From an uncultured Rhizobium sp. (lineage in GTDB: Bacteria; Pseudomonadota; Alphaproteobacteria; Rickettsiales; UBA1997): 64,000 bases of DNA. The first letter of the stretch is position 1, and the number at the start of each line of letters is the position of its first letter. The position numbers and the translations under genes were made by a program. The stretch covers positions 73,003 to 137,002 of the forward strand of contig CAYUSO010000001.1 in NCBI GenBank assembly GCA_964447395.1. Reading direction: 5' to 3'. Of the stretch, positions 1 through 64,000 are shown one piece after another. The notes under the pieces are model-generated. The model was given only the letters and a program-made list of their open reading frames with translations. It searched no databases and was not told the origin of the DNA.

Positions 1-1
1 T

Positions 2-691
2 TTTGGTCTCGCCGCCTCAATAATTTCAGGTGTTGGCGAAGTTGTAGAAAAATTCGGTCGCGTAATCGTGCTTGAAGATGATATGATCACCTCGCGATAT
101 TTTCTAAAATTCATGAATGAGGCGCTTGATCTTTATGAAAATGAAGAAGCGGTGATTAGCATTCACGGCTATATTTATCCTGTCGCCAAGCCACTTCCCG
201 AAACTTTTTTCATTCGCGGCGCAGATTGCTGGGGCTGGGCAACTTGGAAACGCGGTTGGGATATTTTTGAAAAAAACGGCGCAAAACTTCTCGCTGAATT
301 ACAACAAAAAAATCTCACCAAAAAATTCGATTTCGACGGCACTTATCCCTATACCAGAATGCTCGAAGATCAAATCTCCGGCAAAAATAATTCTTGGGCA
401 ATTAGATGGTATGCCTCAGCTTTTTTGGCAGAAAAACTCACGCTTTATCCAGGAAAATCCTTGGTACAAAATATCGGAATTGACGGCTCTGGCACTCATT
501 GCGCAGACATTAGCCAGTTTGATGTTGAGCTATTTAATGAAAAAATTTTAATCAAAAAAATTTCCATCACTGAAGATGAAAAAGCGCGAGAAGAAATAAA
601 AAAATTCTTCAAACCAAAAAGAAGTTTTGTTGAAAAATGGCGCCATAAAATTTCTAAAAAAATCAAAAAAATAAAAGCAGCGCGCAACTAA
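2..691 (+). CDS. glycosyltransferase, GT-A/GT2-like (5' end outside window)
   Basis: The frame is open from nt 2, with no stop before the GTG at 68, so the gene begins upstream of the window. The translation has VIVLEDDM (DXD-type), HGYIYP and CWGWATWKRGW. It lies in a sugar-nucleotide/glycan cluster. Confidence 0.6.
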   Translation, partial: FGLAASIISGVGEVVEKFGRVIVLEDDMITSRYFLKFMNEALDLYENEEAVISIHGYIYPVAKPLPETFFIRGADCWGWATWKRGWDIFEKNGAKLLAELQQKNLTKKFDFDGTYPYTRMLEDQISGKNNSWAIRWYASAFLAEKLTLYPGKSLVQNIGIDGSGTHCADISQFDVELFNEKILIKKISITEDEKAREEIKKFFKPKRSFVEKWRHKISKKIKKIKAARN

Positions 692-706
692 AATCCAATT
701 TTTCTG

Positions 707-1654
707 ATGATTAATTTCTGCACTCTCTTCGATTCCAACTATATGGCTTATGGCTTGACGATGTATGAATCGCTAAAAAAGAATTGTGCTGATTTTCATC
801 TCTATATTTTTGCTTTTGATGATAAAGCCGATCAGGCCTTGAGAAACATGACTTTGGAGCATGTGACAATAATTTCTCTGCAAGAGTTTGAAGATTCAGA
901 ATTGCTCAAAATTAAACCAAGCAGAAGCAAGGGTGAATATTGCTGGACCTGCACACCATCAATAATTTTTTATGTTTTGCGAAACTTTGCCGTGCCAAGC
1001 TGTACCTATCTCGACGCTGATCTTTATTTTTTTTCTGACCCAAAAATTTTAATTGAAGAGATGGGAGAAAAATCAGTTTCGATCATTTCTCATCGCTACA
1101 CGCCGCAATATGATCAAAGCGAAATTTCGGGAAAATATTGCGTACAATTCATGACTTTTAAAAATGACGAAAAGGGCTTAGAAGTGCTTAAATGGTGGCG
1201 TGATCGTTGCATCGAATGGTGTTTTGGCGAGCCGGAAAATGGAAAATTCGGCGATCAAAAATATCTCGATGATTGGTTAACGCGTTTTAATTGCGTTCAT
1301 GAATTAGAAAATCTCGGCGGCGGCGTTGCGCCATGGAACCTACAACAATATGACTTCGCAGCTGATGCTGAAAAAATTTTTGGCATCGAAAAAAAATCTG
1401 GCCAAAAATTTCCGCTGATTTTTTTCCATTTTCACGGCTTCAAAATTTTAAGTGAAAAACAAATTAAGCTCACCGGTGCTTACAAAATTTCAGTTAATGC
1501 GAGAAATTTTATTTACGCTAGATACGCTAAACACATGCTCTCACACCATTTGCCAAAAATTTCTTTCGGAAAAAATTCTTTTCTCAAAAAAATTTTTTCA
1601 CTTCTTCCTCACCGCAAAAATAACAAAATTAATATTCAAACATGGCTTATTTAA
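707..1654 (+). CDS. glycosyltransferase-like protein (nucleotide-diphospho-sugar transferase, GT8-like)
   Basis: 315-aa ORF starting 16 nt after the upstream GT. Motifs are FDSNY, YLDADLYFF (DXD) and GDQKYLDDW. Confidence 0.5.
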   Translation: MINFCTLFDSNYMAYGLTMYESLKKNCADFHLYIFAFDDKADQALRNMTLEHVTIISLQEFEDSELLKIKPSRSKGEYCWTCTPSIIFYVLRNFAVPSCTYLDADLYFFSDPKILIEEMGEKSVSIISHRYTPQYDQSEISGKYCVQFMTFKNDEKGLEVLKWWRDRCIEWCFGEPENGKFGDQKYLDDWLTRFNCVHELENLGGGVAPWNLQQYDFAADAEKIFGIEKKSGQKFPLIFFHFHGFKILSEKQIKLTGAYKISVNARNFIYARYAKHMLSHHLPKISFGKNSFLKKIFSLLPHRKNNKINIQTWLI

Positions 1655-2010
1655 TCGAACTAAAAACTTTTTCAGATAATCGTGGAAGCCTTACGGTTCT
1701 TGAGGACAAGCAACTTCCGTTCAAAATAAAAAGAAGTTTTTACATTCACGGTGTCAAGAAAGGCGAGATTCGCGGCAAACATCGTCATAAAAAAGCCATT
1801 CAGGCAATGCTCTGCCTCGAAGGAAGTTGCGAGGTTTATAATCACGATGGCAAGAAAGAAGAATGGTTTGTTTTAGACAGCCCAAACAAGTGTTTGATCT
1901 TAGAGCCACAAGACTGGCACTATATGAAAGACTTTTCCGATCACAGCGTTTTGAATGTGTTATCGTCAGAATATTTTGATGTCGCTGATTACATCTACGA
2001 GCCTTACTAA
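1642..2010 (+). CDS. dTDP-4-keto-6-deoxyhexose 3,4-isomerase (FdtA/WxcM-like cupin)
   Basis: 122-aa small cupin with [19 protein letters not shown] and EPQDWH. It overlaps the upstream GT by 13 nt and is adjacent to a DegT aminotransferase and RfbA. Confidence 0.6.
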
Positions 2011-3092
2011 AACTTATTCATTACTTCACAAACGCGCTCTACATCTGACTTAGTGTGAAAATATGAAATCGGCAAACTCAAAGTTGTGGCGTGAATTTCT
2101 TCAGAAATCGGAAATGATTCGTTGGCCAAAACATGTGCCATCGCCTTTTGTTTATTGGGTGCGACTGGATAGTGAATTTCAGTTTTTATTCCACTAGCTA
2201 GTAAAAATTCTTTGAGCTGATCGCGTTTTCTGTGACGAATGTTAAAAATATGAAAAACATCGAAATACTCTGGATGCTGCACTGGCTTGATGAAATCGCC
2301 CTTCAAGTTTTCAAAATAAATTTTTGCTAATTCATTTTTGTGCGAATTTATTTCGTGAAGTTTTTTTAATTTTACCGAAAGAAATCCGGCTTGAACCTCG
2401 TCGAGCCTAGAGTTGTAGCCCACCACTTCATTGTGATATTTTATTTTTGATCCGTAATTGCGCAGCATTTTTATTTTCTCGGCGAGTTTTTCGTCGTTAG
2501 TTGTGACTGCTCCAGCATCGCCCAAAGCGCCGAGATTCTTGGTTGGATAAAAACTGAAAGCGCCAAAATCTCCGAAAGTTCCGGCCATTTTTCCGCGATA
2601 TTTTGCACCGTGAGCTTGCGCCGTATCCTCGATTAATTTCAAATTATGTTGTTGACACAAATCCACGATTGGCGCCATCTCGCAGCATTTTCCGTAAAGA
2701 TGAACCACCATGATGGCACGGGTTTTTTTGGTGATTTTTTCAGCAATTTTTTTGGGATCGATATTGTAAGTCGCAATATCCGGCTCGACTAAAACTGGCT
2801 TTAAACCATTTTGCAAAATCGCCAGAATTGTCGCGATGTAAGTGTTTGACGGCACAATCACTTCGTCACCTTTTTCAAATTCAAAAGCGGCAAGAGCAAG
2901 AATCAGCGCATCCAATCCTGAAGCGACTCCAACGCAATTTTTGGTGCTGCAAAAATTAGCAAATTCCTGCTCAAATTTTTCAACATTTTTACCTAAAATA
3001 TACCAACCAGACTCGGCGGTTTGCGCGAAGGATTTTTTATAATCTTCGAAGAAAGATTGGTTGAGTTTGGCGAGATTTTCGTAGTCGATCAT
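2007..3092 (-). CDS. DegT/DnrJ/EryC1/StrS-family PLP sugar aminotransferase
   Basis: 361 aa with [31 protein letters not shown] (PLP-lysine region) and NSRLDEVQA. It has a 4-nt overlap with rfbA. Confidence 0.85.
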
Positions 3093-3973
3093 TTTGTAAT
3101 TTGCTCCAAATATGCCCGATATGCCGAGCCTTTTTTAAACTTTGCCCGCAATGCAATAAGCTGGTTTTCATCAATAAAACCCTTGCGGAAAGCCATTTCT
3201 TCGATGCAGGCAATTTTCAAACCCTGACGCTTTTCGATAGTGTGAATAAATTGCGAAGCCTCGAGAAGTGAATCTGGCGTTCCAGCGTCAAGCCAGGCAA
3301 ATCCTCGTTTCAAGCTGATGACGCCAAGTTTTTTTTGTTTTAAATAAGCATTGTTAACTTCGGTGATTTCAAGTTCGCCGCGCGCTGAAGGTTTTATTTT
3401 TTTTGTAATCGCAACCACGCTGGAATCGTAAATGTAAAGCCCAGTCGCCGCCCAATTTGATTTAGGATTTTTTGGTTTTTCTTCGATGGAAATTACTTTT
3501 TCTTCTTTTTCATCAAACTCGATGACGCCATATCTTTCAGGGTCGGAGACGTGATAAGAAAAAACAAAAGCACCGATTTTTTTTGATTCGATTTGATCAA
3601 TTTTTTGCTGCAAATTTTCGCGACTAATTTCTGCGCCGTAAAAAATATTATCGCCCAAAATCAAACAAACGCTGCTCGCGCCGATAAATTTTTCTCCGAT
3701 TAAAAATGCTTCGGCAATTCCTTTTGCTTCTGCTTGAACTGCGTATGAAAGCTTGATTCCGTAGGATGAACCGTTGCCCAAAAATTTCTCGATATTGGGA
3801 GTATCTTGCGGAGTTGAAATGATGAGAATGTCTTTGATGCCAAGATTCATCAGCGTTGCCAAGGGGTAGCAGATCATTGGCTTGTCATAAACTGGAAGAA
3901 GTTGCTTGCTGATCACATTGGTCAAGGGAGCAAGTCTGGTGCCGTTTCCGCCAGCTAAAATTATGCCTTTCAT
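3089..3973 (-). CDS. rfbA: glucose-1-phosphate thymidylyltransferase
   Basis: 294 aa. The N-terminus is [18 protein letters not shown], with LGDNIFYG and [11 protein letters not shown]. Confidence 0.9.
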
Positions 3974-3985
3974 GGGAAAAAAATA

Positions 3986-4054
3986 AGCTCCCCGAGCGAA
4001 GTCGAGGTGTTTGGTAAATAAAATTACGAATCCCTCGACTTCGCTCGGGGAGCT
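3986..4054. repeat. REP-A palindromic element (CCCCGAGCGnAGTCGAGG family)
   Basis: AGCTCCCCGAGCGAAGTCGAGG ... CCCTCGACTTCGCTCGGGGAGCT inverted arms around a 25-nt loop. It is intergenic, between the argB 3' end and the rfbA start. Confidence 0.9.
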
Positions 4055-4071
4055 TAAAACCTGTTTAAAAT

Positions 4072-5037
4072 TTAAAGAATCATTGTTCCGGCGCCGCTTT
4101 CGGTAAAGATTTCCATGAGCAGAATATTATCGACCGCGCCGTTTAGAATATGGGCGTAGCTCACGCCTTTTTCCAAAGCATGAATGCAAGTTTCAATTTT
4201 CGGAATCATGCCGCCAGTAATGACGCCATCAACAATCATTTGCTTTGCTGTTGCAATATTGAGATGGCTCACCAACTCGCCATTTGGCAACATCACGCCG
4301 TCAACATCGGAAAGCACAATCAACTTCGAAGCGTTAAGCGCTGCAGCTATCGCGCCCGCAGCGGTATCGGCGTTAATGTTAAAAGTTTCACCATTGTCGC
4401 CAATTCCGATTGGTGCGATTACGGGAATAATGTCGGAGTCTTCAAACAATGATAAAATCTCCGGATCAACTTGGTAAGGCTCGCCAACAAAACCGAGATT
4501 AAGAATTTTTTCGATATTGGAGTGCGGATCTTTTTTAGTTTTTGTTGCCCTCTTGGCACGAATTAAATTGCCATCTTTACCGCAAATTCCCACAGCCTTT
4601 CCCGCTGCTGCATTGATTTCTTTGACGATCATTTTGTTGATTGAACCCGCCAAAACCATTTCAACAATTTCGACAGAATCAGCATCTGTCACACGCAAAC
4701 CATCAACAAATTCTGATTTGATATTTAGCTTTGATAGCATTTGACCAATTTGCGGCCCACCGCCGTGAACCACGATTGGATTGATTCCAACCTGTTTCAA
4801 CAAAACCACATTTTTGGCAAAGTTTTTGAGATTTTTATCGCCACCCATTGCTGATCCACCGAATTTTATCACAAAAGTTTCGCCGGCAAATTTGCGCATG
4901 TAAGGCAGAGCTTCGCATAAAATTTCTGCTTTATGCGCCCATTCCTGACGATCTTTTTCTTTTTGCAGCGCGATATTTTTTAGCGGCAAAACTTCGCCTT
5001 CTTTTTTCTTGTCATTGAAGCTGATGATGTTGGTCAT
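4072..5037 (-). CDS. argB: acetylglutamate kinase
   Basis: 321 aa with [33 protein letters not shown] and [12 protein letters not shown]. Confidence 0.9.
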
Positions 5038-5092
5038 TGATTTGTCGAAATAAGGTTTGAGGAAAGCGCGCAGGTAAAATTAATAAGTCATT

Positions 5093-5713
5093 TCAAGCAA
5101 GAAAATCTTTCATGGAAATCGCATCAATTTTGCTAAAATTTTTGATGGTTTTTATCAAATCTTTCATACTGGTTTTTGAAGGAGAAATCTCGCTAATGAT
5201 GATTTTTTCTACCGCGATTTTTCTGCTTTTTAGCGCCACAACAGCGCAAAGCGTTTGACTGATTGATCCCAAATAATTTGAGCTCACCAACAAAACCGGA
5301 ATTTTTAATTCAGCCGCTAAGTCTAAAAAAGTTTTTTGATCTGTAAGCGGCGTCATCACGCCACCAGCAGCTTCGATGAAAATATGGCAATTTTGTTTTT
5401 TTGCCGCGGCGATGTTTTTTCGGCAGAAATTTTTCAGTTCGGAAAAATCAATTTTGCCAGCGAAATGTGGTGAAACTGGTTTTGCAAAACGCCAAGGCGA
5501 AATTTTGTCGAGATTTTTTTTGGAAATTTTTTTGCCAAAAGCTGCTAAAATTTTTGCCGAATCAGAGTTTTTATCATCATCATGAATTCCACTTACAACT
5601 GGCTTGACAGCGAGTGAATGCGGAAAAATTCGGCATAATTTTTCCATCAAAAAAGTTTTTCCAACTTCGGTATTTATTCCAAGAATTAGGTAAGATTTTT
5701 TCTTCAGAATCAT
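5093..5713 (-). CDS. bioD: dethiobiotin synthase-like P-loop protein
   Basis: GINTEVGKT P-loop and EAAGGVMTPL. The start was moved to the internal ATG (MILKKKSYLILG) at 5713, which shares one nt with the TAA of the upstream gene (TAATG). Confidence 0.6.
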   Translation of the reverse strand: MILKKKSYLILGINTEVGKTFLMEKLCRIFPHSLAVKPVVSGIHDDDKNSDSAKILAAFGKKISKKNLDKISPWRFAKPVSPHFAGKIDFSELKNFCRKNIAAAKKQNCHIFIEAAGGVMTPLTDQKTFLDLAAELKIPVLLVSSNYLGSISQTLCAVVALKSRKIAVEKIIISEISPSKTSMKDLIKTIKNFSKIDAISMKDFLA

Positions 5714-6909
5714 TATCTGATTTTTGAAAATGTGCCGTAAATCGGACCGAAAACTGCGATTGTAATCCAAGCTATCATCCCACCCATAACCATTGTGATT
5801 GTAGGCTGAATCATGCCTACCAACCTATCAATCGAATCGTTAATTTCACGATCGTAGAAAAATTTAATATTGAGCAACGCGCTTTCCATATTGCCGCTTT
5901 CTTCGCCGATTTTGAACATACGAATCACCATGTTGGGAAAATATCCGCAAAGCGAAATTGATTTTGCCAAGGATTGACCATCGGAAACTTGCTGCTTAAC
6001 GATGATAATGCTGCGCTTGATTGCTCTGTTTTTGATCACGCCACTTGAGGCTTCCAGACATTCCAAAACACCCAGGCCACTTTTGAAAGTCATGGAAAAA
6101 AACTGACAAAATTTCGCTGAATCAATCTTGGTCATGATTGGCCCGATGATTGGAATTTTTAGTTTAAAATCATCGATGCGCACTGCCATCTCTTCGGAAC
6201 GCGAAAGAAGTTTCATCAAAAACCAAATCGTCGGAGCAGAAAAAACTATGAAATACCAATAGTTTTTCATGAAGTTGGAGAAGTTGATCAAAGCCACGGT
6301 TACCATTGGCAGAGCAATGTCTTGCGTGGTTAAAAATGCCGTCACTTTCGGCACAACAATTCCCGTCATCACGCCCATCACCACAAACATCATCAACAAT
6401 CCAAACATTGGTCCGGTGGTGGCTTTCTTGGTTTTGCGCTTGATATCCATATTCCACTTAATGTCTTCGATGATGCTGGAGAAGGCGTTGGCGAGGTTTC
6501 CAGTTTTTTCACCCATCGCGATAAGACCAACGTAAGTTTTGTTAAAAATATCAGGATGTTTGGCCAAACTTTCAGAAAAAAGGCTGCCGTTTTTGATCGA
6601 TTCATGAACCTCATGCATGAGGATTTTAACGCGCTGCGAATCGGCAGTCTCTTTGAGATCGTTGATAGATTCGATGATAGTGACACCAGCTTTCTCGAGC
6701 TGCTCCAAATGCACAAAAATCGCCACCAAATCTCGCGGCTTAACACGATCAAAAAAACTTGCCGCCGACTGCTTTTCTTCCTTAAAAGAAATTAGCTCCA
6801 ACTGACTTCCGCGCAGCAAAGTTGCGAGATCCGCAGGATTTTCTGCAGACATTTTTCCGTTGACGTAAGCGCCGTTTTCATTGATTGCCTTGTAGCGATA
6901 ATGCAGCAT
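5713..6909 (-). CDS. type II secretion / type IV pilus platform protein (GspF/PilC family)
   Basis: 398 aa. Two T2SSF-like halves carry three hydrophobic segments. The N-terminus is YRYKAINENGAYVNGKMSAENPADL, and GESGNMESAL is present. Confidence 0.75.
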   Translation of the reverse strand: MLHYRYKAINENGAYVNGKMSAENPADLATLLRGSQLELISFKEEKQSAASFFDRVKPRDLVAIFVHLEQLEKAGVTIIESINDLKETADSQRVKILMHEVHESIKNGSLFSESLAKHPDIFNKTYVGLIAMGEKTGNLANAFSSIIEDIKWNMDIKRKTKKATTGPMFGLLMMFVVMGVMTGIVVPKVTAFLTTQDIALPMVTVALINFSNFMKNYWYFIVFSAPTIWFLMKLLSRSEEMAVRIDDFKLKIPIIGPIMTKIDSAKFCQFFSMTFKSGLGVLECLEASSGVIKNRAIKRSIIIVKQQVSDGQSLAKSISLCGYFPNMVIRMFKIGEESGNMESALLNIKFFYDREINDSIDRLVGMIQPTITMVMGGMIAWITIAVFGPIYGTFSKIR

Positions 6910-7009
6910 TAGCGTTGAAGTTTTTTTATTAATTCAAATTTAACTGCGTTAAATTTGAGGTGAGTTGAGTTGCTGCACGCGGAGTAAATCCGCGCCTTCG
7001 CAACCGGTT

Positions 7010-7564
7010 TTATTTTCTCAACTTCCTCATTTTATTGAGAATCATTTCACGTTTTAATTTGGAGATGTGATCGACAAAAGTGATGCCGTTTAAGTGGTCG
7101 ATTTCGTGTTGAATGCAGATGGCAAGCAATCCGCTCATTTCTTCGATTTGTTCTTTCCCGTGAAAATCGAGATATTTCACTTTCACTTTTTGCGGACGAA
7201 CCACTTCTGAACGCGCGCCAGGAAAGGAAAGGCAGCCTTCGTTGTAGGAATTATTTTCTTTGGAAAATTCGATAATTTCAGGATTTACGAAAAAACGCGG
7301 ATTAGTGTTGGTGACATGAACTCCACCACATTCGCCGTGATGGTGATGGTGATCGTGATCTTCGATTTTGTAATCAACATCAATCACCAAAATTCTTTTT
7401 AAAACTCCGACTTGTACCGCCGCCAAGCCAACTCCGCTTTCAGAATACATGGTTTGAACCATGTCTTTCATAAGTTGGCGCAATGACTCGTCGATTTTTT
7501 CAACCGGCGCAGAGATTTTTTTTAGCAGTGGATTGGGGGCGAGAATGAGGGGGAGAATTTTCAT
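7010..7564 (-). CDS. def: peptide deformylase with His-rich insertion
   Basis: GVGLAAVQVG, EGCLSFPG and HEIDHLNG motifs, plus the insert EDHDHHHHHGECGG. Confidence 0.9.
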   Translation of the reverse strand: MKILPLILAPNPLLKKISAPVEKIDESLRQLMKDMVQTMYSESGVGLAAVQVGVLKRILVIDVDYKIEDHDHHHHHGECGGVHVTNTNPRFFVNPEIIEFSKENNSYNEGCLSFPGARSEVVRPQKVKVKYLDFHGKEQIEEMSGLLAICIQHEIDHLNGITFVDHISKLKREMILNKMRKLRK

Positions 7565-7580
7565 TTTATACGATTGATTT

Positions 7581-7691
7581 AGTTCCCCGAGCGGAGTCGA
7601 GGGGTTGGTAAGACAAGTTCAAAACTGAACATGTCAATGCTGAAAATAGCCATTCAGGCTATTTTGCCCCCTCGACTTCGCTCGGGGAACT
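7581..7691. repeat. REP-A palindromic element
   Basis: AGTTCCCCGAGCGGAGTCGAGGGG ... CCCCCTCGACTTCGCTCGGGGAACT arms around a 60-nt loop, between the purN 3' end and the def start. Confidence 0.9.
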
Positions 7692-8284
7692 TAAAACTTT
7701 TTGCAAACAATTTTTAGGGCTTCTGGATAAATTCGATGTTCTTCTTTCAGAATTTTGGCTGCAAGAGATTCTTTGTCATCACTTGCCAGCACTGGAACGG
7801 AGGCTTGTAAAATTATCGGCCCAGAATCCATTTCTTCACGCACAAAATGAACTGTACAGCCAGAAATTTTCGCGCCGGCTTTGATGGCATCAGAAACCGC
7901 ATCAGCGCCTTTAAATTCTGGCAAGAGCGATGGATGGATGTTGATTAGACGATCAAACCAGCGATTTACAAACCAGCCTGAAAGCAAGCGCATAAAGCCG
8001 GCAAGGCATATAAGCTGCGCGCCAGATTTTTCAATTTCCTCGCTCATTTTTTTATCAAACTCTTCGCGCGGATTTTGCGCCGCCGAAAAATTTTTGTGAT
8101 CAATTATCGCGGTTTTGATTCCCTTTTTTCGCGCAAATTCCAAACCAACAGCATCTTTTTTATTCGACAAAATCAAAACAACTTCCGCCGGAAAATCAGC
8201 TTTCTCGCAAGCCTCTACAAGAGCTCGCATATTGCTTCCGCGACCAGAAATTAAAATTGCGATTTTAACTTTTTTCTCAGTCAT
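7691..8284 (-). CDS. purN: phosphoribosylglycinamide formyltransferase
   Basis: 197 aa with KIAILISGRGSNMRAL, NIHPSLLPEFKG and MDSGPII. Confidence 0.9.
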   Translation of the reverse strand: MTEKKVKIAILISGRGSNMRALVEACEKADFPAEVVLILSNKKDAVGLEFARKKGIKTAIIDHKNFSAAQNPREEFDKKMSEEIEKSGAQLICLAGFMRLLSGWFVNRWFDRLINIHPSLLPEFKGADAVSDAIKAGAKISGCTVHFVREEMDSGPIILQASVPVLASDDKESLAAKILKEEHRIYPEALKIVCKKF

Positions 8285-8289
8285 TTAGA

Positions 8290-9507
8290 TTATTTTTTCG
8301 ATCTAGCCCGCGCACCAATCCTCAATCTAAGTGCGTTTAATTTAATAAACCCCGCCGCGTCTTTTTGGTCGTAAACGGAATCTTCTTCGAAGGTAACGTG
8401 AGCTTCGGAATATAGGCTTTTGGCGGATTCGCGGCCCATCACGTAAACCGTGCCTTTGTAGAGTTTCAAACGCACTTTTCCTTCAACATTTTCTTGCGAT
8501 TTGTCGATTAGAGCCTGAAGCATTTCGCGTTCCGGCGAAAACCAAAAGCCGTTGTAAATCAAGCTGGCGTAGCGCGGCATGAGTTCGTCTTTCAAATGCG
8601 CAGCTTCGCGATCAAGCGTGATTGATTCGATGGCGCGATGGGCGGTTAGCAAAATTGTGCCGCCAGGAGTTTCGTAAACGCCGCGTGATTTCATGCCGAC
8701 AAAACGATTTTCAACCAAGTCTAAACGGCCGATGCCATTGGCTCCGCCTAGTTCGTTTAATTTTGTTAAAATCGTTGCTGGCGACATTTTTTTGCCATCA
8801 AGCGCAATTGCATCGCCATTTTTAAATTCGATTTCGATGGTGGTTGGTTGATCTGGCGCAGCTTCTGGCGCAACTGTGCGCTGATAAACCAACTCTGGCG
8901 CTGGCTTGGCTGGATCTTCCAAAATTTTTCCTTCTGACGAAGTGTGCAGCAAATTCGCATCCACCGAAAATGGCGCTTCGCCGCGCTTATCTTTCGCGAC
9001 AGGAATTTGATTTTTTTCGGCGTAATCAATCAGCTTAGTGCGCGAGGTTAAATCCCACTCCCGCCAAGGCGCGATGATTTTGATGTCAGGTTTGTTGGCA
9101 TAGTAAGAAAGCTCGAAACGCACTTGATCATTACCCTTTCCAGTTGCGCCGTGGGCGACTGCATCGGCTCCAACTTGTTTAGCAATTTCGATTTGTCTTT
9201 TGGCGATTAGCGGACGCGCGATTGAAGTTCCAAGCAAGTAAACGCCTTCATAAAGCGCATTGGCGCGAAACATTGGAAAGACGTAATCGCGGACAAATTC
9301 CTCGCGCAAATCTTCGATGAAAATTTCCTTCACGCCTAGCATTTGCGCCTTTTTGCGAGCTGGCTCAAGCTCTTCGCCCTGCCCTAAATCTGCCGTAAAA
9401 GTGACAACTTCGCAGCCATAATTTTCCTGCAACCATTTGAGAATAACTGAGGTGTCAAGCCCGCCAGAGTAAGCGAGAACGACTTTTTTGATTTTTGATT
9501 TAGTCAT
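8290..9507 (-). CDS. argG: argininosuccinate synthase
   Basis: 405 aa with [28 protein letters not shown] and [19 protein letters not shown]. Confidence 0.95.
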
Positions 9508-9536
9508 AAATTTTTTTGAAAATTTTTAAGATTTTT

Positions 9537-18321: not shown

Positions 18322-19544
18322 AGCTGCCTTTCTGGCCAAATCCCTCGAATTATAACGACATCGAACTCGGACTTTCTCGCGTTTATCAGCTGCTCGAAAG
18401 ATTGGAAAATCCACATCTCAAACTTCCGCCAACAATTCACATCGCAGGCACGAATGGTAAGGGTTCGACGCTGGCTTTTTTGCGCGCGATTTTTGCTGAA
18501 TCTGGTTTAAAAATTCACACTTACACTTCGCCACATTTAGTAAATTTTAATGAAAGAATCGCGCTCGCCGGCGAAGAAATTTCTGACGATTTTTTGAATG
18601 AAATTTTACGCGAATGCAAAGAGGCGGCCGAAAAATCTCCGCCAATTCCTGTCACTTTTTTTGAAGGAGTGACAGTGGCGGCGTTCCTTGCCTTTAGCCG
18701 CGTCAAAGCCGATTTGCTTTTACTCGAAACCGGCCTTGGCGGCAGATTGGATGCGACGAATATTTTGCCGAAAGTTTTATGTTCAGTGATCACTCCGATT
18801 GATTTCGATCACGAAGAATTTTTGGGAAATAGGCTGGAAAAAATCGCTTTCGAAAAAGCTGGAATCATCAAAAAAAATTGTCCGGTGGTGATTGGAAAAC
18901 AGAAAGAAGAAGTGCTGCGAGTTCTTGAAAATCAAGCCTCTATCCTGAATTGTAAAATAATTTACGACTTACGACTTACGACTTACGACTTACGACTAAC
19001 TGGAAACTACCAACAAGAAAACGCAGCACTTGCGGTTGCGGTTGCGAAGGCGCAGAAAAAATTTTCGGTAAGCGAGGAGCAGATAAAATCCGGATTAAAG
19101 AAGGCATTTTGGCCGGCACGTTTGCAGAAAATTTTATCGGGAAAATTTTTTGAGAATCTGCCAGAAAACTGCGAACTCTATCTCGATGGCAGTCATAATT
19201 TACAAGGTGCAGAAACGGTTTTAGAATTTCTAAAAACACAGAAAAATAAAAAAATAATCCTGATTTTTTCCATGCTGAAAGACAAAAATTGTCAGGATTT
19301 TTTGCAGAAAATTAGCGGAGAAATCGACGAATTAATCGCAATAAGAATTCCTGATGAATCAAGATCGCGTGAAGCGGATGAGATAAAAAAAATCGCTGAA
19401 AATCTCGGTATTAAATCACAAAACGCAAAAAATTTTGATGATGCTTTCGAAAAAATAAAAACCGACGAGAAGGCTCTGATTATGGTTTGCGGATCACTTT
19501 ATTTGGCAGGAAAATTTCTGGAAGAGAATCGCAACAAAAGGTAG
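18318..19544 (+). CDS. folC: bifunctional folylpolyglutamate synthase / dihydrofolate synthase
   Basis: 408 aa with HIAGTNGKGST, TSPHLV and ETGLGGRLDATN. It contains the in-frame TTACGAC heptamer tract. Confidence 0.9.
   Translation: MKLPFWPNPSNYNDIELGLSRVYQLLERLENPHLKLPPTIHIAGTNGKGSTLAFLRAIFAESGLKIHTYTSPHLVNFNERIALAGEEISDDFLNEILRECKEAAEKSPPIPVTFFEGVTVAAFLAFSRVKADLLLLETGLGGRLDATNILPKVLCSVITPIDFDHEEFLGNRLEKIAFEKAGIIKKNCPVVIGKQKEEVLRVLENQASILNCKIIYDLRLTTYDLRLTGNYQQENAALAVAVAKAQKKFSVSEEQIKSGLKKAFWPARLQKILSGKFFENLPENCELYLDGSHNLQGAETVLEFLKTQKNKKIILIFSMLKDKNCQDFLQKISGEIDELIAIRIPDESRSREADEIKKIAENLGIKSQNAKNFDDAFEKIKTDEKALIMVCGSLYLAGKFLEENRNKR
18962..18996 (+). repeat. (TTACGAC)x5 heptamer microsatellite, in frame inside folC
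   Basis: Five perfect tandem heptamers encoding [13 protein letters not shown]. Confidence 0.95.
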
Positions 19545-19565
19545 GATTTGCGACGGTTTCTAATC

Positions 19566-19985
19566 TTATAACCTAATCACGTAAGTCAGGAAATGCGCGA
19601 TACAAAAAATATCCACCACGATTGACATCAACACCGGATTCCATTCGCCGAGTGGCTCTTGCAAAAATAATTTGCGTAAAAATTTCTTTCCAAACTGATG
19701 CCGATTTTGTCTTTTAATAGCCTCCTTTTCCTCCTTAGTAAGCTGAGGTTTTTTTGGGGAACATTTTTTTAAAGCGTAAATATGCCAAGCAAAATAGATG
19801 GCTGTTACGATTGAGATTACCGCATCAAAAAAGCGAAGATCGGAAAATTTTACCAACTTTTCTGCAACAAAATAAGCGGCAAAATAACCACCAATTCCCC
19901 ACCACTGAATCAGATTTGACAAGCTTTCCTCGCCTTTCGTGGCTTTTGAAAAAGATGATTCGATTTTGCTGAAAAATTCTTTCAT
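19566..19985 (-). CDS. hypothetical membrane protein
   Basis: 139 aa with three hydrophobic segments and no recognisable motif. It occupies the position downstream of nuoC where nuoD would be expected. Confidence 0.5.
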   Translation of the reverse strand: MKEFFSKIESSFSKATKGEESLSNLIQWWGIGGYFAAYFVAEKLVKFSDLRFFDAVISIVTAIYFAWHIYALKKCSPKKPQLTKEEKEAIKRQNRHQFGKKFLRKLFLQEPLGEWNPVLMSIVVDIFCIAHFLTYVIRL

Positions 19986-19997
19986 GAAATTTTGAGA

Positions 19998-20597
19998 TTA
20001 CTTTTTTTCGCCTTTAGAAATCGCATATTCCGCACCGCTCCACGGCATTTCAAAATCGAAATTACGAAATTCCTGCATTAGTTTTACTGGCTCGTAAACC
20101 ACTTTTTTCTGCTCGGCATCGTAGCGCACTTCTTCATAACCTGTAAGTGGAAAATCTTTGCGCAATGGATGGCCTTTAAAACCATAATCAGTAAGGATGC
20201 GTCGCGGATCAGGATGGCCTGCAAATTCAATGCCATACATGTCGAAAGTCTCGCGTTCAAACCAACCGGCAGCAGAAAAAACTGAAATCGCAGTTGCAAC
20301 TTTTTCGCCATCTTCAAGCGCAACTTTCACGGTGAGGCGATTATTTAGCTTGTAGCTTAAAAGATTGTAAATGACTTCGAAGCGTGGTTCTCTAAGTCCG
20401 AGAAGATCAGCGCCAAAAACATCAAGCAAAGTTTTGAAAGAAAGTTTTTCGTCGTCACGCAAAAAAGTTAGAAACTCGACGAGTTTTTTTGGCGCGATGT
20501 AAATGATGAGATTGTCATGCGCGATTGGCTCAACAACTCTCACCTCAGCAAAATTTTCTTTGATGTAATCGGCCTGTTTTTTGAGATCTTGGTTCAT
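19998..20597 (-). CDS. nuoC: NADH-quinone oxidoreductase subunit C
   Basis: 199 aa with AAGWFERETFDMYGIEFAGHPDPRRILTDYGF. Confidence 0.9.
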   Translation of the reverse strand: MNQDLKKQADYIKENFAEVRVVEPIAHDNLIIYIAPKKLVEFLTFLRDDEKLSFKTLLDVFGADLLGLREPRFEVIYNLLSYKLNNRLTVKVALEDGEKVATAISVFSAAGWFERETFDMYGIEFAGHPDPRRILTDYGFKGHPLRKDFPLTGYEEVRYDAEQKKVVYEPVKLMQEFRNFDFEMPWSGAEYAISKGEKK

Positions 20598-20604
20598 AAT
20601 TTTA

Positions 20605-20760
20605 TTTTTTAACGCCGAGATTCGCGCCTAGGCGCTCATGCTCATTTAGGCTAAAAACAGACGTTTGGTCTGTTTTTTTAACGCCGAGATTCGCGCCTAG
20701 GCGCTCATGCTCATTTAGGCTAAAAACAGACGTTTGGTCTGTTTTTTTAACGCCTAAATT
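20605..20760. repeat. 69-bp tandem repeat (2 full copies + partial) between nuoB and nuoC
   Basis: AACGCCGAGATTCGCGCCTAGGCGCTCATGCTCATTTAGGCTAAAAACAGACGTTTGGTCTGTTTTTTT starts at 20611 and 20680, and a partial third copy at 20749 overlaps the nuoB stop. Each unit has two hairpins (GCGCCTAGGCGC and ACAGAC-N5-GTCTGT). Confidence 0.95.
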
Positions 20761-21265
20761 TCCCAGTTCTTTTGATTTTTCTTTGTAGTAATAAAACGCC
20801 GTAAAGCAGTGCTTCCGCGGTTGGAGGGCATCCTGGAACGTAAACGTCAACCGGAACGATACGATCGCAACCACGAACAACAGAATAGGAATAATGGTAG
20901 TAGCCGCCGCCATTAGCGCAGCTTCCCATCGAAATTACGTAGCGCGGTTCGGCCATTTGGTCATAAACTTTTCGCAAAGCTGGCGCCATTTTGTTGGTGA
21001 GAGTTCCAGCGACGATCATCACGTCAGACTGACGCGGCGAAGGACGGAAGATTAGGCCAAAACGATCAAGATCATAACGACTTGCCGCGGTTTGCATCAT
21101 TTCAACCGCGCAGCAAGCCAGCCCGAAAGTCATCGGCCACAATGAGCCGGTGCGCGCCCAATTGACGAGCTCATCAATTTTTGCCGTAACAAAACCGCGA
21201 TTGCTGACCTCATCAGAAACTTGGGAGAGTAGGATGTCTTGGTTTAAGGGGCTGAGGTTGTTCAT
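20747..21265 (-). CDS. nuoB: NADH-quinone oxidoreductase subunit B
   Basis: [28 protein letters not shown] and CPPT. The start was moved to the ATG at 21265 ([10 protein letters not shown]), because the longer ORF reads through a REP-C repeat. Confidence 0.9.
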
Positions 21266-21267
21266 GA

Positions 21268-21362
21268 AAAAATTAAGAATTAAGAATTTAAAATTGAGAA
21301 TTGAGAATTTGAAATTTGCCACAAACCAACAGGTCAGAATTCTCAATTCTTAATTCTAAATT
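21268..21362. repeat. REP-C palindromic element (AAGAATTAAGAATT family)
   Basis: TTAAGAATTAAGAATTT..TTGAGAATTGAGAATTT ... AGAATTCTCAATTCTTAATTCT, lying between nuoA and nuoB. Confidence 0.8.
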
Positions 21363-21365
21363 TAC

Positions 21366-21797
21366 TCATTTCCATTCAAGTGCACCGCGCTTCCATTCGT
21401 AAATGAAGCCGATGGTTAGCAGAGTTAAAAATACCATCATCGACCAAAATCCGAAAATGCCGATTTTGCCGAGAGACACTGCCCAAGGAAATAAAAAGGC
21501 GACTTCGAGATCGAAAATTATGAATAAAATTGCCACCAAATAAAATTGCACATCGAACTCGTTGCGCACTCTGCCCTCGCCTTCAAAACCGCATTCATAA
21601 GGCGAATTTTTTTCGCTGTCGGGACGCATTTTATTGAGCAAAAAAGGCACTGCCATAATGACGCAAGAAAGACCAATTGCCACCGCCAAGAATAGCAAAA
21701 TTGGAAAATATTGCGACGAGACGAAATCAGCGCTGGCAACTGCCTGCAAGGTTTGAGAACTGTCCATTTTGTTGATTGAATTTAAGGAATCTGACAA
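21366..21797 (-). CDS. nuoA: NADH-quinone oxidoreductase subunit A
   Basis: SPYECGF and [11 protein letters not shown]. The start is uncertain; an internal ATG at about 21767 would give a more typical length. Confidence 0.85.
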
Positions 21798-21851
21798 ATA
21801 ATTTGCGCGCGAAAACTAAATTCCATCCAAACAAAATCAATTTAAAATATC

Positions 21852-22721
21852 ATGTCAGCAGAAACCTTCACGGCCTTAATCACGCCTTTTAAAAACGGAA
21901 AAATTGATGAAAAATCGCTGCAAAATTTAGTCGAGTTTCAAATTAAAAATGGTGTCGATGGAATAGTCCCTTGCGGCACAACTGGCGAGTCTCCAACGCT
22001 ATCACATGATGAGCATAATTTCGTGATTGAGCGCTGCGTAAAATTCACCAAAGGTCGCGTTAAAATCATGGCTGGCACTGGTTCGAACTCAACTGATGAA
22101 GCGGTGACGATGACAAAATTTGCCAAAAAAATCGGCGCTGATTCTTGTCTGATCGTCGCTCCTTACTACAACAAACCCACGCCAGAAGGGGTTTTTCAGC
22201 ATTTTAAAGAATTGGATAAAGTTGGAATTCCGCTCATAATTTACAACATTCCCGGCCGCTCCGTAATCAACATTTCTGACGAAAATTTAGCACGAATCGC
22301 TGAACTAAAAAATGTCGTCGGCATCAAAGATGCAACTGGCGATCTCGCTAGAGTTGCAAGCCTTCGCCTCCTCATCAAAAAGAAATTTTCCTACCTTTCC
22401 GGCGAAGATGCGACAGTCGTCGGTTTCAACGCCATGGGCGGAAATGGCGTGATTTCTGTCACTTCCAACATTGCTCCAAAAATGGTTTCTGATCTGCAAA
22501 AATTAACCGCAAAAGGCGATTACGCCGCCGCGCTAAAACTCCAAGACAAGCTCACCGCGCTTCACGCCGCAATGTTTTGCGAGACTAATCCGATTCCAAT
22601 AAAATACGCCGCCAGCCTGCTTGGCCTCTGCCGCGAAGAAATCCGCCTCCCCCTCACTTCGCCATCAAATGCAGCAAAAGAGCGCATCAAAAAAGAGATG
22701 AAAAAACTAAACTTAATCTAA
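21852..22721 (+). CDS. dapA: 4-hydroxy-tetrahydrodipicolinate synthase
   Basis: 289 aa with GIVPCGTTGESPTLS, YNKPT and IYNIPGRS. Confidence 0.9.
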   Translation: MSAETFTALITPFKNGKIDEKSLQNLVEFQIKNGVDGIVPCGTTGESPTLSHDEHNFVIERCVKFTKGRVKIMAGTGSNSTDEAVTMTKFAKKIGADSCLIVAPYYNKPTPEGVFQHFKELDKVGIPLIIYNIPGRSVINISDENLARIAELKNVVGIKDATGDLARVASLRLLIKKKFSYLSGEDATVVGFNAMGGNGVISVTSNIAPKMVSDLQKLTAKGDYAAALKLQDKLTALHAAMFCETNPIPIKYAASLLGLCREEIRLPLTSPSNAAKERIKKEMKKLNLI

Positions 22722-22725
22722 AAAA

Positions 22726-22751
22726 CCTCCGCCAAATTTCTTCGACGGAGG
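22726..22751 (-). terminator. possible rho-independent terminator of the histidine kinase gene
   Basis: On the minus strand, CCTCCGTCGAAGAAATTTGGCGGAGG is followed by TTTTT. The stem is short and imperfect. Confidence 0.35.
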
Positions 22752-22799
22752 CCGGATAAAACGCGCATTACGGGTTTGCGAGTGGTGGAAGATTGTTGG

Positions 22800-23561
22800 C
22801 TATCGATAGGGAAATTTTATTTTTATTTCAGTTCCAACTCCAACTGTGGATTTTATTTCGATACTACCATTCTGTAGCTCTACAAGCTGTTTAACTATGG
22901 GAAGTCCAAGTCCAAAAGAATCTACTTTTCCTGAATTCTCATTGGCAATTATGCCATATTTAGAGAAAGCGATAGACATCTGATCTTTGCTTATTCCAAA
23001 GCCACAATCGATGACGGCAATTTCAAGAAAACCATTCTCAACGCCAGCCACTATTCTAACCTCACTCCCTTCTCTCGAATATTTCACCGCGTTAGAAATT
23101 AAATTTGTTAAAATCTGCTTGGTTCTTTTTTCATCCAAATTGATCGGCTCTATTTCACTTACGATCTCAGTTTTAAGAATAATTTTACGACGCAAAGCAT
23201 AGTCTCGATTAAGTCTTACAGACTTAGAAATAACGTCTGGTGGATTAATTTTATTTCCTAGATGAATCGATGGATTTGCATATGACGCCCGAGAAACATC
23301 GAGCAAATCGATTATGATCTCATTCATATCCTCAACGACTGCGATAATTTCTTTTATTGATTCTTCACACTCTTCTACGGCGGAAGGATTGCGAACCAAT
23401 TGTTGTAGATTTTGTGCAAATCCAGAGATGGCAGATAATGGCGTTTTCAGTTCGTGAAAAATTGCTGGGAGAAAATCTGAAGAACTCATCACGGCACTTG
23501 ATTCTGTTGATTTCAAACGAGTTACGGATGGGTGAGCTTGTTGTATTTGTAATAGTTTCAT
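22800..23561 (-). CDS. soluble minimal histidine kinase (HisKA + HATPase_c, no sensor or TM domain)
   Basis: 253 aa. The H-box is FHELKTPLSAISGF, the N-box LISNAVKYS, and the G-boxes DCGFGI and GLGLPIV. Confidence 0.8.
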   Translation of the reverse strand: MKLLQIQQAHPSVTRLKSTESSAVMSSSDFLPAIFHELKTPLSAISGFAQNLQQLVRNPSAVEECEESIKEIIAVVEDMNEIIIDLLDVSRASYANPSIHLGNKINPPDVISKSVRLNRDYALRRKIILKTEIVSEIEPINLDEKRTKQILTNLISNAVKYSREGSEVRIVAGVENGFLEIAVIDCGFGISKDQMSIAFSKYGIIANENSGKVDSFGLGLPIVKQLVELQNGSIEIKSTVGVGTEIKIKFPYR

Positions 23562-23666
23562 GTGCCGAAATGAGTCGTTTGATTTAATATCTCAAAAACA
23601 TTGCGGCAAAGAAATTGATCAGAGCAGGAAAGGCAAATTAGAAATATAAAGCTCTTCAATATGTTC

Positions 23667-23681
23667 ATTAATAAAATCAAT
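23667..23681. promoter_or_regulatory. candidate LysR-type operator dyad (ATTAA-N5-TCAAT)
   Basis: ATTAATAAAATCAAT lies 8 nt upstream of the LysR start. It is a near copy of the dyad at 24723-24737. The AT-rich background lowers its significance. Confidence 0.3.
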
Positions 23682-23688
23682 TCTCATC

Positions 23689-24630
23689 ATGAAAATAGCC
23701 CTACACGACTTCCTCTACAAAAAAAATCGCCAACAGCAAATTAAGGGATTTTATTATGCTGCGCGCTACAGAAGCATCTCGGAAGCGGCTCGAATGATGA
23801 ATTTAACGCAATCAACAGTCACACTTCAAATCCAGTCATTGGAACGAGATCTTGGATTCCAGCTTTTAAAACGTAGCTCTAAACCTTTTTCACTTACTGA
23901 AGATGGCGAAGAATTTTATCAAATAGCCTGCCCTTTGATGCATGAATTCGAATCGGTAGTTGAAAAATTTTTAAATCGTAAAAAACAAACTGAGCAAAAA
24001 GAAGTTGATATCGCAGTACATCACATCGCCATTTCCTACCTGATGCCAAGCATAGTTTCTAATTTTAAAAAACTGCATCCGGAGGCAAAAATTATGATCA
24101 GAAATATAGCGCCTGTCGAAGCGATAAAAAAATTAAAAGACGGTGAAATTGATTTAGCATTTTATCCAAACATACCTCACGAACCTGAAATTAAGCAGAC
24201 CGAAACTGTTTCCTACGATCCGGCTCTAATAATGAATAAGAGGCATCCTCTGGCAAAAAAATCGATAAAAAGTCTGAAGGACTTGAAGGATTTTGACTTA
24301 ATTCGCATTGATCGAAATCTGATTACCTTACCACTATTCGAAGAAGCGGTCAGGACTCATGGCATCAAGGGAAGTGTCGAGTTTGAAAATGGCAATTGGG
24401 AAATGCTAAAACCTTTCGTAAAGGAGAATAATTTTGTCGCGATTGTCTCGACAATTTGCCTCGATAAAAATGATGAAGATTTAGTGATAAAAAATTTGGC
24501 AAATTTTTTTCCTCAAATGAGCTATAGCATCGCAACAAAAAATGGACAAATACTGAAACCCATTGTGAGTAACTTAATAACCGCAATCAATAAGGCTGGT
24601 AAAGATTGGAGACTCTTCGTGAAAGAATAA
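23689..24630 (+). CDS. LysR-family transcriptional regulator
   Basis: 313 aa. The N-terminal wHTH is FYYAARYRSISEAARMMNLTQSTVTLQIQSLERDLG, followed by a substrate-binding-like C-terminal domain. Confidence 0.85.
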   Translation: MKIALHDFLYKKNRQQQIKGFYYAARYRSISEAARMMNLTQSTVTLQIQSLERDLGFQLLKRSSKPFSLTEDGEEFYQIACPLMHEFESVVEKFLNRKKQTEQKEVDIAVHHIAISYLMPSIVSNFKKLHPEAKIMIRNIAPVEAIKKLKDGEIDLAFYPNIPHEPEIKQTETVSYDPALIMNKRHPLAKKSIKSLKDLKDFDLIRIDRNLITLPLFEEAVRTHGIKGSVEFENGNWEMLKPFVKENNFVAIVSTICLDKNDEDLVIKNLANFFPQMSYSIATKNGQILKPIVSNLITAINKAGKDWRLFVKE

Positions 24631-24720
24631 TTTTGCACATCTCTAACCCTTCAAGATCCATAATTTACAAAACAACAAGATAAAATCTTGCTCATAAAAA
24701 CCATCATGGTTAATTGATAA

Positions 24721-24739
24721 CTATTGATTTTTTCAATAG
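24721..24739. promoter_or_regulatory. candidate LysR T-N11-A operator (perfect dyad CTATTGA-N5-TCAATAG)
   Basis: The perfect 7-bp inverted repeat contains TTGATTTTTTCAA (T-N11-A). It lies 70 nt upstream of the 24811 operon and 90 nt downstream of the LysR gene. Confidence 0.4.
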
Positions 24740-24810
24740 ATAGAATTCTCCCTCTCACCGCTAGATCAGATCAACGAAACCTTACCAGAAAAAACTAAAA
24801 TTTTCTAACG

Positions 24811-25221
24811 ATGAATGCTGACTTGATTTTAGAAAAACTAACCAAACTTGACGAGGTGAAGCGCTTTATCTTGTTTCTTGAGGCAAGGTTTTTGTCAGAT
24901 GAAAAATCTTTATCTCAACTAAAAATCGCTAAAAAATCTCTAGATCAAGCGCTGATGAATTTAGTTTTTGACATCGAAAAAAAATTAGAAAATTCACAAC
25001 AAAACCAATCTCAGAAAATTAAAATAAGTGATAAAATTTACTCCACTTTTGAACATCTAAAAAGTTTTAGCGATGAATCACTAGAGCAATGCCTTCAAGA
25101 CCTAACAGCGTTTGCTAGAAGTTACGAGAATAGTTCTACTTTAATTGTAGCGACAAGATCAGAAGATTTAAAAAATCTTAGAGCAAAAATCCTGCTAATT
25201 ACCTCTGAAAGATTCGGATAA
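24811..25221 (+). CDS. hypothetical helical protein
   Basis: 136 aa with no motif. It ends 2 nt before the aminotransferase start, so it is probably the first gene of an operon. Confidence 0.5.
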   Translation: MNADLILEKLTKLDEVKRFILFLEARFLSDEKSLSQLKIAKKSLDQALMNLVFDIEKKLENSQQNQSQKIKISDKIYSTFEHLKSFSDESLEQCLQDLTAFARSYENSSTLIVATRSEDLKNLRAKILLITSERFG

Positions 25222-25223
25222 CC

Positions 25224-26576
25224 ATGAGAAGAAGAGAACCTCAGCAACAAATTGAACCTCAATACCCACTTCATCAAGAAGCTTTTGCATTTCTCGAACA
25301 ATGCTCTCGGTCGAGGTTTGATTTTACATCGGCAGAGGCGCCAAATCCATCAAATAGCAAGATCTCTCCACCATCAAAAATATTGGCGTTAATGAGAGAA
25401 GTTGATTTTCAAGACTTGATGGAAGTCAGGGGAGAGTCTCGCGGCGAACAGCAAACTCTACAAGAATGCGTCAATTTTTTTAACAGACGCGGCATTCGAT
25501 GCGATGGAGGAAGTGTTTCCTTAAGCGATGGTATTTTGTCCGCTCTTGATCATGTTTACACAGCACTCGGACTTAATGCGGATAAAAAAATCTTAGTCTT
25601 AACGCCAACATTTGGCTATTACTTCAAACAATTCAGAGTGCGAAATATTGGATTTGAAACTCTGGCCACCAAAGCAGAAAATAATTTTTTGCCCAACTTA
25701 AAAGAGCTTGAAGAAAAAATTGTGAGAACTGGCGTCAAAGCGCTACTATTATGCTATCCAAATAATCCAACTGGTGCCGTGATGACAGAGGAATATGCGC
25801 GAGCAATTGCTGATATCGCAAAAAGGCATGAGGTTTTTATAATCTCCGATGAAGCATTCATGAATAATTCATTGACCCAAAAAAAACATTTTCCGATTGC
25901 CGCGATTGGTGGAGATATATTGGAGCACAGCATCACCATCACAAGCGCCTCCAAATCAATGTTTATAGGAGTTAAAACTGGCTTTTGCGTTGGTCGCAGA
26001 GATCTTATTCAAAGCTTTGAAAAACTTGGTGGATATCCGACAAGACATTCTCAAAAAATAGTAGCAGCCTCCCTTGAAGACAGCGACGAGAACAGGGAAT
26101 ATTTGGAGAAATGTCGCGATTACTATTTGCAAAATATTCACCTCATCGAGGAAAAAATTTCTAAATTAAATCAAAAATTCAGCCAACAATTCAGTGAAGA
26201 AAAAATCTACGTCAAACCCCTGATTGCAAATCCCGACGCAGCCAATGTTTACATGTTAGATTTTTCTGGACTGCGAGGAAAAATCCACAACGGAAAACCC
26301 CTTAGCACAGGACTCGACATCTCCAGATTTTTACTTGAGGAAGCCTCTGTCGGAACAGTTCCCGGCGAATGTTTTCTTTTTGAACAAGATAAAATGTTGG
26401 TAAGAGTAACTCTGAACAACTCAGCGCAAGAGATGGCTCAAGCCTTTGATAGCATATCACTTGCAACTGAAAAAATTCAGAATGCCCCAGCCAGATCGCT
26501 ATCAAGAAGCAATGGAGAAGCGTTTTCTGCCACAGTTGCCACTTTGACCACACAACCTGCAAGCAAACAGAGATGA
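25224..26576 (+). CDS. class I/II PLP aminotransferase with N- and C-terminal extensions
   Basis: 450 aa with YPNNPTG and SASKSM (PLP Lys). It has an N-terminal extension of about 80 aa beginning MRRREPQQ, and a Ser/Thr/Ala-rich tail. Confidence 0.75.
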   Translation: MRRREPQQQIEPQYPLHQEAFAFLEQCSRSRFDFTSAEAPNPSNSKISPPSKILALMREVDFQDLMEVRGESRGEQQTLQECVNFFNRRGIRCDGGSVSLSDGILSALDHVYTALGLNADKKILVLTPTFGYYFKQFRVRNIGFETLATKAENNFLPNLKELEEKIVRTGVKALLLCYPNNPTGAVMTEEYARAIADIAKRHEVFIISDEAFMNNSLTQKKHFPIAAIGGDILEHSITITSASKSMFIGVKTGFCVGRRDLIQSFEKLGGYPTRHSQKIVAASLEDSDENREYLEKCRDYYLQNIHLIEEKISKLNQKFSQQFSEEKIYVKPLIANPDAANVYMLDFSGLRGKIHNGKPLSTGLDISRFLLEEASVGTVPGECFLFEQDKMLVRVTLNNSAQEMAQAFDSISLATEKIQNAPARSLSRSNGEAFSATVATLTTQPASKQR

Positions 26577-27268
26577 ACCTCCTCCTCTTCCTCAACAACG
26601 ACATGCACTCTGCGGCCGCGCTGGATTTGCTTTTGCCGGGTTTGGAAAGGCATGTGGTGAAGGTTATTTTATCGCAGAAAGTTGGGGGGAATTTTGAGTT
26701 GTCGGAGGGAATTTTAGAGTTGAAGGAGCACGAAAAATGTCGGTTTGATTGGCGGGAAAAATTTGGGTTTGAGGTTGAATCTTTTGACGATGTGAATGCG
26801 GAAAATGCGCTGCAGAATTTTCGCGATTTTGCTCCTGATTTGATAATTTCGATTCGCTTCGGACAGATCTTCAAACAGGCTCTAATCAACGTTCCGCGCT
26901 ATGGCGTGATAAATCTTCATTCGGGAATTTTACCGAAATATCGCGGAATTTTGGCGACATTTTGGGCGATTTTAAACGGCGAAAAAAAGATCGGAATGAC
27001 TCTGCATTACATCAACGATTCCGGCATCGATACTGGAGAAATTATTGAATTTTTTGAAGATGAAATTGATTGGAATTCGTCGCTATTTTTAAACATTAAC
27101 AAGCTCTACGAAGGCGGATCAGCATTAGTTTTGCGAGCTTTAGAAAAAATTTCTCGCGGTGAAAAAATTTCAACTATTTCGCAAAAAAAACTTGGTGATG
27201 GCGGATATTTTTCTTATCCGAAAAAGGCAGATGTTGAGAGATTCTTGGAGTTGATGACATTGGTTTGA
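26573..27268 (+). CDS. formyltransferase-family protein (Fmt/PurN N-terminal fold)
   Basis: 231 aa with NLHSGILPKYRG (catalytic Asn/His region) and IDTGEI. There is an ATGA overlap with the aminotransferase. Confidence 0.7.
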   Translation: MNLLLFLNNDMHSAAALDLLLPGLERHVVKVILSQKVGGNFELSEGILELKEHEKCRFDWREKFGFEVESFDDVNAENALQNFRDFAPDLIISIRFGQIFKQALINVPRYGVINLHSGILPKYRGILATFWAILNGEKKIGMTLHYINDSGIDTGEIIEFFEDEIDWNSSLFLNINKLYEGGSALVLRALEKISRGEKISTISQKKLGDGGYFSYPKKADVERFLELMTLV

Positions 27269-27377
27269 GACAGATCCCGAAACGAGTTCGGGATGACAAT
27301 TTGAGAGTTTGAGATGGCAATTTATTAAGGAAAATCTCACCAAGATTGTCATCCCGAACTCGTTTCGGGATCTGTCT
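27268..27377. repeat. REP-B palindromic element (GTCATCCCGAACTCGTTTCGGGATC family)
   Basis: Perfect 33-bp inverted arms (27268-27300 and 27345-27377). Each arm contains its own hairpin, ATCCCGAA-N5-TTCGGGAT. The element starts within the formyltransferase stop codon. Confidence 0.95.
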
Positions 27378-27409
27378 TCACATCGAAAAAATAGCAGCAA
27401 AATAGAACG

Positions 27410-28570
27410 CTAATTTGACCTAATTCTCATCTTTTCCATCTTCGCTTCTAACTCGATTTTCCTAAGATTCTCTAGCGCCGAAACCAATTCAGAAATTTTA
27501 TTTTCAGCGGCAAATTGATCGAGATTTTTTGTAGTTTTTTTAACTAAACCAAACTCGCTTTTCAGCGCTAAAATTGCGTGAGCATTGTAGGAAACTTCGG
27601 GCGAAATTATCACCTTTGCTTCACCTAAATTATTTTTGTCAAACTTAGCTAGAGACTCGATGAGAGTAGGCGCGAAAGTCTTCAGCCATTTTGCGTTAAA
27701 CAGATTTTTTTTCGCCGCAACGTAAGCAGAAATTTCCTTTTTTACTTCTTCGCTTTTGATTTCTTTAAAATTTTTTTGAATCGCTTCCGCCTTACTCGCT
27801 CCCCACGACAGCAATAGAAAAACTACTTTGGCGTGACCAGATTTTGCGGCAATTTCTAGCGCGCTAAATCCGAGATTTGTCTCGGCTTCAATATCAACTC
27901 CATCATCCAAAAACAGCAAAACAACATCGATGAAATTGCCTACAGCGGCATAGTGCAAAGCGTTCATGCTGTGATTATCTTCAACGGTGCGAGCATTTTT
28001 ATCGGCGCGAATTTTTAGCAAAAATTCTACGACATTTTTTTGTCCAAATTCTGCTGCAACAATGAGCGGAGTTAATCCAAATCCAGTTTTGGTTTCCTTG
28101 TCTACACCAGCTGAAATCAAGGCTTCAACCACTTGTGCGTGACCAAATTGCGCCGCATAATGCAACGGAACCCATTTGCGATTTTCTGCCGAAGCTTGCG
28201 GATTTTTTTCAGCTCCAGCGGAAAGTAAAAGCTGCGCTACAGCAACGCTGCCGCTGCACGCGGCGAAATGTAGCGGCGTAAAAAATCCGGTATTTTTGGA
28301 GTCGATATAGTTTTTATCCGCACCAGAAATCTGCAAAATTTTTGCCGTCGAACCTTCATCGCCGAACTTCGCCGCCAAATGCAAAATATTATTTTTTAGC
28401 GATCCGAATTGAAAATTTAGAAATTCTTTTTTTTCTTCAACAGAGTCTAAAGCCGCGATTTCATTGACTAAATCCGTAATCAGATTTTTTGTTTCAGCGA
28501 TTTCCTGCGGCGAAATTTTATCCAACTTTTTGTCAGAATTCTTTTCCAAAATATCGAGATGTTCCTGCAT
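27410..28570 (-). CDS. ankyrin-repeat protein
   Basis: 386 aa with about six ANK repeats (TPLHFAACSGSVAVAQLLLSAGAEKN, VPLHYAAQFGHAQVVEALISAGVDKE, NALHYAAVGNFIDVVLLFLDDGVDIE and others), flanked by helical regions. Confidence 0.85.
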   Translation of the reverse strand: MQEHLDILEKNSDKKLDKISPQEIAETKNLITDLVNEIAALDSVEEKKEFLNFQFGSLKNNILHLAAKFGDEGSTAKILQISGADKNYIDSKNTGFFTPLHFAACSGSVAVAQLLLSAGAEKNPQASAENRKWVPLHYAAQFGHAQVVEALISAGVDKETKTGFGLTPLIVAAEFGQKNVVEFLLKIRADKNARTVEDNHSMNALHYAAVGNFIDVVLLFLDDGVDIEAETNLGFSALEIAAKSGHAKVVFLLLSWGASKAEAIQKNFKEIKSEEVKKEISAYVAAKKNLFNAKWLKTFAPTLIESLAKFDKNNLGEAKVIISPEVSYNAHAILALKSEFGLVKKTTKNLDQFAAENKISELVSALENLRKIELEAKMEKMRIRSN

Positions 28571-28589
28571 TTTTTAAAATAAAATTGGA

Positions 28590-29096
28590 TTATCTACCAC
28601 GTCCATGTTGCCTTCCAGCCGCGCGTTCTTTGGCCTCGATCACGCTTGCCCAAAAACCTTTATCGCCGCGTTTATTGAGAATTTGTGCCGATTGCACGAG
28701 ATAAGTTAGCTTTTGACCAAGAATCATCGCCGTCCAAAAGCCAATTGGTTTGACGAAATCCACAATTTGCGTCTCATTCATTTCGTGCAATTCCTGCTCT
28801 TGTTCTTTTGACGGAATAATCTCGTAACTTCCGCTCTGCGCCTGATTTCCTCGCCCTTTCATTTCTGCTTTTACTTGCGAATGAGCGCGCGGAATTTCGA
28901 GTTTTCGTAGCAATTCTTCGTCTTCTTTGGGGAAATTTTTTTTACTTTGCGGGAGAATTTTTTTGCGGATTTTTTTGAGTTTATGATAACGCTTCTGTGC
29001 TTGATTAAAGAGGATCGCAAAGATTAATCGCGTCGATAAAACTAAACATAAAATCGCCAAAAAAATCGCTGTCAAAGTGGTAAAAATTTGCATCAA
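28590..29096 (-). CDS. hypothetical membrane-anchored protein
   Basis: 168 aa with one N-terminal TM segment, a Lys-rich linker and a C-terminus ending ...GRQHGRGR. There is a 4-nt overlap with the upstream gene. Confidence 0.5.
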   Translation of the reverse strand: MMQIFTTLTAIFLAILCLVLSTRLIFAILFNQAQKRYHKLKKIRKKILPQSKKNFPKEDEELLRKLEIPRAHSQVKAEMKGRGNQAQSGSYEIIPSKEQEQELHEMNETQIVDFVKPIGFWTAMILGQKLTYLVQSAQILNKRGDKGFWASVIEAKERAAGRQHGRGR

Positions 29097-29590
29097 CGCG
29101 AATCCTCACAAACCTGTTTTAGTTTTTCATAAGCCTTGTCAAAACCGATGAGAGAGTAAGTGTCACTGGCAATTTTTCCGTCACGCGCAATTCCGGTGAT
29201 GACCATGTCTGAGCTTTTTTGCATCTCTTTTATGATATCGATATCGTCATTTTTATCATTGGCCCAAGCCATAATTTTGTAAGGAAAGAGATAAAACTTC
29301 TTTGAGCCGAAAGAGACTTCAACATTGGAATTTTTGTTAAAAATAAATCCGGATGAGGCGCTGACTTCATCAGCATCGTCTTCAATATTTGTCACTAGAA
29401 AAAATGGCTCGCCGCGCTTGTCGTAATTGCCTTCACGCTTTATGGGAGTTGATGCCGCATAGCAAACGATGCGGTCGCCTCTTTCGGTCTTAAAAACATT
29501 CCAATCCTGAAACTTTCCTTGCAGCTCTTGCGCCGAAACGCTGGAAAAGGAGAAGATGGCAAAGGTCGTGAAGGCTTTTAAAAATTTCAT
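29093..29590 (-). CDS. secreted/periplasmic protein, possibly invasion-associated locus B (IalB)-like
   Basis: 165 aa. The signal peptide is MKFLKAFTTFAIFSFSSVSAQE. The pattern W-x-V...C...SLIGFDKAY...C is recalled as IalB-like, but the assignment is weak. Confidence 0.4.
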   Translation of the reverse strand: MKFLKAFTTFAIFSFSSVSAQELQGKFQDWNVFKTERGDRIVCYAASTPIKREGNYDKRGEPFFLVTNIEDDADEVSASSGFIFNKNSNVEVSFGSKKFYLFPYKIMAWANDKNDDIDIIKEMQKSSDMVITGIARDGKIASDTYSLIGFDKAYEKLKQVCEDSR

Positions 29591-29754
29591 AACTTGACTT
29601 TTTTTCCTTCAAAAATATTTTGCCCGCTCTTTTTTGAAGCCTTATAAATCTAGTATTGGCGAGTGTTGACAAGCATTCGCAAGCATCAGCGGGGCATTCT
29701 AATCTCAACAAAAAAGATCACGAAGATTTTTTAAAAAATCCAACAGAATTTAAA

Positions 29755-30570
29755 ATGTCGCACGAAAAAATTAGCCAAGAAATTACTGCGCTCGAAAATG
29801 CCGCAAAACATGAAGAGCAGGAAAGTGCTGCGCATGGTGAAAAACACTCACCTCTCGCACAATTTGAAGTGAAAAAAATTGTCGATCTTAAAATTGGAAA
29901 CACCGATTTAAGCTTCACAAATTCTGCGCTTTACATGGTGATAGCTACTTTTCTCATCATCGCTTTTATGCTTTTCTCAACACGCAAAAAATCGCTAATT
30001 CCTTCGCGTCTGCAAGTTGCTGGAGAATCGGTTTATAACTTTGTTTTCGACATCATTAAAGGCACAATTGGCGACGAAGGTGCAAAATTTTTCCCTCTAG
30101 TTTTCAGTCTGTTTACCTTCATCTTGCTCTGCAATTTTTTAGGCATGACGCCTTACAGCTTCACCGCTACAAGCCAAGTTGCGGTCACGCTCTCTTTGGC
30201 TATGGTTGCATTTATAACCATCACAGTTTTTGCCATCATTCGAAATGGATTCTTCGGATTTTTGCACATGTTTCTACCAAGCGGGGTGCCGCTGTGGATG
30301 GCTCCAGCAATTTTTGCCATCGAGCTTTTTTCATTCTTAATTCGCCCAGTCACGCTCTCGGTTCGTCTTTTTGCCAACATCGTCGCTGGCCACGTTCTGC
30401 TTAAGGTCGTAGCTGGTTTTATCATCTCGCTCGGCATAATTTTTGGCACATTGCCATTCTTGTTTAGCGTAATCATGACCGGTTTCGAACTATTCGTTGC
30501 CGTGCTTCAGGCTTACATTTTCTCCGTTCTTGTTTGTGCTTATCTTGGCGAAACAATGAAGGCGCACTAA
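29755..30570 (+). CDS. atpB: F0F1 ATP synthase subunit a
   Basis: LSVRLFANIVAGH is the conserved Arg region, and the protein is polytopic. The start was moved to the ATG at 29755; the track ORF starts at a TTG at 29656. Confidence 0.9.
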   Translation: MSHEKISQEITALENAAKHEEQESAAHGEKHSPLAQFEVKKIVDLKIGNTDLSFTNSALYMVIATFLIIAFMLFSTRKKSLIPSRLQVAGESVYNFVFDIIKGTIGDEGAKFFPLVFSLFTFILLCNFLGMTPYSFTATSQVAVTLSLAMVAFITITVFAIIRNGFFGFLHMFLPSGVPLWMAPAIFAIELFSFLIRPVTLSVRLFANIVAGHVLLKVVAGFIISLGIIFGTLPFLFSVIMTGFELFVAVLQAYIFSVLVCAYLGETMKAH

Positions 30571-30661
30571 GTCAATTACGAATTCTTTGACCCACCTCCC
30601 ATCAGGTCAAATAATCCCTCCCTATGGGTTTCTTCGATGGGTAATTTAACTTTTTTTTACT

Positions 30662-30913
30662 ATGCAAGAAGTCGCTACTGAAGTCGTAAATCATTACGCA
30701 TCTCTAAAATATATCGGTGTTGGTCTATGCTCAATTGGCATGGCTGGTGCTGCGGTTGCAATCGGAAATATCTTCGGATCTTTCTTCAACAGCTTGGCGC
30801 GCAATCCTTCTGCTGCTCCAAAAATTGAAAAATACATCTACATCGCCGTCGGTCTTGCTGAAGCGATGGGTATCTTCGCAGTACTACTCGCATTCCTCGT
30901 AATGTTCTCGTAA
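30662..30913 (+). CDS. atpE: F0F1 ATP synthase subunit c
   Basis: 83 aa, a two-TM hairpin with ARNP and GLAEA (the proton-binding Glu). Confidence 0.9.
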   Translation: MQEVATEVVNHYASLKYIGVGLCSIGMAGAAVAIGNIFGSFFNSLARNPSAAPKIEKYIYIAVGLAEAMGIFAVLLAFLVMFS

Positions 30914-30963
30914 ATCCAATAAGGGCGGCCTTCTGTATGGAGGTCGCCTAACGAATCCTTGCC

Positions 30964-31395
30964 ATGCCTCAATTCGATTTTACCACTTACAGCTCACAAA
31001 TTTTCTGGTTCTTATTGTGCTTCACCGCACTTTATTGCTCGATGCATTTTATCATTTTGCCAAGAATTCGTGAAATTATTGAAAATAGAAAAAACGTCAT
31101 CGAATCAGATATGGCGCTAACTCACGAACTAGATCAAAAAATAGAATCTCTACAAACAAAAACCGAAAAATTGCGCCAAGAAGCGAGTAAAAAATACCAA
31201 TCACAAATCGAAGAAACTGCGAGACAAGCCACTAAAAATCGCGATAAAGCTGTCGAAGAAATGAAAGAAAAAATCGATGCTATCACCAAAAAATCGCGTC
31301 AAGAAATCAAAAATTTCATTAAAGAAACTGAAGCAAAAAGCGCTTCGGCAATTCAAAATCTAATTCAGGAAATCAAAGCAAAAATTTTAGGCTAA
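30964..31395 (+). CDS. atpF2: F0F1 ATP synthase subunit b'
   Basis: 143 aa with an N-terminal TM segment followed by a long charged helix. It sits between atpE and atpF, as in alphaproteobacteria. Confidence 0.75.
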   Translation: MPQFDFTTYSSQIFWFLLCFTALYCSMHFIILPRIREIIENRKNVIESDMALTHELDQKIESLQTKTEKLRQEASKKYQSQIEETARQATKNRDKAVEEMKEKIDAITKKSRQEIKNFIKETEAKSASAIQNLIQEIKAKILG

Positions 31396-31398
31396 ACT

Positions 31399-31875
31399 AT
31401 GTTGCATTTCGACGAAAAATTCTGGTTAGCAATTGCATTTTTTGCATTTGCCACACTTATCATCAAATTCGTTTGGCCTTTAATTGCCAAGGGTTTGGAC
31501 AATAAATCAAAAAAAATCGCTGAAGATATTTTAACAGCAAAAGACCTGAGAGAAAAAGCTGAAAAACTTCTCGCCAGCGCAGAAAAATATTATCAAGAAT
31601 CAACAGATTTTGCGCAAAAATTATTGAAAGATGCTGAGGATGAAGCAAAAAAATTAGCAGCAGATTCAAGAGATACTCTCGAAAAAGAAGTGAGCAAAAA
31701 AACTGCTGCGGCACTTGAAAGAATCAAAATCGAGGAAGAGTCGGCAATTCGCGAAATCAAAACAAAAATCGTTTCAACAGCCATTGATGGACTTTCTTCA
31801 AAAATGGATTTGGATCAAAAAATTCACGAAAATTTAGTCGAAAAATCGATCAAGAATTTTGAAAGAATTCACTAA
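31399..31875 (+). CDS. atpF: F0F1 ATP synthase subunit b
   Basis: 158 aa with an N-terminal TM segment followed by a long charged helix. Confidence 0.8.
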   Translation: MLHFDEKFWLAIAFFAFATLIIKFVWPLIAKGLDNKSKKIAEDILTAKDLREKAEKLLASAEKYYQESTDFAQKLLKDAEDEAKKLAADSRDTLEKEVSKKTAAALERIKIEEESAIREIKTKIVSTAIDGLSSKMDLDQKIHENLVEKSIKNFERIH

Positions 31876-31876
31876 G

Positions 31877-31977
31877 AACGCGTCCCGAACTTGTTTTTGA
31901 TGTTTTCGTCATCCCGAACTCGTTTCGGGATCTATCTAGAATTTTAACAAGATCCTGAACCAAACTCAGGATGACAA
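31877..31977. repeat. REP-B palindromic element (degenerate, composite)
   Basis: GTCCCGAACTTGTTT, GTCATCCCGAACTCGTTTCGGGATCT and the variant GATCCTGAACCAAACTCAGGATGAC lie between atpF and pheT. Confidence 0.85.
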
Positions 31978-31987
31978 ATGCAGCTTC

Positions 31988-34378
31988 ATGAAATTCACCC
32001 TCTCCTCACTCAAAGAGCATCTCGAAACTTCTGCATCACTCGAGGAGATTTGCGCGAAACTCACCAGCATTGGTTTGGAAGTTGAATCACTTGATGATAA
32101 AGCAAAAATTCTCGCCCCATTTTCCGTCGCAAAAATCATCGAAGCCAAACCGCATGAAAATTCTACCAAACTAAAAATCTGCACAGTTGAAGTTCCAAAT
32201 TCACCAACGCCGCTGCAAATTATTTGCGGCGCGAGCAATGCCAGAAGCGGCTTGAAAGTGGCTTACGCACCAATCGGCTCAACAATTCCTGCCAATGGAA
32301 TGGTGATAAAAAAAGCCAAAATCGCCGGAGTTGAAAGCAATGGCATGTTGTGTTCGGCGCGCGAACTCGGCATTGGAAATGAAGATGCTGGAATCATCGA
32401 AATCGCAGAAAAATGGCCAGTCGGCACCAAAATCACCGAAGTTTTTTCGCTCAGCGATGCAGTAATTGAAATCAACGTCACACCAAATCGCGGCGATTGT
32501 TTGGGAGTTTACGGAATTGCGCGCGACCTTGCAGCATCTGGCATTGGCGAATTGAAAAAATTGCAAATCAAAAAAATTCCAGCGCAATTTTCTTTTTCAA
32601 TTGAAGTAAAAAATGAAGCGCCAGAAATCTGCCCTTACGCCGCTTTCCGCTATTTAAAAAATGTTAAAAATTGTGAATCGCCAAAATGGCTGAAAGAGAA
32701 ATTGCAAGCTGTTGGAATCAATTCAATTTCTGCAATTGTTGATGTGACGAATTACGTCATGCATGTTTTGAATCGTCCGATGCATGCTTACGACGCCAAT
32801 AAAATCAAATCTCCGCTGCAAATTCGCTTTGCAAAAAAAGATGAAAAATTCACTTCGCTAAAAAACGAAGAATTTATTTTGGATGAAAAAATTTTAGTAA
32901 TTTCAGATTCAGAAAAAAGCCTTGGAATTGCTGGCGTTATTGGCTCGGCAAATTCTTCCTGCGATTTGGAATCAACAGAAATTTTACTCGAAGCCGCATT
33001 TTTTAAACCATCATCAGTCGCATATTCTGGTCGCCAATTAAACATTTTATCCGATGCCAGACACCGCTTCGAACGCGGCGTTGACGAGTCTAGTTGCGAA
33101 CAAGGAATTGATTTGGCAACGCAATTAATTCTCGAAATTTGTGGCGGCGAAGTAAGCGAAATAAAATTCGTCGGACAAAAATCAGCACCGAAAAAAATCA
33201 CCTTCGATAGTTCAAAAATTAAAAAACTAACTGGTGTTGAAGTCGCGGAGGAGAAGGTTTGGGAGATTTTGTCGAGTTTAGGGTTTAAAGTCGTAAGTCG
33301 TAAGTCGTTAGTCGTAAGTGAGGTTGATATCCCATCGCATCGCCACGATATTTTTGCTTCGGAAGATTTGGTCGAAGAAGTAATCCGCATTTTTGGCTAT
33401 GATAAAATCCCTTCACAGCCACTTACGACTTACGACTCACAACTTACGACTAACATCAGCAACCACCTAACCGATTGCCGCTCCCACCTCGCCTCTCTTG
33501 GCCTTACCGAAATAATTTCTTGGTCATTTGTTGATTCAAAGCTTGTCGAAATTTTTGGCGAAAAAAATGAAAAATTAATTTTGGCTAATCCGATTTCTTC
33601 GGAAATGGATCACATGCGCCCTACTCTGGCAATTGGTTTGATCGAATCTTACAAAAAAAATTCGCTGCGAAATTTTTCTAATCTTTCACTTTTTGAAATT
33701 GGAAATGTTTTTGTGGAAGACGCGCAGAAGCTAATGATTTCAGGCCTTCGCGCCGGAAAAAATAAAGAGCAAAATCACTATCATGATGAAAGAGATTTTG
33801 ATGTTTTTGATGTGAAAAAAGATTTTTTTGAAGTGGTAGAAAATTTTGGCTTACGCTTTGAAAGCTTGCAACTCAACACTTCAGACGCGCCAAAATATTA
33901 CCACCCTCACCGCTCTTGCTCTCTAAAATTAGGAAAAAATTTGGTTGGATTTTTTGGCGAAATTCATCCGGCGATTACAAAAAAATTTGATTTAAAAACT
34001 CGCATAAATCTTTTTGAAATTTTTGTCGACTCTCTTCCAAACTCACAAAAATCAAGCTCGCGCAAGGCTTTTGCCAAAGCTTTTGTGATTAATGATTTAC
34101 CAATTGTCGAACGCGATTTTGCATTTTTAGCTGACAAAAATTTAGCCGTTAGCGACTTAATAAAAACCGTCACAAATGCTGAAAAAAATCTCATCAAAGA
34201 AGTAAATATTTTCGATATTTTTAGCGGAAAAAATATCGCCGAAGACAAAAAATCCGTAGCTCTGCGCGTAAAAATTCAGCCTCAAGAAAAAACCCTCACC
34301 TCCGAAGAAATCGATGCAATAAGCAAAAAAATTGTTGATGCTACGCAAACAGCTCACAACGTGACTCTACGCGATTAA
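31988..34378 (+). CDS. pheT: phenylalanine-tRNA ligase beta subunit
   Basis: 796 aa with a tRNA-binding N-terminal domain, TPNRGDC, HRHDIFASEDLVEEVIRIFGYDKIP and a C-terminal FDX-ACB-like domain. It carries two heptamer tracts. Confidence 0.95.
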   Translation: MKFTLSSLKEHLETSASLEEICAKLTSIGLEVESLDDKAKILAPFSVAKIIEAKPHENSTKLKICTVEVPNSPTPLQIICGASNARSGLKVAYAPIGSTIPANGMVIKKAKIAGVESNGMLCSARELGIGNEDAGIIEIAEKWPVGTKITEVFSLSDAVIEINVTPNRGDCLGVYGIARDLAASGIGELKKLQIKKIPAQFSFSIEVKNEAPEICPYAAFRYLKNVKNCESPKWLKEKLQAVGINSISAIVDVTNYVMHVLNRPMHAYDANKIKSPLQIRFAKKDEKFTSLKNEEFILDEKILVISDSEKSLGIAGVIGSANSSCDLESTEILLEAAFFKPSSVAYSGRQLNILSDARHRFERGVDESSCEQGIDLATQLILEICGGEVSEIKFVGQKSAPKKITFDSSKIKKLTGVEVAEEKVWEILSSLGFKVVSRKSLVVSEVDIPSHRHDIFASEDLVEEVIRIFGYDKIPSQPLTTYDSQLTTNISNHLTDCRSHLASLGLTEIISWSFVDSKLVEIFGEKNEKLILANPISSEMDHMRPTLAIGLIESYKKNSLRNFSNLSLFEIGNVFVEDAQKLMISGLRAGKNKEQNHYHDERDFDVFDVKKDFFEVVENFGLRFESLQLNTSDAPKYYHPHRSCSLKLGKNLVGFFGEIHPAITKKFDLKTRINLFEIFVDSLPNSQKSSSRKAFAKAFVINDLPIVERDFAFLADKNLAVSDLIKTVTNAEKNLIKEVNIFDIFSGKNIAEDKKSVALRVKIQPQEKTLTSEEIDAISKKIVDATQTAHNVTLRD
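33290..33317 (-). repeat. (GTCGTAA)x4 = reverse-orientation heptamer tract, in frame inside pheT
   Basis: GTCGTAA GTCGTAA GTCGTTA GTCGTAA encodes VVSRKSLVVS. The third unit carries the A-to-T change at 33309 that turns an in-frame TAA into TTA. Confidence 0.95.
33424..33451 (+). repeat. (TTACGAC)x4 heptamer tract, in frame inside pheT
   Basis: TTACGAC TTACGAC TCACAAC TTACGAC encodes LTTYDSQLTT. It forms an inverted pair with 33290-33317, 106 nt away. Confidence 0.95.
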
Positions 34379-34393
34379 TTAATCTTCGTAGAA

Positions 34394-43101: not shown

Positions 43102-45993
43102 ATGATTTCTAAGATTCTGCAAAAACTCGGAAGAAAAAATCAGATGTCCGCGTCAGCAAATTCCATCTCACTCAATTCCAGCGGTAAAAAAACGATAAAG
43201 AAAAAAATTGCCACTCGCTTTGAGCGCATCTCTTACTACTTCGCCCTCTTCTTCTTTGGTCGCAATGAATATTACCACGACAAAATCGTAAAACGCAGCG
43301 AATACGATCCAAGCTATCCGACAAAGTTCCGCAAGATTCGCAAAAGACATGAGCAGATTTTTCATCCAAAAAAATCAGCAACAGAAAAAATGGATTTGGG
43401 ACGCGCCTATTCGATTTTTTCTTACGTCCTACTTTTTCTAATCATTGGCTGGCTAGCGCTAAACAGTTTCATGATCCATCGCAATTTTTGGATCGCGCTA
43501 GATAAGCAAACGAAATTCCAAAGTAGTGTGATTGAAAAAGCTGCAACCGCAGTAATGAGCGCCGTCGATAATTACCTAAACTATGTCGGCGACAAACTCC
43601 TTACTCTTCACGGCGAAAGAGATAAAAAAATTATCGCACAAGTTCTGAAAAAAACTCTCAACAAAGATGCGATTCAGCGCAACGTTTCTTCTTGGATCAA
43701 CATTAACTTCGTCGATAAAAATGGGAAAATTACCATAACTTCTGACGATGGCGCTCTCGCTACTCCTATCGATCCCAATCCCTATTTCCCAATTAACGAA
43801 GCTCAAAGAAAAAACGCCTGGCGCCTTAAAGTCGGCAAAATGATTCACATCGATACCGATATCACTTCTTACGACATGCTTCCTGTCGCACTTCGCATCG
43901 ATTACGATGATCTGCAACCAATAGGAACCTTCATTGCGCAACTACCGCTTGAAGTTATGCAGCGCCAAATTGATTGGGTTTTCGGCGATGAAGATATTTG
44001 CTACATGCTACTCGACAACAACTACGACTTGCTCGCCCGCTCAGAAAATTTTCCGCGCGAAGATTTTAAAAAAGAAAAATTACAATCCGTTGGTAGCATA
44101 GATCGAATTGTGGAGCAAATGCGTGGCGCAATCACCGGAAATCTGCCGCAAGAATTTACGATGGGAAAATGCGTTTTTACCAGCTTCCAAAAATCCACCG
44201 AATATCACGTTGTTGCCATAACTGGCTATCATAAGGAACAGGCCTTCAATAACCTACTTTTTCAACTTCTAGTATCGGTTGGCCAATCTCTTGGTGTGGC
44301 GGTATTTTTTATGGGAACGATTTATGTTTTCCGTCGCATGAAAATCGCGCCGTTTTTGCGCGAATTAATTAACGCAAGAATCGCCGCCGAAGCCGCTAGT
44401 GTTGCGAAATCGCAATTCCTTTCCAACATGTCGCACGAATTGCGCACGCCAATGAATGGCATTATCGGAATGAGTCAGGCATTGCGCGAATCAAATTCGT
44501 TAAAAGATGATGAGCTTGACCAAGCTAACACGATTTATCGCTCCGCCGACGCACTGCTTTTAATCCTCAATGACATTTTAAATTTTTCAAAAATCGAAGC
44601 GCGAAAGATTGAATTAGAAATGATCACTTTCGATCTGCGCGATCTAATCGAGGACGTCGCCAACCTAATGTCCAACAGCGCTAACAACAAAGGTTTGGAG
44701 ATCATTACCAACGTCGATAACAGAATTCCACCTTCACTAATTTGCGATTCTGGGCGCATCAGACAAGTGATGAATAACCTCGTAAACAACGCGATAAAAT
44801 TCACTTATTACGGACAAATCTTTATCGATATTCAGCTGGAAAAAACCGAGGACGATTTCTTTTTTGTCAATTTCAACATTAGAGATAGCGGCATCGGGAT
44901 TCCGACAGAAAAAATTACCACCATGTTCACCGCCTTCACGCAGGTTGATATGTCAACCACGCGCAAATATGGCGGAACCGGACTTGGCCTTTCGATTTGC
45001 AAAGAACTTGTGGAATTGATGCATGGCAAAATCGGCGTCACTAGCGAACAAGGAAAAGGTTCAAATTTTTGGTTCACAATTCCGATGCAGGAATCTGACG
45101 TCAAAGAAGAAGATATTTACGCCAAGCAAAAATCAGAAATTATCGGTAGAAAAATTCTTCTCGTCGAAAACAACAAAATCGCGCAAAAAGTTTTTGGCGA
45201 TTACTTCACCGACCTGCAGCTACAAAATAAAATTATTGGGGTTTCAAATGATATTATTGAAACAAAAGACCGCTCCGATGCAATATTTGCCGAGCTTTGC
45301 AAATGCTGTGACAATGACACAATTCTGATCAGCCATAATTCGAAAACCAACATCGACGCTATCGAGATTGCCGAAAAAATTAAGAGCGATCCAAAGCTAA
45401 AAAATATTCCGCTAATCTTGCTAATTTCGATTCAGGAAAAATTAAAAATTTCGTCAGAAAAATTAAAACTTTTCACTCGCATCATAACCAAGCCAGTCAA
45501 GAAAGATCGTTTATTACTATCGCTATTTTTCGTACTAAAAATCACTTACTATGAAGAAGAAGGCGAGTTAGTTGAGTATGGCGAAATCAAAGAAGAGAAC
45601 ATTGAAAATAAAAACCTGCGAGTGCTTCTCTGCGAAGATAATGAAGTCAATATGAAGGTCGCGACAACGATTCTAAAACGTTTCAACTTCCATCTCGATC
45701 TTGCTGAAAATGGACAAGAAGCAGTAAACAAATTTATGCATGTGAAATATGACATCATTTTGATGGATTGCATGATGCCAGTAATGGACGGCTTCCAAGC
45801 CACTCAGAAAATCAGAGAAATGGAAAAAGAACGTGAAGAGAAAAAGCCAGTTTTGATTTTTGCACTAACTGCAAATGCTGGCGAAGATGATCGAAAAAAA
45901 TGCATCGATAACGGCATGGATGACTTTGTCTCAAAGCCAATCAAACGCGAATCAATGGAAGTTCTGCTGAAAAAATGGTCTATCGCAAAATGA
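43102..45993 (+). CDS. hybrid sensor histidine kinase / response regulator
   Basis: 963 aa. Two TM segments flank a periplasmic domain of about 270 aa. The H-box is FLSNMSHELRTPMNG, with the HATPase motifs NLVNNAIKFT, DSGIGI and GGTGLGLSI. A degenerate receiver-like region is followed by a canonical receiver (LLCEDNEVN...IILMDCMMPVMDG...K). Confidence 0.9.
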   Translation: MISKILQKLGRKNQMSASANSISLNSSGKKTIKKKIATRFERISYYFALFFFGRNEYYHDKIVKRSEYDPSYPTKFRKIRKRHEQIFHPKKSATEKMDLGRAYSIFSYVLLFLIIGWLALNSFMIHRNFWIALDKQTKFQSSVIEKAATAVMSAVDNYLNYVGDKLLTLHGERDKKIIAQVLKKTLNKDAIQRNVSSWININFVDKNGKITITSDDGALATPIDPNPYFPINEAQRKNAWRLKVGKMIHIDTDITSYDMLPVALRIDYDDLQPIGTFIAQLPLEVMQRQIDWVFGDEDICYMLLDNNYDLLARSENFPREDFKKEKLQSVGSIDRIVEQMRGAITGNLPQEFTMGKCVFTSFQKSTEYHVVAITGYHKEQAFNNLLFQLLVSVGQSLGVAVFFMGTIYVFRRMKIAPFLRELINARIAAEAASVAKSQFLSNMSHELRTPMNGIIGMSQALRESNSLKDDELDQANTIYRSADALLLILNDILNFSKIEARKIELEMITFDLRDLIEDVANLMSNSANNKGLEIITNVDNRIPPSLICDSGRIRQVMNNLVNNAIKFTYYGQIFIDIQLEKTEDDFFFVNFNIRDSGIGIPTEKITTMFTAFTQVDMSTTRKYGGTGLGLSICKELVELMHGKIGVTSEQGKGSNFWFTIPMQESDVKEEDIYAKQKSEIIGRKILLVENNKIAQKVFGDYFTDLQLQNKIIGVSNDIIETKDRSDAIFAELCKCCDNDTILISHNSKTNIDAIEIAEKIKSDPKLKNIPLILLISIQEKLKISSEKLKLFTRIITKPVKKDRLLLSLFFVLKITYYEEEGELVEYGEIKEENIENKNLRVLLCEDNEVNMKVATTILKRFNFHLDLAENGQEAVNKFMHVKYDIILMDCMMPVMDGFQATQKIREMEKEREEKKPVLIFALTANAGEDDRKKCIDNGMDDFVSKPIKRESMEVLLKKWSIAK

Positions 45994-46693
45994 GTTTTGT
46001 TAACTCGAGATGGTCAAAATAAACTGGCAGCGCGCCCTCGCCTCTCATGCCATCGCGCAATAAATCTTCTGAAATTGTTTTAGAAATTTGATGCGAAGAA
46101 TGACCAACAACTATCGGTGTGCAGCCAGAATTATAAGCACATTCCACGTCGGCAATCGTGTCGCCGACAAACCAAATCTCATCTTTTTTTGGATCTAAAC
46201 CAGAACCCAACAACGCCACTTCGACTGGCTTAGGGCTTGGCTTGTCAACATCGGAATCGGTCGATCCAATCAGGGCAAAAAATTTTTTATCAACCAACAA
46301 GGCCGCCGCTTCTTTGCGCAAAGTTGCACCGATTTTATTACTTACCACAAATTGCAAAATACCATTCTCTTCCAGCGTATTTATTAACTCCAAAGCGTGT
46401 GGCAAAAACTGAATATTGAGATGAATTGCGCGATAAGTGCTTTTGTAAATTTCGCCGGCCTTCTGCCATTCATCACCAAAAATTTCCGGAAAAGATTCGC
46501 GCATTGATTTGTGAACCGTGTCGCGCACTTTTTCCAAACCCCATTTATCGCGTCCCATTTTTTCCATTGTTGTATCAATGGCTTGTGCAATCAGCGGCCA
46601 AGTATCAACGAGAGTATTATCCCAATCGAAAATCACCGCTTTCGGTTTTCTTAAACGCAAAAAAGCTTCTTTGTTTTTTGTTAGATCTAACAT
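45980..46693 (-). CDS. HAD-superfamily hydrolase (phosphoglycolate phosphatase-like)
   Basis: 237 aa with VIFDWDNTLVDT, VVSNK and GDTIADV. Its 3' end overlaps the convergent kinase gene by 14 nt. Confidence 0.8.
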   Translation of the reverse strand: MLDLTKNKEAFLRLRKPKAVIFDWDNTLVDTWPLIAQAIDTTMEKMGRDKWGLEKVRDTVHKSMRESFPEIFGDEWQKAGEIYKSTYRAIHLNIQFLPHALELINTLEENGILQFVVSNKIGATLRKEAAALLVDKKFFALIGSTDSDVDKPSPKPVEVALLGSGLDPKKDEIWFVGDTIADVECAYNSGCTPIVVGHSSHQISKTISEDLLRDGMRGEGALPVYFDHLELTKLILR

Positions 46694-46720
46694 TTTTAAC
46701 TTAGTTCCCTGATTTTAACT

Positions 46721-46788
46721 TAGCTCCCCGAGCGAAGTCGAGGGGTTAAGAGTTTGTATAACAGCCTCTCTACTCCGCTCGAGGACCT
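46721..46788. repeat. REP-A palindromic element (right arm degenerate)
   Basis: TAGCTCCCCGAGCGAAGTCGAGGGG ... CTCTACTCCGCTCGAGGACC, lying between the fdxA 3' end and the HAD start. Confidence 0.8.
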
Positions 46789-46797
46789 CTGAATTTT

Positions 46798-47136
46798 TTA
46801 TTTTTCCTGTTTTGCTGGACGCGGATCGAAGAATTTTTCGAATTTATTTTTCATACCATCAAAATCTTTCGCGTCAGTTGGATGATCTTTTTTCTTGGTA
46901 ATCACCGGCCATTTTTTGGAATATTCGCGATTAATTTCGACCCATTTTGTTAAATCTGGCGATTCTGGCGAGATGGCTTCAGCTGGGCATTCAGGCACGC
47001 AAACTCCGCAATCGATGCAAGCATCAGGATCAATTACGAGCATATTTTCTCCTTCGTAAAAGCAATCAACTGGGCAGACGGAAACGCAATCGGTATATTT
47101 GCATTTCACGCAATTATCGGTGACGACATAGGTCAT
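46798..47136 (-). CDS. fdxA: 7Fe ferredoxin (3Fe-4S + 4Fe-4S)
   Basis: 112 aa with [29 protein letters not shown] and [12 protein letters not shown]. Confidence 0.9.
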
Positions 47137-47140
47137 AAAA

Positions 47141-47845
47141 TTAGGAATTACGAATTAAGAATTTTTTTTGATTAATCGCGGTTTTTACGCGCAACAAAGA
47201 AAGAAAAACAAAATAAGAAAAATAAACGCCAAACATCAAGAGCAGAGGTTTGAGCATTGAGGCGTGGATGGCCATGCCGCCTGAGCGCATGATGCTTGCT
47301 GGTTGATGAAGCGAGTTCCAATATTCCACTGAAAACTTAATGATCGGCACATTGATGAAGCCAACGATTGCAATGATTGCAGCGATTTTTTCTCCCTTCG
47401 TTTTATCGTCAAAAGCATCGAGCAAAATCATGTAGCCAAGATAGAGAAAAAACAAAATTAAAACCGAAGTTAAGCGTGCATCAAAAACCCACCAACTGCC
47501 CCAGATTGGCTTGCCCCAAAGGCTGCCGGTGATGAGAGTGATGAGCGTGAAAGTTGCGCCGATGATGGCGATTGATTTTGAAATGAGATAAAAAAATGGA
47601 TTTTTCCAGATGAAGCCTGAGATGTTAAAAATCGCCATCAGCGTATAAATCAGCAAAGCCATCCAAGCTGCCGGAACGTGAATATACATGATTCTAACCG
47701 CATTGCCTTGCTGATAATCGAGCGGCGAATTTATGATGGCGGGAATTGCCAAAACCAAAAATCCCAAAAAACATCCGAAAGAAAATGGCGCAAAAAAACG
47801 AAAATTTTTTTCGAAATTTTTGAAGAGGAAAAGTTTTTGAAACAT
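47141..47845 (-). CDS. ccmC: heme exporter protein C (cytochrome c maturation)
   Basis: 234 aa, polytopic. The WWD motif region is [21 protein letters not shown]. Confidence 0.9.
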
Positions 47846-47846
47846 T

Positions 47847-49100
47847 TTAAATCTTGCCCTGAATGTAGTGAATTAGCAGCTCCTGCTTCACTTTTTGTTC
47901 TTTGGAATTGTCAAAATCTTTCACCGAAACTTCGCCGTTTTTCATTTCATCTTCGCCGATAATTACGACAAAACGCGAGTTGTTTTGCGAAGCGCGTTTC
48001 ATTTGTTTTTTGAAATTTCCATCGAAAGTAAAATCAACCGCCAAGCCAGCATTGCGAAGCTTTTGTACTATTTCAAAAGCGTAGGTTTTTTCATTTTCCG
48101 AAATGTAATTCACTGAAATTGGACGCGCTTTTGGCAGATCAAATTTTGTAAGTATCATCAAGCGTTCAACGCCAGCAGCAAAGCCAATTGCTGGAACTTT
48201 TTTGCCACTCATTTTTTCGACGAGATTGTCGTAGCGACCTCCCGCCAAAACCGTGTTTTGCGCACCTTCGTGACTCATCACAAATTCAAAAACTGTTGAG
48301 GTGTAATAATCTAAACCACGCACCAAGCGTTGATTGACGCGGTTCTTCACGCCAAATTTTGCCAATAAATTCAAGATTGAATCAAAACGATTTTTCGCTT
48401 CCGCAGAAAAAAACTTAGAAATTTCTGGCGCGTCATTCAAAAGCTCAATGTCTTGCAACTCTTTAGAATCAAGGATTCGCAGCGGATTTTTTTCCAAACG
48501 AATTTGCGAATCGCGCGACAAATCATTTTTAAATTTTGCGAAATATTCGCTCAAAGCCACTTCATAATTTTTTTTCGTTTCGGCGCAGCCGAGAGAATTT
48601 ATTTCCAAAGTGGTTTGATCTAAAACTCCTAAATCCTTGAGAATAGCGGCTGCAAGCAATATCGCTTCAACATCACAAAATAAATTTTCTTCACCAAAAA
48701 TTTCAAAATTAATTTGATGGAACTGGCGCTGACGGCCTTTTTGCGGACGATCATAACGAAAAATCGGACCAGCAGAGAAAAATTTCCGCGGCAAAATTTG
48801 CTGCAATTCGCCATTTGAAATCAAGGCACGAACAATTCCCGCTGTAAATTCTGGACGCAGCGTAATGAAATTTTCTGAGCGATCCTGAAATTTATAAACT
48901 TCTTTCGCGACAATGTCTGAAGCCTCGCCGAGATTGCGCTCAAACACTTCGCTAAATTCAAAAATCGGCGTTTGCAATTCTTCAAAACCAAAATTTTTGC
49001 TACGATTTTTTGCCGAAGAAAGGATGTGATTAAAAATTTCGATCTCTTCGCCAAATAGGTCTTTTGTGCCTCGAACGGGCTGAAGCTTATGATCCGACAT
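47847..49100 (-). CDS. hisS: histidine-tRNA ligase
   Basis: 417 aa with VRGTKD, RYDRPQKGRQRQFHQ and GGRYDNL. Confidence 0.95.
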   Translation of the reverse strand: MSDHKLQPVRGTKDLFGEEIEIFNHILSSAKNRSKNFGFEELQTPIFEFSEVFERNLGEASDIVAKEVYKFQDRSENFITLRPEFTAGIVRALISNGELQQILPRKFFSAGPIFRYDRPQKGRQRQFHQINFEIFGEENLFCDVEAILLAAAILKDLGVLDQTTLEINSLGCAETKKNYEVALSEYFAKFKNDLSRDSQIRLEKNPLRILDSKELQDIELLNDAPEISKFFSAEAKNRFDSILNLLAKFGVKNRVNQRLVRGLDYYTSTVFEFVMSHEGAQNTVLAGGRYDNLVEKMSGKKVPAIGFAAGVERLMILTKFDLPKARPISVNYISENEKTYAFEIVQKLRNAGLAVDFTFDGNFKKQMKRASQNNSRFVVIIGEDEMKNGEVSVKDFDNSKEQKVKQELLIHYIQGKI

Positions 49101-49103
49101 GAA

Positions 49104-49195
49104 AAAATTAAGAATTTAGAATTAAGAATTGTAAGTTAAAACCTGTCTAAGAAACCGCGCCAAATCACTCTAAATTCACAATTCTTAATTCCAAT
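49104..49195. repeat. REP-C palindromic element
   Basis: A perfect 14-bp stem, GAATTAAGAATTGT (49119-49132) with ACAATTCTTAATTC (49178-49191), plus additional AAGAATT units. It fills the divergent hisS/lepA intergenic region. Confidence 0.85.
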
Positions 49196-49202
49196 TTCCT
49201 AA

Positions 49203-51002
49203 ATGAATTCCCTCTCCCACATTCGAAATTTTTCCATCGTTGCTCACATCGACCACGGCAAATCAACGCTCTCCGACCGCTTGATTCAAGAATGCGGCGC
49301 GATTGAGGAACGCGAAATGACATCGCAAATTCTCGATTCGATGGATATCGAAAAAGAGCGCGGCATCACGATTAAGGCCCAAACCGTACGCCTTTCCTAC
49401 AAGGCCGATGACGGAAAAACTTACATGCTGAATTTGATGGATACTCCCGGCCACGTTGATTTCGGATATGAAGTGAGTCGCTGTTTGGCAGCGTGCGAAG
49501 GTTCGATTTTGGTGGTCGATTCAACTCAAGGTGTGGAGGCGCAAACCCTCGCCAATGTTTATCAAGCCATAGACAATAACCACGAAATCGTGCCGGTTTT
49601 AAATAAAATCGATTTGCCGGCTTCCGATCCCGAATCAGTGAAGAAGCAGATCGAAGAGGTAATTGGCATTGACGCTTCCGAAGCAATTTTAGTTTCGGCA
49701 AAAACCGGCATTGGCATTCACGAAACTCTCGAAGCAGTGATAAAAAAATTGCCGGCGCCGAAGGGAAATCCCGACGGCGATTTCAAAGCACTTTTGATCG
49801 ATAGTTGGTATGATCCATATCTCGGCGTGATAGTGTTGGCGCGGGTTATCGATGGCTCGCTCAAAAAAGGTCAGAAGATAAAAATGATGGCGGCGAATGC
49901 CACTTACCAAGTTGATTCGGTCGGATTTTTCACGCCGAAAAAAATTTTTTGCGATGAATTAAAAGCTGGCGAAGTCGGTTTCATCAACGCGCAAATCAAA
50001 CAAGTTTCTGATTGTAAAGTTGGCGACACCATCGTTTTAGCCAGCAATGACAATGCTTCAGCGCTTCCAGGTTTCAAACAAAATCAGCCGGTAGTTTTCT
50101 GTGGAATTTATCCAATCGACGCTTCCGACTTCGAAAAATTTCGCGATGCGCTCGGAAAATTACACCTCAACGATGCCAGTTTCGAATATGAAACTGAAAC
50201 TTCCTCAGCTCTCGGATACGGCTTCCGCTGCGGCTTCCTCGGCCTTTTGCATTTGGAGATTGTTTTGGAAAGATTGGAAAGAGAATTTGATTTAGATCTC
50301 ATCACCACCGCGCCTTCTGTGATTTACAAAATTCACCTGCGCGATGCTTCAATGATTGAAATCCACAGCCCCGCCGAAATGCCAGATCCCGTCAAAATCG
50401 AAAAGATGGAAGAGCCGTGGATCAAGGCCACGATTATGACGCCGGATGAATATCTCGGCGCGGTACTTGATCTCTGCACACAAAAACGCGGCGTGCAAAA
50501 AGAGCTGAGCTACGTGGGAGACCGCGCCATGTTGGTTTATCGCCTGCCGCTCAACGAAATTGTTTACGATTTTTACGATCGCCTCAAATCCTGCTCGCGC
50601 GGCTATGCCAGCTTTGATTGGCAAATGGATGGTTATGAGGAAAGCCAATTGGTGAAATTAACCATCATGGTGAATGGCGAGCCAGTTGATGCGCTTTCTT
50701 TCATCACGCACAAAACTCACGCTGAAAGTCGAGGCCGAAAAATCTGCGCCAAGTTGAAAGATCTAATTCCGCGGCAAATGTTTGCGATTGCGATTCAAGC
50801 GGCAATTGGCGGAAAAATTATCGCGAGAGAAACCGTCGCCGCAATGCGCAAAGATGTGACCGCAAAATGCTATGGCGGTGATATTTCGCGGAAGAGAAAA
50901 CTTCTCGATAAGCAGAAAAAAGGTAAAAAGAAAATGCGCGAGATTGGGAATGTAGAGATTCCGCAGAGTGCGTTTTTGGCAGCGCTGCGGTTGGAGGATT
51001 AG
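49203..51002 (+). CDS. lepA: translation elongation factor 4
   Basis: 599 aa with [29 protein letters not shown] and a LepA C-terminal region. Confidence 0.95.
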
Positions 51003-51085
51003 AAATTTTTTCTTTGTAAAAATTTGGTTTTGCGCCGCTTCGCGGTCGAAAATTTGGGATTTATCCTATGGCAGACTAAAATTTC

Positions 51086-51219
51086 TCAGCTCCCCGAGCA
51101 AAATTCTTAGTTCCCCGAGCGGAGTCGAGGGGTAGGAAAGCAAACTCATAACCCCTCGACTCCGCTCGGGGAACTAAGAATTTTGCTCGGGGAGTTAAGA
51201 ATTTTGCTCGGGGAGCTGA
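51086..51219. repeat. REP-A palindromic element, nested/composite form
   Basis: The outer arms are AGCTCCCCGAGCAAAATTCTT with AAGAATTTTGCTCGGGGAG, the right arm being duplicated. They enclose the inner arms AGTTCCCCGAGCGGAGTCGAGGGG and CCCCTCGACTCCGCTCGGGGAACT. The element lies between the convergent lepA and giant ORF. Confidence 0.95.
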
Positions 51220-51229
51220 AGTTAAAAAA

Positions 51230-64000: not shown

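Follow-up and report, generated by a model that had tools for sequence, protein, structure and literature searches.

In-frame TTACGAC arrays in folC, pheT, and queC and the heptamer repeats of related genomes

How a tandem repeat whose 7-nt unit is not a multiple of three comes to lie in frame within conserved enzymes is the question raised by the window analyzed here, a stretch of 64,000 nt from an uncultured bacterium labeled alphaproteobacterial, in which a first-pass annotation had noted TTACGAC arrays in folC, in pheT (twice), and in queC. All four arrays are present, with four to five units each (Table 1), and rechecked translations gave the encoded peptides as first described, including those of both pheT tracts; the forward pheT tract is likewise real, though it had been placed one base off, at 33424-33451. 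The gene identities also hold, with FolC matching PDB 1o5z (E = 2.7e-62), PheT matching 3pco, and QueC matching 3bl5 and 2pg3. The data covered are these 64 kb of the source genome together with segments of some 20 kb each taken from a small number of relatives.

Table 1. Host genes and heptamer arrays in the window
Feature	Position	Strand	Units	Protein or context
folC gene	18318-19544	+		408 aa
folC array	18962-18996 (periodic stretch 18960-19000)	+	five exact TTACGAC, partial TAAC	encodes FolC 215-228
nuoA-nuoB spacer hairpin, AATTAAG family	21266-21362	-	about 7 AATTAAG/AATTGAG units (21271-21316), loop, about 3.5 inverted AATTCTT units (21338-21362)	fold z = -4.1; ends, on the gene strand, CTTAATTTTTTC-ATG directly before the nuoB-like start codon
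pheT gene	31988-34378	+		796 aa; two arrays in opposite orientation, 105 nt apart
pheT site 1	33290-33317 (feature 33288-33319)	-	GTCGTAA GTCGTAA GTCGTTA GTCGTAA (plus strand)	VVSRKSLVVS, PheT 435-444; reverse relative to gene
pheT site 2	33423-33450 (feature 33421-33454)	+	AC TTACGAC TTACGAC TCACAAC TTACGAC TAAC	LTTYDSQLTT, PheT 479-488; linker after the conserved FGYDKIP motif
AATTAAG-family array	47137-47166	-	AATTAGG AATTACG AATTAAG	2 nt upstream of ATG of ORF 46798-47136; overlaps last codons of ORF 47141-47845
Divergent-spacer hairpin	49104-49200	-	inverted AATTAAG/AATTCTT arrays	CTTAATTTTTTC-ATG junction to minus-strand gene 47847-49100
queC gene	60532-61248	+		238 aa from MKKAIV; mechanical ORF start 60484
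queC array	60779-60806 (feature 60777-60809)	+	AC TTACGAC TTACGAC TCACGAC TTACGAC TAA	QueC 83-92

Heptamer arrays of the window

Tandem Repeats Finder (TRF) reports period 7 at all four tracts, with 4.4-5.1 copies and 83-100% matches; the units of the folC array are all exact, and the third unit is imperfect in each of the other three. A two-unit probe allowing at most one mismatch finds 11 matches in the 64 kb, compared with 0.01 expected from shuffles, and single TTACGAC heptamers are at chance level (8 on both strands vs about 7.8 expected), the anomaly being confined to the arrays. The queC and pheT site 2 arrays have a 33-nt tract in common with one mismatch, including the same T-to-C change in unit 3, although this common variant is a single coincidence with a chance of roughly 1%. 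No duplicated flank is visible at the four array junctions, and the single arrays of the window are not self-complementary. An Rfam scan of the window returned a tRNA only, and a protein-level scan for 7-aa periodicity proved too insensitive for arrays of four to five units.

That the tracts arose by chance or by misassembly is extremely improbable, given the excess over shuffles, the intact reading frames with confident structural models, and the orthologous arrays found in several relatives. In the case of queC, an independent assembly (L123, QueC 96% identical) has the identical tract, including the TCACGAC unit, and a database FolC (P0121) is 100% identical to that of the window, so the tracts are not assembly artifacts. 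The copy number of the queC array is equal in L123 and the window, this being the one close strain compared.

A motif search confirmed that the window contains no multi-unit TTACGAC copy outside genes. Confinement to coding sequence is not significant here, because the window is at least 90% coding and four of four arrays in genes then carries p = 0.67. Outside genes, the window harbors a second family, AATTAAG, each of whose three arrays is followed by an ATG at a distance of 2-6 nt; none is internal to a gene, and gene overlap extends at most to the last codons of one ORF. The unit AATTACG, found in the array at 47137-47166, is 1 nt away from ACTTACG, which is TTACGAC rotated.

Reading frame and length of the array-bearing linkers

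The first-pass annotation had proposed that the repeat could land in any frame without truncating its host protein, which is correct for the forward orientation but fails for the reverse, where TAA occurs every 21 nt; the reverse array of pheT is open because its variant unit has TTA for TAA. Nor is freedom from stops a special property of this unit, since 69% of all possible heptamers can be read in one orientation without meeting a stop. AATTAAG has stops on both strands, and within the window TTACGAC is read in frame when forward, and when reversed only where TAA is gone, so that a stop-codon filter fits the distribution of the two families.

The four tracts had been described as insertions, with equivalent orthologous segments lacking the repeat named as the observation that would argue otherwise, and for pheT that is what the comparison gave: the two sites are +2 and -1 aa relative to the E. 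coli protein, which has ordinary residues there. At 15 aa, the FolC linker of the window equals in length that of the array-less relative L189; across the subclade it measures 14-16 aa with or without an array, and more distant FolC proteins have a longer segment of about 35 aa at the array site. QueC is the only site with a gain, a net 4-5 aa or so compared with close relatives. In these alignments, the coding arrays mostly take the place of variable linkers at unchanged length, and are not simple insertions. The 777-aa forms of PheT in L125 and L127 were considered as candidate empty sites and ruled out, as both carry TTACCAC arrays at site 2.

The structural models agree with the earlier description of the tracts as in-frame, stop-free stretches within variable and poorly ordered segments. 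In the AF2 model of FolC (mean pLDDT 92.3), residues 216-228 form coil between strand 214-215 and helix 231-245, and in the QueC model residues 84-91 form a loop with pLDDT below 50. The tracts are thus predicted to sit in loop or coil, the arrays in genes being read as peptides of loops that the models present as disordered, and the loop peptides themselves are probably without function. Overall, arrays of four to five units occupy weakly constrained DNA, namely spacers closely upstream of start codons, frequently as hairpin-forming inverted pairs, and variable surface linkers of conserved enzymes. Not all of these enzymes are essential, as had been claimed: pheT is, and folC is in E. coli, but queC is not, because queuosine synthesis is dispensable.

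Array turnover among relatives and its possible origins

The homologues compared come from metagenome-assembled genomes labeled Rickettsiales, Alphaproteobacteria, or Pelagibacterales in public records. At PheT sites 1 and 2, period-7 scores reach 15-21 of 21 in the window, L120, L124/L150, L125, and L127 and are 14 or less in all other relatives, the 99th percentile of the null being 13; the PheT arrays are therefore derived and lineage-specific, since such scores are found in the closest relatives alone. At the array sites, the sequence of most relatives is non-periodic, which indicates that the arrays in general are derived states. Within the array-bearing relatives the unit itself changes. 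The FolC site has TTACGAC in the window, CTATCGC in L120 at equal register and length, and a decayed TTACCAC array in L190, with TGTCGAC, TGCTGCC, and AATTACG-type units deduced from the peptides of other relatives. PheT site 1 of L120 is a decayed array of identical length. L127 has perfect TTACCAC tracts of about 30 nt (4.3 units) at 4212 and 6177 and a partly decayed TTACCAC array of 4.7 units at PheT site 2 (6976), and L124 has CACGAAG at two loci. A unit is thus common to several loci within one genome (TTACGAC at four in the window, TTACCAC at three in L127, CACGAAG at two in L124), and several units coexist in one genome (TTACGAC and AATTAAG in the window, TTACGAC and CTATCGC in L120).

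We consider it on balance probable that these are the products of a lineage-specific family of heptanucleotide arrays, of the same class as the short tandemly repeated repetitive (STRR) and TAACTGA repeats, shaped by slippage, homogenization, inter-array exchange, and purifying selection. Arrays would arise and turn over by replication slippage and within-array homogenization at the 7-nt period, and exchange or copying between arrays of one genome, for example by ectopic gene conversion of tracts of about 30 nt, would account for the unit common to several loci. Purifying selection would filter the copies in genes for a length that is a multiple of three, for closeness to the ancestral loop length, and for absence of stops, which would explain why TTACGAC is found in ORFs and AATTAAG by start codons, and why TAA has become TTA in the reverse array.

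A different account of the same pattern is that some process encoded in the genome, with an RNA or DNA template or an enzyme determining the unit, turns stretches of DNA under weak constraint into arrays of a heptamer peculiar to that genome, in place and at unchanged length. Such a process would produce a unit that is common to the loci of one genome and different, in the same register, at orthologous loci of sister genomes; equal-length replacement at four sites and the dominance of period 7 in unrelated phyla would follow as well, and it would explain how arrays stay perfect in otherwise diverged genes. We find this account very doubtful, as neither a candidate gene nor a candidate template was found, selection on loop length can explain the equal lengths (the FolC linkers of the subclade keep their length regardless of an array), and more than one unit coexists per genome.

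Inverted versions of the arrays also occur among the relatives. The QueC gene of L122 carries an in-frame hairpin of about five GTCGTAA-like units, ATCA, and about four TTACGAC-like units, whose right junction, TTACGACTAAAATC, is identical to that of the window queC array, and the nuoA-nuoB spacer of L120 holds an intergenic TTACGAC hairpin. The PheT and QueC loops of other relatives host a true palindromic element, with the peptides HPELVSGS and KQILNQVQDDGV, a situation that resembles that of Rickettsia palindromic elements (RPE). In the window, the two inverted pheT arrays pair in silico to form a 30-bp long-range stem (fold z = -6.0). Together with the identical tracts of about 30 nt at different loci of one genome, and with the inverted partner found within 150 nt for 17 of 123 arrays in other phyla, these features would suit a small mobile palindromic element of the RPE, REP, or MITE kind, built of inverted heptamer arrays round a short loop and inserting into permissive sites, protein loops among them, with the single arrays as its remnants. 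This origin is nevertheless unlikely: there are no constant termini, non-periodic core, or target-site duplications; array length is variable, from 3 to 26 units in other phyla; and the sites do not alternate between filled and empty states, as most coding arrays cause no net length change. Orthologous arrays that have register and length in common and differ in unit point to turnover in place, not to repeated insertion. In addition, conserved PheT coding sequence fills the 105 nt that separate the two arrays of that gene, and no transposase gene was identified among the window genes examined.

The placement and folding of the arrays could also be taken to indicate selected cis-acting signals, either multivalent sites bound by a protein that recognizes RNA or DNA or structured mRNA elements, with the copies in genes acting at the RNA level, for instance through the pheT stem. 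In the window, L120, and L127, leader arrays stop 2-12 nt short of a start codon, with a likewise close placement in other phyla; TAACTGA repeats (PMC4679880) and Nostoc repeats (bioRxiv 10.1101/2022.06.06.494920) are similarly placed, with a reporter change upon deletion in the latter case; and the fold z-scores of pheT and of the nuoA-nuoB spacer are both strongly negative. We judge cis-acting selection distinctly unlikely, because the unit is not conserved at orthologous sites, and hence no fixed protein-binding motif is maintained, because the coding arrays lie exactly where the protein tolerates any sequence, and because there is no known binding protein. A conserved pheT mRNA stem was specifically considered and rejected: it is strong in the window, but neither L120 nor L124 has the pairing, and the stem is hence not conserved.

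Some observations count against slippage, homogenization, and exchange under purifying selection as the source of the arrays. At 28-35 nt, the tracts are barely long enough for RecA-mediated conversion. As a single 7-nt slippage would frameshift an essential gene, turnover within genes needs three-unit steps, compensated events, or masking by polyploidy, none of which was observed. The FolC arrays of the window and L120, which differ at four of seven positions with identical register and length, are hard to obtain by conversion from other loci.

The subclade offers an unusually clean comparative system, consisting of the FolC, PheT, and QueC sites and one operon spacer. Among genomes with only 20-25% protein divergence, these aligned sites range from array-free through decayed to perfect arrays of different units, which makes gain, unit turnover, and inter-locus exchange datable on a tree and testable against models of slippage, conversion, and transposition. 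The arrays also show essential enzymes to be tolerant of linkers generated by a repeat process even when the repeat unit is no multiple of three, a finding relevant to mutational load and to the evolution of protein loops.

Heptamer arrays elsewhere and known repeat systems

Perfect (TTACGAC)3 is found across many phyla and for the most part lies outside genes. In 836 kb of sequence from other phyla carrying it, we counted 234 perfect period-7 arrays, 106 of them not of the seed, comprising the seeded unit and 63 other unit classes; the corresponding counts for periods 4, 6, and 8 were 21, 2, and 16. Of 123 arrays in these phyla, 28 are followed in sense orientation by an ATG, in most cases 3-15 nt beyond the array. 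Among viral contigs, (TAACTGA)3 was found in 107 and (TTACGAC)3 in 5, the former being about 20-35 times commoner; spread of TTACGAC by phage was discarded as an idea, since composition-matched scrambles occurred in 5 and 3 contigs. A pattern T-N-N-N-R-A-C common to TTACGAC, the STRR units, and TAACTGA is not claimed, because the rotation-to-best-match analysis from which it emerged is biased toward the reference. A literature search for TTACGAC, GTCGTAA, or heptanucleotide repeats in this context returned nothing relevant.

Tandem heptamer families have reportedly been known in cyanobacteria since 1990, when Mazel et al. are said to have described the STRR heptamers. In the strict sense, STRRs belong to heterocystous cyanobacteria and have units such as CCCCAGT, TTGGTCA, and CAACAGT, with several tandem-heptamer families per genome placed near start codons or promoters, and with hairpin-forming inverted arrays in operon spacers. 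To our knowledge, in-frame replacement of linkers in housekeeping enzymes is not part of the STRR description. Heptamer repeats of Nostoc include (TTTTGAA)3-4 and eight copies of GAC(C/T)AAT overlapping the recO start codon, and their deletion changed reporter expression (bioRxiv 10.1101/2022.06.06.494920). The arrays described here resemble both in their head-to-tail 7-nt unit, the recurrence of one unit at dispersed loci, and the presence of several families per genome, and in part in the proximity to start codons and the inverted-array hairpins in spacers, but differ from strict STRRs in a host labeled alphaproteobacterial and in the unit TTACGAC. Intergenic placement near start codons, with hairpins, was seen for AATTAAG in the window, for TTACGAC in L120, and in other phyla, whereas the window TTACGAC arrays all lie in genes, at the non-significant p value given above.

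For giant sulfur bacteria, heptamer repeats have been on record since 2015; the TAACTGA repeats of marine Beggiatoaceae, which also occur in Cyanobacteria and some Bacteroidetes (MacGregor 2015, PMC4679880), are a close comparator. They form arrays of 2-6 units at many loci per genome, mostly lying a few nt before a start codon; read one way the repeat has stops in every frame, and read the other way it is in frame in 11 ORFs, where it encodes a cyclic heptapeptide (PMC4679880). In-frame heptamer arrays in ORFs had thus already been described, and a mechanism unlike anything known is not supported. The same source mentions "a range of repeating heptamers" in Microcystis (PMC4679880). As with TAACTGA, the AATTAAG arrays of the window and the TTACGAC arrays of other phyla lie close upstream of start codons, and TTACGAC copies in ORFs are in the stop-free orientation or in reverse with TAA removed. 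The units here are TTACGAC and AATTAAG, with no TAACTGA array found by TRF in the window, and the host is alphaproteobacterial; moreover, TAACTGA copies in ORFs are mostly at protein termini, whereas TTACGAC in the window replaces internal linkers of conserved enzymes, and the unit turnover seen here at orthologous sites was not described for TAACTGA.

In the part of PMC4679880 that deals with long simple sequence repeats (SSRs; units of 5-11 nt, Mrazek and co-workers), heptanucleotides are given as the most abundant class in most genomes, slippage is proposed with about 7 nt as a polymerase-related length, and units that are multiples of three are expected in coding DNA. Period 7 is likewise dominant in all data sets examined here, though the non-multiple-of-three unit inside essential genes departs from that expectation. 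Contingency loci similarly have tandem repeats in coding regions with unit lengths that are not multiples of three, but the host genes here encode housekeeping enzymes instead of surface or restriction-modification functions, the arrays are placed in linkers within the protein, and copy number does not vary between L123, the one comparable strain, and the window.

RPEs are about 150 bp long (about 100-150 bp by definition), fall into families with a conserved encoded peptide, are MITE-like, and add residues to their host proteins (PMC10969869). The arrays are like them in that an alphaproteobacterium tolerates repeated DNA in frame within metabolic genes that are unrelated to each other, at positions compatible with the protein surface (PMC10969869). 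Unlike RPEs, the tracts are 28-41 nt long and purely periodic, with no conserved core and mostly no net length change; no target-site duplication is seen at the four junctions, and hairpin versions of TTACGAC occur only in relatives. Taken together, we read the arrays as a lineage-specific form of an already known class of heptamer tandem repeats in bacteria.

Heptamer arrays in folC, pheT and queC

The four TTACGAC tracts that a first-pass annotation read in frame in folC, pheT (twice) and queC are present essentially where it placed them, the forward pheT tract being one base off, and the peptides that it derived from them are confirmed. A two-unit TTACGAC probe finds 11 matches in the window at up to one mismatch against 0.01 expected, and single TTACGAC heptamers are at background (8 against ~7.8 expected). 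The host frames (FolC, 408 aa; PheT, 796 aa; QueC, 238 aa) all clearly match solved structures. The queC tract is identical in an independent assembly (L123, with a 96% identical QueC), so the tracts are not an artefact, and we consider the probability of chance or artefact to be negligible. The queC tract and the forward pheT tract have a 33-nt stretch in common with one mismatch, including the same T-to-C change in unit 3. The folC array, at 35 nt, is the longest uninterrupted array of the window, and a single-unit slip in it would frameshift folC.

All four tracts lie in linkers or loops. The QueC model is good apart from one internal segment, residues 84-91, whose pLDDT drops below 50; the QueC tract (residues 83-92) covers this segment and aligns to a gap-rich loop of 3bl5 and 2pg3. 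In FolC, a coil (residues 216-228) links a strand to helix 231-245, with pLDDT of 81-86 against a model mean of 92. PheT site 1 (the reverse array, VVSRKSLVVS) directly precedes the conserved PSHRHD motif and PheT site 2 (the forward array, LTTYDSQLTT) directly follows FGYDKIP, and the 105 nt between them is conserved PheT coding sequence.

Features of the window and of relatives' loci (L-numbers)
Locus	Position (strand)	Feature	Unit or remark
Window	13585-17196 (+)	ORF	1203 aa
Window	18962-18996	folC array	five exact TTACGAC units, then TAAC
Window	20605-20754	tandem duplication	69 nt, 2.2 copies, 100% identical
Window	21266-21362	inverted-array hairpin, nuoA-nuoB spacer	AATTAAG
Window	27274-27294, 27351-27371, 31911-31931	palindromic element, exact spacer copies	ATCCCGAACTCGTTTCGGGAT
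Window	33275-33465	predicted pheT stem	-59.8 kcal/mol, z-score -6.0
Window	33290-33317	pheT reverse array (site 1)	GTCGTAA GTCGTAA GTCGTTA GTCGTAA
Window	33423-33450	pheT forward array (site 2)	TTACGAC TTACGAC TCACAAC TTACGAC
Window	34394-38125 (+)	ORF	1243 aa
Window	47137-47166	single array	AATTAAG family (AATTACG)
Window	49104-49200	inverted-array hairpin	AATTAAG
Window	51230-60187 (-)	ORF	2985 aa
Window	52440-52629	example of internal tandem repeats in ORFs
Window	60779-60806	queC array	TTACGAC TTACGAC TCACGAC TTACGAC
L120		PheT site 1	decayed array, length identical
L120		PheT site 2	TTACGAC
L120		FolC site	CTATCGC, register and length as window TTACGAC
L120	1215-2540	FolC with extra segment	441 aa
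L124 = L150	10214-10247	PheT residue 72, lineage-specific	CACGAAG, 4.9 units (HEARSTKHEARTT)
L124		PheT site 1	CACGAAG
L124		PheT site 2	CTACCCG
L127		three loci	TTACCAC, perfect ~30-nt tracts at two, partly decayed at PheT site 2
L127	4 nt before pheT ATG	hairpin	(CAGTGCC)3...(CTGAGCA)4
L147	~843	entry alongside the window copies of ATCCCGAACTCGTTTCGGGAT

Replacement and unit turnover among relatives

The earlier interpretation of the tracts is supported in part. The arrays had been described as insertions. In pheT and folC, equivalent residues without an array are found at near-equal length, which contradicts insertion: compared with E. coli PheT (3pco), which has ordinary residues at the repeat-coded positions, the window protein is 2 aa longer at site 1 and 1 aa shorter at site 2. 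Site 2 is equal in length in L121, without an array, and L127, with one, and a segment near PheT residue 204 is 11 aa both in the window, without an array, and in L127, with one. Between a conserved I and a conserved G, the FolC linker has a length of 15 aa in the window, L120, L190 and the array-free L189 (IISYKKFLPKKTSLL); across the subclade it is 14-16 aa with or without an array. At this position more distant FolCs carry a ~35-aa hairpin segment. QueC alone shows a net gain: its VPK-to-IP stretch is 12 aa long, where close relatives usually have 7-8. The PheT residue-72 array of L124/L150 (two metagenome records, 100% identical across 22.4 kb) differs from most other coding arrays in being a true insertion, of 11 aa compared with the window.

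In a comparison set of 65 pheT-centred metagenome loci and several loci retrieved by exact-protein look-up, period-7 scores at both PheT sites are 15-21 of 21 in the window, L120, L124/L150, L125 and L127, which are the closest relatives (73-78% PheT identity) and are separated from the rest, all at 14 or below (99th percentile of the null, 13). Units differ between genomes at the FolC and PheT sites, so that orthologous sites swap their unit with register and length preserved. Within the window, L124 and L127, one unit recurs at several loci, so that loci of a single genome have a unit in common. Peptide alignments add further units at the FolC site: TGTCGAC (CRLSTVDCRLS), TGCTGCC (CCLLPVACCLP), TTACCAC (HLPLTTYHLPL) and AATTACG/AATTAGG (GNYELGIGNYEL). 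Site 2 of relatives without arrays has weak proto-periodicity (for example TTACCACTTGCCAC in L146), suggesting from the sequences that this array may have grown in place.

The QueC site is also variable and includes in-frame hairpins (P0291, P0328); in L122 the queC DNA has ~5 GTCGTAA-like units, ATCA and then ~4 TTACGAC-like units, with a right junction identical to that of the window. A mobile hairpin mini-element is a rival explanation, against which the near-equal lengths in pheT and folC speak, and we judge it unlikely.

Other repeats are also present. One copy of the palindromic element lies just upstream of pheT, and related genomes have a similar element in frame in the PheT loops that hold heptamer arrays in the window, read as HPELVSGS at site 1 and KQILNQVQDDGV at site 2. 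The FolC of L120 contains, besides its array, an extra ~33-aa segment (...HSSSLTHQRRGSHKIGLQNSRDPRPFRPRMTR...) absent from window FolC, and other relatives' FolCs have different extra segments elsewhere (P0144: ...HPHEGGDPVLLQDLPDPRLRGDD...), which may represent additional repeats that are translated in frame. In the spacer after a nuoC-like gene, each copy of the 69-nt duplication holds a palindrome, GCGCCTAGGCGC, and a terminator-like stem, AAAAACAGACGTTTGGTCTGTTTTTTT. The three very large ORFs are low-complexity and Ala/Glu/Lys-rich with internal tandem repeats of 18-66 nt, and L120 and L121 encode ankyrin-repeat proteins; together these fit a host-associated lifestyle.

Stop codons, spacers and other phyla

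A second heptamer family, AATTAAG (variants AATTGAG, AATTACG and AATTAGG), forms three arrays in the window, all ending 2-6 nt upstream of a minus-strand ATG, with the junction CTTAATTTTTTC-ATG common to both hairpins. In the orthologous nuoA-nuoB spacer, L120 has a (GTCGTAA)4-loop-(TTACGAC)4 hairpin in place of AATTAAG, and a single base separates AATTACG from ACTTACG, which is TTACGAC in rotated form. AATTAAG has stop codons in both orientations. TTACGAC is stop-free forward, as had been claimed for any frame, but that claim does not extend to the reverse, which gives TAA every 21 nt, the pheT reverse array being open solely through its third unit, GTCGTTA. TTACGAC arrays are in genes and AATTAAG arrays by starts because of the stop-codon content of the units, that is, arrays pass through a stop-codon filter. 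The stop-free property is itself unremarkable, since 69% of all heptamers have it in a given orientation, and the supposed restriction of TTACGAC to coding DNA is at chance level, since p = 0.67 for all four arrays falling in genes when a window is at least 90% coding, as this one is.

An exact (TTACGAC)3 scan of one genome per species gives at least 119 loci, the matches listed including Cyanobacteria (Chroococcidiopsis), Chloroflexia, many Bacteroidota, Gammaproteobacteria, Planctomycetota and others. The 836 kb around the listed matches hold 234 perfect period-7 arrays, 106 of them non-seed, in the seeded and 63 other unit classes, far above periods 4 (21), 6 (2) and 8 (16). A dedicated heptamer-writing process would fit this dominance of period 7 and the sharing of one unit within a genome; we rate it as improbable. 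Among the matches listed, arrays in other phyla are mainly outside genes: 28 of 123 end just upstream of a sense-orientation ATG of a long ORF, mostly by 3-15 nt, about nine are inside long open frames, and for 17 an inverted partner lies no more than 150 nt away. Selected cis-acting RNA or DNA signals would be in keeping with such positions and with the ~30 bp stem that the opposed pheT arrays are predicted to form around the 105 nt; L120 and L124 do not conserve this array-array pairing, and we rate such signals as improbable.

Among viral contigs (scan loci L204-L283), (TTACGAC)3 occurs in 5 and two composition-matched scrambles in 5 and 3, which, with the scan of species genomes, makes TTACGAC one of many units in heptamer-rich genomes, with no unusually wide spread of its own. 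The heptamer of Beggiatoaceae and cyanobacteria, as (TAACTGA)3, is present in 107 viral contigs, and phages may carry or spread that family.

Proposed origin and comparison with known systems

The arrays probably belong to an STRR-like heptamer repeat family, in which slippage and homogenisation would make them grow and turn over wherever the DNA is weakly constrained, and in which they would, to some extent, exchange or copy sequence among the arrays of one genome. In genes, selection would remove arrays that bring in stops, shift the frame or alter the length of the loop, with the encoded peptides acting as tolerated linkers. The structure of the arrays, the pattern across relatives, the position in the protein models and the stop-codon filter are shown here, and the molecular processes are inferred from them. 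Single-unit slips in essential genes would, we speculate, be lethal unless masked, and polyploidy is assumed for many heptamer-rich lineages.

TAACTGA arrays (MacGregor 2015, PMC4679880) have 2-6 units, most within a few nucleotides of start codons, with stops in all frames of one orientation, the other being carried in frame by 11 ORFs; the same paper describes "a range of repeating heptamers" in Microcystis and found no evident transmission mechanism for TAACTGA. In Nostoc, contiguous heptamer repeats by start codons and promoters affected reporter expression (bioRxiv 10.1101/2022.06.06.494920). Rickettsia palindromic elements (PMC10969869) are ~150 bp, come in families whose peptides are conserved and enter metabolic genes in frame. 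Our literature search turned up nothing on TTACGAC arrays, nor on arrays of heptamers in Rickettsiales-like bacteria; what is new here is the unit, the host lineage, the in-frame swapping of internal linkers in conserved enzymes and the turnover of units at orthologous sites, and the main value of these loci is that they make heptamer repeats, a class long known and still unsolved, tractable for comparative study.
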